64,000 nt of DNA from assembly GCA_963812015.1 (NCBI GenBank), contig CAWETI010000002.1, positions 480,001 through 544,000 of the forward strand, written 5' to 3'. Below, piece by piece: positions 1-64,000 of the stretch; position 1 is the first letter of the stretch; each line of letters opens with the position of its first letter. The notes under the pieces are model-generated. The model saw only the letters and a program-made list of their open reading frames with translations. It ran no database searches and was not told where the DNA came from. This stretch comes from an uncultured delta proteobacterium (GTDB lineage: Bacteria > Desulfobacterota > Desulfobaccia > Desulfobaccales > 0-14-0-80-60-11). The position numbers and the translations under genes were made by a program.

Positions 1-341
1 AGGATCGTCGCAGTCCCCGGGAGAAGAGCGTTGAGAAGCTGAAGGAATCTGTCAGGGCAAAGACCACTCGCCGTCGGCGGGGTAGCCTGGTGGAGGTCAT
101 CCAGGACATCAACCAAGTGCTGATAGGCTGGTTTGAGTATTTCCGGCACAGCACAGAGGCCCAGGTCTTCCAAGATCTGGATGTGTGGGTGGCCGGCAGG
201 TTGCGTAATGTAATGCGCTGGCGGTTTGTCTCAGGAAGAACACGCTGCCAGACTCTCTGGCCGGATGCCCGTTTCAACGACCAAGGGCTCTTTTCCTTAG
301 GTAATGCCCACGACCGGATGGCTTCCAGGGACTGGAACTGA
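1..341 (+). CDS. C-terminal part (maturase/thumb, domain X) of a group II intron-type reverse transcriptase; 5' end lies outside the window
   Basis: Frame is open from base 3: ...KSVEKLKESVRAKTTRRRRGSLVEVIQDINQVLIGWFEYFRHS...LDVWVAGRLR...WPDARFNDQGLFSL, typical of group II intron maturase C-termini. The RT catalytic core is not visible. Confidence 0.8.
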   Translation, partial: DRRSPREKSVEKLKESVRAKTTRRRRGSLVEVIQDINQVLIGWFEYFRHSTEAQVFQDLDVWVAGRLRNVMRWRFVSGRTRCQTLWPDARFNDQGLFSLGNAHDRMASRDWN

Positions 342-1060
342 ACCGGAGTTGATGAGCTGGGAGTTCCTCTGGAGGAACCAGCGATAGTTATCATGATCAT
401 AAGCCCGGCTCCAACTGGGAAAGGTAATCTATTAACCACTAACCTGCTGACCGATATCGGCGGCAGTACTGATCACCAGCAGCCTTGCTCTTCGGCCTTA
501 CCAACCCCGGCGAGGGGTGTTGAAGATGATGAGCAGATGCTGGTCTTGAAAATGATTATCCGGTGCCGCCTCTTCGGGGCTGCCAGAAAATCTACAACCT
601 GGAGGGCTTGAGTTGTGGAGTTGGAGCACGACCACGGCGGCAGTATTGTATGACGCCGACGACTCCACCAAGCCACCAAAGACATGATCACTGGGCTCGG
701 CTTCTTATAACGCCTGTCTGGAGATCATCCGCCCGGAAAACGGGTATCACGGAACTGGATCACCAACAGGATCGACAATTTCAGATCAGCACTGATTCTG
801 GAAGAAGCACTGTTGGGGAAAATGTTAATTCCGGCGACCGGCCTCTTTAGACTGGTCCCGGCGGAGGTTGAACGGACAGTGCCCGAATTTTCCCTCCGAA
901 GACAGACCACAAAAATCCTGGCAACGGGACTGCCACTAGAGCAACACCAGCTCCAGGTGGCAAGATCTCAGTTAAACAGACCGGGGCCGACTTGATGTTG
1001 GTACAAGCCTTGCCGGGCGTGACCGACAAAAAAGAACCCGTTGCCGGTGATGATGTGGTT
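342..1060 (+). ncRNA. putative long structured non-coding RNA downstream of the RT
   Basis: Near-continuous stems by eye (343-419, 444-466, 475-544, 605-674, 713-770, 905-1060). Non-Watson-Crick positions read mostly as G-U on the + strand. No credible ORF. Confidence 0.5.
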
Positions 1061-1175
1061 CATAAATCAAATAAAACAACCGTCATCTGGAAATGACCAG
1101 AAATGATAATCCCAGTTGTACTCCATCTGGCAATATTAAAAGTTGGAAGCTGGCCCGGGCACGAGGAAACTATAG

Positions 1176-1406
1176 ATGGAAGAATATCTCACAGCAAAAG
1201 AATTGAGCAAACGCATAAAGATGGCTGATGGAACTATCCGCAACCTCGTGTGCAAGGGAGTGTTTGTAAAAGGCAAACACTATGTGAAACCGACACCAAG
1301 AAAGTTGTTATTTATTTGGAGTGGAATAGAGGGATGGCTCCATGGCACCAGTGATTGTTGCCCTGAAATGATAGGAGGTAATGGTAATTGTTTGATCAAT
1401 ATATAA
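1176..1406 (+). CDS. excisionase-like helix-turn-helix DNA-binding protein
   Basis: MEEYLTAKELSKRIKMADGTIRNLV HTH pattern, GAGG RBS, directly upstream of the integrase. Confidence 0.7.
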   Translation: MEEYLTAKELSKRIKMADGTIRNLVCKGVFVKGKHYVKPTPRKLLFIWSGIEGWLHGTSDCCPEMIGGNGNCLINI

Positions 1407-1417
1407 AGAGCATTCAT

Positions 1418-1447
1418 TTGACATCGGCCACTGTTTCAAGTTACCAT
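1418..1447 (+). promoter_or_regulatory. candidate sigma70 promoter of the integrase
   Basis: TTGACA-18 nt-TACCAT. Confidence 0.4.
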
Positions 1448-1503
1448 GAACGTGGTGACATCCAAACAAAAGGGAGGTGGTTGGAAAGGCGGAGGGCTTG
1501 TTA

Positions 1504-2760
1504 ATGGAACATGCGCAGATCATCGATTTTCCCAAGGGAAAAGCGGATAACCACCAACCGAAAACCCCAGACCGGCTAAATGCCGGGAAAACCGGCAGGG
1601 TGTACAGCCGGGGAGGCAAGCTCTGGGTAGACTTTTATTATCTGGGCGAACGGGTCCGGGAGCGTTCAGGGCTCGATGACACCCGAGCTAATCGGGAATT
1701 CCTCCGGAAGAGGTTGGACCTTATCGTATCCCAGATTGATAATGGGATCTTTGAATTTGGCAAAAGCTTTTCACACAGCAAAAAGGTGGCGCATTTCACC
1801 AGCCTGGAGGGAAGAACCTTCCGGAAGGACCCGAAGGATATCACCTTCAATAAATATGCGGAGCAATGGTGGACAGAGATGCACCCAGGCATGAGCGCCA
1901 GCCAGGCAAGGGACTACACCAGCATTTTGAAGGTCCATCTCATGCCTTACTTCGGGCAGCTGCCCTTCTGCGAGTTCCGGCCAGTGCTCATGAAGAAATT
2001 TCTGGCCCACCTGCAGACAAAAAGGACGCCTGGGGGAAAGCCCTTGTCTGGCAAGCGCATCCACAATATTTTGATTCCCTTGCGGGTGATCTTTACCGAT
2101 GCATGCGGGGAATACGGCTGGAATGATCTGGCGGACCCTTTTGCTGGGCTCAAGTTACCCAACGTCAAGAAAATTCGCATTCACCCTTTCACCATCGAGG
2201 AGTGGGCTATCCTGATGGAGTTCATCCCGGCGTGGTACAGGCCGTACTTCGAACTGGCGGTGCTGACGGGAATGAGGCCGTCGGAGCAGGTGGCATTAAA
2301 ATGGTCAGCGGTTGACGATCAGTTTATCCACATCGAATTAAGCCGTGTAAGAAACCAGGAAAAGGCTGAGCTGAAAACAGCCGCCAGCAATCGCCGGATT
2401 GAAATCCGGCCATCCATGAAGAAGATCCTGGAGCAGCAAAAAAAGCAAACCGAGGGATTTCAAACTCCCTATGTCTTTATCAATACCGCAGGAAGGCCGA
2501 TCCTCCAGGACAAACTGCGGGAACTGTGGAGACGGACTGTCAGAAGGAGCCAACTGCTTTACCGGAGGATGTATGAGACCCGCCATACCTTTGCTTCCTG
2601 GGCATTGGCGGCGGGGGAGTCCCCGGAGTGGGTGGCCAGGACCCTGGGACACGTAAATACTTCAATGGTCTATAATACCTACGGGCGCTACATCCCCAAC
2701 CTGACCAGACAGGACGGCTCGGCTATCGAAGGTTTATGGGCTGGGGCGAGAGGAGAATAA
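1504..2760 (+). CDS. tyrosine recombinase/phage-type integrase with N-terminal arm-binding domain
   Basis: RGGKLWVDFYYLGERVRE arm domain; catalytic motifs TGMRPSE, KTAASNR, YETRHTF, LGH...Y; GGAGG RBS before ATG 1504. Confidence 0.93.
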   Translation: MEHAQIIDFPKGKADNHQPKTPDRLNAGKTGRVYSRGGKLWVDFYYLGERVRERSGLDDTRANREFLRKRLDLIVSQIDNGIFEFGKSFSHSKKVAHFTSLEGRTFRKDPKDITFNKYAEQWWTEMHPGMSASQARDYTSILKVHLMPYFGQLPFCEFRPVLMKKFLAHLQTKRTPGGKPLSGKRIHNILIPLRVIFTDACGEYGWNDLADPFAGLKLPNVKKIRIHPFTIEEWAILMEFIPAWYRPYFELAVLTGMRPSEQVALKWSAVDDQFIHIELSRVRNQEKAELKTAASNRRIEIRPSMKKILEQQKKQTEGFQTPYVFINTAGRPILQDKLRELWRRTVRRSQLLYRRMYETRHTFASWALAAGESPEWVARTLGHVNTSMVYNTYGRYIPNLTRQDGSAIEGLWAGARGE

Positions 2761-2850
2761 GTCAACCTGGATAGGCACAATTTTAGGCACAATGACCAAA
2801 ATCCGGGTCACTCTAATGAGATAACTACTTTAAATATCTAACTAATTAAT

Positions 2851-2927
2851 TGGTCGGGGCGGCGGGATTTGAACCCGCGGCCTCTTGGTCCCAAACCAAG
2901 CGCGCTACCAGGTTGCGCCACGCCCCG
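2851..2927 (-). tRNA. tRNA-Pro (TGG)
   Basis: CGGGGCGTGGCGCAACCTGGTAGCGCG-CTTGG-TTTGGGA-CCAAG-...GGTTCAAATCC...CCCCGACCA; 77-nt cloverleaf with encoded CCA. Confidence 0.97.
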
Positions 2928-2992
2928 ATGAGGCAGGATGATCGTGCCAACATAATCCGAAAATAAACGTCGGACGCCCCTTTGGGTATACC

Positions 2993-3619
2993 TCAGGAGA
3001 GTTCTTCCGGCAAGGCGGCCAACAGGTTCTTGAAGGCCGCCAGGGCCCGGGCCCGGTGGCTGATCCGGTTCTTGATCTCCGGCCCCAGTTGGGCCATGGT
3101 GGCGCCATACTCCGGCACCCAGAAGACCGGGTCGTAGCCGAAGCCTGTTTCGCCCCGGGGTTCCAAGGCGATACTCCCTGGGCACTCGCCCCGGGCCCGG
3201 AAGAGCCGCCCGTCGGGCAGGGCCAGGGCGATCTCGCAGACGAAGCGGGCGCGCCGCTCACTCCAGGGGACGTCTTTGAGCTCCTCCAGGAGTTTGCCCC
3301 AGTTGTCGGCATCAGTGGGGGTAGCGGGGGAGGTCCGGTCCAGGGCATAGCGGGCCGAGAAGACCCCCGGGGCGCCCCCCAGGGCGTCCACCACCAGACC
3401 GGAGTCGTCGGCCAGGGCGGCGACTCCGGTGAGCCGGGCCACCGCCAGGGCCTTGGCCGCGGCGTTCTCGGCAAAGGTGGCGCCATCTTCCGGGATCTCG
3501 GGGAGGTGGGGATAATCGGCCAGGCTCAGGAGAACGACCCCGGAGTCTTCGAGGAGCGCCTGAAGCTCCCGGACCTTGCCGGGATTGCGGGTGGCCATCA
3601 CCAGGGTAAGGGGAGCCAC
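2993..3619 (-). CDS. rdgB: XTP/dITP diphosphatase (Ham1 family)
   Basis: ATRNPGK, ADDSGL, GFGYDPVF, SHRARA motifs; follows rph. Confidence 0.93.
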   Translation of the reverse strand: MAPLTLVMATRNPGKVRELQALLEDSGVVLLSLADYPHLPEIPEDGATFAENAAAKALAVARLTGVAALADDSGLVVDALGGAPGVFSARYALDRTSPATPTDADNWGKLLEELKDVPWSERRARFVCEIALALPDGRLFRARGECPGSIALEPRGETGFGYDPVFWVPEYGATMAQLGPEIKNRISHRARALAAFKNLLAALPEELS

Positions 3620-4335
3620 GGCGCCAACACCTCTGCCTGAATTCGGGTGAGCTCGCTGATCCCCACCTGGGCCAGCTCCAGCATGCGGGGAAGCTGGGCG
3701 GCGGGGAAGGGCCCACCCTCCCCGGTTAACTGCACCTCCACCAGGTCGCCCTGGCCGGTGGCCACGAAATTAGCGTCCACCTGGGCGTGGGAGTCCTCGT
3801 CGTAATCGAGGTCCAGGAGCAGCCGCTCCCCTAAAAGCCCGACGCTCACCGCGGCCACCTGGTCCCGGACCGGAGAGTCCTCCACCACCCCCCGGCGCCG
3901 GAGCTTCTCCAGGGCTAGGCACAGGGCCACGAAGGCGCCGGTGATGCTGGCGGTGCGGGTGCCGCCGTCGGCCTGGATGACGTCGCAGTCGACGATGACG
4001 GTGCGGGGGCCCAGGGCGACAAGGTCCACCACCGCCCGGAGGGACCGGCCGATGAGGCGCTGAATCTCCAGGGTGCGGCCCCCCACCCGGCCCTTGAGGG
4101 ACTCCCGGTCACCCCGGGGATGGGTGGCTCGGGGCAGCATGGCGTATTCGCCGGTGACCCAGCCGCCCCCGGAAGCAAGGCGGAAGGGCGGCACCACCTC
4201 GCTCACGGTGGCGGCGCAGATGACCCGGGTGCGCCCCCAAGTGATGAGGCAGGAGCCTTCGGCGAAATCCAGATAACCCGGGGTGATGGCTATCTGCCGC
4301 AGTTGATTGAAGTCGCGAGTTTGGGGGCGCCGCAT
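3598..4335 (-). CDS. rph: ribonuclease PH
   Basis: GWVTGEYAMLPRAT, GRTLEIQRLIGRSLR, DCDVIQADGGTRTASITG. Confidence 0.96.
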   Translation of the reverse strand: MRRPQTRDFNQLRQIAITPGYLDFAEGSCLITWGRTRVICAATVSEVVPPFRLASGGGWVTGEYAMLPRATHPRGDRESLKGRVGGRTLEIQRLIGRSLRAVVDLVALGPRTVIVDCDVIQADGGTRTASITGAFVALCLALEKLRRRGVVEDSPVRDQVAAVSVGLLGERLLLDLDYDEDSHAQVDANFVATGQGDLVEVQLTGEGGPFPAAQLPRMLELAQVGISELTRIQAEVLAPWLPLPW

Positions 4336-4346
4336 GGTTCCGGGAT

Positions 4347-4520
4347 TTAGGCCTTAAGAGATTGGCGCAAGGTGTCGATGACCTGGTTAAAGGTGTCGGT
4401 AAAGGACGCCGGGGAGACGCGCCCCACTTCGATGAACTTGACCACGATCTCCTTGGCCACCTTAAGGAGGAGTTCTTCCCGGGGGGTCAGGGGTGGCGGG
4501 GATTCTTTGTCCCGGGCCAT
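4347..4520 (-). CDS. small hypothetical protein (57 aa), not in the ORF track
   Basis: MARDKESPPPLTPREELLLKVAKEIVVKFIEVGRVSPASFTDTFNQVIDTLRQSLKA; AGGGAG RBS; host-like codon usage; ends 11 nt before the rph start. Confidence 0.7.
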   Translation of the reverse strand: MARDKESPPPLTPREELLLKVAKEIVVKFIEVGRVSPASFTDTFNQVIDTLRQSLKA

Positions 4521-4760
4521 GAGTACGGCTCCCTGTGCAGGCGTTTTTTTGGTATAGTGAGTTAGTGAGCAGTAAGCCCTTGGCCGCGGGATCCTCGACG
4601 GCCCATGTGACCACTGCCTCCCTAACCGCTAACTGAAAAATTTCCCCGCCGGCCAGAAGAAGGCCAGTTCAAATGGCCGACGGGCGGGTAAGAAGAACCG
4701 GAACAGCCCTCCTTAAGGCACATGATAAACCAGGGGCACCCGCAAGGCAAGGGGGAATCC

Positions 4761-6509
4761 GTGAGCCGCATCCGCATTCTGGACGCCCAGGTGGCGGCAA
4801 GAATCGCCGCCGGGGAGGTCATCATCCGCCCCGCCGCGGCGGTCAAGGAGCTGGTGGAAAACGCCCTGGACGCCGGGGCCCGCACCATCGCGGTGGCGGT
4901 GGAGGATGGGGGGCGTAAGCTCATCCGGGTGGTGGACGACGGCGGCGGCATGAGCCCCGAAGAAGTGCCCCTGAGCCTGCTGCGCCACGCCACCAGCAAG
5001 CTGAGTGCGGAAACCGACCTGTTGGGCATCACCACCCTGGGGTTTAGGGGCGAGGCCCTGCCGTCCATCGCGGCAGTGAGCCGCCTCACCCTCATCAGCT
5101 GCCCCCCGGGGGCGTCGGGCGGGTTCCGTCTGGTGGCCCAGGCCGGCGAGATCCTTTCAGCTTCCCCCTGGGCCGCGGCGGCGGGCACCCAGGTGGAGGT
5201 GGCGGACCTCTTTTTCAACACCCCGGTCCGGCAGAAATTCCTCAAGAGCAAGGAAGCGGAGCAGGCCCAGATCCTGGAGGTGCTCCGCCACCTGGCCCTG
5301 GGCTACCCGGGGGTCCACTTCACCCTGAGCACCCCGGCCCGGACCTTGCTTAAGGCCCCGGCCGCGGCGAACCTCATGGAGCGGGTGGCGGCGGTCTTCA
5401 GCCCGGAGCTGGCGGCCCACATGCTTCCCCTGTCCCTGGCCCAGGGGGCCTGGCAGGTGACCGGCCTGGTGACCGAGCCGGATTTCACCCTGGCCACCAC
5501 CCGTTTTCAGGTCTTCCTGGTGAACGGCCGGGTGGTGGCCGACCGCATCCTGGGGGGGGTCTTGCGGGAGGTCTACGCCGGGCTTTTGCCCCGGGGCCGG
5601 CACCCGGCGGCGGTGGTGAATCTGACGCTTCCCCCCGAGGCCGTGGATGTCAACGTCCATCCCGCCAAAACCGAGATTCGTTTTCACGAGCGGGGCCGGG
5701 TCTACCCCCTGTTGTTGAGCGCTCTGCGCCAGGGCCTGGGCCCCCTGTATGGGGAGCGCCCCCGGCCCGGGGTGAGCTGGCAGCCGGAGGCGGCCCCCCG
5801 GGTAGCCGAAAGCCCCCTCCCCGACCTGTGGTCCTCCAGGGGAACGGCGCCGGCGGGGGCGGGGCCAACGGTCTTCTTCGGAGGCGAACCGGCGACGATG
5901 CCGACTCCCGGGGCGCACCCCGGTCCCCGGAGCTGGCGGTTCCAAGACCTCACCGTCTTGGGCACCCTGGCCCAGACCTACATCCTGGCCCAGGGGCCCG
6001 ACGGCCTCATCCTCATCGACCAGCACGCGGCCCATGAACGCGTTCTCTACGAGGCCCTCAAGGCCAAAGGGCCGGCCGCGGCGGCCCAGACCCTGCTCTT
6101 TCCCCGGGTGGTGGAAGTGAACCCGGCCCAGGCGGATTGGGTCAACGAACACCTGGACCTCCTGGCCCAGGCGGGCCTGAAGCTCGAGCCCTTCGGAGGG
6201 GCGAGCTTTCTCATCACCGCGGTGCCGGCCTGTCTGGCGGGGGCCGACCTGGAGGCGGTGGTGGCTGAGGCGGTGGAGGCCCTGGCGCCGTGCAAAAGTT
6301 TCACCCATCCCCAGGAGGTGAGGGAGCAGGCCCTCCAGTTCATGGCCTGCCGGGGGGCGGTCAAGGCCGGGGAGACCCTGGCCCCGGAGGCCATCGCCGC
6401 CCTGCTGGTCCAGTTGGATGAGATTCCGGTCTCCTCCCACTGCCCCCATGGGCGGCCCCTCTGGCGCCTCATGAGCTACCACGATATCCGGCAGAGCTTT
6501 CGCCGATAA
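4761..6509 (+). CDS. mutL: DNA mismatch repair endonuclease MutL
   Basis: IAAGEVIIRPAAAVKELVENALDAGA, GFRGEAL, DQHAAHERVLYE, CPHGRP. Confidence 0.96.
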   Translation: MSRIRILDAQVAARIAAGEVIIRPAAAVKELVENALDAGARTIAVAVEDGGRKLIRVVDDGGGMSPEEVPLSLLRHATSKLSAETDLLGITTLGFRGEALPSIAAVSRLTLISCPPGASGGFRLVAQAGEILSASPWAAAAGTQVEVADLFFNTPVRQKFLKSKEAEQAQILEVLRHLALGYPGVHFTLSTPARTLLKAPAAANLMERVAAVFSPELAAHMLPLSLAQGAWQVTGLVTEPDFTLATTRFQVFLVNGRVVADRILGGVLREVYAGLLPRGRHPAAVVNLTLPPEAVDVNVHPAKTEIRFHERGRVYPLLLSALRQGLGPLYGERPRPGVSWQPEAAPRVAESPLPDLWSSRGTAPAGAGPTVFFGGEPATMPTPGAHPGPRSWRFQDLTVLGTLAQTYILAQGPDGLILIDQHAAHERVLYEALKAKGPAAAAQTLLFPRVVEVNPAQADWVNEHLDLLAQAGLKLEPFGGASFLITAVPACLAGADLEAVVAEAVEALAPCKSFTHPQEVREQALQFMACRGAVKAGETLAPEAIAALLVQLDEIPVSSHCPHGRPLWRLMSYHDIRQSFRR

Positions 6510-6656
6510 CAGATTGGGGTAAAAAGGGAAAAAGGGAAAAAAAATGAAAGAAGGTTTCCGGTTCCTGCCTTTTCTTTCCTTTTCGCCGCTTCGCCTTTTC
6601 GCCTTTTCCCCCAAGGAGTATGGCCAGGAGGAGGCTCGGGCCGCTTACATGGTTGA

Positions 6657-7595
6657 ATGGAACTAACCCCTCCCCAATCCGGCCAAAAGCCCCGGGTGGC
6701 GGCCCTGGTGGGCCCCACCGCGGTGGGCAAGACTGCGGTGGCCCTGGAACTGGCGGCGCGCCTGGGCGCCGAGATCGTCAATGCCGACTCCCTCCAGGTC
6801 TACCGGGAACTGGAGATCGGCACCGCCAAGCCCACCCCGGCGGAGCGGGCCCAGGTCACCCACCACCTCATCGACGTGGTGGCCCCCCCGGAGCCTTATG
6901 ACGCGGCCCGCTACTGCCAGGAAGGGCGACAAATCCTGGGCGATCTCCACCGCCGGGGGGTGCCGCCCCTGGTGGTGGGGGGCACCGGCCTCTACCTCAA
7001 GGCCCTGCTTTCGGGCCTGTTTGCCGAGGGCGAACCACCGGCGGGGGTCAGGGACCGGCTGCGCCGGGAGTTGGGGGTCCTGGGGCTGCCCGCCCTTTAT
7101 CAGCGCCTCCTCCACCTGGACCCGGCCACCGCCGCCCGGCTCCATCCCCACGATACCTACCGGATTATCCGGGCCCTGGAGGTGCTGGAGGCCACCGGCC
7201 GGCCGCTGTCGGAATTCATCGCGGCCCACCGTTTTGCCGACGCCCCCTTCACGGTGCTGAAGCTGGGTCTGGCTCTGCCCCGGGAGGAACTCAACCGGCG
7301 CATCGAGCTCCGGGTGGAGGTCATGCTGGCCCAAGGGTGGCTGGAGGAAGTGGCAGGGCTGCTGAGCCGCTACCCTCCGGACTTGAAACCTTTGCAGGCC
7401 CTGGGCTACCGCCACCTCATCAACCACCTCACCGGGCGCTGGAGTTTGGAGGAGGCCCTAACCCTGCTTACCCGGGACACCCGGCGCTACGCCAAGCGCC
7501 AGCTCACCTGGTTTTCGTCCGATCCGGAGATTCGGTGGTTTCACCCTGACCAGATCGAGGCGATGGCCGCGGTGCTGGCCGAGTTTTTCGGGTAA
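6657..7595 (+). CDS. miaA: tRNA dimethylallyltransferase
   Basis: GPTAVGKT, DSLQVYR, GGTGLY, TRRYAKRQLTW. Confidence 0.96.
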   Translation: MELTPPQSGQKPRVAALVGPTAVGKTAVALELAARLGAEIVNADSLQVYRELEIGTAKPTPAERAQVTHHLIDVVAPPEPYDAARYCQEGRQILGDLHRRGVPPLVVGGTGLYLKALLSGLFAEGEPPAGVRDRLRRELGVLGLPALYQRLLHLDPATAARLHPHDTYRIIRALEVLEATGRPLSEFIAAHRFADAPFTVLKLGLALPREELNRRIELRVEVMLAQGWLEEVAGLLSRYPPDLKPLQALGYRHLINHLTGRWSLEEALTLLTRDTRRYAKRQLTWFSSDPEIRWFHPDQIEAMAAVLAEFFG

Positions 7596-7742
7596 TTCTG
7601 GTAAAAGGTGAAAGGCCGGGATTATCTCGTCGCCCATGGGGACATCCTCCTGTTTCACTTCCAGCGCTGAAATCCCTTCGTCCTGAGCATTGCTTTTAAT
7701 GCAACTTTGTGATAAAAGAATAACGGAAGGAGGTGGATAAGA

Positions 7743-8243
7743 ATGTTCGAAGTTGGCCAGTTGGCCGTGTACCCGGCCCACGGGGTTGGGGTGATCGAAT
7801 CGGTCCAAGAACGCGCCGTCTCATCGGGCAATCAGGAGCAATTCTACATCATGCGCCTCCTGGATAGTGATATGATTATCATGATCCCCATCGGCAATGC
7901 CCGGAACATCGGACTCCGAGACATTATCGACCTCCAGGCGGTCACTGAAGTCTACGAAATCCTGAGACACCGACCCTCCCGCCTGAACAACCAGACCTGG
8001 AATCGCCGATACCGGGACTACATGGATAAGATTAAGACCGGCTCCCCGTTCCGGGTGGCGGAAGTTCTGCGGGATCTGACCCTCCTCAAAACGGAAAAGG
8101 ATCTCTCCTTTGGCGAGCGCAAGATGTTGGATACCGCCAAGAACCTCCTGGTTAAGGAACTTTCCCTGGTTAACAACATTAATGCAGACGAAATTGAGGC
8201 AGAACTCCTGGCGTTATTAGAAGCCACCGAAGTCACCGAGTGA
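7743..8243 (+). CDS. carD: CarD family transcriptional regulator
   Basis: VYPAHGVGVI, WNRRYR, LSFGERKML. Confidence 0.92.
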   Translation: MFEVGQLAVYPAHGVGVIESVQERAVSSGNQEQFYIMRLLDSDMIIMIPIGNARNIGLRDIIDLQAVTEVYEILRHRPSRLNNQTWNRRYRDYMDKIKTGSPFRVAEVLRDLTLLKTEKDLSFGERKMLDTAKNLLVKELSLVNNINADEIEAELLALLEATEVTE

Positions 8244-8432
8244 TTTACCTTTTGGAGTATCTCGACTACCAAAGATTGCACCGCCACACCCGTACCTTTA
8301 CTGATGTAACCACGGCAAGGAGTGCCGGGACCATGCTTTCTTACCGACGTCGGCTGCGACCCCTCACGGTGGCGACGTCGGGGGTCTTTCGTCCCGCCTT
8401 TAATTTTTCCTGAGAAAGGAGGTGGAAACTCG

Positions 8433-9458
8433 GTGCTACAAAAGATAGTCACCGGGGCCATCCTAGGGACTATTTGTGCGATCAGCGGGTATCTCATTGC
8501 CTCGCAGATTCCCCAATTAGAGCACCTGTGGTGGGCTGGTTATGCCGGCGTGGCCGCGGGTTTGGCGATGGCCTGCCTGACCCTGGGGCTGGAGCAGGTC
8601 ATCAAGCGCATCCCCTTGAAAACCATCCTGGGCAGCACCCTGGGTCTGTTCGTCGGCCTGGGGATCGGCAAGCTGGCCAGCTACCCCTTTGATAAATACC
8701 TGGAACTCCCCAACCTGCAAATTCCCTTATATATCTTTTTTTCAGCAATTTTCGGTTATATCGGCCTGGTGTTGGGGGGCAAGAAGATGTCCGAGGTCAG
8801 TACTCCCTATTTCCTGGAGCCCGCCGGCAAGGCGCCGCGCCATCTAGTGAAAATCCTGGATACCAGCGTCATCATCGACGGCCGCATTGCGGATATCGCC
8901 GAAACCGGGTTCGTGGAAGGCACCCTCATCGTCCCGAAATTTGTTTTGGAAGAACTGCAATATGTGGCCGATTCCTCCGACGATCTCAGGCGGACCCGAG
9001 GCCGCCGGGGTCTGGATATCCTCAAACGGCTCCAGCAGCAGAATCCCTTGCGGGTGGAGTTCATCGATGACGATATCCCCGGGGCCGCCGGGGTGGACTC
9101 CAAACTGGTGGCCCTGGCTTTGAAGTTGAGGGCCAAGGTCGTGACCAATGATTTCAACCTGCACAAGGTGGCGGAACTGCAGGGGATCGAGGTCCTGAAC
9201 ATCAACCAGCTGGCCAACGCCATGAAGCCCGCGGTCCTGCCCGGCGAGAGCCTGCACGTTCAGATCCTCCGGGAGGGCAAATCCCAGGGCCAGGGGATCG
9301 CCTATCTCGACGACGGCACCATGGTGGTGATCGAAAATGCCCGGCGGTTCATCGGCCGGGAAGTGGAGGTGGCCGTCACCAGCGTCCTGCAGACCACCGC
9401 CGGGCGCATGATCTTCAGCGAAATCAAGAATGGCGGCGGCGCCATCCGGAAAGTATAA
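8433..9458 (+). CDS. membrane-anchored PIN/TRAM domain protein (YacL-like)
   Basis: N-terminal TM helices, LDTSVIIDGRI, RGRRGLDIL, YLDDGTMVV, VTSVLQTTAGRMIF; follows carD. Confidence 0.9.
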   Translation: MLQKIVTGAILGTICAISGYLIASQIPQLEHLWWAGYAGVAAGLAMACLTLGLEQVIKRIPLKTILGSTLGLFVGLGIGKLASYPFDKYLELPNLQIPLYIFFSAIFGYIGLVLGGKKMSEVSTPYFLEPAGKAPRHLVKILDTSVIIDGRIADIAETGFVEGTLIVPKFVLEELQYVADSSDDLRRTRGRRGLDILKRLQQQNPLRVEFIDDDIPGAAGVDSKLVALALKLRAKVVTNDFNLHKVAELQGIEVLNINQLANAMKPAVLPGESLHVQILREGKSQGQGIAYLDDGTMVVIENARRFIGREVEVAVTSVLQTTAGRMIFSEIKNGGGAIRKV

Positions 9459-9459
9459 T

Positions 9460-9536
9460 TTTGGGAGAGGGGGCCAGGGGCTTTTTCATAAGGGCCCCGG
9501 CCCCCTCTGCCAAACCCTCTCCCCCAACCCCTTAAG
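9460..9536. repeat. G/C-tract hairpin intergenic repeat, representative copy (others near 11573, 15395, 15490, 52792, 59112, 60142)
   Basis: shared pattern TAAGGGGTTGGGGGAGGG...GGGAGGGGG(C)AGGGG-loop-CCCTG(G)CCCCCTCCC. Confidence 0.75.
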
Positions 9537-9538
9537 TA

Positions 9539-9562
9539 ATGTAGGGCGGGCACTGCCCGCCG
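9539..9562. repeat. GTAG-type REP palindrome, representative copy (others near 40551, 54413, 61991, 62033, 62455)
   Basis: GTAG + GGCGGGCA-C-TGCCCGCC; near-identical copy in the opposite orientation at 61991-62014. Confidence 0.75.
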
Positions 9563-9593
9563 TACCAGGGGCGCCATGGCACCGTGGTAACTC

Positions 9594-10586
9594 ATGTCGT
9601 TAGAAGTGGGCGCGTCCAGCCAATTACCGGTAGCTGAAACCCTGAGGCTCACCGCGGAGCCGCCGGAAGCCGGGGGACGCCTGGACCAGTTTTTGGCGGG
9701 CCAATTGGGTTTCTCCCGGGCCCGGCTGCAAAAGCTGCTGAAGTCCGGTCGGGTCCTGGTCAACGGCGAGGCGAGGCCGGCCTCCTACCGGGTGCGGCCG
9801 GGGGACGCCGTGGCGGTCTCGGTGCCGGAGCCGGCCCCCAGCTTTCTCACCCCCGAAGCCTTGCCCCTGACGATCCTCTTTGAAGACCAGGACCTCCTGG
9901 TGGTGAACAAGCCCCCGGGGCTGGTGGTCCATCCCGGGGCCGGGCATCGCGCCGGCACCCTGCTCAACGCCCTGGTCCACCACTGCCCTGACCTCAAGGA
10001 CATCGGCGAGGTGAGCCGCCCCGGCCTGGTGCACCGGCTGGACAAAGACACCAGCGGCCTCATCGTGGTGGCCAAGACCGGGTTGGCCCACGCCGCCCTG
10101 GTGGCCCAGTTCCAGGCCCACGCCATCCATAAGCAGTACCAGGCCCTGGTGTGGGGGCGCCTGCCGGAGCAGGAGGGCGAGATCGACCGGGAGGTGGGCC
10201 GCCACCCCACGGCGCGCCAGAAGATGAGCGTCCACGCCCGTCGGGGCAAACGCGCCATAACCTTCTGGCGGGTCTTGCAGGAATTTCCCGGCCCCTTGAG
10301 CCTGGTGGAACTCACCCCCCGGACCGGGCGCACCCATCAACTCAGGGTGCACCTGGCCTCCTTGGGCCACCCGGTGCTGGGGGACGCCACCTACGGGGGC
10401 GGGGTGAGCCGCCTGGCGGGCCACCCGGAGCTTGACGGCCTCAAACCCCTGGTGCACCGCCAGCTCCTCCACGCCTGGCGCCTGGGCATAACCCACCCCC
10501 GCACCGGAGAACCGATGACCTGGGAAGCGCCGCTCCCGGAGGATTTTCAGGCAGTGGTGGAAAACCTTGAGGTGATGTCTAATTGA
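9594..10586 (+). CDS. rluD: RluA/RluD family pseudouridine synthase
   Basis: S4 domain, NKPPGLVVHP, HRLDKDTSG, TGRTHQLRVH. Confidence 0.88.
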   Translation: MSLEVGASSQLPVAETLRLTAEPPEAGGRLDQFLAGQLGFSRARLQKLLKSGRVLVNGEARPASYRVRPGDAVAVSVPEPAPSFLTPEALPLTILFEDQDLLVVNKPPGLVVHPGAGHRAGTLLNALVHHCPDLKDIGEVSRPGLVHRLDKDTSGLIVVAKTGLAHAALVAQFQAHAIHKQYQALVWGRLPEQEGEIDREVGRHPTARQKMSVHARRGKRAITFWRVLQEFPGPLSLVELTPRTGRTHQLRVHLASLGHPVLGDATYGGGVSRLAGHPELDGLKPLVHRQLLHAWRLGITHPRTGEPMTWEAPLPEDFQAVVENLEVMSN

Positions 10587-10608
10587 ATACATATTTGGGG
10601 TTCCTCTA

Positions 10609-11502
10609 ATGAGCAATATGACTATTGGAGGCATAGCAAAGCAACTTTATGCCGAGAATCCGACGGAGGTTCTTTATCATTACACCTCTTTGGATGCAAT
10701 CAATGGAATCGTTGAGAGTAAATCCCTATGGGCGACTGATATACGGTACTTCAAAGACGCTGCGGAAATGAGGCATACCGCTGAATGGCTACGATTTGAG
10801 ATTGGTCAGCGAATAGAGCGAAAAGCCACCAATGCGAATCTCTTGGGACAATTTCGAGAATGGCTGTCTCACCGCTTAACCTCCGGGCACATGTTGTTTG
10901 TGGTATCGTTCACTGCTGACGGTAATTTACTTAGCCAGTGGCGAGGTTACTGTTCGCACGGGAAAGGAATTAGTCTTGGATTTGATCCGAATCACGTTTC
11001 CAAATGCGCGGAAAAACAATCATTCCAGATGACACGCTGTATCTACGACAGTGACGAAAAACGACAGATTGTGGCCCAGATTATTGATGCCATTGAGGCA
11101 TTGGCTCAGCAACGAGGCGAGAACAAAGATGCATCGAAAAGACACCCTTCCCAGTCATTTTATGATGTATTCGAAGAGGTTGAAGGTGATTTACTTCGAA
11201 TTGCCGCGGCTATTAAACATAATTCTTTTAAAGAAGAACAGGAATGGCGGGCTGTTTCTATAATAATAACAAACTACGTGCAAGCGCCAATCTCATATCG
11301 TAATGGTTCGGCAATGCTTATTCCATACATCAATTTCGGTTTGGTAAAAAGAGATGAAGACCTCGTAGATTTTGAGCACATCTTTTTAGGTCCAACATCG
11401 AACTCTGGTCTATCAATGCATTCATTATCTAATTATTTGTCTAAGAAAATGGTTAATCCGAAAAAAGGGATCACATATTGTCAGATACCCTATCGCGAAT
11501 AA
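10609..11502 (+). CDS. DUF2971-like protein on an AT-rich insert
   Basis: LYHYTS, LWATDIRY, LLSQWRGY, KHNSFKEEQEWR pattern; visibly lower GC than neighbours. Confidence 0.75.
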   Translation: MSNMTIGGIAKQLYAENPTEVLYHYTSLDAINGIVESKSLWATDIRYFKDAAEMRHTAEWLRFEIGQRIERKATNANLLGQFREWLSHRLTSGHMLFVVSFTADGNLLSQWRGYCSHGKGISLGFDPNHVSKCAEKQSFQMTRCIYDSDEKRQIVAQIIDAIEALAQQRGENKDASKRHPSQSFYDVFEEVEGDLLRIAAAIKHNSFKEEQEWRAVSIIITNYVQAPISYRNGSAMLIPYINFGLVKRDEDLVDFEHIFLGPTSNSGLSMHSLSNYLSKKMVNPKKGITYCQIPYRE

Positions 11503-11664
11503 GTAATATGGCTTGGGCACAGCCCACTAAAAATTAACTGCGAATGTGGGCCGTGCCCACCCCACATAAAATCTTAAGGGGTTGGGGGAGGGAGTTTGAG
11601 GGAGGGGGCAGGGGCTACTTACGAAAAAGTCCCTGGCCCCTTCCCTCAAAAATAACTTCTCAAT

Positions 11665-12276
11665 ATGCTCAAAATCGCCATTACTGGGGGGGCCGGGACG
11701 GGGAAGAGCACCGTGGCCCGGATGTTTGCCGCACTGGGGGCCGAGGTTCTGGACGCCGACCAGATGGCCCGGGACGCAGTGGCGGTGGGCGCACCTGCCT
11801 GGCAGGAGCTGCGCCGTCTTTATGGCGAGGAATATTTTCATGAAAACGGCGGGTTGAACCGATCTAAGCTGGCACAACTGGTGTTCGCCGACCCCGAGGC
11901 GCGCCGCCGCCTGGACGGCCTCATCCACCCCCGGGTGGAGGCGGAGCTTAGGGCCCGGGTGGCGGAGTTGGAAGGCCGGGGCGCACGGTTGGTGCTGGTG
12001 GAGGTGCCGCTCCTGTTCGAAACCGGCCGGGAGGCGGCCTTCGACCGGGTTATCGTGGTGGCGGCCCCGGAAGCCGATCAAATCCGGCGTCTCAGGGGGC
12101 GGGACGGCAGGGGGGAGGCGGAGATCCGGGGCATCCTGGCGGCCCAGTGGCCCCTGGCGGACAAGCTGGCCCGGGCCGACTACGTGGTGGACAACGGGGG
12201 ATCGCGGCGCCGCACGGAGCAGCAGGTGAAAAACATCTGGGGGGACCTGAAAAATCAGCTTGACAGCGGCGCCTAA
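11665..12276 (+). CDS. coaE: dephospho-CoA kinase
   Basis: IAITGGAGTGKSTV, DADQMAR, IHPRV, EVPLLFE. Confidence 0.94.
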   Translation: MLKIAITGGAGTGKSTVARMFAALGAEVLDADQMARDAVAVGAPAWQELRRLYGEEYFHENGGLNRSKLAQLVFADPEARRRLDGLIHPRVEAELRARVAELEGRGARLVLVEVPLLFETGREAAFDRVIVVAAPEADQIRRLRGRDGRGEAEIRGILAAQWPLADKLARADYVVDNGGSRRRTEQQVKNIWGDLKNQLDSGA

Positions 12277-12288
12277 AAAGGTTAGCGT
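12260..12288 (+). promoter_or_regulatory. candidate sigma70 promoter of rho (about 250-nt leader)
   Basis: TTGACA-17 nt-TAGCGT. Confidence 0.45.
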
Positions 12289-12540
12289 CGCAAATAACCT
12301 ACCTTCAAGCAATCTACTGACCCGATAGCAAGAAGAAATTTAAGGAAAAATCCCGAATATCCCCTTTGGCATTAGTTGGAACTTGTCCGCACGCCTATCC
12401 CGAATCAACGGTCCGGGCCCCTCGTGGCCCCCGGCCAGCTGTGGATCATAAAACCGCATAGAGAGTAGGCTTTCAGCTTATCGACAATTAATCTATCACC
12501 CGGTGCAGGAAGTATTGGTATGCATGATCAAGAGGTAATA

Positions 12541-13788
12541 ATGAATTTATCGGAATTGAAACACAAGAAAATCAACGACCTGACTTCCCTGGCCCGGGAC
12601 CTCAGTGTGGAAGGCGCGGCGGGGATGCGCAAGCAGGATCTTATTTTCGCCATCTTGCAGGCTCAGGTGGAAAAGAACGGGGTCATCTCCGGCGGGGGCG
12701 TGCTGGAAATCCTCCCGGACGGCTTCGGGTTCCTCCGGGCCCAGGACTACAATTATCTCCCCGGGCCCGACGACATCTATGTTTCGCCCTCCCAGATCCG
12801 CCGCTTCAATCTGCGCACCGGGGACACCATCGCCGGGCAGATTCGCCCCCCCAAGGAGGGGGAGCGTTATTTCGCCCTCCTCAAGGTGGAGACGGTCAAC
12901 TTTGAGGACCCCGCGGTGGCCCGGGACAAGATTCTCTTTGACAACTTGACGCCCCTGTATCCCGACCAGCGTCTCAAGCTGGAGACGGACCCGGACAACT
13001 ACTCCGCCCGGGTCATGGACCTGATGACCCCCGTGGGTATGGGCCAGCGGGGTCTCATCGTCGCCGCCCCCCGCACCGGCAAGACCATGCTCCTCCAGAA
13101 CCTGGCCAACAGTATCGCCACGAACCATCCCGAAGTAGTGCTCATCGTGCTGCTCATCGACGAACGGCCTGAAGAAGTTACGGACATGCAGCGCAGCGTC
13201 AAGGCCGAAGTGGTCAGTTCCACCTTTGACGAGCCGCCCCAGCGGCACATCCAGGTGGCGGAGATGGTCCTGGAAAAGGCCAAGCGCCTGGTAGAGCACA
13301 AGCGGGATGTGGTCATCCTGCTGGATTCCATCACCCGCCTGGCCCGGGCTTACAACACGGTGGTGCCGGCCAGCGGCAAGATCCTCTCCGGTGGGTTGGA
13401 TGCCAACGCCCTGCAGCGCCCCAAACGGTTTTTCGGGGCCGCCCGGAACATCGAGGAAGGGGGCAGCCTCACCATCATCGCCACCGCCCTCATCGAGACC
13501 GGCAGCCGCATGGATGAGGTCATTTTCGAGGAATTCAAGGGCACCGGCAACATGGAGATTCACCTGGAACGCAAGCTCGTGGAAAAGCGCATCTTTCCAT
13601 CCATCGACATCAACCGCTCCGGCACCCGGAAGGAAGAGCTGCTGCTGGTCCCCGAGGACCTCAACCGCATCTGGATCCTGCGCAAGCTCTTGTCGCCGCT
13701 CTCCCCGGTGGACAGCATGGAATTTTTGCTGGAAAAACTCCGGGGGACCAAGAACAACGGCGAGTTTTTGGGGGCCATGAACCGCTAA
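12541..13788 (+). CDS. rho: transcription termination factor Rho
   Basis: [42 protein letters not shown]. Confidence 0.98.
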
Positions 13789-13812
13789 GTATCCCGCCTC
13801 AAGGGGCTGCAC

Positions 13813-13846
13813 AAAAAAGGGCGCACCGCGGTGCGCCCTTTGCTTT
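13813..13846. terminator. bidirectional intrinsic terminator between convergent rho and the FmdB-like gene
   Basis: AAAAAAGGGCGCAC-CGCG-GTGCGCCCTTTGCTTT. Confidence 0.6.
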
Positions 13847-13923
13847 ATGGCAAGGCCTCCTGGTAAAAACTGCAACCCAAGGCAACTCATTAAGGGGACG
13901 GCGCTATCTGCCCCCAAGCAACC

Positions 13924-14214
13924 CTACACCCAGGTATTGGGCTTTTTGTTCCAGTTTTTCCGGATCTCTTCTTTGTCCTTCTTGGTGGCCCCAAACGCGG
14001 ACTCGCAGGTGGCCTCCCACTTGTGAGGGTCGGAGCGGAAGTCTTTCTTATAAGGACTATTGGTCGAATCCTTGCAGAAGATGGTGGGCATGCCGATGAG
14101 GCGCTCCACTTCTGCGCCGCAGATCTCGCAGGTGGTCAGGGGCGGGTCGCTCATCTTCTGCTCGACTTCAAAAATGTGGCCGTGTTCCTTGCACTTATAC
14201 TCATAGGTGGGCAT
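13924..14214 (-). CDS. FmdB family zinc-ribbon protein
   Basis: MPTYEYKCKEHGHIFEVEQKMSDPPLTTCEICG. Confidence 0.85.
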   Translation of the reverse strand: MPTYEYKCKEHGHIFEVEQKMSDPPLTTCEICGAEVERLIGMPTIFCKDSTNSPYKKDFRSDPHKWEATCESAFGATKKDKEEIRKNWNKKPNTWV

Positions 14215-14458
14215 GCGGCACTCCTTTACCGTCTTAGCTAATAACTTGACAGACACTCCCCGGGGCGCTAATTTTAGGAGAAGTTATCTATTTATTAACA
14301 GATTTTTCCCCGGAGGCCAAGCGCGGATTAGGCCCGTCCTGGTCCCGGGTGACGTTTTGGCCGGTTCAGGCCGCGCCTTTCGACCCTGGCCAGCCGCGCT
14401 GCGGCACCATACTCCTGGCGGCCAGGTCTTATTCTCTTGATCTTGACAGGAGGCTCCC

Positions 14459-15388
14459 ATGGAAATCCCCGTCCTTCAGGCCGTCACCGTAGAAATCCTG
14501 GTGGATAATTTCTTCGACGTGTTTGAGCCTTCCCGGCCCGGCATCGTGGAACGGGTGGTCCCCGGCCGCCTCAAAAAACCCCTGGTGGCGGCCCACGGCC
14601 TGGCTTACCTGGTCACCCTCAACCGCCGGGGCAAGCTCACCCGTATCCTGATGGACGCCGCCAACGCCCCCCTGCCCCTGTTCAACAACCTGGAAGCTTT
14701 GGAACACAATATCGACGAGATTGACGCAGTGGTCCTCAGCCACGGCCACCCGGATCACTACGGGGGGCTGCTGGAATTTCTGGCCAAACGCACCGGTCCC
14801 CCCATCCCCATTTATCTCCACCAGGAGGTGTTTCTGCCCAAGCTCCTGGTGACGCCCCGGGGCCGCATCGGTCCCTGGGTCCTGGAACTGGACCAATTGG
14901 TGGCCGCGGGCGTCAAGCTTTATGAAAACCAGGGACCCCAACTGGTCATGGATCAGGCCCTCCTCACCGGCACGGTGGAGGCCACCACCGACTATGAAAA
15001 ACCCCTGGTCAGCTTCCGGCGTAAGGTGGCCGGCCAGGAAGAACAGGACCTTTTCCCCGACGAGCAGGCCCTGGTGGCCAACGTCGAGGGCCGGGGCCTG
15101 GTGGTGATCGGCGGCTGCAGCCACCCCGGCATCGTCAACATGGTGAAATACGCCCAGAAACTCACGGGAGTGCAAAAAGTCTCCCTCATCATGGGGGGCT
15201 TCCACCTCACCCCCGGGGGCGATGTGCTCATCCAACACACCATCCAAGGACTGAAAGAACTCAACCCGGAACTGATCATGGCCGGCCACTGCACCGGCTT
15301 TCGGGCCCTCACCAAGCTCGCCGTCGCCTTCCCCGATAACTTCATGGTCAGCTGCGTGGGCACCAAGGTCATGGTGGTGGGGGGGTAA
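14459..15388 (+). CDS. MBL-fold metallo-hydrolase
   Basis: SHGHPDHYGG, GCSHPG, GGFHL, GHCTG. Confidence 0.88.
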   Translation: MEIPVLQAVTVEILVDNFFDVFEPSRPGIVERVVPGRLKKPLVAAHGLAYLVTLNRRGKLTRILMDAANAPLPLFNNLEALEHNIDEIDAVVLSHGHPDHYGGLLEFLAKRTGPPIPIYLHQEVFLPKLLVTPRGRIGPWVLELDQLVAAGVKLYENQGPQLVMDQALLTGTVEATTDYEKPLVSFRRKVAGQEEQDLFPDEQALVANVEGRGLVVIGGCSHPGIVNMVKYAQKLTGVQKVSLIMGGFHLTPGGDVLIQHTIQGLKELNPELIMAGHCTGFRALTKLAVAFPDNFMVSCVGTKVMVVGG

Positions 15389-15565
15389 GGATGATTGTGG
15401 AGGGAGGGCCAGGAACTTCGTCCCTGCCCTCCCCCCACACCCCCCACCCAACCCGCTTAGGGGCCGGACTAACCCGGGCAAATAAAACATAAGGGATTGG
15501 GGGTGGGGGTTTGGGGGAGGGGGAAAGGGCGGGTGCCCTTTGCCCCCTTCCCCAAAGGATAATCC

Positions 15566-16297
15566 ATGGACCATCTGACCCCCGGCGAAGAAACCATGAT
15601 CGGCGCCCTGGCCCGGCAGGTGCGGGACGGGGATTGGGCTGCCTGCGGGACGCTGTCGCCCATGCCGGCCGCGGCGTTGTGGCTGGCGCAGCTCACCCAC
15701 GCGCCTCGGGCGGAGGTCTTTGTGGCGGGGAGCTCGGATTGGCCCTTTGAGGGGGAGTGGCAGGGGTTCTTCGACCTGGCCCAGGCAGGAAGGCTGAACG
15801 TTTTTTACTTGAGCGGGGCCCAAATTGATGGGCAGGGCACAATCAACCTTATGGCCATCGGCCCTTACGACCAACCGCAGGTGCGCCTGCCGGGAGGGGC
15901 GGGGTCGGCCATCCTGGCCTACGTGGTGGAGCGGGTGGTGCTGTTCAAGACGGAGCATTCGGCCCGGGGGCTGGTGGCCGCCGTGGACGCCATCACGGCG
16001 CCGGGCTACACTCCGGAGCTGACCCCCTGGCAGCGCCCCGGCCGGGTCACCCGCCTCATCACCCCCAAGTGTGTCTTTAACCTGGCGCCGCCCCAGGCGC
16101 CGCATTTAGCCAGCCTCCACCCCGGCGTGAGCTTGGAGGAGGTGCGGGGGCTCACGGGCTTTCCCTTCAAAGCGGCCGGCGATATTCCGGTAACCGCGCG
16201 CCTGGCGCCGGAGGCCCGCCGCCTCCTCTACGGCCCGGTCAAAGAGAAGCTGGCCCGGGCTTATCCCCACTTCGCGGCGCGGCTGCAAATTACTTAA
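15566..16297 (+). CDS. CoA-transferase beta subunit (GctB-like)
   Basis: SGAQIDGQGTINL, RLPGGAGSA, LHPGVSLEEV...TGF. Confidence 0.8.
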   Translation: MDHLTPGEETMIGALARQVRDGDWAACGTLSPMPAAALWLAQLTHAPRAEVFVAGSSDWPFEGEWQGFFDLAQAGRLNVFYLSGAQIDGQGTINLMAIGPYDQPQVRLPGGAGSAILAYVVERVVLFKTEHSARGLVAAVDAITAPGYTPELTPWQRPGRVTRLITPKCVFNLAPPQAPHLASLHPGVSLEEVRGLTGFPFKAAGDIPVTARLAPEARRLLYGPVKEKLARAYPHFAARLQIT

Positions 16298-16386
16298 GAA
16301 CTCAAGTTTCGTATCAAGTAACGGCGAAATAATATTAATATTGTATGTAATAAAGTAGGAGAGATTAAACTTCTGCCCATACCACT

Positions 16387-18525
16387 ATGTTAAATTTTCT
16401 TAAAACGCATTTCGGCTTTGATCAATTCCGCCCTTTGCAGGAGGAGATTATTCGTTGTGTGATGGCACAACAGGATGCCTTTGTGCTGATGCCTACCGGG
16501 GGAGGAAAGTCGCTGTGCTATCAATTACCGGCGCTCATGATGCCGGGAATAACCTTGGTTATTTCACCTCTCATCGCGCTTATGAAAGACCAGGTGGACG
16601 GTCTCAAGGCTGATGGTATTCCGGCTGAATTCATTAATAGCACGTTAACTCACGCTGAAATTGAAAAAATTCAGAAGGAGGCGCGCAGGGGGAAAATAAA
16701 AATTCTGTACGCGGCGCCGGAACGATTGACTATGCCTGAATTTCAACTTTTCTTGCAAAAAATTAACGTCAGTCTGATTGCTATTGACGAATCACACTGT
16801 ATCAGCGAATGGGGGCATGATTTTCGTCCCGATTATCGTAATCTTAAAATGCTGAGAAATATTTTTCCCGAGGTTCCGGCGATGGCTCTTACAGCCACTG
16901 CCACCCAAAAGGTGCGGGAAGATATCATTTGTCAATTGTCACTCGATAAAGCGAAAATATTTATCTCCAGCTTCAACCGCCCCAATCTAACGTATGCAGT
17001 GCTTCCCAAAAAAGATTCTTATGACCAACTGATTAATATATTGCGGGAACATCAGAATGAATCAGCGATCATTTATGGTTTTTCGAGAAAAGACACCGAG
17101 CATCTGGCGGCGGATTTGCGCCAGGAGGGGTTTAAGGCGCTGCCTTATCACGCCGGGCTGGAAAGCGATGAGCGCAGAACTAATCAAGAGAAATTCATTC
17201 GAGACGAAGCGCAAATTATCGTGGCGACGATAGCTTTCGGGATGGGGATTGACAAGCCGGATGTCCGCTTGGTTATTCATTATCATCTACCCAAATCAAT
17301 TGAAGGCTACTACCAGGAAACGGGGCGCGCCGGACGCGACGGACTTCCGAGCCAGTGCATTCTTTTTTTCTCTTACGCCGATACCATTAAGCAGCAGTAT
17401 TTTCTCCGGCAGATAGAAAATGAGTCCGAGCGGAAAAATGCCTATGGGAAGCTCGACCAGATGGTTGAATATTGTGAACTGGCAACCTGCCGCCGCCATT
17501 ATTTACTTTCATATTTCGGAGAAGATTTTCAACAAGAAAAATGCGACGGATGCGATGTTTGTTTTTCCCCGAAAGAAAATTTTGACGCAACCATAATTAG
17601 CCAAAAAATTATGTCGGCTATTATACGAACGGGGCAACAGTTTGGGATAAATTATATTATCGATATACTAAACGGGGCAAAGAATAAGAAAATCATTGAA
17701 CGTAATCATCATAATTTATCGGTATACGGTATTGTTGATGATTTTTCCAAGGAAGATTTGAGACGCATTATCGGTCAATTGCTTTCCAGAAAACTGATCA
17801 TAAAAAGCGGCGATGAATATCCGATTCTGCAATTAAGCCAGCGTGGCAATGATTTTTTGAAAAAACGGGAAGAAATTCATTTACTCAAGTTTAAATCTAT
17901 CGCCAAATTGTCTCAACCGAGTGATGCGGTTGACGCCGAATACGATAGGGACCTCTTTGAGAAACTGCGTCTCTTGCGCAAAAAAATCGCCGATGCAAAA
18001 GCGGTTCCACCTTTTGTCGTTTTTGGCGATCTGGCTCTGCGCCAGATGGCTTCATATCTGCCGCAAAGCGAGGAGAACTTTTCAAGAATCAGTGGCGTGG
18101 GCCAGGAAAAGCTTAAACAATACGGCAAAATATTTACGGAGTTTATTCAGACTTACGCCAAGGAAAATAATCTCAGCGAAAAAGATGTTCCCGTGAAAAG
18201 ATCGGCAAGGCCGCACCGGCCAATTCGTCTGGGACCGACCTATCGGGAAACCCAAAAACTGGTTCTACAGAAAATGTCAGTTGAGAAAATGGCGAGTATG
18301 AGAGGTCTCGCGTCCGGGACCATAACTTCTCATATTGAAAAGTTGGTCAGCACCGGCGATAAAATTGATATTGGCTATTTAAGGCCGCCGGTCGAGCAAT
18401 TCGAAACAATAAAAGCCGCATTTCAAGAATCCGGTGGGACAGCTTTGTGGCCCGTTCAGGAAATACTAGGCGAGCAATTTTCATACGAAGAATTAAGAAT
18501 AGCCAGGCTATTCATCAAATCGTAG
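16387..18525 (+). CDS. recQ: ATP-dependent DNA helicase RecQ (with HRDC and C-terminal HTH)
   Basis: MPTGGGKSLCYQ, DESHCISEWGHDFRP, ATIAFGMGIDK, YYQETGRAGRDG, Zn-binding Cys, HRDC. Confidence 0.95.
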   Translation: MLNFLKTHFGFDQFRPLQEEIIRCVMAQQDAFVLMPTGGGKSLCYQLPALMMPGITLVISPLIALMKDQVDGLKADGIPAEFINSTLTHAEIEKIQKEARRGKIKILYAAPERLTMPEFQLFLQKINVSLIAIDESHCISEWGHDFRPDYRNLKMLRNIFPEVPAMALTATATQKVREDIICQLSLDKAKIFISSFNRPNLTYAVLPKKDSYDQLINILREHQNESAIIYGFSRKDTEHLAADLRQEGFKALPYHAGLESDERRTNQEKFIRDEAQIIVATIAFGMGIDKPDVRLVIHYHLPKSIEGYYQETGRAGRDGLPSQCILFFSYADTIKQQYFLRQIENESERKNAYGKLDQMVEYCELATCRRHYLLSYFGEDFQQEKCDGCDVCFSPKENFDATIISQKIMSAIIRTGQQFGINYIIDILNGAKNKKIIERNHHNLSVYGIVDDFSKEDLRRIIGQLLSRKLIIKSGDEYPILQLSQRGNDFLKKREEIHLLKFKSIAKLSQPSDAVDAEYDRDLFEKLRLLRKKIADAKAVPPFVVFGDLALRQMASYLPQSEENFSRISGVGQEKLKQYGKIFTEFIQTYAKENNLSEKDVPVKRSARPHRPIRLGPTYRETQKLVLQKMSVEKMASMRGLASGTITSHIEKLVSTGDKIDIGYLRPPVEQFETIKAAFQESGGTALWPVQEILGEQFSYEELRIARLFIKS

Positions 18526-18555
18526 AGGTTTAACCTCTGCGGGTGGAGTTAAGCC

Positions 18556-19299
18556 ATGTGTGAACTCTTTGCCATGTCGGCGGGCCAGCACTATACGGCC
18601 CAGGAATACCTGCCGCTTTTTGCCGACAAGGCCCGGGACAACATGAGCGGCTGGGGTATCGGGTTTTTCCGGGAAGGGCAGGTGCACATCGAAAAATCCT
18701 GTGAGGGCATCTACGAGGGCGACATGGTGCACGACAGCTTTCAGCGCCTGGCCCGGGTGATTGGCAGCCGCACCATCATCTCCCATATCCGCTGCCCCAA
18801 GGCCGGCCACCAGGCGGAATCCCAGGCCCAGCCCCTTACCGACTTCTTCCTGGACCATCACTGGCTCTTCAGCTTTACCGGGGAAGCCCGGGGAAGCCAC
18901 GGCTACGAGAGTCCCCGCCCCCTGATGCGGGAGCGGCTCCTGGCCGCCCGGGTCTTCGAGTTCATCCGGGACGGGATGGAAACCCACCAGGCGGCCTGGC
19001 CGGGACTGGGTCTCTACCAGGGCCTGGCGGTGGCCTGCAAGGATCTCATCAGCCGCTACCCCGGCGAATATGCGTTTTTCCTGGCCAATGAGACGGTGCT
19101 CTTCGCCTTTCTCAACCACGGGCAAGTCCTCACCTTTCGCCCGCCGGAGGCCCGGGGGGAATCACTGCTGCTGACCACAGTGTCCGGCGGCCTGACCCGA
19201 GACCCGGACCATTGGTTCGCCTACCCCAATAAAGACCCGAAGCGCGGCCAGGTCCTCATCATTTCCGGGGCCGATCTCCTCCACCTGGGGCATATCTAA
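18556..19299 (+). CDS. class II glutamine amidotransferase-like protein (YafJ/EgtC-like), divergent paralog
   Basis: N-terminal MCELF, GWGIGFF, SHIR; lacks HNG. Confidence 0.75.
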   Translation: MCELFAMSAGQHYTAQEYLPLFADKARDNMSGWGIGFFREGQVHIEKSCEGIYEGDMVHDSFQRLARVIGSRTIISHIRCPKAGHQAESQAQPLTDFFLDHHWLFSFTGEARGSHGYESPRPLMRERLLAARVFEFIRDGMETHQAAWPGLGLYQGLAVACKDLISRYPGEYAFFLANETVLFAFLNHGQVLTFRPPEARGESLLLTTVSGGLTRDPDHWFAYPNKDPKRGQVLIISGADLLHLGHI

Positions 19300-20045
19300 T
19301 GTGCGATCTTTTCGCCCTGTCAGCCTCACACCATCACATTGCCTCCACTTCCCTGCCGCTGTTCGCGGTCCGGGGGCGGCAAAACGTGCATGGCTGGGGG
19401 ATCGGGTTTTTCCGCCACCGCACTCCGGTGGTGGAGAAATCCGGGGACCAGGTTTTCGCCGACGGCCGACTCCACGTCTCTTTCCAGCGGCTGGCCCGGG
19501 TGGTGAACAGCCCCATCATCCTGGCCCACATCCGTTACAAATCCAGCGGCGAGGTGGACGAGTGCCACGCCCACCCCTTTGTGCTGGATTTTTGGGACCA
19601 AGCCTGGATCTTCGCCCATAACGGCAAGGCCCCGATCATCGAGCCCTATGTCAGCCCCAACACCCCGCTCCTGGAGGCGGCCAGCGACTCGGCCCGGACC
19701 TTCGAATTCTTGCGGGATTATTTTTGGGAGGCCGAACCCCGGCGCCCCCACACCCCCTTCGGAGTTATCCTCAAAGAGGCCCTGGTTCTCCTGCTCAAGA
19801 ACTATCCCGGCGGCTACAATTTTCTCCTCACCAACGGCCGGGTGATCTGGGCTTTCACCAACCACCGGCAATTCATGATGCTCAAGGGCAGTGAGAAGCT
19901 GGAAGACGCTTTGCTCCTCACCACCATCGAGGAGGGCCTCAGCTCGGAAAACTGGCAGAGGCTGGCAGCCGGGGAGGGTAGTTTGGGCCGGCTGCTGCTC
20001 ATTGCCGGGGGCGATCTGATCCTGTCGGAAGACCTGCGCCCCTGA
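19299..20045 (+). CDS. class II glutamine amidotransferase (YafJ/EgtC-like)
   Basis: MCDLF, HGWGIGF, AHIRY, HPF, WIFAHNG, SDS. Confidence 0.85.
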   Translation: MCDLFALSASHHHIASTSLPLFAVRGRQNVHGWGIGFFRHRTPVVEKSGDQVFADGRLHVSFQRLARVVNSPIILAHIRYKSSGEVDECHAHPFVLDFWDQAWIFAHNGKAPIIEPYVSPNTPLLEAASDSARTFEFLRDYFWEAEPRRPHTPFGVILKEALVLLLKNYPGGYNFLLTNGRVIWAFTNHRQFMMLKGSEKLEDALLLTTIEEGLSSENWQRLAAGEGSLGRLLLIAGGDLILSEDLRP

Positions 20046-20260
20046 AGCATCAGGGGTTGACCTGCCCCGCCTGACGCGTGCCATCCCCGGGCCTTGCCAA
20101 GAATTTGCAAAAAAAAATTAATATATTGAAAGGGATGTCCGTCTAATATAGTGTAAATGGCGATCCCCGGAATTGATGTCCCCGGCTTGAGCCCCCTGAG
20201 CCCGGAGGGAGGCAAAAGCCCGGCAGGTTGGCAGAGGGCAGGGTGGGAAGGTGATTGGCC

Positions 20261-20439
20261 TCGCTAAGGTTGCCTCAGCCCCGGCCAGCCGCGCTAGTCG
20301 GTGGCGGCCAGGAGCGGACCGATGAGGCTGCTGCAGGCGCAGATCGGTTGGCCACCAGCCCCCCAGCCAGAATGAGGGGAAAACCTGGGGACTCGGATTT
20401 GCTCAGGAGGTGCCGGATTTTTGGGAGCAACCTAAGCGA
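20261..20439. ncRNA. candidate ~180-nt rod-shaped structured RNA
   Basis: TCGCTAAGGTTGC pairs with GCAACCTAAGCGA; inner stems GGCCA/TGGCC, ACCGAT/ATCGGT, CTGC/GCAG. Confidence 0.3.
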
Positions 20440-20521
20440 CGTGCGGTTTTATGACAGTTAGACAAGGCCGTCTCCGGCCTCTTTGCAGTGTGAACCTCGT
20501 TATTCATGAAGGAGCAGGTAA

Positions 20522-22297
20522 ATGATATCAAGACAACGGCCTTGGGGGTTCATGGTCGTCCTGGCCCTGATGTTCGCCTTGGGTCTAAGTGCCGGATTCG
20601 CCGGCACCGCCAAAGCTGCGTCGGAAGATGTGGCCATGTTTTACGACGACCTATCCCAATACGGGCAATGGGTAGAATATGACAAGTATGGGCCGGTCTG
20701 GCGTCCCAATCAGGTGGCCGAGGACTGGCGGCCCTATACCAACGGCCGCTGGGTGCCCACCAACGATGGCAATGTCTTCGAGAGCGACGAACCGTGGGGC
20801 TGGGCCACCTACCACTACGGCAACTGGATGCCCACCGAGGGCAACGGCTGGGTCTGGGTGCCGGGGAGCACCTGGTACCCCTCCACCGTGGAGTGGCGCA
20901 CCAGTGCGGAAAGCGAGCCGGTGGACAACTCGTATGTCGGCTGGGCCCCCACCCCGCCCCCGGACTATGTGCCGCCTCCATCTTATGCACCGCCGTCCTA
21001 TTCCCAGGGCGCCCCGGTTACAGATTCGCTGAGCGAGCCCCTGTGGACTTTTGTCAAGGCGGCCAGCTTCCTGTTGGGCTTTGGGCAGCCCTATACGCCG
21101 GCCTATTCTTACATGGCTTACCCGGTCTTCATGCCCCCGGCCTATGTACCGGTGTTCTTTTCCCGGACGGTGTTTGTCCCGGCTTACGCCTCCCCTACCT
21201 ATTACCCGCCGGGTTTTTTCCACGGTCGGCGATTCGGCGCCGGCTACTATAATATGGGTCCTTCGGCAACGTACATCTCCCGGGTCACCAACATCAACCG
21301 GACGATCATCAACCGGACCATCATCAACAATTCAAACCGTTTCGCCACGATCCGCAATGTCATGCCCCCGGACCGGGTAATGACCCGGGATGGTTATATC
21401 AAGAAGATCATGCCCCCGGCCTTGGTCCAAGGCCACCGCCTGCCGCCGCCTAACCCGGTGAAAGATTTTCGAATGGCTCAGGGAAACCTGAATAAGCCCA
21501 ATATGGTGCCACCGCCCCAAAATATGCCCCGGATTACCGCCCAGATCCCCCGGGTCCAACCCGCGGCGCTGCAACCGGGCCGGGGTCTGCCGGGCATGGC
21601 CTTGCCCGCCCGGGCCACCATGCCTCTGACCCCCCAAATGACGCAGCAGATTCAGAACCTGCCCCCCAGGCAGCAGGTTGGCCCGGGCAAGGGCTCACCC
21701 TTAACCCCGGGGGCGGGCCAAACCGGACCGGCCCAGGGGCAACCTGGAGTTCAGACTCAGCCCGGCGGCCCTCAAACCGGACCGGTCAAGCGGGGGGAAT
21801 TTCATCCGGGAACCAGCCCCTCAGGCGCCACTCCCGCCGGGACCGGGACCACACCGGGCCCTGCTGGGGGCGCCAAGACCGGCACCGTACCCCTGCCCCC
21901 CGGCTACAAGGGACTGACGCCGGAGCAACGGCGACAGCAGGAAATCGAACACCAGAAGCTGCAGCACGGCGGCGCCCAGGGCCAGCCCCAAACCCAGCAG
22001 CAGCAGCTCCAGAAGCAGCAGGAGCTTCAACAGCAGCAACACCAAAAGCAGTTGCAGCAGCAAAAACTACAACAACAGCAGCAACAGCAGATGCGGCAGA
22101 AGCAGCTGGAGCAGCAACAAAAGATAAAGCAACAGCAGCTTCAACAGCAGCAACGCCAAAAGCAGCTGCAAAGCCAGCAACAACAGCAGCAGCAGCGTCA
22201 AAGACAGCAACAGATTCAGCAGCAGCGTCAAAAGGCGCCGCCACAGCAGCATCAGCAGCCAAAAAAGGAAGAACCGAAGAAGAAGCCGCCGCAATAA
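20522..22297 (+). CDS. secreted DUF6600-like protein with Pro- and Gln-rich C-terminus
   Basis: signal peptide; FYDDLSQYGQW, WRPYTNGRW, WGWATYHYGNW, GWVWVPG; poly-Q tail. Confidence 0.8.
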   Translation: MISRQRPWGFMVVLALMFALGLSAGFAGTAKAASEDVAMFYDDLSQYGQWVEYDKYGPVWRPNQVAEDWRPYTNGRWVPTNDGNVFESDEPWGWATYHYGNWMPTEGNGWVWVPGSTWYPSTVEWRTSAESEPVDNSYVGWAPTPPPDYVPPPSYAPPSYSQGAPVTDSLSEPLWTFVKAASFLLGFGQPYTPAYSYMAYPVFMPPAYVPVFFSRTVFVPAYASPTYYPPGFFHGRRFGAGYYNMGPSATYISRVTNINRTIINRTIINNSNRFATIRNVMPPDRVMTRDGYIKKIMPPALVQGHRLPPPNPVKDFRMAQGNLNKPNMVPPPQNMPRITAQIPRVQPAALQPGRGLPGMALPARATMPLTPQMTQQIQNLPPRQQVGPGKGSPLTPGAGQTGPAQGQPGVQTQPGGPQTGPVKRGEFHPGTSPSGATPAGTGTTPGPAGGAKTGTVPLPPGYKGLTPEQRRQQEIEHQKLQHGGAQGQPQTQQQQLQKQQELQQQQHQKQLQQQKLQQQQQQQMRQKQLEQQQKIKQQQLQQQQRQKQLQSQQQQQQQRQRQQQIQQQRQKAPPQQHQQPKKEEPKKKPPQ

Positions 22298-22401
22298 CCA
22301 TAATCACCGCGACGCGATCCAACGTCAAATAACTCCAGGTCCCGCCCCTTTCGGGACGGGGCCTGGGCTGCATCGCGCCCCTTAAAAGGGCGGCCGCCTA
22401 A

Positions 22402-23739
<1,338 letters not shown>

Positions 23740-24065
23740 GAAGCCCGGTCTTGGGGGAGGAGCAGGCCCGCGGGCCGCTCCTCCGGGCCATTTTCTGAAC
23801 AGCGCCACCCCGCTTCACTGGAAACCGGGGTGGTTGCGCCGGGATTCTTAATAAAGGATCGGGACCCAAAAACTTTTTTGCTTAATCCGTGCCATTACTT
23901 TTATTAACCGCAGGCGCAACAGTAATAAAAATTCCTCTGTTATTGACTGGAAGCCTTTTATTATAAAGGATTGCCAGTATTTTTTATTTTTGACATTTTG
24001 CTGCGGCAGTGTTATCGTGGACCAATTTTCAGGATAATCCAAGCCTGCATCAAAAGGGGGAGGAA

Positions 24066-24647
24066 ATGGTGCGGCGCATATTGGGCACTAGCCTGATGGC
24101 CATGGTATTGGCGGCGTTCGTCTTGCTGCCGGGATTGGTGCAGGGAGCGGAATTCGACGTCAGCAAGTTCGACCAGGAAGTGGGGTTGCGCTTCGCCTAC
24201 GGGAAAAACACCAAGACGGCCTCCGTCCACCTCTACAGCTTGCTGCCCCGCTGGGGCATCTTCTTCTTGCCCCCGGGCCAAAAATTGGGCCCCTTCGGGG
24301 CTGAGTTCGTGGTGGAAGGCATCGCCAGCATTGCCGGAGCCGATCAGACGGGCTTCGAAATGGGGATCACGCCCCTCCTGAAGCTCAGCTGTCTGGTCTT
24401 TCCCTCGGTCCTGGCCTATATCGAGGGGGGCGCCGGGCTCATCAGCGAAAGCATTGACAGCCCGGCCATCGCCCATGCCTTTAACTTCACCCCCCAGGTG
24501 GGGGTCGGCTTCGACATCGCCCTGACCACCCAAGTGGCCCTGTCGGTGGCGTATCGCTTCCGACATTCTTCCAATGCCGGCATCTATAATGAAAACCCCG
24601 CCTTTAACGTCCATTTTTTTCAGAGCGGCCTGGCTTACTACTATTAG
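24066..24647 (+). CDS. outer-membrane acyloxyacyl hydrolase / PagL-like lipid A deacylase
   Basis: signal peptide, FNFTPQVGVG, YRFRHSSNAG (HxSN), aromatic C-terminus. Confidence 0.8.
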   Translation: MVRRILGTSLMAMVLAAFVLLPGLVQGAEFDVSKFDQEVGLRFAYGKNTKTASVHLYSLLPRWGIFFLPPGQKLGPFGAEFVVEGIASIAGADQTGFEMGITPLLKLSCLVFPSVLAYIEGGAGLISESIDSPAIAHAFNFTPQVGVGFDIALTTQVALSVAYRFRHSSNAGIYNENPAFNVHFFQSGLAYYY

Positions 24648-25076
24648 GCCCACGATGACCGGATGACGCGGCGCCGAACCTCCGGGGCCGGCGCGGCGTC
24701 GCCTGCCCGGGGACATACCTACCACCCGGCCTGCACCTCACGGAGCCGTGGTGGTTCCGTTACTCTTTTCCCGCCCGCCTTTCCAAAGTTAAATCTCTGT
24801 AGCGCCACCCCTTAATCGCCACCCAAAGCGGTTTCACCATTGGGTCGGGCCGAGCCGGACCACACGGCGCGATGCGCCAGCTCCGGCTGGATAGCAGGCA
24901 GCTCAAACCGCATGATCAGGGCTGCCGGGTCTCGCCGTGTCAGGAGGGGCCGCCATCCGGCCGCAGGAACCGGATTGGGTCCCGGGAGCATTGACTTCTG
25001 CCTGGAACGTCTTCCGCCTTGTCCCTGGTTTCCGTCCCGGAAAACCCGCCGGACACCGGGCCACGCCACATTGCCC

Positions 25077-25106
25077 TTGACATTTCAGTAATAACTATTA
25101 ACTAAT
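25077..25106 (+). promoter_or_regulatory. promoter with AT-rich Per/Fur-box-like operator
   Basis: TTGACA followed by near-palindromic AGTAATAACTATTAACT just upstream of a Fur-family gene. Confidence 0.45.
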
Positions 25107-25114
25107 AACCATAT

Positions 25115-25546
25115 ATGGAAGATCTCATCCATCAATTGCGGGACCGCGGGATTGCGGTGACCCCGCAACGCCTGGCGGTGATGGCCGTTTTGCAGAAGCG
25201 GCGGGACCATCCCAGCGCCGAGCACATCTATCAAGAGGTGCGGCGGCAGCTTCCGGCCATTTCCTTTAACACCGTGTACAAGGCCCTTGAAATCCTCTGC
25301 CAGAAAGGCATGGCGATCAAGGTCAACCCCTTGCACGAAGTGGCCCGTTATGACGGCGCCACGGGGTGCCATGCCCACATCATCTGCCGGCAGTGCCACC
25401 ATATCATCGACCTGGACTGGGAGCCTTCGGCGGTTCCGCCCTTAGCGCCGGAGGACCTCCAGGGTTTCCAGATTGACCATTCCTCCCTGACCTTCTGGGG
25501 CCTCTGCCCCCGATGTCAGCCAGGAGAGTCCCGCCGGGAGGCCTAG
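25115..25546 (+). CDS. Fur family regulator, PerR-like
   Basis: TPQRLAV, HPSAE, TVYKAL, HAHIICRQC, CPRC. Confidence 0.88.
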   Translation: MEDLIHQLRDRGIAVTPQRLAVMAVLQKRRDHPSAEHIYQEVRRQLPAISFNTVYKALEILCQKGMAIKVNPLHEVARYDGATGCHAHIICRQCHHIIDLDWEPSAVPPLAPEDLQGFQIDHSSLTFWGLCPRCQPGESRREA

Positions 25547-25547
25547 C

Positions 25548-25652
25548 GTGGCCGCGGAAGCAGGACAGGTGCATCGCTGTACTATCTGCGGAAGCCGGGT
25601 GAAGGTAGTGGAGGCCGGGGGCGGCGTGCTGGTCTGCTGCGGCGCGCCCTGA
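25548..25652 (+). CDS. desulforedoxin-like FeS4 mini-protein (34 aa)
   Basis: (V)AAEAGQVHRCTICGSRVKVVEAGGGVLVCCGAP; CxxC...CCG motif; GGGAGG RBS. Confidence 0.7.
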   Translation: MAAEAGQVHRCTICGSRVKVVEAGGGVLVCCGAP

Positions 25653-25797
25653 AGTTGCAAAGTGCCCACTAGGCTGAAGACGGCGGCATGGACAAGGGCC
25701 TTGCCAGTCTCAAGGCGGCTCTTGCCGGAGAGTCCTAACCCAATCGCACCTATCTGGCTTGCGCGGCCTCAGTCCCCAATCTCACCTTTCAGCACCC

Positions 25798-26547
25798 TTA
25801 CCCGGGAGTGGCGCCATTGCCAGGGTCAGCCCCCTGGGACTGCAAGACCTCCAGGGCCCGGCGGGCGGCCACTTGGGCCGCCTGTTTTTTGGTGGGGCCT
25901 TCCCCCTGGGCCAGAGGGGCTTCTTTGAGGCGAACCTCGACCTGGAAATGCCGGGCGTGTCCGGGCCCGCTTTCGGCCAAGAGATGATACGAGGGGGAGG
26001 CCTTGTAGCGGGCCTGGGTGAGTTCCTGCAGTGAGGTCTTATAATCCTGCCAGGGCAGGGCCGTCTCCATCAGGGGGCTGAACCAGCGTTCCGTCAGGTT
26101 CGCCGCCGCCTCCAGGCCCCCGTCCAGATAGACCGCCGCCAGCACCGCCTCCAGGGCATCAGCCAGGAGTGACGGCTTCTCCCGGCCTTCCTGCCGTTCT
26201 TCTCCCCGCCCCAGCCAGAGGTGGGCCCCCAGACCCAGGCGCCGGGCTAGCCCGGCCAGCTGCCTGGCATTCACCAGGGCGGCCCGTCCCCGGGACAGAT
26301 CCCCCTCGGAATTTCCGGGAAACCGCGCCAGTAAAAGCGTGCTCACGGTGAGGGCCAGGACCGCGTCTCCCAAAAACTCCAGTTGTTCATTGCTGGGGCC
26401 GCTCGCCGGATTTTCATGGGCATACGAACTATGCCGCAAGGCCTGGTCCAGCAACTCCAGGTCCTCGAACCGGTGCCCCAGGCGCTGCTCCAGGCTTTCC
26501 AGTTCTTGCCTTCTCTCCGGGGCCAGGCCGGCTTTCCCCGGGGTCAT
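25798..26547 (-). CDS. rnc: ribonuclease III
   Basis: NEQLEFLGDAVL, LADALEA, dsRBD DYKTSLQE. Confidence 0.96.
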   Translation of the reverse strand: MTPGKAGLAPERRQELESLEQRLGHRFEDLELLDQALRHSSYAHENPASGPSNEQLEFLGDAVLALTVSTLLLARFPGNSEGDLSRGRAALVNARQLAGLARRLGLGAHLWLGRGEERQEGREKPSLLADALEAVLAAVYLDGGLEAAANLTERWFSPLMETALPWQDYKTSLQELTQARYKASPSYHLLAESGPGHARHFQVEVRLKEAPLAQGEGPTKKQAAQVAARRALEVLQSQGADPGNGATPG

Positions 26548-26778
26548 CAGCTCCTCACCTCGAAACCAGCTGAAACATTCACGAAAATTCTCAAATGGTT
26601 CAATTCGATGCCATATTCTTGGCAGAAATAAGGAATTTCGGTAGACAAAATAAGGAAAACCCTAATTGCCGGGAACCGCAAGAGACGGTAGCTTATCAAT
26701 AATCTCACCGGGTTCAGTTTGCTGCGGCTGACGACCTCAAGGCGGGTGGGGTGAAATTTCGGTGGGAAAGGAGATATC

Positions 26779-27579
26779 ATGGAGGCCCTCATTCAGGTGC
26801 TGGAGTCCACGATGGCGACCCGGGACCCATATACGGTTGGCCATCAGCGGCGGGTAAGCCAGATAGCCTGTAACATCGGCAGGGAGATGAGACTGTCCGA
26901 GGACCGCCTCCGTGATCTGCGGATGGCCGGCATGCTTCACGACCTGGGCAAGATCGCCATCCCCACTGAACTGCTTTCCAAGTCAGGGAAACTCACTCCC
27001 CTGGAGTTCGCCCTGATTAAAACCCATCCCCAGGTGGCCTTCAACATCCTGGAACCCATCACCCTGCCGGGCCACACTGCCATGATTATTCTGCAACATC
27101 ACGAACGGGTGAATGGCTCCGGCTATCCCCAGGGTCTAAAAGGGGATGAAATCCTTCTGGAAGCCAGGATACTGGGCGTGGCCGATGTGATGGAGTCCAT
27201 GTGCTCCCATCGTCCTTACCGCGCCTCCCTGGGCCTGGCGGAAACCCTGGATGAACTTGCCCGGAACAAAGGGATTCTCTATGATGCAGCCGTCGTGGAG
27301 ACCTGCCTGGAACTCTATGGGCAAGATCTGCCGGCCTTGAGCGCCGGGACCTCGGTCAGATCCCCCATGTCGGTCAGCCCATTACGACTTCTGGTTCCCT
27401 TGGGAGACTTAGCCCAAGCTCAGGGCAAATTTATCCACGTGAGCCCTTTGCATCAGAAAAGCGGATTCAAACCGGGCGGTTGGGCCAAGTGGCTCGCCAA
27501 GGGGCATCGCGCCTGGGTGCACCTGGGCACGGCCTCCTTGGTGGGGTTTTTGATCATGTCATCTTTCAGAGGCTACTAG
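26779..27579 (+). CDS. HD-GYP domain protein (cyclic dinucleotide phosphodiesterase family)
   Basis: RDPYTVGHQRRV, LHDLGK, HHERVNGSGYPQGL, HRPYR. Confidence 0.9.
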   Translation: MEALIQVLESTMATRDPYTVGHQRRVSQIACNIGREMRLSEDRLRDLRMAGMLHDLGKIAIPTELLSKSGKLTPLEFALIKTHPQVAFNILEPITLPGHTAMIILQHHERVNGSGYPQGLKGDEILLEARILGVADVMESMCSHRPYRASLGLAETLDELARNKGILYDAAVVETCLELYGQDLPALSAGTSVRSPMSVSPLRLLVPLGDLAQAQGKFIHVSPLHQKSGFKPGGWAKWLAKGHRAWVHLGTASLVGFLIMSSFRGY

Positions 27580-27764
27580 GTCCAAGATCAGCTTAAACCA
27601 AAGCCCCGTCGATCTATGCCCCATCCGGCCAACCGTCAGGGTGCGCCGACCCTTCCTCGCCAAAATTCGCCGGTGCATAGCAGGAGGCCGATAATTCCTG
27701 TTTTTAGCGGAGCGGCCCACTGCGGGACGCCGGTTAGGCGCCATCGTGGTATAAGTCTGCCTGG

Positions 27765-28070
27765 CTAGTCTGAGCCCTGGTCGGTAAGGAGCGGCACCAC
27801 CGGTTCGGCCAGGATCTTATGGCTGATGCCCCGTCCCAGGGCTACCCGGCCGCCGTTGACCCCCACGATAATGAGGCCGCGATTATTCTGCAAAACTTCC
27901 ACTTCCCGGCCCAGGTTGAGGCCCATGGCCAGCAACCGGGCCCGCAACATGCGGCCGCCGCGATGCCCGGTAATTATCACCCGCTGGCCGGCCGGCATTT
28001 CCGCCAGGAAGTGTTCTCCGGGTCCGACCGCATCCACCATGACCTTGAGGTCCTTTGGAAAGTCAGTCAT
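27765..28070 (-). CDS. feoA: FeoA family protein
   Basis: RLLAMGL, GREVEV, RVALGRGISHKI. Confidence 0.85.
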   Translation of the reverse strand: MTDFPKDLKVMVDAVGPGEHFLAEMPAGQRVIITGHRGGRMLRARLLAMGLNLGREVEVLQNNRGLIIVGVNGGRVALGRGISHKILAEPVVPLLTDQGSD

Positions 28071-28071
28071 G

Positions 28072-28509
28072 TTACTCCGCCTCCTGGCAGGTGGCGCACA
28101 GCCCTTGCACCTGTAACTGGTGGCCTTTAATGCGGTAGCCGTATTCTTGGGCTAGGTGTTCCTCCAGAAACCCCAACCTCGGCTCCTCGAACTCCAGGAT
28201 CTCGCCGCAGCCCAGGCACCGCAAGTGGCTGTGGTGGGCGTGGCCGTAAATGTGCTCGTAGTGCCAGTGGCCGTCGCTGAAATCCACCTCCCGGACCAGG
28301 CCGCAGTCAATGAACAACGGCAGGGCGCGGTAAATGGAGGCCTTGGACACCTTGGAGCCCGTGTCCCTGAGTCTAAAGTGGAGTTCGTCCACGTCAAAAT
28401 GCCCATGAATCTCAAAAATTTTTTGCAATATCTGTTCCCGTTCCGGGGTGCGCCTCAGACTCCGCTGGCGGATATAATCCCGGAAAACCTGGATTTCCGA
28501 TTTCATCAT
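28072..28509 (-). CDS. fur: Fur family transcriptional regulator
   Basis: TPEREQIL, SKASIYR, HHSHLRCLGCG, CATC. Confidence 0.85.
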   Translation of the reverse strand: MMKSEIQVFRDYIRQRSLRRTPEREQILQKIFEIHGHFDVDELHFRLRDTGSKVSKASIYRALPLFIDCGLVREVDFSDGHWHYEHIYGHAHHSHLRCLGCGEILEFEEPRLGFLEEHLAQEYGYRIKGHQLQVQGLCATCQEAE

Positions 28510-28533
28510 CAAGCTCGGATTGGTCAGTTACAT

Positions 28534-28556
28534 TTATTGAGAATGAATATCAATAA
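28534..28556. promoter_or_regulatory. Fur box upstream of fur-feoA
   Basis: TTATTGAGAATGAATATCAATAA, an imperfect palindrome resembling the Fur consensus. Confidence 0.65.
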
Positions 28557-28812
28557 TATCTTATTTCTGGCAGAAGTCAAGTAAATTCTCAGATTCCTGG
28601 GCACCTTAACCAAGAACTAACTTGGGTGGCGGCCCCGGGCCGACCAAATGTCCCTTAAGGCGGCGGCGGATTCCCATTGACGGGCTGAGGCCGCCCGGTT
28701 TATGATGAAAATTTAAATGAGGTGCCAGCTGGCTTTCACCTGCCCCTCTTGAGAAAAGGGCGGGGTCCGGTGAGTGCCTTGATCAGGATAAGCAGCCCTC
28801 CGGTTCGGCGGC

Positions 28813-31104
28813 GTGAGGCAATCACTCCCGGAATCGGAGGTCGACGGCTCTCGACCAGACCAATTTAGAGGAAATTTCGGCGGTTCCTTGGCACAACCCA
28901 AACTTCCCCAATCCCCGGACCTGAACTCTCCTCCCCTGGACACCCTGGAGGGAACGGTGGAGCGCCTCACCTTCGCCGATCCGGACAGCCACTACGCCGT
29001 CGTGCGCCTCAAGGTCAGGGGGCGCCGCCAGCCCGCCACGGTCGTGGGCCCTCTGGCGGCCGTCAAGGAAGGGGAACAGCTCCACCTCAAGGGCCGCTAC
29101 GAGGTGCATCCCAAGTGGGGAGAGCAGTTCCGGGTGGTCTGGTGGTACGCGGTGCTTCCCGCCACGGTGGCGGGCATCGAAAAATACCTGGCCTCGGGGC
29201 TCATCAAGGGCATCGGCCCGGAACTGGCCCAGCGCCTGGTGGCTCATTTCGGTCCTGATACCCTGACGGTCATTGACGACCACCCGGAGCGCCTGGCGGA
29301 GGTGTCCGGGATCGGTCCTAAACGGTTGGAACAGATTCGCGGGGACTGGCAGAGCCAGAAAGCGGCCCGGGAGGTCCTGGTGGCCCTGCAAGGCCTGGGA
29401 GTCGGCATGGCTCAGGCCACCAAGATCTTTCAGCAATATGGCGACCAGGCGGTGGAAGTAGTGACCACCAACCCTTACCAGTTGGCCCTGGATATCCACG
29501 GCCTGGGCTTTCTCACCGCCGATCGCCTGGCCGGCCGCCTCAACCTGGACCCCCTGACCCCGGCCCGTCTAGCCGCGGGGCTGCTGCACATCCTGGACAG
29601 CATGGCAGGGGAGGGCCATGTCTACGTCCCGGAAGACGTGCTCCTGCACCGGACCGAGGAATTGCTCCAGGTCCCCCGCCCACCCCTATTGGCGGCCCTG
29701 GAAGGCCTGGCCCGGGAAGGGCGGGTGGTGCTGCCGGAGTTGCCGGACGGCCGGGGCGTGTACAAAAAGCCCGCCTGGGTGGCGGAAACCGGAGTGGCCC
29801 GGTCCTTGGGGAGCCTGCTCACGGCCGCCGGGGGCCACCCGCCGCTCCACCTCGAGGACCTCATCGTCCGGGTCCAACAGGCCTTGGGCCTCACCCTGGC
29901 GCCGGAGCAGTCAGCGGCCGTGGCCGCGGCCCTCACGGACAAGGTGCTCATCATTACCGGCGGCCCCGGCACCGGCAAGACCACCATTGTCAGCTGCATC
30001 CTGGACCTCTACCAGGGTCTGGGGGCCCGGGTCCTGCTCATGGCCCCCACCGGCCGGGCCGCCAAGCGCCTGAGCGAGACCACCGGTATGGCCGCTACCA
30101 CCATCCACCGGGCCCTGGAGTTTTCCCCCCAGACCGGCGGCTTCCGCCGCAGTCCCGCCGACCCTTTGAAGGCGGAGGTGGTGGTGGTGGATGAGACCTC
30201 CATGGTGGACACTTACCTGATGTATCATCTGCTCCGGGCGATTCCCCTGGCGGCCCACCTCATTCTGGTGGGGGACGCGCACCAGCTTCCGGCGGTGGGG
30301 CCGGGGAACATCCTCAAAGACCTGATGGATTCCGGGGTGATCAAGGTGGCCCGTCTCACCCAGATCTACCGCCAGGCCAAAGAGAGCCTCATCGTGGTCA
30401 ACGCCCACCGCATCAACCAGGGGGACTACCCCTTCCTGCCCCAGACGTTCGGCAAGGACGACTTCGTCTTCCTGGAACTGGATGACCCCGAGGCCATCAA
30501 GGCCAAGCTCTTGGACCTGGTGTCCGAGGAATTGCCCCGGCGTTATGGCCTGGACCCCGTGCGGGACCTTCAGGTGATTACCCCGATGCACCGGGGGCCG
30601 GTGGGCATCCAGACCCTGAACGTTGAGCTGCAGCAGCGCCTCAACCCCGATAGCGAACGCTGGTCCTGGGGGGGCCGGGTTTACCGCCGGCATGACAAGG
30701 TCATGCAACTCCGGAACAATTACTACAAAGAGGTGTTCAACGGCGATATCGGCCAGGTCTGCGGTTTTCTCGGCGCCACCGGCCAGCTCCAGGTGGATTT
30801 TGAGGGGCGGGTGATCACCTATGATGCCGGGGAACGGGAAGACCTTACCCTGGCGTATGCCGTCACGGTCCACAAGGCCCAGGGGAGTGAATTTCCCGCG
30901 GTCCTCCTGGTGCTCACCACCCACCACTACATGATGTTGCAGCGGAATCTCTTGTACACCGCCCTCACCCGGGGACGGCGTCTGGTGGTGGTGCTGGGCA
31001 GCAAACGGGCCATCGGCATGGCCATCAGGAACGACCGGCCCATCCGACGGTACACCCATCTGGCGGCCCGTTTACAGGAAACCCTGATCCGGCCAACGGG
31101 GTAA
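28813..31104 (+). CDS. recD2: ATP-dependent RecD2-like DNA helicase
   Basis: GLIKGIGP, NPYQL, GGPGTGKTT, APTGRAAKR, YAVTVHKAQGSE; start codon uncertain. Confidence 0.93.
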   Translation: MRQSLPESEVDGSRPDQFRGNFGGSLAQPKLPQSPDLNSPPLDTLEGTVERLTFADPDSHYAVVRLKVRGRRQPATVVGPLAAVKEGEQLHLKGRYEVHPKWGEQFRVVWWYAVLPATVAGIEKYLASGLIKGIGPELAQRLVAHFGPDTLTVIDDHPERLAEVSGIGPKRLEQIRGDWQSQKAAREVLVALQGLGVGMAQATKIFQQYGDQAVEVVTTNPYQLALDIHGLGFLTADRLAGRLNLDPLTPARLAAGLLHILDSMAGEGHVYVPEDVLLHRTEELLQVPRPPLLAALEGLAREGRVVLPELPDGRGVYKKPAWVAETGVARSLGSLLTAAGGHPPLHLEDLIVRVQQALGLTLAPEQSAAVAAALTDKVLIITGGPGTGKTTIVSCILDLYQGLGARVLLMAPTGRAAKRLSETTGMAATTIHRALEFSPQTGGFRRSPADPLKAEVVVVDETSMVDTYLMYHLLRAIPLAAHLILVGDAHQLPAVGPGNILKDLMDSGVIKVARLTQIYRQAKESLIVVNAHRINQGDYPFLPQTFGKDDFVFLELDDPEAIKAKLLDLVSEELPRRYGLDPVRDLQVITPMHRGPVGIQTLNVELQQRLNPDSERWSWGGRVYRRHDKVMQLRNNYYKEVFNGDIGQVCGFLGATGQLQVDFEGRVITYDAGEREDLTLAYAVTVHKAQGSEFPAVLLVLTTHHYMMLQRNLLYTALTRGRRLVVVLGSKRAIGMAIRNDRPIRRYTHLAARLQETLIRPTG

Positions 31105-31110
31105 AAATGC

Positions 31111-31139
31111 TTGACAATTACGCCTCGCAAGAGCACAAT
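31111..31139 (+). promoter_or_regulatory. sigma70 promoter of zapB-zapA
   Basis: TTGACA-17 nt-CACAAT. Confidence 0.55.
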
Positions 31140-31161
31140 CAAAATATGATGGGGGTTACGC

Positions 31162-31398
31162 GTGGTAACTGATCTGTTTACTACCCTGGAACAAAAACTG
31201 GAACGAGTTCTGAGTAAAGTGGCCGAATTGCAAGAAGCCAACGCCGCGCTTACCAAAAGCCTGGCCGAAAAGGAAGAGGTCCTCAAGGTAGGCGAGGCGG
31301 AGCTGGCCCGGGTCTCCCGGGAACGGGAGATGGTCAGGCAGCGGATCGACAAGATCCTCAACCGTTTAAAATTTATTGATACGGGAGAATCGGCATAG
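31162..31398 (+). CDS. zapB: cell division protein ZapB-like coiled coil
   Basis: short coiled coil (LEQKLERVL...RQRIDKIL) immediately before zapA. Confidence 0.65.
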   Translation: MVTDLFTTLEQKLERVLSKVAELQEANAALTKSLAEKEEVLKVGEAELARVSREREMVRQRIDKILNRLKFIDTGESA

Positions 31399-31427
31399 AT
31401 ACGGTCCAGGAGACCACGCCGGTAACC

Positions 31428-31709
31428 GTGGAAATATTGGGCCGCACCTTCACCTTGAAGGGGAGCATGACTGCGGAGAGCCTGCACGCCGTGGCGCGGG
31501 AGGTGGATACGCAGCTCCGTGAGTTGCAGCGGGCCTTTCCCACCAGGCCCTTAAGTGACCTGGCAATCCTGGCGGCATTGAACCTGGCATATGAATGCCT
31601 GGAGAGTAAGGAGGACTATCACCAGCTCCATGGGGAAATCGAGAAGCGGTCCAGACAGTTAATCCAAATACTGGAGGCAAGCGATATATCTTTTCTCCCC
31701 GGTCCGTGA
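31428..31709 (+). CDS. zapA: cell division protein ZapA
   Basis: EILGRTFTL, VAREVD, LAILAALNLAYE. Confidence 0.85.
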   Translation: MEILGRTFTLKGSMTAESLHAVAREVDTQLRELQRAFPTRPLSDLAILAALNLAYECLESKEDYHQLHGEIEKRSRQLIQILEASDISFLPGP

Positions 31710-31877
31710 CGCCGTTGATGAGCCATCCGGCTCGGAGAGGCGCCGCAGTCATGGCAGAAAAGAACTGGGTGAGGGAACGGACGGGACGACAGGAAAGTAT
31801 TCCGGGCGGCAGCACAATGACGGTCCGGTCAGAAATATTGACCCCGGCGGGGAAAGGTTAACAGGCATAAGATCCCG

Positions 31878-32052
31878 GGAGGTTCGGCGGGATTCCATTC
31901 ATATATAGGGGGGATAGCGTCAAAGCAGACCTGAGCCTCGCAACCATGGCATGACGAATAGCGTGCAAAGTATGATTTAACTTGATAGTAATGAACCACC
32001 GGCATCGCCCTTAATCCTCTTCCGCCCTAGAAGAATCCGCCGTGGCCCCTCC
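31878..32052 (+). ncRNA. candidate 6S-like RNA between zapA and rny
   Basis: 175-nt rod: GGAGG/CCTCC, CGGCGGGATTC/GAATCCGCCG, TAGGG/CCCTA; lies after zapA, where ssrS is often found. Confidence 0.35.
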
Positions 32053-32170
32053 TGCCACCGCCCGCCGTCTCGACCCCGCCCGGGTTTATTAGTGTGAAAT
32101 TTGATCCGTCCCGGCCATGGCCGGGGCCTGTAGCGCTATCAGGGCAGTAATTTCGCTCAAGGGAATTTAC

Positions 32171-33730
32171 ATGACCATATGGTATTTTTTTGTAGAGATT
32201 CTTCTGGTGGGCCTCGGCTTCGTGGCTGGCTTTTTCTACCGCAAGTATGTGATGGACAGCCACCAGCAGTCTTTGGAGGCGCTGGGCAAGAAGATCCTGG
32301 ATGAAGCCCGCAAGGATGGCGAGAGCATCAGGAAGGAGGCTAAACTCCAGGCCAAAGACCAGCTCTTGCAGATGAAGACGGACTTCGAAAAAGAAACTCA
32401 CGAGCGGCGCCACGAACTCAACCAGCTGGAGCGCCGCCTTCTCCAGAAAGAGGAAAACCTGGAGAAGAAAGGGGCTCTGGTGGACGAACGGGACACCGAG
32501 CTGATCAAGAAGCACAAACTGGCAGCCAAACTGGAAGAGGACCTCAAGGCCCAGGCGGAACGGTACCAGCAATTGGTGACGGAACAGAATACCCGCCTGG
32601 AGCACCTGGCCGGCATGAGCGCCCAGGAGGCCAAAGACCATCTCCTCCATTCCATGGAGCGGGAAATCCGGGCCGACGCCGCCCGCCTGGTGAAGCGCAT
32701 CGAGACCGAAGCCAAGGAGCACGCCGACCGCAAGGCCAAAGAGATTATCGGGCTGGCCATCAAACGCTATGCTTCGGACTATGTGGCCGAGCAGACCGTC
32801 TCGGTGGTGGCCTTGCCCAACGAAGAGATGAAAGGGCGCATCATCGGCCGGGAAGGCCGAAACATCCGCGCCCTGGAAGCCGCCACCGGAGTGGACATCA
32901 TTATCGACGACACCCCGGAAGCGGTCATCTTGAGCGCCTTCAACCCGGTGCGCCGGGAGGTGGCCCGGCGGAGCCTGGAACGCCTCATCTCCGACGGCCG
33001 CATCCATCCCGGACGCATCGAAGAGATCGTGGAGAAGGTCACCCAGGAACTGGAGGTGAATATCCGGGAGGCGGGGGAGGAAGCCGCCTTTGACGCCGGG
33101 GTGCACGGGCTCCACCCGGAGTTGGTCAAGCTCCTGGGCAAGCTGAAGTTCCGCACCAGCTACGCCCAAAACGTCTTGCAACATTCGGTGGAAGTCTGCT
33201 ACCTCTGCGGCATTATGGCCGCCGAACTGGGTCTCAACGTCAAGCACGCCAAGCGGGCCGGATTGCTCCATGACATCGGCAAGGCCGTGGACCAGGAGGC
33301 CGAGGGCGTCCATGCCCTCATCGGCGCTGATCTGGCCAAACGCCACGGCGAGTCTCCCAAGGTGGTGCATGCCATCGCCGCGCACCACGAAGACGTCCAG
33401 CCTGAGAACATCCTGGCGGTCCTGGTGCAGGCGGCCGACACCCTCTCGGGGGCCCGGCCGGGGGCCCGGCGGGAGATGCTGGAGACCTACGTCAAACGCC
33501 TGGAAGACCTGGAAAGGGTGGCCCTGTCGTTCGGCGGCATCAGCAAAACCTACGCCATCCAGGCCGGCCGGGAGATCCGCCTCATCGTGGAAAGCGAGAA
33601 GGTCAACGACGAAGAAGCGGCCCTGCTCAGCCGGGAGGTGGCCAAGAAGATCGAACAGGACCTCACCTATCCCGGGCAGATCAAGGTCACCGTCATCCGG
33701 GAGACCCGGTCGGTGGAATACGCCCGCTGA
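32171..33730 (+). CDS. rny: ribonuclease Y
   Basis: TM helix, coiled coil, KH (KGRIIGREGRNIR), HD (LLHDIGK). Confidence 0.96.
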   Translation: MTIWYFFVEILLVGLGFVAGFFYRKYVMDSHQQSLEALGKKILDEARKDGESIRKEAKLQAKDQLLQMKTDFEKETHERRHELNQLERRLLQKEENLEKKGALVDERDTELIKKHKLAAKLEEDLKAQAERYQQLVTEQNTRLEHLAGMSAQEAKDHLLHSMEREIRADAARLVKRIETEAKEHADRKAKEIIGLAIKRYASDYVAEQTVSVVALPNEEMKGRIIGREGRNIRALEAATGVDIIIDDTPEAVILSAFNPVRREVARRSLERLISDGRIHPGRIEEIVEKVTQELEVNIREAGEEAAFDAGVHGLHPELVKLLGKLKFRTSYAQNVLQHSVEVCYLCGIMAAELGLNVKHAKRAGLLHDIGKAVDQEAEGVHALIGADLAKRHGESPKVVHAIAAHHEDVQPENILAVLVQAADTLSGARPGARREMLETYVKRLEDLERVALSFGGISKTYAIQAGREIRLIVESEKVNDEEAALLSREVAKKIEQDLTYPGQIKVTVIRETRSVEYAR

Positions 33731-33744
33731 GGCCCGGTGAATCC

Positions 33745-34527
33745 ATGAATATCTTGTTCATCGGCGATATCGTGGGGGCCCCGGGACGGCGGGTGATGGA
33801 AGAACTCTTGCCCCGGGCGGTGGATCACTATTGCATCGATTTGGTGGTGGCCAACGGTGAAAACGCCTCCGGCGGCCTCGGCATCACCCCCCAGGTGGCC
33901 GACCAGTTCCTGAGCCAGGGGGTGGACGTCCTCACCAGCGGCAACCACATCTGGAAACACAAAGAGATTCTTCCCTATCTGGAGGACACCGACCGCCTGC
34001 TGCGCCCGGCCAATTACCCCCCGGGGGCTCCCGGGCGGGGGCTGGTCACGGTGGAGACCGCCGCCGGCGAGCCTGTGGCCATCATCAATCTGGAAGGCCG
34101 GGTCTTCATGAACGCCATTGAGTGCCCCTTCCGCACGGTGGATCGGCTCCTGGAAACCCTGTCCCCGGAAGTGAAGGTCATCCTGGTGGACATGCACGCC
34201 GAGGCCACCAGCGAGAAGCAGGCCATGGGCTGGCACCTGGACGGCCGGGTGAGCGCCATGGTGGGGACCCACACCCACGTCCAGACCGCCGACGAGCGCA
34301 TCCTGCCGGGGGGCACCGGTTATATCAGCGACATCGGCATGACGGGCCCGGTGGATTCGGTCATCGGTATGAAGCGGGAGATCATCCTGGAGCGCTTCCT
34401 GACCCAGCGGCCCCACCCCTTTAAAGTGGCCACCCAGAACATGCAACTTCAGGGCGTGGTGCTGAAAATCGACGCTCAGGGCCGCTGTCAGGAAGTCATC
34501 CGGGTGCAAATGCCGCTAAAATCCTGA
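33745..34527 (+). CDS. ymdB: YmdB-like metallophosphoesterase
   Basis: GDIVG, NGEN, SGNH, HAEATSEK, GTHTHVQTAD; follows rny. Confidence 0.9.
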   Translation: MNILFIGDIVGAPGRRVMEELLPRAVDHYCIDLVVANGENASGGLGITPQVADQFLSQGVDVLTSGNHIWKHKEILPYLEDTDRLLRPANYPPGAPGRGLVTVETAAGEPVAIINLEGRVFMNAIECPFRTVDRLLETLSPEVKVILVDMHAEATSEKQAMGWHLDGRVSAMVGTHTHVQTADERILPGGTGYISDIGMTGPVDSVIGMKREIILERFLTQRPHPFKVATQNMQLQGVVLKIDAQGRCQEVIRVQMPLKS

Positions 34528-34535
34528 AACCCGGC

Positions 34536-34754
34536 ATGGGCCACACCTTCCAAGTATTCCAGGCCGTCCTGGCCTTCACCTTCATGGTCTTGCGGTGCGT
34601 TTTCCTGTAAAATCGGGGAGTCATCCGGGAGGAACCCGGCTCGGTCTTTGGGCAGTTGTTGACCGAGGTGGCCTTGCCGGTGGTGATCTTTGCCAAGTCG
34701 GCCACCAGCCCATGGGATCTTGCGAACCTGGCCGACACCGTGCAGGGGAGATGA
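34536..34754 (+). pseudogene. 5' remnant of an AEC-family membrane transporter with in-frame stop
   Basis: MGHTFQVFQAVLAFTFMVLRCVFL*NRGVIREEPGSVFGQLLTEVALPVVIFAK; TAA at 34608-34610. Confidence 0.5.
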
Positions 34755-34798
34755 TTACGGCTCGCTTCGCCGTCGTCATGGCGTTGTCTTGAGGCTTA

Positions 34799-35035
34799 AT
34801 GGGGTCGGGGGGCGGCATCCTGGGAGGGCTGGGAGGCGCCGGCGAGACCCAGGTGCTCCGGACCATCACCGACGACCTCACCCGCCATGACCTGAAGAAC
34901 CGGCCCATCAAGCCCGGGGAGCTGGCCTACGGCCGCATCCTCTTTCCCGGGGAGGCAGGCCAACCCCAGTCCCTCAGGCTGCAACTGCAAGACCAGGCCA
35001 CCGGCCAGGTGTACACCCTGAACCTGAATTTTTAA
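34799..35035 (+). pseudogene. probable C-terminal fragment of a larger exported protein
   Basis: coding-like codon usage, begins in a Gly-rich stretch, no RBS or plausible N-terminus. Confidence 0.4.
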
Positions 35036-35211
35036 GTTTTGAGCCGGGTTCAGACAGACCTTGAGAGCCAAAGACCTGCCGGTCCCGGCCCCGGCGTCCG
35101 CTGAGAGGGGGGAAGGCGAAATCGGCATGTTTTTCCATTGATAAACCTGCCCTGCTGGTTTAAATAATAACGATACCCCGTTTTATGAAATAACCGAAAA
35201 AAGGACCTCCC

Positions 35212-36372
35212 ATGAAAATTCACGAATATCAAGCCAAAGATTTGCTGAAGCAATTTAACGTGCCGGTGCCCCAGGGCAACGTGGCCACGACCTCCCGGGA
35301 AGCCCGGCAGGTGGCGGAAGAATTGTCCGAAGGCCCCTTTGTGGTCAAGGCCCAGATTCACGCCGGGGGCCGGGGCAAGGGCGGGGGCATCAAGGTCGCG
35401 GCCACCTTTGAGGAAGTGGAGGGGGTGGCCGACCAGATCCTGGGCATGACCCTGGTCACGCCCCAGACGGGCCCCGAAGGCAAGGTGGTCAACAAGGTCC
35501 TGGTAGAGCAGGCCCAGGACATCGCCCAGGAACTTTACCTGGGGATGGTAGTGGACCGGGCCTCGGGCCGGCCGGTGATCATGATGAGCGCCGAGGGCGG
35601 CATGGAGATCGAGGAAGTGGCGGCCCGGACCCCTTCGCTGATCTTCAAGGAGGCGGTGGACCCGGCCACGGGCTGCATGGCCTACCAGGCCCGGAACCTG
35701 GCCTTTGGGATTGGGCTGAGCCCCACCCTGATCCGCCCGGCCACGAGTTTCATCGAGAATCTCTATCGCATGTTCACCAGCCTGGACTGCTCCCTGGCGG
35801 AGATCAACCCCCTGGTGGTCACCAAGGGCGGGGCCATGCTGGCCCTGGACGCCAAGCTCAACCTGGATGACAACGCCATGTTCCGGCACCACGACCTGGC
35901 GGCCATGGAAGACCCGGACGAAATGGACCCCCTGGAGCATGAAGCCCGGAAGCACCACCTCAACTACATTCGCCTCACCGGGAATGTGGGGGCCATGGTG
36001 AACGGGGCCGGTCTGGCCATGGCCACCATGGACCTGATCAAGGCCGCCGGGGCCGAACCCGCCAACTTTTTGGACGTGGGCGGCGGGGCCTCGGCCGAAA
36101 TGGTGGCCAACGGCTTCCGGATCATCCTGGGAGACCCCAACGTTAAAGGGGTGCTCATCAACATTTTCGGTGGCATCCTCCGGTGCGACGTTTTGGCCAA
36201 CGGGGTGGTGGAGGCGGTGAAACAGGTGCAGGTCAAGGTGCCCATCATCGTGCGCTTGGAAGGCACCAACGTGGAGCAGGGCCGGGAGATCCTGGACAAA
36301 TCCGGCCTCACCTTCACCGTGGCCACCGATATGCTGGACGCCGCCAAGAAAGTGGCGGCGCTGGTCGGGTAA
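35212..36372 (+). CDS. sucC: succinate-CoA ligase (ADP-forming) beta subunit
   Basis: MKIHEYQAK, KAQIHAGGRGKGGG, NGAGLAMATMD, NIFGGILRCD. Confidence 0.96.
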   Translation: MKIHEYQAKDLLKQFNVPVPQGNVATTSREARQVAEELSEGPFVVKAQIHAGGRGKGGGIKVAATFEEVEGVADQILGMTLVTPQTGPEGKVVNKVLVEQAQDIAQELYLGMVVDRASGRPVIMMSAEGGMEIEEVAARTPSLIFKEAVDPATGCMAYQARNLAFGIGLSPTLIRPATSFIENLYRMFTSLDCSLAEINPLVVTKGGAMLALDAKLNLDDNAMFRHHDLAAMEDPDEMDPLEHEARKHHLNYIRLTGNVGAMVNGAGLAMATMDLIKAAGAEPANFLDVGGGASAEMVANGFRIILGDPNVKGVLINIFGGILRCDVLANGVVEAVKQVQVKVPIIVRLEGTNVEQGREILDKSGLTFTVATDMLDAAKKVAALVG

Positions 36373-36532
36373 GCCACCCGGCCGGGATGGGGATGCCGGT
36401 TCATCTTGCGGGGCGGCACTACCGGGAATCTGGTAAAATTTGTTCGCACCGGGATAACATTTAAGCCCTCGCCACGGTCTTATTAGGCAGAAATCCCCCC
36501 TGAGGGGGAAACGCCGGAAGAGAGGTTTGACG

Positions 36533-37009
36533 ATGATCAAGAAACTGAGCATGATGGTGGCCGCTTTGGGTGTGTTGGCCTTCCTCACGGCCCCGCCGTC
36601 CGGGGCCCAGCAGCAGGCCCCCCCGGCGGCAGTCCCGGGGCAGCCGGCCGCCCGGCAAGCGGCCAGGCTTTACAATCCCCAGACTGTGGAGATCCTGGCG
36701 GGAAGAGTGGTGGCCATCAACCGCCTTGCCCCCAAGAAGGCCGGCCGGCCCGTGCGAGTGACGATGGTCCTCCAGACCGACCAGGGAGCCGTTAAGGTCC
36801 ACCTGGGGCCCGCCGACTTTATCGACCAACAGATGATACTGGCCGTAGGCGACCAGGTGGAGGTCAAAGGCGTGCGGATCACCCGCCCCCGTGTAACCAT
36901 GTTTATTGCCGGCGAGGTGAAAAAGGGCGACCAGGTTTTGAAGCTCCGGGACGACGCCACCGGGCGGCCCTTGTGGTTTAAGGGGAAAAATCCTGGCGGG
37001 GCCATGTGA
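36533..37009 (+). CDS. exported hypothetical protein
   Basis: signal peptide; YNPQTVE, VHLGP, GDQVEVKG, LRDDATGRPLW. Confidence 0.7.
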   Translation: MIKKLSMMVAALGVLAFLTAPPSGAQQQAPPAAVPGQPAARQAARLYNPQTVEILAGRVVAINRLAPKKAGRPVRVTMVLQTDQGAVKVHLGPADFIDQQMILAVGDQVEVKGVRITRPRVTMFIAGEVKKGDQVLKLRDDATGRPLWFKGKNPGGAM

Positions 37010-37099
37010 TCCCGGGCCAGGCCGTAAAGTATGAGTTGGGGCAGGCATGGCGCCTGCCCCGTATATTTTCCGCTGCTGACCCCTGGCCCAGGAGGCCTG

Positions 37100-37525
37100 G
37101 TGAAGATCTATAAATTATCCCGGTCGATCCTAATTTTTATTTATGGCCTCTTGGGCTTTGTCTCGCTCATTGGGGTAATCATAATTTTCCAGGGCTTCAG
37201 GGGCGGCCTCACCCTGGGCCCGGCCCAACCTTTTTTCCTCCTCTGGCTGGGGGTGCTGGCCTGGGTCTGGTTTAGCTATGCAAGAATCCCGTTGACCATC
37301 ACCTGGCGGGATGAGGGGGTCCTGGAGTTCAAGAGCCTCATTGCCACCACGCAGGTGCCGGTGGAGGACGTCATCGCCATCAAAGCCACGCCCCTGAGCT
37401 GGGGCTTTATCAAGATAACCTACCAGGGGGGCAGCCTCAGGCTATTGTGCCAGATCACCGGCCTTTATGAACTGATCGGCGCCGTGAAGGCCAAAAACCC
37501 TCGGGTGGAGATCGTGGGGTGCTGA
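37100..37525 (+). CDS. hypothetical two-TM membrane protein
   Basis: two hydrophobic helices then a small soluble domain; GGAGG RBS before GTG. Confidence 0.6.
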   Translation: MKIYKLSRSILIFIYGLLGFVSLIGVIIIFQGFRGGLTLGPAQPFFLLWLGVLAWVWFSYARIPLTITWRDEGVLEFKSLIATTQVPVEDVIAIKATPLSWGFIKITYQGGSLRLLCQITGLYELIGAVKAKNPRVEIVGC

Positions 37526-37882
37526 GAATTTTGAGCTATCAGCAGTCAGCTTTCAGCCAAACCACCGATCATCGGAAGACCACCTCCAGATAAGGCAGGC
37601 CCCGCCCATCATTTCTTCCTTTCCTTTAAGGGATTTAGCCGCAATTTTCAGCCTTTCTGGCACTGGTCCCCCCGGGCATGGTTAATATTGACCCTTGGGG
37701 GCCATTACCGTTTCTAGATAAAAATTGACCAAGTTTGGGAGATATGCGAAACTCAAAAAACCGCCTGGTTTAGGCCGCAACGGGCACAGGCCGGGCCGGT
37801 GAGAATTATTTCCCGTTATTGCTGATAACCTGAAACGAGGGTTTCCGGTTATAACGAAATTCACGTTAATGAAAGGTGACGT

Positions 37883-38752
37883 ATGAGCGTTCTGGTAAAT
37901 AACGATACCCGGTTAGTGGTGCAAGGGATTACCGGCAAGGAGGGCTCTTTCCATGCCCGGGCCTGCGCCGAATACGGCACCAAGCTGGTGGCCGGGGTGA
38001 CCCCGGGCAAAGGCGGCCAGAAGATGGACGAGGTGCCGGTGTTCAACACCGTGGCCCAGGCAGTGAAAGACACGGGGGCCAATACCTCCATGATCTTCGT
38101 GCCCCCGGCCTTTGCCGCCGACGCCATCCTGGAGTCCGCCGCGGCGGGCATCAAGGTGGCGGTGTGCATCACCGAGGGCATCCCCACCCTGGATATGGTG
38201 CGGGTGATGGCCGCCCTGAGGGGTACGGACTGCCGCCTCATCGGCCCCAACTGCCCGGGGATCATCTCGCCGGGCCAGGCCAAGGTGGGGATTATGCCCG
38301 GCCACATCCACCGGCCGGGGCCCATGGGCCTGGTGTCCCGCAGCGGCACGTTGACCTATGAAGCGGTGCATCAACTCACCCTGCTGGGGATCGGCCAGAG
38401 CACCTGCGTGGGCATCGGCGGCGACCCCATTATCGGCACCACCTTCATCGACATGCTGCAACTGTTCGAGGCCGACCCCCAGACCGAGGGCATCGTGCTC
38501 ATCGGCGAGATCGGCGGCACCGCGGAAGAAGAGGCGGCCTCTTTCATCTCCCGGTACGTGTCGAAACCGGTGGTGAGTTTCATTGCCGGCCAGACCGCAC
38601 CTCCGGGCAAACGCATGGGCCATGCCGGGGCCATTATCTCCGGCGGCAGCGGCAAGGCCTCCGACAAAATGGCTGCCCTCACCAGCGTCGGGGTGACCGT
38701 GGTGGCCAATATCGGCGACCTGGGACAGGCGGTCAAGAGAGTGATGAGATAG
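37883..38752 (+). CDS. sucD: succinate-CoA ligase alpha subunit
   Basis: [28 protein letters not shown]. Confidence 0.96.
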
Positions 38753-38764
38753 CGCGACTGAACC

Positions 38765-39331
38765 ATGAAGATCCTGCTCCACATCTGCTGTGCCCCCTGT
38801 GCGATCTATCCGGTAGAATCTCTGAAGATTTTGGGGCATCAGGTGCGGGGCTTTTTCTTTAATCCCAATATTCATCCGTACCAGGAGTTTGCCCGCCGGA
38901 TTGCCACCCTGGAGGACTATGCGGCCAAAACCAAGCTGCCCATCATCTGGGACCGCAGTTATCAGTTGGAAGATTTTTTGCGGAATATTGTTTTCCGGGA
39001 GCAGGAACGGTGCCGGTTCTGCTACTACCTGAGGCTCAAGGCCACGGCCCGGGTGGCCAAGGCCGGCAAGTTCGACGCCTTCACCTCCACCCTCCTCTAC
39101 AGTAAATTCCAGAACCATGAGGTGATCCGGGAGTTGGGGGAACAGGTGGTGCAGGAGGTGGGCGTGCCGTTTTATTACCTGGACTTTCGCAAAGGGTGGT
39201 CTTCAGGCAGGGCGAAGGCCAATAAGATGGGCCTCTACAAGCAGCAATACTGCGGCTGCATCTTCAGTGAACGGGACCGCTTCGAGCCTCGCGCCCAGGC
39301 CAGTCAGGGTGAAGGACTGGCCAAGCGGTAA
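38765..39331 (+). CDS. queH: epoxyqueuosine reductase QueH
   Basis: LLHICCAPC, NPNIHP, RCRFCY, QYCGCIFS. Confidence 0.9.
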   Translation: MKILLHICCAPCAIYPVESLKILGHQVRGFFFNPNIHPYQEFARRIATLEDYAAKTKLPIIWDRSYQLEDFLRNIVFREQERCRFCYYLRLKATARVAKAGKFDAFTSTLLYSKFQNHEVIRELGEQVVQEVGVPFYYLDFRKGWSSGRAKANKMGLYKQQYCGCIFSERDRFEPRAQASQGEGLAKR

Positions 39332-39472
39332 ATCCGGGAGGGGGGCATCCCACCCGCCTGCAGCTTAAGGCCAGGCCGCCGCGATCTACCGTCAGGGCAG
39401 GGGGCAAGGGGCGAAAGGCCAGGGGCTGCAAAAAGACTAAGGAATAACCGGGTTTATTTCGATAAGATTACT

Positions 39473-39877
39473 ATGATGACTTCGTGGCTGACGCTGAGCA
39501 ACCGTCAGGAAAATCTCAAGCTGTTACTGGATTATATCAGGAAGTGGGCCGAGGAGCGGGGTTTATCGCCGAATCGCCGGCTCAGCCTGGAGAAGGCGGC
39601 CGAGGAAATCTTTCGCCACCTGGTGACCCATGCCTATCGGCCCGATCAGCCCGGCTCCATCGCGGTTTCCCTGGAGGAAAGGGGACCCCGGTTGCGCCTG
39701 ATGTTCGAAGACGACGCCGCCCCCCACAATCCCAGCGGCCTTACCGGCCTCCCGGCGCCGGACGGGTCTGCCCCGGCCAGTTGTTCCCTCTACAACGGGC
39801 TGCAACAACTGGCCGAAAGTCTGGTCTATTACCGCACCGCGGACCGCAAGAATCGAATGGCGGTCTTTCTGGCCTAA
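39473..39877 (+). CDS. RsbW/anti-sigma-like ATP-binding-fold protein, degenerate
   Basis: AEEIFRHLVTHAY, FEDDAAPHNP, YYRTADRKNR. Confidence 0.6.
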   Translation: MMTSWLTLSNRQENLKLLLDYIRKWAEERGLSPNRRLSLEKAAEEIFRHLVTHAYRPDQPGSIAVSLEERGPRLRLMFEDDAAPHNPSGLTGLPAPDGSAPASCSLYNGLQQLAESLVYYRTADRKNRMAVFLA

Positions 39878-39984
39878 GGGATGCAATGCGGGGCAGGCCG
39901 GCGTCCGGGTGGAGGCGGGATCGCGTCCGACCTGGACGCTGTAGGGGCCGGGGGATTCCCCAGCCCTCACCCCCCCGGTTCTGA

Positions 39985-40401
39985 TCAACGGGCGTATTGC
40001 TGGGCCTTGCGGAAGGCCTCTTGGGCTTCCTGCTCCTTGCCCCGCTGCTTGAGAAATTCTCCCAGAAAATTCCAGCCTTCGGCGTAGTCGGGCTTCAGGG
40101 CCACGGCCTTGCGCAGTTCGGCTTCCGCCTCGGAATAGTTACCGATCCGGGCCAGGGCGCTGCCCAGCAAACTGTGCACCTCGGCCCAGTCCGGCCGCAT
40201 GCCCAGCGCCTGGCGGAAGGATTTTACGGCTTCGGTATCCTGGCCTTCTCCCGCCAGAAGGAGCCCGGATTTGAGATAATCCTGGGCGGCCCGCTCATTC
40301 GCGGCTTTAACCTTGTCGGAGCCGCTGTCGGCGAACACCTGGGCGCCGGCGCCCAGGGCCAGGGCAATCATTACCAGCACTATAACCATCCATCGCTTCA
40401 T
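39985..40401 (-). CDS. exported tetratricopeptide repeat protein
   Basis: signal peptide and TPR motifs (AEVHSLLGSAL, AEGWNFLG). Confidence 0.85.
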   Translation of the reverse strand: MKRWMVIVLVMIALALGAGAQVFADSGSDKVKAANERAAQDYLKSGLLLAGEGQDTEAVKSFRQALGMRPDWAEVHSLLGSALARIGNYSEAEAELRKAVALKPDYAEGWNFLGEFLKQRGKEQEAQEAFRKAQQYAR

Positions 40402-40510
40402 AGATTTTCCTCCATGGGTAAGGTAAAAACTCCAGAAAATTTCGGTTGAGGGGAGGGCCGGAGCGAGCGCCCCGGACGCCGCCCTTGAAGCTTCAGGGCG
40501 CCGAGTTCTC

Positions 40511-40645
40511 ATACCATGTTGCTCTCATAGAAGTAAGAAAAACGTCTTCCTGTAGGGGCGCACCTGTGTATGCGCACTCGATCAGGGCGGACACATGGGT
40601 CCGCCCCTACAAAACAATATTACCTGTATGAGCGCAACTTGGCAT
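40511..40645. mobile_element. MITE-like element with 26-bp imperfect terminal inverted repeats enclosing a GTAG-type REP pair
   Basis: ATACCATGTTGCTCTCATAGAAGTAA vs reverse complement ATGCCAAGTTGCGCTCATACAGGTAA (21/26); internal TGTAGGGGCG...CGCCCCTACA. Confidence 0.55.
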
Positions 40646-40672
40646 CAGGCCAGACCCCGGCGCCATTGGGCC

Positions 40673-41410
40673 TCAGGCCAGTGGTCCCACGGCTGCCAGA
40701 TACAGGGGCACCTCTTGGGATTTGTCCACGCCGACAATGCTCTCCACTTCCTCGTCGAAGAAGGCCCCCACCGGGCAGACCCCCAGTCCCAGGGCCGTGG
40801 CGGCCAGCATCAGATTCTGGCAGATGTGGCCGGCATCCAGGAACAGGTAGCGCACGGCCCGCTCCCGGTATTTCCACCGGGCCCGGTTCAACACCCCGGT
40901 CCAGATAAACACCGCCCCCGCTTCACTCAGGAAGCTCTGGGCCAGTCCGGCCTGGACCAGGGGCTGGCGAAAATCGCCGGCGGCCACCAATTCCAGGGCA
41001 AAATCCAGGACCTGGAAATGCCAGATACCCGGGGCCACCCCCTCGACCCGGTGCACCGCCAGGTAGGTCTCCACCGGATACAGTGCCCCGGCGGAGGGTG
41101 AGGCCCGGAAATGATACCCGCCCATGGAGCCGGTGATCCCCTGGGTGGCCCAGAGCAGGGCGGCCAGTTCCGCCTGGGTCAGGGGCCGGTCCAGATAGTC
41201 GCGCCGGGAACGGCGCCCGGCCAGGCAGGCCCACAGGTCGGCCCCCCGGCGGCCGGACTCCGGCGCCAGGCCGAGGCGCTGGGCCGCGTCGGGATATTCT
41301 TTATAGAGGGGCGCCCGGGGATAAGCCAGGGACCTTTCTCCCAGGGTGCGCCGCTGATAGCGGGTCTCCTCGAGGTAACGGCGGGCAATCCCCGTTTCCG
41401 GCTGATTCAT
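40673..41410 (-). CDS. SagB/ThcOx-family nitroreductase-fold dehydrogenase
   Basis: RRSRRDY, RASPSAGALYPVE, DAGHICQNL, CPVGAF. Confidence 0.88.
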   Translation of the reverse strand: MNQPETGIARRYLEETRYQRRTLGERSLAYPRAPLYKEYPDAAQRLGLAPESGRRGADLWACLAGRRSRRDYLDRPLTQAELAALLWATQGITGSMGGYHFRASPSAGALYPVETYLAVHRVEGVAPGIWHFQVLDFALELVAAGDFRQPLVQAGLAQSFLSEAGAVFIWTGVLNRARWKYRERAVRYLFLDAGHICQNLMLAATALGLGVCPVGAFFDEEVESIVGVDKSQEVPLYLAAVGPLA

Positions 41411-42210
41411 GCCGATCCCCCCTTACCTCGTTCTTCCCGACGGGGGCGGTTTCTTTCGTAGATGATCTTCAGGCCCTTCAGGGTCAGGTAATCGTCCACC
41501 GCATCGATGCTCCGGCTTTCCGAAGCGATGAGGCAGGCCAGGCCGCCGGTGGCGATCACCCAGGTCTTGGTTCCCAGGGCCTCCTTGATGCGGCCGACAA
41601 TGCCGTCCACCAGGCCGGCATAGCCGAAAATAATCCCGGCGTTCATGCTGCTGATGGTGTCTTTGGCGATGATGCTCTTGGGCTTGGCGAAGATTTCCAC
41701 CCGGGGCAGCTTGGAGGCCTTGAGGAAGAGGGCCTCACAGGAGATCATCACTCCCGGGGCGATGACCCCGCCCAGATACTCTCCCTGGCGGGACACCACG
41801 TCAAAGGTGGTGGCGGTGCCGAAATCCACCACCACAACCGCGCCGTGGACCTGCTCAAAAGCGGCCACCGCGTTGACGATGCGGTCAGCCCCCACTTCCC
41901 GGGGGTTGTCATAATGGATCGGCATGCCGGTCTTGATCCCGGGACCCACCCACAAGGGGTGGACCTGCAAGTAACGCTGGGCAAACCCGTCCAGGGTATT
42001 GTTCATGGGAGGGACCACGCAGGAAATTATCAAGTCGGTGCCCGGTTCCAGGGTCATGCCCTGGGCCTGAAAGAGATTGCGCAGCAGGATGCCATACTCG
42101 TCCACGGTGGCTTCTTTTTCGGTTCGGATCCGCCAGTGGCTCACGATCTGGTCATCCTGATAGACCCCGATCACCGTATTGGTATTCCCCACATCCATCA
42201 CCAGCAGCAT
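41407..42210 (-). CDS. coaX: type III pantothenate kinase
   Basis: DVGNTN, EVGADR, VDFGTATT, ATGG. Confidence 0.95.
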   Translation of the reverse strand: MLLVMDVGNTNTVIGVYQDDQIVSHWRIRTEKEATVDEYGILLRNLFQAQGMTLEPGTDLIISCVVPPMNNTLDGFAQRYLQVHPLWVGPGIKTGMPIHYDNPREVGADRIVNAVAAFEQVHGAVVVVDFGTATTFDVVSRQGEYLGGVIAPGVMISCEALFLKASKLPRVEIFAKPKSIIAKDTISSMNAGIIFGYAGLVDGIVGRIKEALGTKTWVIATGGLACLIASESRSIDAVDDYLTLKGLKIIYERNRPRREERGKGGSA

Positions 42211-42225
42211 GGGCGCGTCCCCCTC

Positions 42226-43584
42226 TCAGCTCAACATAGTCCGGAGCCCCTGGGCCAAATCCTGGGCCACCTGATGGATCAACTGCTCATCCTCACCTTC
42301 GGTCATGATGCGCAATTTGGGCTCCGTTCCGGAGTAGCGCACCAGCAGCCTGCCTTTGGCCCCCAGGCGTTTTTCGGCCTCCTGAATGGCATGGCGGGCC
42401 TGGGGCAGGGTCTTCAGGTCTTTTCTCTCCTTGACCATGACATTGATGAGGGTCTGGGGGCATTTCTGGACAAAGGCGGCCAGTTCGGCCAGGGGCCTTT
42501 CTTTGCGCAGCATCACGGCCAGCAGCCTGAGAGCCGTGAGTATGCCGTCCCCCGTGGTGGTGTGGTTCAGGAACACCACGTGGCCGGACTGCTCCCCCCC
42601 GAGATTATAGCCGCCTTTGAGCATGGCTTCCACCACGTAGCGGTCACCCACGGGGGTCCGGAGAAGGCGAATCCCCCTGGCTTTCAAAGCCAGCTCCAGC
42701 CCCAGGTTAGACATGACGGTGCCCACCACGGTCTTGCGCCGCAACTTTTCCCGCTCCATCAGATCCAGGGCGCAGATCCCCAGGATGTGGTCGCCGTCCA
42801 CGATTGCGCCCCGATGATCCACCATGATGACGCGGTCGCCATCCCCGTCAAAGGCGATGCCCAGATCGGCCCCGTGGCGTTTTACCAGGGTGGCCATGGT
42901 CTCGGGATGGGTGGCGCCGCACTTATGGTTGATGTTCCTGCCGTTGGGCCTTACCCCCATGGGGATCACCTCGGCCCCCAACTCGGTGAAGATCTCCGGG
43001 GCAATCCGGTAGGTGGCCCCGTGGGCGCAGTCCACCACGATCTGCAATCCATCCAGCTCCATTTCCTTGGGAAAGGTGGATTTCAGAAACGAGATATAGC
43101 GGCCCCGGGCATCGTCGATGCGAAAGGCCTGGCCCACCTCGGTGGCGGTGGGACAGGCCCCCTCCACCTCCGGTTGGGTCATGAGGTCCTCGATGCGGGC
43201 CTCCAACTCGTCGGGGAGCTTGAAGCCGTTGGCGGAAAAAAACTTGATGCCGTTGTCCTGGTAAGGGTTGTGGGAGGCGGAAATGACCACCCCGGCGTCG
43301 GCCCGCATGGAGGAAGTGATATAGGCGATGCCGGGAGTAGGAAACGGTCCGAGCAGCAAGACATCCACCCCCATGGAGCAGATGCCCGCCACCGTGGCGT
43401 ATTCCAAAAGATAGCCCGAAATCCGGGTGTCTTTGCCCACGACGATGCGGTGCCGCCCCGTCCCGAACTTGATGACGTAGGCCAGGGCCCTTCCTAATTG
43501 CAGGGCCACTTCGGCGGTCATGGGATAGACATTGGCCACCCCCCGCACGCCGTCGGTGCCGAAAAGTTTACGTGTCTCCGTCAT
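42226..43584 (-). CDS. glmM: phosphoglucosamine mutase
   Basis: [34 protein letters not shown]. Confidence 0.96.
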
Positions 43585-43723
43585 GCTTGGGTTGCTCCAG
43601 TTAACGCAGCTTGAGAGCGTCTTACTTGATTCGTCATTTTTTACCACAATTTACGGCAAATAACACTATCCGCGCCCCTTCTCAGGCTAACCGGGCCGTT
43701 ACGCCGGTAAACTCCAGGGCCCC

Positions 43724-43927
43724 TCAGTCCGCCTCCTCCCAGTGGATGCACTGGGCCGGACACTGGTCAATGGCCAGCTGGATCTGGTCTTCCGGGGCGC
43801 CCTTGGGGTTAATGACTTCGGAATGCCCTAAAGACTCATTGAGGCGGAAAACCCCGGGGCAGACCGCCTCGCAGTTGCCGCAGGCGATGCACGCGTCGGT
43901 ATCGATCACCGGAACCTGGTTTGCCAT
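43724..43927 (-). CDS. ferredoxin (single cluster)
   Basis: CIACGNC...CP. Confidence 0.9.
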   Translation of the reverse strand: MANQVPVIDTDACIACGNCEAVCPGVFRLNESLGHSEVINPKGAPEDQIQLAIDQCPAQCIHWEEAD

Positions 43928-43976
43928 GGTAAATCCTTTCTTGATTGGATGACAATGACCTTTTCGGCAGTGGAGG

Positions 43977-44297
43977 TTAGATAGGCGGCGCGATGGTGAC
44001 CAGGAGGCGCAAATCGGTTCTGGCCCTCAACCCATGGGGTTCAGCGATGTCTGAGATCACCACATCTCCCGGTTTGGCCGGAAAGGAGGCGCCATCCTTG
44101 CCCAGAAACTCCCCTTCCCCTTCGATGATCACCAAACTCAACTGACCTTCGATGTCATGGGCATGCACCGGCAATTCCTGGCCGGCTTTGAAGTTGAAGT
44201 TGATGATTTTAAAGTAGGGAGAGTCGTGCACCAGTAATTTTTTTAAGGCCTTGTCGCTAAACTCCCCGGCTTCAAAGAGGTTGATCTTTTTCATCAT
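43977..44297 (-). CDS. cupin domain protein
   Basis: LPVHAH, EGEGEF, EPHGL. Confidence 0.85.
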   Translation of the reverse strand: MMKKINLFEAGEFSDKALKKLLVHDSPYFKIINFNFKAGQELPVHAHDIEGQLSLVIIEGEGEFLGKDGASFPAKPGDVVISDIAEPHGLRARTDLRLLVTIAPPI

Positions 44298-44324
44298 GAC
44301 TCCTGGCTCATCGGTAGCCCCGGG

Positions 44325-44531
44325 TTAGGCCGGCTCGTCGGCCCAGTGGATACACTGGACCGGGCAGGCGTCCATGGCCTCCTGGATCTTGTCATCCGGC
44401 GCTCCCGAGGGGTTCATCACCTGGGCGAATCCCAGGGTCTCGTTCACCGAAAAGACCTCAGGGCATAGTTCCTCACAGGTCCCGCAGGCGATGCATTCGT
44501 CTTCCACGACGTAAGGGACGTGGTCTGCCAA
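44325..44531 (-). CDS. ferredoxin (single cluster), TTG start
   Basis: CIACGTC...CP; GGAGG RBS. Confidence 0.88.
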   Translation of the reverse strand: MADHVPYVVEDECIACGTCEELCPEVFSVNETLGFAQVMNPSGAPDDKIQEAMDACPVQCIHWADEPA

Positions 44532-44587
44532 CTTTTTTTATCCTCCCCTTCTCGCGCTCCTTCACCAGGAAAGGAGCATGATGATGA

Positions 44588-47302
44588 TCAACCGGTGGCG
44601 GCCGCGGCACTGCAGGCCGGCCGCAACTCGGCTCCCTGGAGGGCCATCTCGACCCGATAGGTCCCGCCCTCGATATCTTTCCGCAGAGTAAAGCCCAGGC
44701 GCTTCACCATCTCCAACATCGGCTGATTCTGGGCCAGGACATCGCCCTGGAGGCGCTTCACCCCCTGCTCCCGGGCGATTTCGGTGATCCGCTCCACCAG
44801 TTTGGGGCCCAGCCCCTTGCCCTGCCAGGGGTCCGCCACGATCACCGCGAATTCCGCCATGGACCGGTCCGTCGTCATCACCATGCGGCTCACCCCCATC
44901 ATGATTTCCGGACCTGGCGGCTGGCCGATGGCCATCAAGCCGAGTTCCCGGTCGTAATCGTTCTGGGTGAAGCGGATGAGCATTTCATGGGTCCACTTTT
45001 TGATCAGCTTGAAGTAACGGAAAAAAATGGTCTCTTCCGAACATTTGCCGAGAAAATCGGATACCAGGGGTTCGTCTTCCGGTTTCATGGGACGCAGCAG
45101 CACCGGAGTGCCGTCCCGGAGCATCCAATGGCTTTCGTACTGGTTGGGATAGGGGGCGATGATGAGGTGGCGGGGCGGCGGGACGTCAGTGGGGTTGACG
45201 ATGAGGCGGGCGTCCACCGCCACAAACCGGCCATTAACGACTAACAGGGGGTTGATGTCCAGCTCCACGATCTCCGGGAAATCCGTGACCAGTTGGGAAA
45301 TACGCACCAAAATCTCCGCCAGCATATCCAGGTCGGCGGGGGGGGCGTTGCGATAGCCCCGGAGCACCTGGGACACCCGGGTTTTTTCAATCAACCGCCG
45401 GGCCAGGAGGAAGTTCAAGGGGGGCAGGTCCACGGCCGAGTCCTCGATCACCTCGGTGAAGACCCCGCCGGCCCCGAAGAGGATAAGGGGACCGAAATCC
45501 GGGTCCCGTTTGCTGCCGATGATCAGTTCGCAGGTGGGTTTCGGTTCCTGGGTCTGGACCGTGACCCCTAAGATGGTGGCGTCGGGCCTGGAGGCCCGGA
45601 CCGCCGTGACGATCTCTGCGTAGGCCGCCGCCACCTCCCGCTCGTTCTGGAGATTGAAGCGCACCCCGTTGACGTCGGACTTGTGGCTGACCTCCGGGGA
45701 ATTTATCTTCAGCGCCACGGGAAAGCCCATGACCTGGGCCACCTTGGCGGCATCGGCGCCGGAAGACGCCGCCACCGTGGGGTTTACCGGGATGCCGTAG
45801 GCGCTCAAAATAGCCTTGGATTCCAGTTCCGTCAAAATTCCCCCCTGGCGCTCCAGGCACTGGGAGAGAAAAGTCCTGGCCTGCCGGGTATTCACGCTCA
45901 CGTCTTGGGTCAACCGGGGCGGGGTTTCCTGCAAGAGCTGCAGGTGCCGGGAGTAGAAATACATTTCCATGAAGGTGTCCACCGCCTGCTCTGGGGTCTC
46001 AAAGGTGGGGATGCCGGCATCATTGAGGATCTGGCGCCCGTCTTCCACGTCGGCGCCCCCCATCCACACCGCGAACACCGGCCGCCCCTTGGCGCGGATC
46101 TCCGGCGCCAGGGCCTGGGCCACCTCGGTGGGGTCGATCATAACCTGGGGGGACAATATGATCACCAGACCCGAGAGTTCCGGGGCCGCCATGGCCACCT
46201 GCACCGCCTTCAGGTAACGTTCCGGCGAGGCGTCGCCCTGGATGTCGATGGGATTGCCCCGGCTCCAATAGGGCGGCAGGAATTCATCCAATTTTTTAAG
46301 GGTCTCCGGGGACAGGGTCGCCGGTTCCAGGTTCCAACGCCCCAGGGCATCCACCGCCATGACTCCCGGGCCGCCGGCGTTGCTGATGATGCCCAGGTTC
46401 CCGCCGGTGGGGCGCTTCACCTTCCCCAGGGCTTCGGCGCAATCGAAGAGCTGGCTGATGGTGTCCACCCGGATGATCCCGGCCCGCCGGAAGGCGGCGG
46501 AGTAAGCCCGGTCCGACCCGGCCATGGCCCCAGTGTGGGAGGCCGCCGCCTGGGCCCCGGCCTGGCTGCGTCCGGCCTTAATGACGATGATGGGTTTGAC
46601 CCGGGACACGGAGCGGGCCGCGCTCATAAATTTACGGTGCTGGGTCAGGTTCTCCATGTAAATAACGATGCTCTTGGCCCGTTCCTCATTGCCCAGGTAA
46701 TCGATCAGGTCGCCGAAATCTATATCGGCCATGGACCCCACGCTGATGAAGTGGCTGAAGCCGATCTTCTTGGGGATGGCCCATCCCAGGATGGATCTGC
46801 ACAGGGCGCCGCTCTGGGAGATGAAGGCCAGGTTGCCCGGTTGGGCGCAGAGGGGCGCAAAACTGGCGTGTAACTTGGAGGACGGGCAGAGGAGGCCCAT
46901 ACAATTGGGCCCCAGATAGCGTATGCCTGCTTTGGTGGCCTCTTCTTTGATGGCGGCTTCGATCTCTTTGCCCGGCGGCCCCGCCTCTTTGCCGCCGGCG
47001 GAGATGATGATGGCGGCGCCTATCCCGGCCTGGCCGCACTCCCGCATGGCGCTGGGCACGTCCTTGATGGGAATGGCAATGATGGCCAGATCGATGGGCT
47101 CCTTGACTTCGGTGACCAGGGGATAAGCGCGCAGCCCCTGGATTTCCTGGTACTTGCGGTTAACCGCATAAATCTGGCCCGGAAAGCCGTCCCGGAGGAG
47201 ATTGCGCACCAGGGCCTCGCCGATAGTCTTTTCCTTCTCGCTGGCCCCGATCACCGCCACCGATTCCGGTTTAAAAAATGGATCCAGGGTAGACTTGCGC
47301 AT
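44588..47302 (-). CDS. NDP-forming acyl-CoA synthetase-like/GNAT fusion (Pat/Pka-like)
   Basis: CoA-binding domain, GPNCMG, SQSGA, SHTGA, ATP-grasp (HKSDVNGV), C-terminal GNAT (WQGKGLG). Confidence 0.9.
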   Translation of the reverse strand: MRKSTLDPFFKPESVAVIGASEKEKTIGEALVRNLLRDGFPGQIYAVNRKYQEIQGLRAYPLVTEVKEPIDLAIIAIPIKDVPSAMRECGQAGIGAAIIISAGGKEAGPPGKEIEAAIKEEATKAGIRYLGPNCMGLLCPSSKLHASFAPLCAQPGNLAFISQSGALCRSILGWAIPKKIGFSHFISVGSMADIDFGDLIDYLGNEERAKSIVIYMENLTQHRKFMSAARSVSRVKPIIVIKAGRSQAGAQAAASHTGAMAGSDRAYSAAFRRAGIIRVDTISQLFDCAEALGKVKRPTGGNLGIISNAGGPGVMAVDALGRWNLEPATLSPETLKKLDEFLPPYWSRGNPIDIQGDASPERYLKAVQVAMAAPELSGLVIILSPQVMIDPTEVAQALAPEIRAKGRPVFAVWMGGADVEDGRQILNDAGIPTFETPEQAVDTFMEMYFYSRHLQLLQETPPRLTQDVSVNTRQARTFLSQCLERQGGILTELESKAILSAYGIPVNPTVAASSGADAAKVAQVMGFPVALKINSPEVSHKSDVNGVRFNLQNEREVAAAYAEIVTAVRASRPDATILGVTVQTQEPKPTCELIIGSKRDPDFGPLILFGAGGVFTEVIEDSAVDLPPLNFLLARRLIEKTRVSQVLRGYRNAPPADLDMLAEILVRISQLVTDFPEIVELDINPLLVVNGRFVAVDARLIVNPTDVPPPRHLIIAPYPNQYESHWMLRDGTPVLLRPMKPEDEPLVSDFLGKCSEETIFFRYFKLIKKWTHEMLIRFTQNDYDRELGLMAIGQPPGPEIMMGVSRMVMTTDRSMAEFAVIVADPWQGKGLGPKLVERITEIAREQGVKRLQGDVLAQNQPMLEMVKRLGFTLRKDIEGGTYRVEMALQGAELRPACSAAAATG

Positions 47303-47306
47303 GGCC

Positions 47307-48065
47307 TTATCCTTTGTCGGTTAAAATAGTCAATGGCAGGGTTCGCTGCCGCCCAGGGCAGGGGTGTCCGTCACCGTAAAAGACCGTTACTTGGTGGCGC
47401 CGGGAGCCGGTCCGCCCCCGGCCATACCGGGATAGGGCCGGGGAAACCCGGTGAGGCAGGGTCTCCCAGTCCTCCCGGGCCCCGGTGGCGCCGCCGCCGG
47501 CTTCACCAATGATGATAAGATAATGCAGAAATGGCGTTTGGCAAAGGGGCGCCACGGATTGTCCCGGCGGGGGCCAGGCATAGAGCCCCACTTGCGGCCG
47601 GAATTCACGGAGGGCGGCCAGGGCGTCGCCCCGCTCAACCCCGGGATAGATCGGCAGGCCCGAGACGAACTCGCCCTCCCCCCGGTCCACGGCCCGGAAG
47701 GCGATGCCGGCGGCGGCGCACCAGGGGGCCAGGGCGGCGGTGAGGTAGCCCCGGCCGGCCCCGACCTCCAGGAACCGGGTCACCCGTAAGCGTTTGAGGT
47801 AACGCATCAGGATCGCGACCCACTCCCGGGACGGGAAGAAATAGACCCCGGTGGCCCAGGACAGGGCCATGAGCCAGGCCGCTTCGTCCGGGACCCCGGC
47901 GGTGAGCTCCTGCCAGCGGGCCTCCGGGAGGAGGTGGTCCAGGGGGCCTGCCCCCGGGTCCGGCAGGTGCACCAGGCCCCGGGCAAACTGCTCGAACGTC
48001 TGGTGTTCCCGAAAGCTTAGGCCGGATTGCCCGGTGTTCTGCCCACGCAAACCCATGGTCTCCAC
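47307..48065 (-). CDS. hypothetical protein with SAM-methyltransferase-like motif
   Basis: FLEVGAGRGYL, WPP; start uncertain. Confidence 0.55.
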   Translation of the reverse strand: METMGLRGQNTGQSGLSFREHQTFEQFARGLVHLPDPGAGPLDHLLPEARWQELTAGVPDEAAWLMALSWATGVYFFPSREWVAILMRYLKRLRVTRFLEVGAGRGYLTAALAPWCAAAGIAFRAVDRGEGEFVSGLPIYPGVERGDALAALREFRPQVGLYAWPPPGQSVAPLCQTPFLHYLIIIGEAGGGATGAREDWETLPHRVSPALSRYGRGRTGSRRHQVTVFYGDGHPCPGRQRTLPLTILTDKG

Positions 48066-48313
48066 CTCAGACTAGATCGCAATCGAACCAGCGGCACAGA
48101 CTAAGGCCTGCGGCTGCAAAAAACAACCTTTTGATTACACCTCGATTTAAGACCTCGGAACCATCAGAATCAACCCCCGCCGCCGGTGGCGGGCCGGGAC
48201 GGCTCCATGGGCCCTGTAACCATAATATATTACCCCGGCGCAGCGTTTTCGCCCACTGAATATCCATCGCCGGTCGGGTATTGGCCTGAAAATAATGGGG
48301 AGCCAGGGACTGC

Positions 48314-48330
48314 CTAACAAAATGCTAACC
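48314..48330 (+). promoter_or_regulatory. possible Pho-box-like direct repeat upstream of the pst operon
   Basis: CTAACA/CTAACC at 11-bp spacing; further CTAAC copies nearer the start. Confidence 0.3.
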
Positions 48331-48458
48331 ATGCAGGCGCGTAAATAAAGGGCCAGCCGCTTTTCACTTGAAGTTTCTAACATTTTAGCAATAATAGGAA
48401 TGATCCTGCCAAATGATTTCTAGGGTTAGATTCTAACTGAACATCACCTAGCGAAACC

Positions 48459-49397
48459 ATGCCGCATCCCGCTCAGGCACCGACAGAACCTCAGGGCTCC
48501 AGCCCTGCCAAAACCTTGAAGGGTTACGGGGCCGCCGCGGGCCCCGGGGGTCACGCGGCTTCGGGGCCTTGTGGCCGACGCCGGTGGAGGGGACCGGCCC
48601 GGATTGCGGCCCTCCTCATTATTCTACTGGGCATCATCCTGGGGGGCGGGGGCTGCAACTCCTCCCAGACCACCGGCCGCCCCTTGTGCATCGCCGGGTC
48701 CACCTCGGTGCAGCCCTTCGCGGAAAAATTGGCGGAGATCTACATGCAGCGGCACCCCGGGGCCCGCATCGATGTGCAGGGCGGCGGTTCCAGTGCCGGC
48801 ATCTATGCCGCCACCCATGGGGCCGCGGACCTGGGGGCTTCGTCCCGGGAGCTGTTGGGCGAGGAAAGAAAACTCACAGAGATCCCCATCGCCTTTGACG
48901 GCATTGCGGTCATCGTCCACCCCAGCAATCCCCTGACTAATATCACCCTGGCGGAGATCCGCGCCATCTTCAGCGGGGCCGTGAATAATTGGCGCGCCCT
49001 GGGATTGCCGCCCCATGGCATCGACCTGATCACCCGGGAAGAGGGCTCCGGCACCCGGGAGGCCTTCGAACACCTGGTCATGGGCAAACAGGAGATCACC
49101 CCCGCCGCCCTGGTCCAGGACTCCAACGGTTCGGTGCGGGAGATTGTCGCCGGCGACCCCCATTCCCTGGGCTACATCTCGGCCGGCCTGGTGGACCATC
49201 GGGTCAAGGCGTTGGCCATCGACGGCGTCCTCCCCACCCGGGAAAACATCAAAACCCATGCCTATAAACTGGTGCGCCGCTTCCTGCTGGTGGCTCGGCT
49301 GGCGCCGGCGGGTTCGTGCCAGGCCTTCGTGGATTTCGTCCTGGGCCCCAATGGCCAGAAGATCCTCGAATCCGAAGGCCTGGTGGGGGTGGATTGA
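48459..49397 (+). CDS. pstS: phosphate ABC transporter substrate-binding protein
   Basis: AGSTSVQP, GGGSSAG, REEGSGTR; start uncertain. Confidence 0.9.
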   Translation: MPHPAQAPTEPQGSSPAKTLKGYGAAAGPGGHAASGPCGRRRWRGPARIAALLIILLGIILGGGGCNSSQTTGRPLCIAGSTSVQPFAEKLAEIYMQRHPGARIDVQGGGSSAGIYAATHGAADLGASSRELLGEERKLTEIPIAFDGIAVIVHPSNPLTNITLAEIRAIFSGAVNNWRALGLPPHGIDLITREEGSGTREAFEHLVMGKQEITPAALVQDSNGSVREIVAGDPHSLGYISAGLVDHRVKALAIDGVLPTRENIKTHAYKLVRRFLLVARLAPAGSCQAFVDFVLGPNGQKILESEGLVGVD

Positions 49398-50236
49398 TGC
49401 ACCGGGAGAAATTCATCGAACGCGTCCTCCTGCTCCTGGCCCTGTCTTCCATCGGCTCTCTGGCCCTCATCACCATCTTCATCTTCCTGGAGGGTTTCCC
49501 CCTCATCCTCTCCGTGGGGCTGAAAAACTTCATTTTGTCAAGCCACTGGGCCCCCACCAAGGGCCACTTCGGCATCCTGGCCATGATCATCTCCTCGGTC
49601 CTGGTCACCCTGGGGGCCATGGTCATCGGGGTGCCCCTGGGCCTGTCCTGCGCCATTGTACTGGCGGAGTTTTCCCCCAAGCGCCTCAAGATGGTGTTGA
49701 AGCCCACCCTGGAACTTTTGGCCGGCATTCCTTCGGTGGTGTATGGTTTTCTGGGGGTCATCTTCCTGGTGCCCCTCATTCGCAACTACCTGGGCGGCCC
49801 CGGGCTGTCGCTGCTGGCCGCGTCCATCATCCTGGGCATCATGATTCTCCCCACGATTATCAGCATCTCCATCGACGCCCTCACCGCGGTCCCGGACCTC
49901 TACCGGGACGGCTCCCTGGCCCTGGGGGCCACCCGGTGGCAGACGGTGAGCCGGGTGGTGCTGCCCGCGGCCTCCTCCGGGATCATCACCGCCATCATTC
50001 TGGGGATGGGCCGGGCCATCGGTGAGACCATGGCGGTGATCATGGTAGCCGGCAACGCCCTCCAGATCCCCACTTCCGTTCTGGACCCGGTGCGCACTCT
50101 GACCAGCAATATCGCCCTGGAGCTGGGCTACGCCGCCGGCCGGCACCGGGAGGCCCTGTTCGCCACCGGCATCGTGTTGTTCGTCATCATCATGATCCTG
50201 AATCTGAGCGCCACCCTCATCACCCGGCGGCGGTAG
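49397..50236 (+). CDS. pstC: phosphate ABC transporter permease PstC
   Basis: ELLAGIPSVVYG, GRAIGETMAV. Confidence 0.93.
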   Translation: MHREKFIERVLLLLALSSIGSLALITIFIFLEGFPLILSVGLKNFILSSHWAPTKGHFGILAMIISSVLVTLGAMVIGVPLGLSCAIVLAEFSPKRLKMVLKPTLELLAGIPSVVYGFLGVIFLVPLIRNYLGGPGLSLLAASIILGIMILPTIISISIDALTAVPDLYRDGSLALGATRWQTVSRVVLPAASSGIITAIILGMGRAIGETMAVIMVAGNALQIPTSVLDPVRTLTSNIALELGYAAGRHREALFATGIVLFVIIMILNLSATLITRRR

Positions 50237-50338
50237 GGAGGACGGTTCCCAGTTTTTGGTTTTCGGCAAAAGCAGATGGAATCTCAATGAGTGAGATATT
50301 TGATTCGCAGTAGATAAAAGGCAAAATGGTATAAGTTC

Positions 50339-51175
50339 GTGCGACTCGATCCCCAACTCACCCAGCGCCTGGTCAAAGCCCTGCTCTGGACCTTTACCGG
50401 CTTCACCCTGCTGATCCTGGTCTTTATCATCGTGGACATTTCCGTGAAGGGGCTACCCCAGGTCACCGCGGGGTTCCTCCTCCATGACTCCACGGATATG
50501 GGACGGGCCGGCGGCATCTTCCCCACCATCGTGGCCACCGCCTACATCACCGCCCTGGCCATCCTCCTGGCCTCGCCTTTGGGGGTGGGGACTGCCATTT
50601 ACCTCACGGAGTATACCCGGGAAGGCTGGGCCACCCGGATCATCCGCTTCGGGTCCGAATGTCTGGCGGGGGTGCCCTCCATTATCCTGGGGCTCTTCGG
50701 CTTCGTCCTGTTTGTCATGAAGCTGGGCTTCGGCTGGTCGGTGCTATCCGGGGGCCTGTCCCTGGCCATCATGGTGCTGCCCATCATCATCCGCACGTCT
50801 GAAGAGGCCATCAAGTCCGTGCCCCAGGATTACCGCACCGCCTGTTATTCCCTGGGGATGAGCCAGTGGCAGACCGTCACCCGCATCGTGCTCCCCAGCG
50901 CCCTGCCGGGGATCACTACCGGCATCATGCTCAGCATCGGCCGGTCCCTGGGGGAGACCGCGGTGCTGCTGTTCACCGCCGGGGCGGCGCTCCGCACTCC
51001 CGTGTCCCTCTTTGACTCCGGCCGCACCATGGCGGTGCACTTTTACATACTGGCCCGGGAAGGCATCTCCATGCCCAACGCCTACGGCACGGCCGCAGTC
51101 CTGGTGATCTCCATCCTGGTGATCAACGTGGGGGCGTATACCCTGATGCAGCGGCTGATGCGGCGCTACTCTTGA
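50339..51175 (+). CDS. pstA: phosphate ABC transporter permease PstA
   Basis: LAGVPSIILGLFG, RTSEEA, GRSLGETA. Confidence 0.93.
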   Translation: MRLDPQLTQRLVKALLWTFTGFTLLILVFIIVDISVKGLPQVTAGFLLHDSTDMGRAGGIFPTIVATAYITALAILLASPLGVGTAIYLTEYTREGWATRIIRFGSECLAGVPSIILGLFGFVLFVMKLGFGWSVLSGGLSLAIMVLPIIIRTSEEAIKSVPQDYRTACYSLGMSQWQTVTRIVLPSALPGITTGIMLSIGRSLGETAVLLFTAGAALRTPVSLFDSGRTMAVHFYILAREGISMPNAYGTAAVLVISILVINVGAYTLMQRLMRRYS

Positions 51176-51196
51176 GGTCGGACGGATTATAGGTTC

Positions 51197-51964
51197 ATGA
51201 CCGAAGAATCCCAAGACAAAATCCGGATTGAGGACCTGTCCTTCTTCTACGGGGCTTTTCAGGCCCTGGACCGGGTCACTCTGGCCATCCAGCCGCACGA
51301 GGTCTTCGGTCTTATGGGTCCGTCGAAGAGCGGCAAGAGCACCCTGCTCCGGGTGTTGAACCGTATGTGCGATCTTTTGGTCGGGGTCCGGATGACGGGT
51401 GGGGTCTGGCTGGACGGGGAAGATATCCTGGCCCCGGACTGTGACGTGGTAGGATTGCGTCGGCGGGTGGGGTTGGTGCTCAGCCGGCCGACGCCCCTGC
51501 CCCGCTCCATTTACGAAAATCTGGCCCTGGCCCCCCGCCTGGCCGGGCAGAAGAGCCGGGGGGAATTGGACAACCTGGTGGAGGCCAGCCTCAAGGCGGC
51601 CCAGTTGTGGGATGAAGTCAAGGACCGCCTCCGGGATTCGGCCCTGAAACTCTCCGGCGGCCAGCAGCAGCGCCTCTGCCTGGCGCGCACCCTGGCCATG
51701 GAGCCCGAAGTCATCCTGTTGGATGAGCCCACCAGCGGTTTGGACCCCATTTCCACCGCCAAAATCGAGGAGACCTTGCTCCTGCTGAAAAATGATTATA
51801 CTATCGTCCTGGTGAGCAACAACACCAAGCAGATCGCCCGGGCCACCGATCGGGTGGCCTTCCTGTTGATGAGCCGGATCATCGAGATCGGGGATACCAA
51901 CCGGGTTTTTACCGTCCCCGCCGACCGACGCACCGATGACTATATCTCAGGCCGCTTCGGATAA
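51197..51964 (+). CDS. pstB: phosphate ABC transporter ATPase PstB (copy 1)
   Basis: [26 protein letters not shown]-loop reads VSNN. Confidence 0.9.
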
Positions 51965-51968
51965 TCCG

Positions 51969-52745
51969 ATGAAAGGGGACTCGGTTCCGGCCCCGGAGAT
52001 CATTGTGATCCGGGATCTCAATCTCTTTTACGGCTCTTTTCAGGCCCTGAAGGAAGTCAACGCGGCCTTTGCCCGGCAGACCATCACGGCCCTGATCGGG
52101 CCCTCGGGCTGCGGCAAATCCACCCTGCTCCGCACCCTCAACCGAATGAACGATCTCATCGAGGGGGTGCGGATCGAAGGCGAAGTCATCATTGACGGCC
52201 AGGATATTTTCGGCCCCGATGTCGTCCTCACCCAACTGCGCAAAAAGGTGGGCATGGTCTTCCAGCGTCCCAATCCTTTTCCCCTGTCCATCTTCGACAA
52301 CGTGGTCTTCGGCCCCCGCCTCCATGGTCAGCCCGGGAAAGCCGAGCTGGGGGAGATCCTGGAGCGCTCCCTCACCGCGGTGCAGATGTGGGACGAAGTC
52401 AAGGACCGCCTGAAAGTATCGGCCCTGGAACTTACGGAAGAGCAGCAGCAGCGCCTGTGCATCGCCCGGGTGTTGGCGGTGGAATCCGAGATCCTGCTGA
52501 TGGACGAGCCCTGCTCGGCCCTGGACCCCGTGGCCACCCTGCGCATCGAAGAGCTGATGCGGGAGTTGGCCAAGGACTACACCATTATCATTGTCACCCA
52601 CAACATGCAGCAGGCGGCCCGGGCCTCGGACACCTCCGGCTTCATGTACCTGGGGGAACTCATCGAAATCGGCCCCACAGGCGAGATCTTCACCCGGCCC
52701 CAGGACTCCCGGACGGAGGACTACATTACCGGGAAGTATGGGTGA
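51969..52745 (+). CDS. pstB: phosphate ABC transporter ATPase PstB (copy 2)
   Basis: [24 protein letters not shown]; signature reads LTEEQQQRL. Confidence 0.9.
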
Positions 52746-52861
52746 TATAATAAATTTAAGCAATCGTGCGTATGACACCCCCTACAAAAACTTATGGGGG
52801 TGGGGGGAGGGGTTTGGGGAAGGGGCAGGGGCCGTCGGTCCCTGGCCCCCTCCCCAAATTA

Positions 52862-53740
52862 TCATCTCGGATTCAAATACTCCAGCACCCGGGCGATGGC
52901 GCTGACGTCCTCGTCGCCCCAGCCCTGGGCCACCCCGGTGCGATAGAGGTGGAGGAGGGTGTGGGCCGCGGGCACCGGCGCCCCCAGCTCGAAGGCCGTG
53001 TCCACCACGAACTTGGCGTCCTTGGTCATGTGCTTCAAGGGGAAGGCCGTAGGATAGGTGTTATTTTGCAAATTGGCGGCCTTCATCTGGAACATGCCGC
53101 AGTTCAGGGGGCCGGAGAACACCGTGTCCAGCATGGCCTCCAGGGAAAGCCCGCCTAACTTACCGAAGTTCAGGACCTCGGCAAAACCTTCCATCATCAG
53201 GCCCAACAGCAGGTTGATGAACATCTTCATCATGGAACCCTGACCGGCCACCCCGCAGTAAACCACCTTTTTGCCCATAGCCAGGAGCACGGGGGAAAGC
53301 TCCTCCACCTTATCCTGGGGGCCGCCGGCCAGGATCAGGAGGGCGCCGTCCTCGGCGGGCTTCTTGGTGCCGGACACCGGGGCGTCGATGAAGGTGACGC
53401 CGGTGGGTTCCAGCTCCCGGGCCAGATCCCGGGTGCAGCGGGGGGAGACGGAACTCATGTTGATGAAGACCTTGCTGTGGTTGAAGGCCCCGCCGGCCCC
53501 GTCCGGCCCCCAGAGGAGATCGCTGAGGGCCTCGGGCCCGGTGACCATGGCGATGACGACGTCCGCGGCCTTGGCCAAGGCCTTGGGGCTGGAAGCCAGG
53601 CCGGCCCCTTGCTTCACCAGGGGCGCGGCCTTCTCGGGGCTGCGGTTGTAAACCATAACGGGGTAGCCGGCCTTCAGGAGATTGGCGGCCATGGGGGTCC
53701 CCATGATGCCCAAACCCATGAATCCTATCTTTGGTTTCAT
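52862..53740 (-). CDS. beta-hydroxyacid dehydrogenase (3-hydroxyisobutyrate dehydrogenase family)
   Basis: GFMGLGIMG, FIDAPVSG, FPLKHMTKD. Confidence 0.9.
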   Translation of the reverse strand: MKPKIGFMGLGIMGTPMAANLLKAGYPVMVYNRSPEKAAPLVKQGAGLASSPKALAKAADVVIAMVTGPEALSDLLWGPDGAGGAFNHSKVFINMSSVSPRCTRDLARELEPTGVTFIDAPVSGTKKPAEDGALLILAGGPQDKVEELSPVLLAMGKKVVYCGVAGQGSMMKMFINLLLGLMMEGFAEVLNFGKLGGLSLEAMLDTVFSGPLNCGMFQMKAANLQNNTYPTAFPLKHMTKDAKFVVDTAFELGAPVPAAHTLLHLYRTGVAQGWGDEDVSAIARVLEYLNPR

Positions 53741-53937
53741 TGTGCTGTCCTCCATGAAAAATTCAAGGTTCAAGGTTCAAAGTTCAAAGTCAAGACCAAG
53801 GCCAAGTATGAACTTTTTAGGTTTTTCGATGAGCCACAGGCCCCATGAAGGACTGCTTCCGGCACCATCTGGATTTTCTGGCCTGAATGATTAATGTTAT
53901 CAAAAAAAATTTCATTACGGGAGAAAGGTGGTCAGCC

Positions 53938-54405
53938 ATGGCAAGACTTACTCCCGGGGAGGCAGCCCCGGAGTTTCAGTTGCTGGATCAGCACGGTAAG
54001 ACGGTAAGCCTGGCGGATTGGCGCGGCGGCAAGCTGCTGATCTACTTCTACCCCCGGGCCGATACCCCGGGGTGCACCCGGCAGGCGTGCAGCATCAGGG
54101 ACGCCCGGAAGGACTTACAAGACCTGGGCCTGGCGGTGGTGGGGATCAGCCCCGATCAGCCGGCCAAACAGCAGAAGTTCAATGCCAAGCACCATCTTTC
54201 CTTCCCCCTCCTGGCGGACCCGGACCACCGGGTGGCGGAGGCCTACGGCGCCTGGGGCGAAAAGACCCTGTATGGGAAAAAAACCCTGGGGATCATCCGC
54301 TCGTCGGTTTGAATCGACGCGGCGGGTAAGGTTATCCAGGCCTGGTACGGGGTCAAGCCGGAAGACACGGTCCCCAAGGCCGAAAAGGCGTTGCGCGGCG
54401 GCTGA
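53938..54405 (+). pseudogene. bcp: BCP-type peroxiredoxin interrupted by in-frame TGA at 54310-54312
   Basis: YFYPRADTPGCTRQAC; GIIRSSV*IDAAGKVIQAWYGVKPEDTVPKAEKAL continues in frame. Confidence 0.75.
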
Positions 54406-54508
54406 GTGGAAGTGGTGCGCAGTGCGCACCCTACGCGGCTTGATCGGACATGATTATTTCCGACGGTATTTAACCGAAAACCGAAAACAGAAAACCGAAA
54501 ACCCTCTT

Positions 54509-55672
54509 CTACGCCGGCTTGGCCCAGATGCCGGGGATGGCCGTGCCGCAAAAAGCGCAGTTGCCGTCCTTGAGGCTGATTTCGCCGATCTTGTAGCCCT
54601 GGCGGGCGATGATCATTTTTCGGCAGTTATGGCAGAAAGTATTTTCGGCCTCGTGGCCGGGGATATTGCCGAGGTAGACATACTGGAGGCCCGCTTTCAG
54701 GGCCAGGTCCCGGGCCCGCTCCAAGGTGCTCACCGGGGTGGGATAATGATTGAGCATCTTGTAGAGGGGATAAAACCGGGAGAAATGCAGCGGCGTCAGG
54801 GGGCCCAGTTCATCCTTGATCCAGGCGCACATGCGGCTGAGTTGGTCCGGGGCATCGTTGAACTGGGGGATGATGAGGTTGACGATTTCCAGGTGGACCT
54901 TATGGCGGCGCAGGATTTTCAGGGTGTTGAGCACCGGTTCTAGCTCGCCCCCCACCAGATCACGGTAGAATTTGGCGTCAAAGGCCTTGAGATCGATGCA
55001 GGCGGCGTCCAGGAGCCCGGCCAGTTCTTCCAGGGGTGGGCCATTGACGTAGCCCGCCGAATGGCAGACGTTCAGGATGCCCGCGGCTTTGGCCAGGCGG
55101 CCCACATCCCGCATATACTCGTAAAAGATGATGGGCTCCACATAGGTGTGGGCAATGGAGGGGCAGCCGTTATCCCGGGCCGCGGCCACCACTTTGGCCG
55201 GGGGCAGATCGAAGTTGTAGGTCTTTTCCGGACGGGTCTGGGAGATTTCCCAATTCTGGCAGAACTTGCAGTGCAGGTTGCAGCCGGCGGTGGCGATGGA
55301 AAAGGAGGAAGTGCCGGGGAGGACGTGGAACAAGGGCTTTTTTTCGATGGGGTCCAGGTGGACGGCGCAAGGGTTGCCGTACACCAGACTGTAATATTTG
55401 CCCTCCCGGTTCTCCCGGACGCCGCATTCCCCCCGGTCTCCGGGCATGACCTCGCAGTTCCTGGGGCAGAGCTGGCACTGCACCAGGCCCTGGTCCATTT
55501 GGCGGTAGAAGGCGGCCGGATGCGGCGCGATGAAGCCGTACTGCATCCTCTGGGCGCGGACCGGCGCCGGCCGGAGGGGAAGGGACAAGAGCGCCAGGGC
55601 CCCGGCGCTGCTCCGGATAAACGTCCGGCGGCTGCACCGCCAGTCACCTAAACCTTGCAACCCGGACTTCAT
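54509..55672 (-). CDS. AmmeMemoRadiSam-type radical SAM enzyme with twin-arginine-like leader
   Basis: CQLCPRNC, DPIEKKPL, GCNLHCKFCQNW; N-terminal SRRTFI plus hydrophobic stretch. Confidence 0.88.
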   Translation of the reverse strand: MKSGLQGLGDWRCSRRTFIRSSAGALALLSLPLRPAPVRAQRMQYGFIAPHPAAFYRQMDQGLVQCQLCPRNCEVMPGDRGECGVRENREGKYYSLVYGNPCAVHLDPIEKKPLFHVLPGTSSFSIATAGCNLHCKFCQNWEISQTRPEKTYNFDLPPAKVVAAARDNGCPSIAHTYVEPIIFYEYMRDVGRLAKAAGILNVCHSAGYVNGPPLEELAGLLDAACIDLKAFDAKFYRDLVGGELEPVLNTLKILRRHKVHLEIVNLIIPQFNDAPDQLSRMCAWIKDELGPLTPLHFSRFYPLYKMLNHYPTPVSTLERARDLALKAGLQYVYLGNIPGHEAENTFCHNCRKMIIARQGYKIGEISLKDGNCAFCGTAIPGIWAKPA

Positions 55673-55812
55673 TTGGCGTTGCCTGCCATGACCTGAGTGT
55701 CGGTTACGACGTGAACGGCTGCGGCGCCTTAGTGGATGGCATCAGGCCTGAGGCTGGGGCGGCCTAAACCTCGCACCACTAAGGCTGGATGCGGTCGGAG
55801 CGGTTGGGTCGA

Positions 55813-56097
55813 TCAGTCACCGTTGATGCGATTGCGCAGCACGCCGGAAGTTTTAAAGACCACTACCTTGCGGGCCCGGAGGATAAGGTTCTCCTTGGTT
55901 TGGGGGTTGCGTCCCCGGCGGGCGTTTTTTTGCCTGACCGAGAATTTTCCAAAGCCGCTGATGAGCAGGTCGTCTCCCTGGGCCAGGGACTCCTTCATAA
56001 TATCCAGGACCCGTTCCACCGTCGAACGTGATTCTTGCTTGCTCAAACCCACCTGCGTCTGTAAGCGGCTGATCAATTTTTCCTTGGTGAGGGCCAT
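55813..56097 (-). CDS. ihfA: integration host factor subunit alpha
   Basis: MALTK, ISGFGKF, RRGRNPQT. Confidence 0.88.
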   Translation of the reverse strand: MALTKEKLISRLQTQVGLSKQESRSTVERVLDIMKESLAQGDDLLISGFGKFSVRQKNARRGRNPQTKENLILRARKVVVFKTSGVLRNRINGD

Positions 56098-56185
56098 AAC
56101 CTGATCTCCTCCGGCTATCCCGGTGAAATTACTTAATTAATTATGAAGGAAATCCGAGAGGTGTCAAGGTTTTTTTTCTCAAGGC

Positions 56186-57073
56186 CTAGACGGGGGAGGC
56201 GGCGCGCTTGATTTTGACCGGTTTACGCGGTGGCCGGCGGATGCCAAAATCCAGGGCGCTGAAGTGGCAGGCGTCCACGCAGCGCAGGCACATGATGCAC
56301 TCCCGGCTGTCGAATTCCTGGTTGGGCACGACCCCGGTGGGACACTTGCGGGCGCAGGCCCCGCATTCCACGCAGTTGCCTTCGATGAACTCTAACTGCA
56401 CCAGGCTTATCCGGCTGAAGAGGCTGTAAAAGGCGCCCAGGGGGCAGATGGTCCGGCAAAAAAACCGGCTGATGAGCACGGCCGCGACGAGGATGAGGAT
56501 GAGGATGGCGAGCTTGTTCCAGAAGAAAAAGGTCACGGTGGCCCACAAGCCGGGTTTCAGCAAGAGGAGGGGCATGGCCCCCTCCAGGGTGCCGGCGGGA
56601 CAGATGAGCTTGCAGAACCAGGGGTGCCCCAACCCGGAGCTATCCACAAAAAAGACGGGCATGGCCACCACCAGCACCCCCAGCACCGCGTACTTCACCC
56701 AGCGCAGGGGTTTCCACAAGAAAAACTTCCGGGTGGGGATCTTGTGAAGCAGATCCTGGATGAACCCGAAAGGGCAGATCCAGCCGCAGGTCAACCGACC
56801 CACCACGGTGCCGATAAAGCCTACATAACCCAAGACGATGGCGCCAGTCAGGGGGAATCCCCCCGTATTGAACCGCAGGCTGGCCATGAAATTCTGGAAG
56901 GCCCCCACCGGACAGGATAGCAGAGCCCCGGGGCAGGAATAGCAGTTAAGGCCGGGATGACACACCGCCTTCAACGGCCCCTGATAGATAACCGAGCCGC
57001 CGAAGGGGAACAGCAGGTAAGCGTTAGTCCCAAAGGCGACCAGGGTCTGGACCAACCACCTGAGGCGGTTCAT
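56186..57073 (-). CDS. membrane 4Fe-4S binding protein (NapH/MauN-like)
   Basis: NCYSCP, CGWICPFG, CKLICPAG, CRTICPLG, two CxxCxxC ferredoxin motifs. Confidence 0.9.
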   Translation of the reverse strand: MNRLRWLVQTLVAFGTNAYLLFPFGGSVIYQGPLKAVCHPGLNCYSCPGALLSCPVGAFQNFMASLRFNTGGFPLTGAIVLGYVGFIGTVVGRLTCGWICPFGFIQDLLHKIPTRKFFLWKPLRWVKYAVLGVLVVAMPVFFVDSSGLGHPWFCKLICPAGTLEGAMPLLLLKPGLWATVTFFFWNKLAILILILVAAVLISRFFCRTICPLGAFYSLFSRISLVQLEFIEGNCVECGACARKCPTGVVPNQEFDSRECIMCLRCVDACHFSALDFGIRRPPRKPVKIKRAASPV

Positions 57074-57204
57074 CAACCGACTCCGATGCAAGACAGGCAG
57101 ATGGTAGTGCCCAGGTTGAGTAGATAGGTCAGGTCACCGGTGTTAACCCCCAGGATGAATAAGGCGGTAAAGAGAATGATAAGCCAAAAGGATTTCTTCG
57201 GCAT
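57073..57204 (-). CDS. 43-aa single-TM CxxC peptide (Cys form), CD1871A-like
   Basis: MPKKSFWLIILFTALFILGVNTGDLTYLLNLGTTICLSCIGVG; GGGAGG RBS; TGATG overlap with the 4Fe-4S gene. Confidence 0.85.
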   Translation of the reverse strand: MPKKSFWLIILFTALFILGVNTGDLTYLLNLGTTICLSCIGVG

Positions 57205-57224
57205 AAACAACCTCCCAGTGGAAA

Positions 57225-57323
57225 TGGCCCCTGATAAATCGCCGCGCCGCCGAAGGGAAACAGGACTTTGGCGTTGGCACCCAACGCCATCAGGGGTTGG
57301 ATGAGTGACCAGAGCCTGGCCAT
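57225..57323 (-). pseudogene. truncated duplicate of the first ~33 codons of the 4Fe-4S protein gene
   Basis: MARLWSLIQPLMALGANAKVLFPFGGAAIYQGP vs MNRLRWLVQTLVAFGTNAYLLFPFGGSVIYQGP. Confidence 0.8.
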
Positions 57324-57337
57324 CACCCCACCCCGAT
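57289..57337 (-). promoter_or_regulatory. candidate bacterial SECIS hairpin
   Basis: ATCGGGGTGGGGTGATGGCCA-GGCTC-TGGTCACTCATCCAACCCCTGAT; G-led apical loop about 30 nt after the UGA. Confidence 0.6.
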
Positions 57338-57454
57338 ACAGGATAGTCAGATAGTGTTTCCCAGATTCATCAGGTATCCTAATTCACCACTGTTGACCCC
57401 GATAACAAATAAGATGGTGAAGATGATGATGAGCCACAAGGCCTTTTTGGGCAT
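57323..57454 (-). CDS. 43-aa single-TM UxxC peptide, probable selenoprotein
   Basis: MPKKALWLIIIFTILFVIGVNSGELGYLMNLGNTI(TGA)LSCIGVG; TGA at 57347-57349 aligns with Cys36 of the paralog; GGGAGG RBS. Confidence 0.8.
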
Positions 57455-57584
57455 GTTCCTACCTCCCGCCGGTTCAGGTTCACCATGGCAGGGTGATTGA
57501 TCGATCCCCTCATCTAGAGCTAATCACTATTATATCCATGGCCAAGCTTCCGGGGAAAAAATTTTTCCGGGTGAAGACAATTTC

Positions 57585-57614
57585 TTGACAAATCCATATA
57601 TATTAATATATATG
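57585..57614. promoter_or_regulatory. promoter/operator: TTGACA plus perfect 20-bp palindrome
   Basis: CATATATATT|AATATATATG at 57595-57614, between divergent genes, next to an ArsR gene. Confidence 0.6.
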
Positions 57615-57920
57615 AATATTATGGAAGATGAATATTTGAAGGAATGGTTGGAGAGAGCGGCCCGATGCCTCAAGGTGCTGGCCCACCCCACCCGCCTGTT
57701 GATCATCCATCTCCTGGGCGATGGCGAGCTATCGGTGCAGGAGCTGGAAAAGGCGGTGGGGGTCAGCCAATCCAGCGTGTCCCAGCACCTGGGCCTGCTC
57801 AGGGACAAGGAGATCCTGGAATCCCGGCGGGTGGCCCAGCAGGTGTTCTACCGGCTGCGGGATCCCCGAGTGCTGCAACTGACGGCCCTTACCCGGGAGC
57901 TGTTCTGCAAGGTAGGCTGA
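57612..57920 (+). CDS. ArsR/SmtB family regulator (BigR/SqrR-like Cys placement)
   Basis: LAHPTRLLII, SQSSVSQHL, QVFYRL; Cys in ARCLK and in C-terminal LFCK. Confidence 0.88.
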   Translation: MNIMEDEYLKEWLERAARCLKVLAHPTRLLIIHLLGDGELSVQELEKAVGVSQSSVSQHLGLLRDKEILESRRVAQQVFYRLRDPRVLQLTALTRELFCKVG

Positions 57921-58014
57921 GGCGAGGGCCGCGGCGCCGGGCAGGTTACACGGGGAACACTTTCCTGAAATTCCGCTGAGTGAATTTCAGGATAATCTTA
58001 AGGAGAAAACCATT

Positions 58015-58464
58015 ATGTCTGCCGCACCGCAAAAAGATAAGGCCGCGTTTATCTGCTCGAGAGACACGTTGGACGGCGCCTATCCGCCGCTTATTCTGGG
58101 CATCAATGCCGCCCGGGCCGGCATGGAATCCAAGGTGTTTTTCACCTTTATGGGCATCAACCTGGCCTGCAAAGGTGGCATTGAAAAGGCCAGGTTTATT
58201 CCGCCCGGAGTCATGGGGGCGGTGCCGGGGATGTCCGCAATTGCCACCGGCATGATGAAGAAGAAGATCGACAAGGCCCACATCCCCTCCCTGCCGGAAC
58301 TGATGGAGATGGCTCAACTGGAAGGCGTGGAGTTGATCGTCTGCAAGATGACCATCGATATGATGGAATTAAATGAAGACGACCTGGTGGAGGGTTCCGT
58401 GGTGTGGACGGCCGAGGAGTTTATCAAATTCGCTAAAGACTGCAAGATCTGCTTGTTTATCTAA
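58015..58464 (+). CDS. DsrE/DsrF/DrsH-like sulfur-relay protein
   Basis: AYPPLIL, FFTFMG, VCKMTIDMM. Confidence 0.85.
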   Translation: MSAAPQKDKAAFICSRDTLDGAYPPLILGINAARAGMESKVFFTFMGINLACKGGIEKARFIPPGVMGAVPGMSAIATGMMKKKIDKAHIPSLPELMEMAQLEGVELIVCKMTIDMMELNEDDLVEGSVVWTAEEFIKFAKDCKICLFI

Positions 58465-58587
58465 GAGAACGCTCTGAGGTCAGGGCACCCCGGAGGGGAG
58501 ATTGAGGGGAGGGCGGGAAACATGGTAAAAAATTGCTCGGCCCGCCCCACGATGCCTGCTGTAGAGTTCTCAAGTCAGGAGGCGCGC

Positions 58588-59109
58588 ATGGGCAAGGCGG
58601 CGTTAATCGTGGCGGACATGCTCAATGATTTTCTGGACCCCCAGGGAGCCCTGTATGTGGGGCCCCAGGCCCGGGAGATCATCCCCTTTGTGGCGCAGAA
58701 GATCGCCGAGTTCCGGGCGCAGGAAGGGGTGGTGATCTTTGTCTGCGACGCCCACGCCCCCGATGACCGGGAATTCAGATACTTCCCGGCCCACGCGGTC
58801 AAGGGGAGCTGGGGGGGCGAAATCATCCCCGAGCTGACTCCTGGACCCGGCGACCACCGGGTGGAAAAGACCCGGTACAGCGCCTTTGCTCACACCAACC
58901 TGGAGGCTATTCTCCAACGGGAGCGGGTGGAGGCGGTGCACGTGGTGGGGGTGATGACCTCCATCTGCGTCATGGAGACGGTCAAGGAACTCTTCGACCG
59001 GGATCTACCGGCCCTGGTGTACCAACAAGGGGTGGCGGACTCGGACCCCGAGGCCCACGCCTTTGCCCTGAAACAGATGCCGCGGGTCTTTGGCGCGAAG
59101 GTGGTGTAG
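58588..59109 (+). CDS. isochorismatase/nicotinamidase-family cysteine hydrolase
   Basis: DMLNDF, DAH, KTRYSAF, GVMTSICV. Confidence 0.9.
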   Translation: MGKAALIVADMLNDFLDPQGALYVGPQAREIIPFVAQKIAEFRAQEGVVIFVCDAHAPDDREFRYFPAHAVKGSWGGEIIPELTPGPGDHRVEKTRYSAFAHTNLEAILQRERVEAVHVVGVMTSICVMETVKELFDRDLPALVYQQGVADSDPEAHAFALKQMPRVFGAKVV

Positions 59110-59276
59110 AGTTCTGAGGGAGGGGGCCAGGGGCTTTTTTGTAAGTGCCCCTGCCCCCCTCCCTCAGGCTCCCTCCCCCAACCCCATACAGGGGGAGGGC
59201 GGGGGAATTTTTCGTATTTTTCGTAAGGGCTTCCCCCGGGCCTCCCTTCAAGAAAGTTTTACCGCCGGATCACTTC

Positions 59277-60017
59277 TTACTGGATTTCCGGGGTGGCGAA
59301 GGGGTCAAACGGGTTGGTGCGCAGGGCCAGGGAGAAGAGATAGGGGTAGCGGGTCTTAAGATGGGCCATGTAGGCCAGCCACTCTTTGATGAGCAGGACA
59401 TAGCCCCGCTGCACGTCCCCCGCCAGATGCTCCCCATCGGATGGGGTCAAGTGGTGCAGGTCGGTGCGCTGGGCCAGTTCCTCCGTCAGGTGGAAGACCG
59501 CCAGGAGCAGGCTGGAAAAGGAGTCGTGTTCCAGCAGGTTGGGGTTTTCCAGGAGGCGCAGGAGGAAGTCCCGCTTCTGGAGCAGAAAATCTCGTAAGGA
59601 TTCTAAATTCCCTTCCTTGAGTTCGATACCAAAATCGTTTTCCGCCAGGCCCTGGCTGAAACCGGCAAAATCCGGGGCGGTCCAGTGGCTGATATGGGCC
59701 ACCTGCTGCTGAAAGTCCGGCAAATGCCGGTCGTAGGCCGATAGGGTTTTTAATAGCGCCCCCCCTACCTCGCTGAAAAAGGCGCCGATGACCATGTTGA
59801 GCTTGGCGAGCTTGGCGAGCCTGGCCCGCTGCCCCAGGAGCTGGTTGAGGATGATGGTCACCAACAGGACGGAGATGGGCAGGAACCCCAACTGGGCCAG
59901 GAACAGGCGCAGCATGTAATTGACGTCCTTAAAGATCAGGTAGTTGAGGCCATAAAGCCCTGCCGAGGCGGCGACGAGAGCCAGGGCCAGTTGGATTTTC
60001 CAGGTGAGGAATTTCAT
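59277..60017 (-). CDS. hypothetical membrane protein
   Basis: two N-terminal TM helices; KLNMVIGAFFSEVG, LLENPNLLEH, YPYLFSLALRTNPF. Confidence 0.75.
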   Translation of the reverse strand: MKFLTWKIQLALALVAASAGLYGLNYLIFKDVNYMLRLFLAQLGFLPISVLLVTIILNQLLGQRARLAKLAKLNMVIGAFFSEVGGALLKTLSAYDRHLPDFQQQVAHISHWTAPDFAGFSQGLAENDFGIELKEGNLESLRDFLLQKRDFLLRLLENPNLLEHDSFSSLLLAVFHLTEELAQRTDLHHLTPSDGEHLAGDVQRGYVLLIKEWLAYMAHLKTRYPYLFSLALRTNPFDPFATPEIQ

Positions 60018-60205
60018 GGTAACCTCAGAGTAGGTTCTTGTCCCATTTTTTATACCCCTGTCTTATCCGGCTGAGTCGAGCCAGGATTAAAAGAGGCAGG
60101 TTTTCTGAATTTAAGCACGGGCGGGACGCCGGTGCCACCATTTTAAGGGATTGGGGGAGGGGTCTTAGGGGAGGGGGTAAGGGCGTCTGCCCTTAGCCCC
60201 CTCCC

Positions 60206-61963
60206 CTAAAAAGTCTTTTCACCTTCTTCTTCCCCACAGACTCCGCACTTCCTGCACACCCGGGGCCGGCAGGGCGGGGTATCCTTGCCCTCCAGGGCCC
60301 GCTGGTATTCCTCCCAGAGGTAATCTTTCTTGAGGCCGTGATCGATGAAGTCCCAAGGGAAGAGTTCGTCCGGGCGCCGCTCCCGCAGGGTGAAAAAGTC
60401 CGGGTTGATGGGGCTCTCCCTGAAAGCCCGGCTCCAGCCGCGCTCATGCGCGGCCAGAAGGATATCGGCCACCCGGCGGTCCCCCCGGGCCAGCAAGGCC
60501 TGGACGTAGGCCCACTTGGGCAGATCGGTGTGGACCCGCACCGCCTTGACCCCGTGGAACTCCCGGGCCACCAGTTTCAGGCGCTTTTTTAACTCAGCCA
60601 CTTCCGTAAACGGCACCCACTGAAAGGGGGTGAAGGGCTTGGGCACGAAGGACGAGATACTCAGGGTGATGAGGCCTAGGCGCTTTTTGCCCTGGCTGGC
60701 CTTGATGACCGTATGTTCCAGGTATTTCACCAGGCGGGGGATTTCGGCCACGTCGTCCACGGTCTCGGTGGGCAGGCCCACCATGAAGTAGAGGCGGAGC
60801 TGGGGGATGCCGGCGCGGCTTACGTCCAGCGCGGCCCGGGCCAGGTCGTCCCGGGTGAGGCCCTTGTTCAGGACGCGGCGCAGGCGGTCGCTGCCGGCCT
60901 CCGGGGCCAGGGCGACGCTGCGCACGCCTCCCTGGGCCAGGAGTTGGAAGAGTTCGGCGTCGGCGGAATCGGCCCTCAGGGAGCTGATGCCCATAGTCCC
61001 GCCGGCGGCCAGGATTTTCCGGCAGAGGTCCTTGACCCCGGGATGGTCGCTCACCGCGGCGCCCACCAGGCCGATCTTGCGCCGGTCCATGACGGCCTGG
61101 GCTATCTGCGCCCACAACTCTTCCACAGGGCGCTCCCGGGGCGGGCGGTAAACAAACCCGGCGGCGCAGAAGCGGCAGCCCCGGGAGCAACCCCGGCCGG
61201 TCTCCACCAGGAACATCTCGCCCCACTCGCTCTGGGGGGCCAGGAGATGGCTGTGGGTAGGGTAGAGGGCCAACTCCGGCAGGTGGGGGGAGGTAACCCG
61301 GTGGGGGTAGCCGGGAGCTGCCTCAAAGGCTTCCAGGGCGCCGTCGGGGTGGTAGCGGGGAGTGTACCCCCCGGGGACGTAAGCGCCGGGGACGGTGCGG
61401 GCCAGGTCCTGGAGCAGGGCGGCCCGGTCCGGGGCCGGGGAGCCGGCGGCCAGGAACTCGAAGAAGGGGATTGCGCCGGCCTCGCCCTCCCCCAGGAAGA
61501 AGGAGTCCACGAAAGGAGCCAGGGGTTCAGGGTTGAGGAAGGTGGCCACCCCGCCGGCCAGGACCAGGGGGGCTTCGGGGCCCCGGTGGGCGGCGAGCAA
61601 GGGGAGGCCGGCCCCGGCCAGGAGGTCCAAGACGTAAGGATAGTCGGCCTCAAAGGAGATGGAGAAGGCCACCGCGGCAAAATCCGTCAGGGGCCGCTGG
61701 GACTCCAGGGTGAGGATGGGGGCGCCGGTGCGGCGGTGCTCGTCCCACTCCTCCGGGGAGGGCAAAAAGGCCCGTTCGCAGGCGAACCCGGGGTGGGCGT
61801 TGAGCAGATGATAGATGGCTTGGAAGCCCAGGTTGCCCATGGCCACGGGGTAGACCTGGGGGTAGACCAGGGCGACGGGAAAGCGGGCGCCCCACTCCCG
61901 CACTACCGCGCCCTGTTCTTGGGCCAGGAGTTGTTGCAAGCGAGCTTTGATTTTGGCGGACAT
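60206..61963 (-). CDS. radical SAM protein with B12-binding-like N-terminal region
   Basis: RGCSRGCRFC, APEAGSDRLR, YFMVGLPTE, FVPKPFTPFQ. Confidence 0.88.
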   Translation of the reverse strand: MSAKIKARLQQLLAQEQGAVVREWGARFPVALVYPQVYPVAMGNLGFQAIYHLLNAHPGFACERAFLPSPEEWDEHRRTGAPILTLESQRPLTDFAAVAFSISFEADYPYVLDLLAGAGLPLLAAHRGPEAPLVLAGGVATFLNPEPLAPFVDSFFLGEGEAGAIPFFEFLAAGSPAPDRAALLQDLARTVPGAYVPGGYTPRYHPDGALEAFEAAPGYPHRVTSPHLPELALYPTHSHLLAPQSEWGEMFLVETGRGCSRGCRFCAAGFVYRPPRERPVEELWAQIAQAVMDRRKIGLVGAAVSDHPGVKDLCRKILAAGGTMGISSLRADSADAELFQLLAQGGVRSVALAPEAGSDRLRRVLNKGLTRDDLARAALDVSRAGIPQLRLYFMVGLPTETVDDVAEIPRLVKYLEHTVIKASQGKKRLGLITLSISSFVPKPFTPFQWVPFTEVAELKKRLKLVAREFHGVKAVRVHTDLPKWAYVQALLARGDRRVADILLAAHERGWSRAFRESPINPDFFTLRERRPDELFPWDFIDHGLKKDYLWEEYQRALEGKDTPPCRPRVCRKCGVCGEEEGEKTF

Positions 61964-62149
61964 GGGAGTCGGGTTAGAGAGGTGAGGATATGGCGGGCAG
62001 TGCCCGCCCTACATGACCTTTCAGATGAAAAAGGCGGGATGCGCTTCGCTTTCCCGCCCTACGGGCTCATTCTGAAGTTTATAATGTTGCCATTCTAATT
62101 CCCATTTTTTTATAAGATTATCATCTATCATTGAGTTATTCCATATCAA

Positions 62150-62370
62150 TTAAGATTCATAAGGACATTTTAATATCTTTAGCGCCCAAATTATTGATCT
62201 CATAATTTGAACAAAACAAATAAATAAGGAAACCAAATTTTAATGAACCATGGCATATTGTCCATTACATCTCTGGCCCAATGAATTTTTGAAAAAACTA
62301 TTCCAATGATAATACATCCCCAAAAAATAAGTAACTCTCGGGCAACTATTCTTTTGTGTAAACGAACCAT
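62150..62370 (-). pseudogene. AT-rich small membrane-protein gene frameshifted by a 5-bp duplication
   Basis: MVRLHKRIVARELLIFWGCIIIGIVF...WFPYLF then VQIMRSIIWALKILK in another frame; ACAAA duplicated at 62211-62220. Confidence 0.5.
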
Positions 62371-62515
62371 TATATATTCTTAAATCTAAGCAATTATTTT
62401 CTGGTTCCCAAGCTCCAGCTTGGGAACGAGGGTTATAAGCCCCCCTGAAAAAAGGCGGGGCGTGATAATTCACGCCCCTACCTAAAACCCAGAACCTAAA
62501 ACCCAGAACCCGTCT

Positions 62516-63715
62516 TCAATCCGCCTTCCTGAGGAAGGGCGGGGTGTCCAGTTCGTTTTCCTCGTATTGCAGGTCGGGGTGGACGATGAATTTCTTGGCG
62601 GCCACCACCCCCAGGGGTTTTTTGACGCCATTTTTGGCGGCTTCGGCCCCTCGGGCGACGGGCGGTTCCGGCGCTCGCGCAAAGGTGGGGATTTCCAGGT
62701 CCTCCGGCTGGGTGCCCGTAGCTGCGGCCTGGGACCAGGCGGCCCGTTCGGCTTCGCCCCGCTTGCCGATGCCGGTGGCGATGACCGTGACCCGGATCTC
62801 TTCCACCAGGCTCTCGTCCCAGACCAGGCCCCATTTGATGATGGCCTCTTCGTGGGCTTCTTCCTGGACGATGCCGCAGATCTCCTTCAGTTCTTCCATG
62901 GAGATGTCAGGGGCGGAGGTGATGTTGATGAGGATGCCCCGGGCGCCGCGAATGGAAATATCTTCCAGGAGGGGACTGGAGATGGCCTTGTGAGCGGCGT
63001 CGGCGGCCCGGTTGCCGCCGTTGGCGATGCCGGTGCCCATGAGGGCCATGCCCCGCTCTTTCATCACCGTGCGCACGTCGGCAAAATCCACGTTGATAAA
63101 TCCGGGCACCATGATGAGGTCGGAAATCCCCCGCACGGCAAAGCCCAGGACTTCATTGGCCATGCCAAAGACATCCTTGATCCGGGAGTTCTTGGAACTC
63201 AGGGAGAAGAGACGGTCGTTGGGGATGGTGATGATGGTATCCACCACCTTGCGCAGCTCCTCGATGCCGTTGTCGGCGAGGCGACGCTTCATCTTGCCTT
63301 CGAATTCGAAGGGTTTGCTCACCACGGCCACGGTGAGGGCCCCCAGGTCCCGGCTGAGTTCGGCCACCACCGGGGCCCCGCCGGTACCGGTGCCGCCGCC
63401 CATGCCCGCGGCAATGAAGACCATGTCGGCCCCCTGGAGGACCTGCTTGAGGTGCTCGGCTTCTTCCAGGGCGGCGTTCCGACCCACCTCGGGATCGCCG
63501 CCGGCCCCCAACCCCCGGGTCACATTGGGACCCAACTGGATCTTGACCGGGGCCATACTCCGCTCCAGGGCCTGGGCGTCGGTGTTGGCGGCGATGAAAT
63601 CCACTCCCACCATCTGGGAGGAGATCATATCATTAATGGCATTGCCGCCGGCCCCTCCTATTCCTAACACCTTGATCTTAGCCGACAATTCGTTGGGGAC
63701 TAATTGTATCTTCAT
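62516..63715 (-). CDS. ftsZ: cell division protein FtsZ
   Basis: GIGGAGGNA, GMGGGTGTG, NVDFADV, C-terminal LDTPPFLRK. Confidence 0.98.
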   Translation of the reverse strand: MKIQLVPNELSAKIKVLGIGGAGGNAINDMISSQMVGVDFIAANTDAQALERSMAPVKIQLGPNVTRGLGAGGDPEVGRNAALEEAEHLKQVLQGADMVFIAAGMGGGTGTGGAPVVAELSRDLGALTVAVVSKPFEFEGKMKRRLADNGIEELRKVVDTIITIPNDRLFSLSSKNSRIKDVFGMANEVLGFAVRGISDLIMVPGFINVDFADVRTVMKERGMALMGTGIANGGNRAADAAHKAISSPLLEDISIRGARGILINITSAPDISMEELKEICGIVQEEAHEEAIIKWGLVWDESLVEEIRVTVIATGIGKRGEAERAAWSQAAATGTQPEDLEIPTFARAPEPPVARGAEAAKNGVKKPLGVVAAKKFIVHPDLQYEENELDTPPFLRKAD

Positions 63716-63755
63716 AAGGGACCCCCTTGGGACCATCATAGCACGTTTCAATCAT

Positions 63756-64000
63756 TCATACCACTTCGCGAAACCATTTTTTGAGCTTGGACAAGAAGCC
63801 GCCGGAGGAGCGTGACGAGGGCCAGCGGCCGCCGCCGGACCAGCGGTCGGGGGCGCGCTGGGCCTTTTGCTGGGCCCGGTAACCGTACAGCGCCAATCCC
63901 ACCCCGGTGGCGTAGGACGGGTCGTGGATCACATCGATGAGGCCGCTGACCCCCATGGGATAGCCGATGCGGGTGTGCATGTTAAAGGTTTCGCCGGCCA
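63756..64000 (-). CDS. ftsA: cell division protein FtsA, C-terminal part
   Basis: RIGYP...DPSYATGVGL...KLKKWFRE amphipathic tail; directly upstream of ftsZ. Confidence 0.9.
   Translation of the reverse strand, partial: AGETFNMHTRIGYPMGVSGLIDVIHDPSYATGVGLALYGYRAQQKAQRAPDRWSGGGRWPSSRSSGGFLSKLKKWFREVV

Follow-up and report, generated by a model that had tools for sequence, protein, structure and literature searches.

An intact group II intron-type reverse transcriptase without a detected ribozyme, beside a folded non-coding region of an integrative tRNA-Pro island

The window analyzed here is a stretch of 64,000 nucleotides from an uncultured delta proteobacterium (G000:C2:480001-544000, where G000 is the source genome). 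Locus L002 (18 kb) takes in the 15 kb upstream and the start of the window, and a window position equals the L002 position minus 15000. The start of the window contains the 3' third of a reverse transcriptase (RT)/maturase gene (1-341), a non-coding stretch (342-1175), a gene for a small HTH protein (1176-1406), and a tyrosine integrase gene (1477-2760), all on the plus strand. A tRNA-Pro(TGG) gene on the minus strand (2851-2927) follows and is the integration target.

The integrase carries an arm-binding domain (Phage_integrase E 3.2e-19, Arm-DNA-bind_2 E 6.7e-16). The HTH protein of 76 aa occupies the position of an AlpA-like excisionase (xis). Its match to HTH_17 is weak (E 0.051) and below the cut-off, and the protein is conserved in the related islands of genomes G003, G015, and G030. 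The 40 nt of window 2839-2878 occur again, with 98% identity, at G000:C2:438763-438802, which marks the other island end and gives the element a size of ~44 kb. As in tRNA-targeting islands, a tyrosine integrase gene lies beside a tRNA gene whose 3' end is directly repeated at the far end of the element, and the integrative tRNA-Pro element proposed in the initial annotation is borne out.

The cargo next to the RT begins with hsdR, a 467-aa ORF in the hsdS position that has no Pfam match, and hsdM, all on the minus strand. These are followed by ~1.1 kb of non-coding DNA, the RT, 834 nt of non-coding DNA, the HTH gene in the xis position, the integrase gene, and the tRNA gene. The RT is the last cargo gene of the island, with a type I restriction-modification operon on one side and the xis-int module on the other. 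The island also encodes a HEAT + NACHT-type NTPase beside this hsdR/M context. No primase was found on the G000 island, and the best G000 matches sit on another contig.

The full RT ORF starts 834 nt before the window and encodes 391 aa (G000:C2:479166-480338, or L002:14166-15338). A ribosome-binding motif is located upstream of the ORF. The protein contains RVT_1 (E 6.8e-40) and GIIM (E 5.6e-13) domains by Pfam, lacks an En domain, and has an intact YADD active site in the translation. The part of the ORF that lies in the window and ends at 341 matches GIIM by itself (E 6e-14), and the full protein passes TIGR04416, the NCBIfam equivalog of group II intron RT/maturase, with 391.8 bits against a cut-off of 300. 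The group II maturase C-terminus noticed earlier is thereby confirmed, and the upstream RT core, whose decay had been considered, is intact.

The closest solved enzyme is the GsI-IIC RT (PDB 6AR1) with 265 bits, as compared with 78 bits for the G2L4 RT (PDB 9D4S). The DRT models all score far under their cut-offs, with 73 bits for Drt3a (cut-off 200), 55 for Drt2 (390), 30 for Drt4 (450), and 28 for Drt5 (550), and the retron models, that of the St85 RT among them, are likewise far from theirs. In PADLOC, the best DRT model, RT_UG17, gives 182 bits, less than the 298 bits of the generic RT model. The gene is single-copy in G000. Its dN/dS ratio (omega) against a fragment in G011 is 0.27 over 286 codons, with a dS of 0.51, indicating that the RT sequence has been under purifying selection, until recently.

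The nearest relatives of the RT among 8000 scored candidates are seven proteins of 386-407 aa, four of them 73-77% and the other three 57-59% identical to it; thousands follow at about 55% identity. The RT and these seven metagenome proteins share their N-terminal start and C-terminal end. All eight short proteins lack the N-terminal extension of the 55% group, and the RT motifs are complete in every one of the eight rows of alignment A2. In a phylogeny of 49 rows, of the kind proposed in the initial annotation, the RT forms a clade of its own with the seven metagenome proteins (support 97/91). The sister clade (94/94) contains all 10 relatives of the RT's class that are confirmed to have a domain V (DV), and the two together are supported at 100/99. 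The short-protein clade is sister to, and not nested in, the DV-confirmed clade.

Scans of metagenomes and genome contigs with the single protein returned relatives at 36-51% identity only. A viral-contig scan with alignment A2 gave best matches of 52-53%, all canonical introns, and a plasmid scan gave identities of at most 45.7%. Genome searches yielded only a fragment in G011 and a stub in G015; they covered 61 relatives, 401 genomes sampled from the phylum, and 83 genomes of the order, which equals the class here. The genes of the seven sister proteins turned up in none of these genomes.

A mobile group II intron would be expected to place its catalytic DV right after the ORF, and the initial annotation had reported neither DV nor DVI there. 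No Rfam intron family matches at E<=1 on window 1-6000 or on all 18 kb of L002, nor at E<=10 on L002 13050-16250, and the D1D4 families are without a match in both searches of L002. The eight genome relatives closest to the RT (46-55% identity) serve as a positive control: RF00029 is detected within ~35-110 nt of the ORF end in seven of them, and the contig of the eighth ends inside DV. A covariance model of DV-DVI (R1) was built from 10 relatives and run with filters off over 57,958 bases. It scores 47.8-91.2 bits on the relatives' loci L003, L004, and L056-L058, but at most 11.1 bits (E 1.3) on L002, L014, and L055, and never near the RT. A scan for the DV shape finds no match on either strand of L002 13000-16300, and recovers 10 of 10 controls. 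The absence of DV and DVI behind the ORF is thus upheld by the Rfam, R1, and DV-shape searches.

The upstream half of the intron is missing as well. A profile of the relatives' 5' half recovers each of eight relatives when that relative is left out (E 1e-89 to 1e-185) and also detects L007 and L056-L058. It finds no DI-DIII in L002 and is equally blank in L055, L145, and L146. As to a permuted layout, with DV-DVI upstream of DI-DIV, no DV was found at any position on either strand of L002 13000-16300. The sole DV found in G000, among 150 first-look candidates scored, lies at C3:740025-740100 beside a 38%-identical RT of another class. Neither extra copies of the RT gene nor a cognate ribozyme elsewhere in G000 was found as a sign of mobility. 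The RT would be unable to splice or retrohome, because no DV partner was found in the genome. Eight bases that overlap the RT stop and run past it, AACCGGAG, equal the relatives' linker and first DV bases when compared by eye, and the likeness ends there. R1 gives this match no score. It hints at a 3' breakpoint at the start of DV.

Island copies in the same genus differ greatly in how much of the RT they retain. The G003 island on contig C20 is collinear with that of G000, and its non-coding DNA upstream of the RT matches G000 at 74-82%. Its RT is reduced to a frameshifted stub of ~170 nt, which covers about aa 21-72 by reading of the alignment and is 80% identical over the best 90 nt. Because G003 retains this stub, the RT is taken to be ancestral at the island position. 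The ATG of a primase-helicase gene directly follows the stub. Its product contains NrS-1 polymerase HBD, D5_N, and Pox_D5 domains and is encoded in two pieces of 570 and 188 aa. Between the primase-helicase gene and the shared backbone lie ~620 nt of unique DNA. In the backbone, G003 matches window 445-744 at 82% and window 920-2882 at 84.6%; window 745-919 is missing.

In G011, RT aa 85-370 (77.6% aa and 81.7% nt identity) are fused in frame to another island ORF, and none of the flanking DNA of G000 is found beside this piece. In G015, RT codons 3-40 (76.8%) lie within ~60 nt of a match to window 1014-1058, which is followed by xis-int at 73.8%, so that only the xis-near backbone is kept. 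The 45-nt match was considered as an RT remnant in the spacer, but it overlaps the end of the G015 stub and is read instead as a deletion junction. The G030 island has a 70% identical integrase and an xis gene with only ~157 nt upstream. The RT is truncated in three of the four island copies of the genus (G003, G011, and G015) and intact only in G000.

By these comparisons, the non-coding stretch between the RT and xis is composed of four parts. A plus-strand spacer adjoining the RT (342-444) is present in this copy only and has no counterpart in G003, G011, or G015; the segment specific to the G000 RT ends, on this alignment, at window 444. It is followed by a first backbone block on the plus strand (445-744, 82% identical to G003:C20), which is a candidate structured RNA, by a 175-nt plus-strand segment between short ACGGG repeats (745-919), which is an alignment gap in G003, and by a second plus-strand block (920-1175, 84% identical to G003), whose part 1014-1058 also occurs in G015. 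Segment 745-919 is present in one contig of DNA run X4 (record 31: L002 15655-15993, 25 differences). Four DNA runs assembled over the region give only short low-depth contigs and no bridging piece. Window 445-1175 (~730 nt) is assigned to the island backbone because it precedes xis-int in G003, with a primase-helicase in place of the RT. As judged from this alignment, it is a feature separate from the RT.

Of the sites that align with G003, 46 of 289 are changed in block 1 and 41 of 252 in block 2 (K about 0.18). The corresponding values for the neighboring genes are an omega of 0.148 and a dS of 0.61 for the integrase, and 0.18 and 0.315 for xis. Window 445-1175 is, on these estimates, slower-evolving than synonymous sites, its K of about 0.18 being below a dS of 0.61 and of 0.315. 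Indels in the backbone alignment of G000 and G003 are not multiples of three. The ORFs in the flanks, including those inside block 1, have no Pfam match. Hidden coding sequence was rejected for both flanks, as blastx against 121 RT proteins gave a best E of 1.7 apart from the window's own ORF extension.

Directly upstream of xis is an A+T-rich, nearly invariant stretch with two copies of CATCTGG[A/C]AAT that are 40 nt apart, which is likely the promoter/operator of xis. No iteron-like array is present, only two-copy repeats of 10-17 nt. The plus strand has no terminator-like site from the RT stop to xis. A minus-strand sRNA of ~170-190 nt could extend from a promoter-like site at window 1133-1106 to a terminator-like site at 935-919, but this candidate was set aside, as the T-run of the terminator-like site is deleted in G003.

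Six sets of stems had been described for the stretch, and all are present on the plus strand within 1 nt of their reported places. The first pairs GAGCTGGG (354-361) with CCCGGCTC (404-411) inside the RT-adjacent spacer. The next three are formed between CTGCTG (444-449) and CGGCAG (461-466), between ACCAGCA (475-481) and TGCTGGT (538-544), and between GTGGAGTTG (615-623) and CGACTCCAC (660-668). Another stem extends from CCTGT (713-717) to ACAGG (766-770). The multibranch domain (905-1060) is closed by GACCACA (905-911) and TGTGGTT (1054-1060) and contains a further stem between CTGGCAACGGG (918-928) and CCCGTTGCCGG (1037-1047).

The stretch folds better than shuffled controls, and more so on the plus strand. 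Folding z scores for window 342-1160 are -5.39 on the plus strand and -2.86 on the minus strand with 20 shuffles, and -4.68 and -3.45 with 35 shuffles. Window 445-1175 gives -5.96 on the plus strand, where none of 35 shuffles folds as well, and -2.6 on the minus strand. The coding controls score -0.5 (plus) and -1.9 (minus) for the RT, and -1.66 and -1.6 for the integrase. Divided into parts, the plus- and minus-strand scores are -3.0 (0 of 60 shuffles) and -0.75 for window 445-744, -1.45 and -0.89 for 745-919, -2.55 and -1.68 for 920-1175, and -0.43 and +0.47 for 342-444. The folding signal is therefore located in 445-744 and 920-1175, not in 342-444. A 150-nt sliding scan agrees with these regional scores, and the G003 homologue gives -3.68 (0 of 60 shuffles) and -2.57.

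Pairs of the G000 minimum-energy fold that change in G003 were also counted, a test that compares two sequences only. On the plus strand, 9 changed pairs are kept and 13 broken in block 1. Block 2 has 10 kept pairs, of which one is altered at both of its bases, and 10 broken ones. The minus-strand numbers of kept and broken pairs are 5 and 14 in block 1 and 6 and 11 in block 2. The comparison of G000 with G003 contains no usable compensatory changes as a check of covariation.

The initial annotation interpreted the locus as a repurposed intron RT with an RNA of its own, in which the RT uses the ~750-nt downstream RNA as template or scaffold in the way of a retron or DRT ncRNA. The intron-type RT, the tRNA-Pro island, and the folded plus strand all stand, but an assignment of the RNA to the RT is not supported, the region being part of the backbone and kept in G003 without a working RT. 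The two do adjoin each other on one strand, no terminator-like site separates them, the downstream stretch has strong excess folding with a plus-strand bias, and the G003 stub puts the RT at this position ancestrally. In G003, however, the folded blocks persist at 82-84% identity beside a dead RT, whose stub is separated from them by a primase gene. The 103 nt that are specific to the RT (342-444) show no excess folding, the G011 fragment has none of the region next to it, G015 lacks most of it, the changed plus-strand pairs are kept no more often than they are broken in either block, and no DRT or retron model fits the protein (Drt2, Drt3a, and St85 are far below their cut-offs). The template or scaffold idea loses its main support, and it is now very improbable. 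An action of 445-1175 as DNA, for example as a replication origin for the primase-helicase of the ancestral island or as a set of protein-binding sites, would suit the location of its counterpart downstream of the primase-helicase gene in G003, the constraint relative to dS, and the spaced repeats of the xis-near part. Such a role appears improbable, given that the repeats form no iteron-like array, that a DNA function does not predict a strand-biased folding excess, and that the G000 island has no primase.

Two further possibilities concern the RT itself. With ~1 kb of non-coding DNA on either side of the ORF, a whole group II intron might be present whose ribozyme escaped detection through strong divergence, splitting, or circular permutation. 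That is extremely improbable: three independent DV detectors with positive controls are negative on both strands, as is the 5'-half profile, both flanks are common to G003, where nearly all of the RT is gone, and the sole DV found genome-wide belongs to another intron. The RT could instead belong to a domesticated, free-standing lineage of group II intron-like RTs, a clade of G2L type with proteins of ~391 aa, carried as island cargo for phage defence or DNA repair and independent of the neighboring RNA. The monophyly of the short clade with its conserved ends and complete RT motifs fits such a lineage, as do the omega of 0.27, the lack of a DV partner in the genome, and the position near hsdR/M and the HEAT + NACHT-type NTPase. 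Free-standing, ribozyme-less group II-like RTs with a maturase domain are described in PMC2602772 and PMC4424553, and a basal activity in double-strand-break repair is described for a mobile-intron RT in PMC11761039. Against domestication, three of four island copies in the genus are truncated, other members of the clade may be ordinary introns, and AACCGGAG, the remnant where DV would begin, is a hint that the loss was recent. The protein also scores as an ordinary intron RT above the TIGR04416 cut-off and is far from G2L4 in both score and active-site motif. This lineage is conceivable, if doubtful. An extended form is unlikely, in which the seven metagenome proteins and the RT would make up an old clade of domesticated RTs that shed the ribozyme, is selected as cargo of defence-type islands, and acts free-standing in defence, repair, or island maintenance, possibly using the co-transcribed plus-strand spacer RNA.

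The data are probably best explained by a stranded descendant of a group II intron RT that lacks its ribozyme, and by a folded stretch that is a separate backbone leader upstream of xis-int. The RT would have descended from a mobile group II intron that lost both RNA halves, DI-DIII upstream and DV-DVI downstream. It is most likely a stranded intron ORF and not part of an RT-plus-RNA machine, and it may still make an active free-standing enzyme. Window 445-1175 would share a transcript with the upstream gene and form a structured leader or intercistronic RNA in it, and this RNA and the promoter/operator stretch beside xis would control xis-int expression. A leader or intercistronic regulatory RNA is ranked first for 445-1175 by position and strand bias only.

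Several observations fit this explanation less well. The well-supported clade with shared ends is better accounted for by an old domesticated lineage than by a recent accident. Loss of both RNA halves around an intact ORF and ribosome-binding motif is unusual for random decay. The G003 stub makes the RT ancestral here, so that an earlier use of the backbone region by the RT is conceivable. The backbone comparison consists of two sequences, and the structure and strand are thus predicted only. The role of the leader is deduced from its position, and the xis-int pair of G030, with ~157 nt upstream, suggests that a long leader is dispensable.

The closest known systems are the sister clade's mobile group II introns (loci L016, L017, L033-L037, and L056-L058). 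Their proteins are 46-55% identical to the RT and have the same domain order, with RT0-7, X, a short C-terminal tail, and no endonuclease. In contrast to these introns, the RT locus contains neither GUGCG...DI-DIII nor DV-DVI, is single copy, and has no partner ribozyme that could be found, and the RT lacks the N-terminal extension of their ORFs. The majority of bacterial intron copies are described as truncated or inactivated, with many located among other mobile DNA (PMC4424553). The RT likewise resides in an island, and its sister copies are fragments. Unlike truncated copies, its ORF is whole with an omega of 0.27, yet both RNA halves are gone.

The G2L classes are described as close to intron RTs and as having no DV, and G2L3-5 as retaining a maturase domain (Simon and Zimmerly 2008, PMC2602772), and G2L RTs without ribozymes are also treated in PMC4424553. 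As described in these two sources, G2L3-5 resemble the RT in being near intron RTs, in keeping the maturase domain, and in having no DV nearby. YIDD and YVDD signatures are described in PMC4244168, YIDD being that of G2L4. Compared with G2L4, the RT is much closer to true intron RTs and has YADD, not YIDD.

Retrons, DRT2, DRT9, and DRT3 are RT defence systems that use their own ncRNA. The present locus has a similar appearance, with a single RT gene beside a long folded non-coding stretch in a defence-type island. It differs in that the RT falls outside those families and that RT and folded stretch do not occur together from island to island. A long, well-folding stretch beside an RT is thus not necessarily its RNA, since the comparison of islands assigns this one to the xis-int side.

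P4-like satellites are tRNA-targeting islands in which an AlpA-type xis and a tyrosine integrase occur together with a prim-pol/D5 primase-helicase. The G000 island shares with tRNA-targeting xis/int/primase islands the 40-nt att repeat at the tRNA 3' end and the order xis-int-tRNA. The prim-pol/D5 primase-helicase of such islands is present in the sister island of G003, whereas G000 has the intron-derived RT instead. The G000 island also differs from them in a folded non-coding spacer of 0.7-1.2 kb ahead of xis. Within it, 445-1175 is a constrained, strand-biased, and uncharacterised non-coding region that may control excision. As for the RT, CRISPR-associated RTs and the G2L4 repair enzyme are host functions that arose from ribozyme-less relatives of group II intron RTs, and any intact orphan RT that bears signs of selection is a candidate for a further step of this kind.

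The RT of the tRNA-Pro(TGG) island, a 391-aa ribozyme-less group II intron-type protein, is encoded upstream of and into the window (coordinates on L002, the source-genome DNA that begins 15 kb before it). A GGAGG motif and a six-codon ORF lie immediately 5' of the RT start (L002:14146-14175). The motif is located 6 nt upstream of the six-codon ORF, which is in a different frame from the RT and whose stop overlaps the RT start, ATGATG. This overlap suggests possible translational coupling of the six-codon ORF to the RT. A similar leader is seen in the in-frame read-through of P0004, a metagenome protein of the same short-protein clade.

Upstream of the window, the island encodes a 755-aa STAND-type NTPase (L002:1050-3317, G000:C2:466050-468317). 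The protein has HEAT repeats, a P-loop region that matches AAA_25/nSTAND3 weakly, and, further, a NACHT C-terminal helical domain. The island carries both this NTPase and a type I R-M operon. It also has a small SSB-family ORF at L002:5164-5481 (E 2.8e-7). In the sister island of G003, the primase-helicase (L055:9192-11479, minus strand) is broken up into two ORFs, of 570 and 188 aa, and most of a helicase core is apparently missing from it. This sister island, too, may be decaying.

The top scores of the domain V (DV) model in G000 and the sister-island genome G011 are at noise level, about 10-11 bits (L002:6333-6405 and L014:2903-2965). Both adjoin a 119-aa ORF that is homologous between the two islands, a shared position that is probably due to chance. 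A canonical relative's intron resides on L057, an IMG/VR contig of 2092 nt. Because identical DV-DVI sequence occurs at either end (44-128 and 2009-2092), the contig appears to be a single intron in a circular or tandem assembly, filed as viral.

The sole complete-looking group II intron of G000 (G000:C3:738962-742804) contains an RT, an RF00029 DV and a D1D4-2 match. In G025, of the same family, one intron RT is matched at 249.6-250.8 bits by 15 identical sequences and a near-identical one (e.g. L018), and at 42% by an additional, shorter one; this intron is proliferating. Upstream of its D1D4-3 match lies a near-threshold match to the 'skipping-rope' RNA (36.4 bits, cut-off 36.7). The RTs of the G000 and G025 introns are 38% and 39% identical to the island RT, respectively.

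Follow-up and report, generated by a model that had tools for sequence, protein, structure and literature searches.

A 43-codon gene with an in-frame TGA, found in the window (the whole 64,000-nucleotide stretch of DNA analyzed here), on balance probably encodes a genuine selenoprotein, a membrane peptide that has one helix, a UxxC motif and a putative Fe-S protein partner; its UGA would be decoded through a remote SECIS, hairpin HP2, together with a long stem, HP1. A wider reading, in which we place slightly less than even confidence, is that such membrane micro-selenoproteins are widespread and uncatalogued; that their Desulfobaccales branch would use a remote SECIS about 65 nt downstream, brought in by HP1 looping; and that the Fe-S gene would be coupled to selenium, a captured Cys cassette, gained, lost and regained by recombination, uncoupling it. 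The initial annotation had described a selenocysteine/cysteine pair of peptides and did not mention what is more unusual here, namely, a Sec form found family-wide and a proposed remote SECIS.

Tandem layout and decoding of the UGA

The two minus-strand peptide genes, each 132 bp long, occupy 57454-57323 and 57204-57073, with a spacing of exactly 250 bp; our re-reading agreed with the initial annotation on this point. At 43 codons, both fall below the 60-aa default of the ORF listing. The features of the region are as follows.

57621-57920, plus strand: divergent ArsR/SmtB regulator gene, best sub-family match BigR (below cut-off), from profile searches; putative regulator of the operon
57529-57534, minus strand: TATAAT, seen by eye; candidate -10 box of the operon
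57462-57467, minus strand: GGGAGG ribosome-binding site of the Sec gene (sequence)
57323-57454, minus strand: Sec-type peptide gene, 43 codons, UxxC, in-frame TGA at 57349-57347 (sequence, relatives, dN/dS about 0.13)
57289-57337, minus strand: HP1, a long stem starting 10 nt past the UGA that buries the stop and the next ATG and has a variable tip; proposed spacer-looping stem (folding)
57270-57288, minus strand: HP2, a 7-bp stem with a GGUGC loop 65 nt past the UGA; proposed SelB-binding SECIS (folding, conservation)
57225-57323, minus strand: remnant that duplicates codons 1 to 33 of the 4Fe-4S gene and holds the HP1 3′ arm and HP2 (alignment)
57211-57216, minus strand: GGGAGG ribosome-binding site of the Cys gene, just past the repeat junction (sequence)
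57073-57204, minus strand: Cys-type twin peptide gene, 43 codons, CxxC, TGC at 57099-57097 (sequence)
56186-57073, minus strand: gene for a 295-aa membrane polyferredoxin, NapH/YccM-like, with Fer4_5, two [4Fe-4S] motifs and 18 conserved Cys (profile searches)

The upstream peptide ends in ...LGNTI-TGA-LSCIGVG* and the downstream peptide in ...LGTTICLSCIGVG*. Past the TGA or TGC codon, the seven residues are identical in the twins and six of the seven codons differ synonymously, ATC being common to both, just as had been pointed out before. Each twin has its GGGAGG site 7 or 6 nt ahead of its own ATG and a TGATG stop/start overlap at its 3′ end. Both motifs had been reported, with the overlap leading into the next ORF; the motifs stand, but the ORF entered from the upstream peptide is a second copy of the first 33 Fe-S codons and therefore not a separate gene. 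The order is thus Sec peptide, Fe-S 5′ remnant, Cys peptide and full Fe-S gene, with a 250-bp repeat unit made up of ribosome-binding site, peptide and 5′ end of the Fe-S gene. The remnant shares 64% amino-acid identity with the 5′ end of the Fe-S gene, and its frame continues out of register to 57129 in this genome. The idea that this out-of-frame ORF over the Cys-gene start is a conserved switch was rejected, since start and frame are kept in only 4 of 21 remnants. The promoter scan did not call the TATAAT box at 57529-57534; on visual inspection, many relatives from the family also show such a box ahead of the peptide.

A contig from an independent study covers the whole tandem with 21 differences, none of them listed at the TGA (57347-57349). 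Because of this contig, and because the same TGA is present in 16 of the 17 genus genomes that have the locus, the tandem with its TGA is neither a chance occurrence nor an assembly error. Contigs from RNA runs of relatives touch both peptide genes and are uninformative on transcription, strand and level. Among the 18 genus genomes searched, the 17 with the locus divide into 7 with the tandem, 9 with a single UGA gene and 1 with a single Cys gene, and the TGA is kept in 17 of 17 U-type copies. A single Cys gene was found in all 19 other genomes of the family and in 12 of 14 genomes of the order (13 matched, 1 not fetched). In one relative (G016), a 1.7-kb contig (C55, locus L038) holds a second operon with a single UGA gene of a sister lineage, possibly through bin contamination or transfer.

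The genome contains the machinery for selenocysteine insertion, with scores over cut-off for selA (608 bits), selB (368), selD (373) and tRNA-Sec (74.7). The selD gene itself carries a TGA. The selC gene lies at the end of contig C4 (C4:18351-18444) and overlaps the start of C2, the window's own contig, by 67 nt (C2:1-67), so that the two contigs join. The selA, selB, selC and selD genes that the initial annotation proposed looking for are therefore all present, and the UGA/Cys pairs that it expected among relatives occur both within the genus and across phyla. Many other genes in this genome have an in-frame TGA, in families that we take to be Fdh, HdrA, MvhD and CCG-domain proteins; further candidates with an in-frame TGA, presumably thioredoxin-like UxxC, rhodanese-like, LULAxC-type and CLEYPU proteins, lie at G000 C2:1411986(-), C3:372923(-), C3:239560(-) and C2:1035484(-).

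Selection acts on the peptide through and past the UGA: dN/dS is 0.13 to 0.14 for UGA copies and 0.13 for single Cys genes. The locus thereby combines what is looked for in a bacterial selenoprotein, namely, a UGA aligned with the conserved Cys of homologs, selA to selD, and purifying selection on both sides of the UGA. Together with the conserved RNA structure 3′ of the UGA (below), the machinery and the UGA/Cys pairs strongly support the earlier reading of this codon as selenocysteine.

Two other readings of the UGA were weighed. A decayed gene fragment directly follows the upstream copy, as might be expected if that copy were a pseudogene or gave a 35-residue truncated product ending at the UGA. 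However, its dN/dS of 0.13 equals that of single-copy Cys genes, the residues past the UGA are conserved, the UGA copy is the sole copy in 9 genus genomes, and the same UGA is found in many phyla. This possibility is largely refuted, and we give it almost no weight. Alternatively, the UGA might be decoded as cysteine (by a SelC*/tRNA-ReC system) or as tryptophan. The accessible portion of PMC13582414 does describe tRNA-ReC-like genes in some Desulfobacterota. Against such decoding, the genome has one selB and one tRNA-Sec, no second selB and no CysRS* was seen in it, its second cysS-like gene is a cysteine synthase-CysRS fusion, both tRNA-Cys genes appear ordinary (the tRNA search being judged at its default threshold), and UGA serves as the normal stop of both peptide genes. 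We regard cysteine or tryptophan decoding as very improbable. The fusion gene (L353; G000:C2:172199-174508, minus strand) encodes a 770-aa cysteine synthase plus cysteinyl-tRNA synthetase; the genome has an ordinary cysS as well.

RNA structure downstream of the UGA

In the consensus bacterial SECIS, the apical loop lies 16 to 37 nt from the UGA (PMC13188914, section 5, in its accessible portion). UGA-type peptides of other lineages follow this pattern, their SECIS being built from the last codons of the peptide and the stop, with a GG loop at about +18. Among the matches listed, a standard GG-loop hairpin at +17 to +24 was found by a strict rule in 66 of 81 other-lineage peptides, most of the remaining 15 nearly fitting by eye, and in 0 of 15 Desulfobaccales-type UGA peptides. 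In the window, the 80 nt from the UGA, which include HP1 and the directly abutting HP2, fold with a z score of -4.0, versus -1.0 for the Cys counterpart.

HP2 was present in all 47 distinct UGA-type sequences of the lineage, with its loop 58 to 66 nt past the UGA. The loop begins with GG in 46 of the 47; its sequence is GGUGC in 18, GGUAC in 18 and GGGAC in 8, besides three others. With its 7-bp stem and GG-starting pentaloop, HP2 resembles the other SECIS elements of this genome, which have GG pentaloops (GGACU, GGUCU, GGUCA and others) at 18 to 23 nt. It departs from the consensus in distance and in its place past the stop codon and a long stem, within the following gene or what remains of it. 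The literature search, in the accessible portions of its sources, found no described remote bacterial SECIS.

The pairing of both stems is conserved. Among 37 distinct rows, HP2 pairing reaches 100% of cells, 2 of the 7 pairs showing two-sided changes, and HP1 pairs in 92.9% and 91.4% of cells. Two-sided changes occurred at 5 pairs of the combined structure versus 1.8 in shuffles; the rows are related, so that these shuffle counts are not probabilities. Slid controls paired in 26 to 55% of cells, versus 95% for the HP1-HP2 structure, and a separate run came out similarly. In the 21 remnants, HP2 departs from the majority sequence at 4.3% of positions versus 26% over the next 36 nt. Comparison of UGA-type L294 with the Cys-type relatives G035 and G025 showed a nearly identical HP1, with two substitutions that break HP2 in the Cys forms. 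Of 31 Cys-type relatives from beyond the genus, two (G028 and G036) have an HP2-like stem, which also occurs in the revertant G006 and behind two Cys twins (L328 and L335); all HP2 bearers derive from about one origin, and the counts are therefore not independent. The G-free HP1 tip of G006 was considered as a mark of SECIS loss and rejected, because the UGA-type L326 has the same loop. The element had no match in Rfam at E values up to 1, and a covariance model of it recovered only the pair present in this genome, at 92.8 and 43.5 bits, and one match at chance level. In locus L019 (genome G003), the Fe-S gene has an internal duplication covering a portion of its 5′ end, and the freed copy shows the HP2 loop change of remnants.

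These patterns suggest that HP2 is probably a remote SECIS that the HP1 stem brings close to the UGA. With HP1 folded as modeled, the path from the UGA to the HP2 loop would be about 9 plus 7 nt, near the family's usual 18. Engineered 3′-UTR SECIS constructs have been reported in E. coli.

A conventional arrangement was also considered, in which the peptide is a real selenoprotein but SelB would dock on the HP1 tip, some 30 nt past the UGA, and HP2 would serve mRNA stability, pausing or HP1 folding. The tip in the window (GGCUC at 30 nt) satisfies the 16-to-37-nt rule given in PMC13188914 (section 5, accessible portion), a G stands at loop position 1 or 2 in 30 of the 47 UGA-type sequences, and the pairing of HP1 is conserved as well. 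The early G is missing, however, from the other 17, among them entire sister lineages whose tips are A/U-rich; remnants show a freely shrinking tip; and the Cys relatives G025 and G035 retain HP1 with HP2 broken. SelB binding at HP1 is thus an unlikely reading, and HP2 remains our preferred candidate for the SECIS.

The Cys twin and the history of the tandem

The initial annotation proposed that the operon keeps the Cys form as a back-up for use without selenium. In M. maripaludis JJ, Cys isoforms of selenoproteins have been considered possible substitutes (PMC2933860, accessible portion). The present locus is similar in that Sec and Cys versions of one protein occur in one genome and the Cys isoform is intact here; it differs in that the two lie head to tail in one operon, 250 bp apart, with the Cys copy under relaxed selection and often lost. 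Tandems made up 18 of 37 metagenome matches. Among 21 distinct tandem lineages, the twin keeps an open frame and a ribosome-binding site in all 21; 17 twins are intact, 3 have lost one Cys and with it the CxxC, and the remaining one is severely degenerate. In the 19 pairs compared, dN/dS was 0.13 (0.07 to 0.21) for Sec genes and 0.31 (0.21 to 0.43) for Cys genes, these being pairwise counts that are not independent; for 15 intact Cys twins it was 0.25 (95% interval, 0.16 to 0.37). One subclade deleted the Cys twin and retains the Sec form alone, 9 genus genomes being Sec only, and the twin appears from sequence comparison to have been regained at least once, in L335. The back-up idea is therefore borne out in part. 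Purifying selection on the Cys copy speaks for it, but the relaxation, the loss of CxxC in 3 of 21 twins and the deletion in a subclade indicate that the twin would be a partial back-up, maintained but dispensable.

The twin may also matter for the Fe-S gene. In folding, the unpaired fraction of the Fe-S start region was 0.15 in single-U units versus 0.32 to 0.33 in Cys units. Since HP1 buries the Fe-S start codon, we propose that in single-Sec operons the Fe-S gene would need read-through of the UGA. A Cys twin would supply both a selenium-independent peptide and a selenium-independent Fe-S start, which would be useful and still dispensable.

The Sec gene itself appears to have a single origin. 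In a tree of the Fe-S core, all UGA-type Desulfobaccales fall inside a starred clade of 31 rows (95/93), and the 15 Cys rows sampled outside it, with a Cys outgroup, argue for one gain of Sec. We infer one gain from Cys and later reversions in G006, in G025/G035 and in G027; replacement of Sec by Cys has been called rare (PMC1794560, accessible portion). The possibility that Sec arose inside the duplicate is ruled out by sister lineages that have a single Sec gene and HP2. We propose a single origin of Sec from Cys, at the root of a clade inside the family, and a replacement of the usual SECIS by a hairpin formed from the A-L-G-T-N-A codons of the Fe-S gene; the peptide's stop overlaps the next ATG, which would leave no room for the usual element and would explain why the Fe-S hairpin took over. 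In the genus ancestor, a Cys cassette (ribosome-binding site, Cys peptide and Fe-S 5′ end) would then have joined the operon behind the Sec gene, recombination with a Cys-type relative being a likelier route than in-place duplication, and the old Fe-S 5′ end would have persisted as a noncoding SECIS carrier.

The junction is the same in all 7 tandem genomes. By their housekeeping genes (8,232 nt), the single-UGA subclade nests within the tandem genomes, and monophyly of the tandem genomes was rejected (p-AU 0.0006; 0.032 for codon positions 1 and 2); on 4,788 nt it was not rejected (P = 0.081). The nesting and the rejection together imply that the Cys twin was deleted once. In a tree of the repeat units, the Sec unit falls with its sister Sec lineages (98/95 for the nearest one) and the Cys unit with Cys-only genera (94/91, unstarred). 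Duplication in place was not rejected (p-AU 0.063; 0.43 with fewer rows), and the unit tree may be biased by SECIS constraints. In L335, the upstream unit is about identical to the single-UGA L331, and a Cys gene stands between two nearly identical copies of the Fe-S 5′ end, which looks like a recent capture of a Cys cassette by recombination. In a further tandem (L327), the Sec unit is of the type found in the single-Sec subclade and the Cys twin has lost the first of its two Cys, another sign that operon types have recombined.

These observations bear on an alternative that keeps the same recoding and takes the Cys twin to be an in-place duplicate that reverted to Cys and now acts mainly as a leader for translational coupling of the Fe-S gene. 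The exact tandem with its one common junction would fit, as would the twins of G007 and G015, which keep HP2 with one mismatch, and the test that leaves in-place duplication standing. All 21 twins also keep the ribosome-binding site, open frame and stop/start overlap even without CxxC, deletions being in frame only. On the other hand, 17 of 21 twins are intact CxxC peptides (dN/dS of 0.25, computed on 15), the best unit tree places the twins with Cys-type outgroup genera, and in L335 the cassette was inserted in a single-Sec background. We consider the leader reading rather unlikely as a whole, though a serious competitor. For the origin of the Cys cassette taken by itself, we lean toward lateral capture, with duplication in place the less favored course.

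Family, Fe-S partner and possible function

The peptide profile matched 103 of 401 genomes of the phylum. A single TGA was present in 27 matched rows outside the genus, at the first Cys in 20 of the 20 fetched. A UGA-specific pattern searched over species genomes gave at least 119 loci, at least 96 of them UGA-type membrane peptides, under at least 17 phylum labels, some of which are loose MAG labels. Among the matches listed, an Fe-S gene lies within 1.2 kb of 78 of the 96 UGA-type membrane peptides, and selA was found in 46 of 50 tested genomes with such a peptide. Cultured species of Clostridium and Johnsonella are among the bearers. When longer fused forms were searched for, there were 4 matches of 77 to 207 aa.

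The initial annotation had likened the peptides to CD1871A-family CXXC proteins (NF040920). NF040920 was the best match for both twins, which share its trait of a short hydrophobic protein with a C-terminal CxxC-I-G-x-G, but they scored 21.3 and 18.0 bits against a cut-off of 32; they are distant homologs and not members of that family, so that the label holds for them as a resemblance. It fits some of their kin better, since 4 of 8 tested UGA-type homologs from other lineages pass the cut-off. Like NF040920 proteins, the twins are membrane peptides of about 40 aa ending in C-x-x-C-I-G-x-G, encoded beside a 4Fe-4S binding protein; unlike the twins' description here, the NF040920 model name makes no mention of Sec. 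Neither peptide had a Pfam match. The family is absent from the accessible portion of the 119-family selenoprotein table in a 2026 review (PMC13188914), which includes families from Haft and Tolstoy 2025, and from the text and supplement of PMC13326102. NF040920 was not found in the accessible portions of bioRxiv 2022.07.06.499078, PMC12013277 or PMC13745706, and the name CD1871A was not met in the literature searched. The Sec form may already be familiar to the NCBI curators of NF040920. Judged by sequence, the UGA-type peptides are probably an uncatalogued selenoprotein family present in many phyla. KCU-star, UXX-star and SaoC (PMC13188914, Table 1, accessible portion) are likewise small, have Sec near the C terminus and are easily overlooked by annotation; they are other families, whereas the window peptide is a membrane-anchored UxxC protein.

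An AlphaFold model of the Cys-type peptide (pLDDT 75) has helices at residues 3 to 22 and 25 to 40. The basic N terminus of this predicted two-helix peptide suggests that the U/CxxC motif would face outward. The Fe-S protein (AlphaFold pLDDT 83) has 8 of its 18 conserved Cys in the two ferredoxin motifs and 10 elsewhere, one of the 10 being only 58% conserved. As a matter of arithmetic only, these 10 and the peptide's two make 12, or three four-ligand sites. The protein resembles the NapH/MauN/YccM polyferredoxins (TIGR02163, PF12801) in its transmembrane helices, CxxxCP motifs and two C-terminal [4Fe-4S] motifs; it differs in its TIGR02163 score, 75.7 bits against a cut-off of 213, and in having ten conserved Cys elsewhere than in the ferredoxin domain. 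That domain alone resembles solved structures, being the sole part matched by Foldseek and VIA (best Z 6.7), a result with no bearing on the novelty of the membrane-part fold.

Among 66 neighbors scanned of 96 collected, 13 were TlpA/redoxin-like, 1 DsbC-like, 3 CcsA, 7 multiheme cytochrome c and 2 SelA. In L132, L237 and L262, the peptide and Fe-S genes are directly followed by selA. The operon in the window has neither a thioredoxin nor a cytochrome gene next to it. Genes of the CcdA/DsbD type are present in this genome; they were found in 20 of 36 genomes with the peptide versus 17 of 20 without it, a weak comparison in which kin are not independent and not all of the 36 are verified. Our best guess at the function, for which we claim somewhat less than an even chance, is a reductant path like that of DsbD/CcdA: the peptide and Fe-S protein would hand electrons on from ferredoxin clusters in the cytoplasm to thioredoxins outside it that are exported, and the U/CxxC, placed at the outer face, would act as a redox pair or a cluster ligand. 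The likeness to DsbD/CcdA (PF02683) is by proposed role only, homologous modules lying beside TlpA-like thioredoxins, CcsA and multiheme cytochromes; there is no sequence match, and the pair would use Fe-S clusters and a separate U/CxxC peptide.

An ArsR/SmtB-type gene also lies upstream of the operon in many relatives. In the window, the plus-strand genes at 57621-59109 encode the ArsR/SmtB (BigR-like) regulator, a DsrE2-like sulfur carrier and an isochorismatase-family protein, and they may tie the operon to sulfur or persulfide stress. Downstream of the operon, at 54509-56097 on the minus strand, are an IHF-alpha-like gene and an AmmeMemoRadiSam radical SAM gene with a Tat-like signal.

By the accepted rule, bacterial SECIS elements function only right behind the UGA, which limits both selenoprotein prediction and engineering; in BSepDB, about 13% of entries have no canonical SECIS (PMC13326102, accessible portion). 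The present locus offers a short natural element that probably breaks this distance rule, with nearly isogenic UGA and Cys controls that put the question within reach of a simple reporter. A looped-out spacer, if it works, could free the codons after Sec in engineered proteins. The peptides would add a selenoprotein family that spans many phyla, cultured species among them, and in which the gain of Sec, its reversion and the exchange of a Cys cassette would be visible at a fine evolutionary scale.
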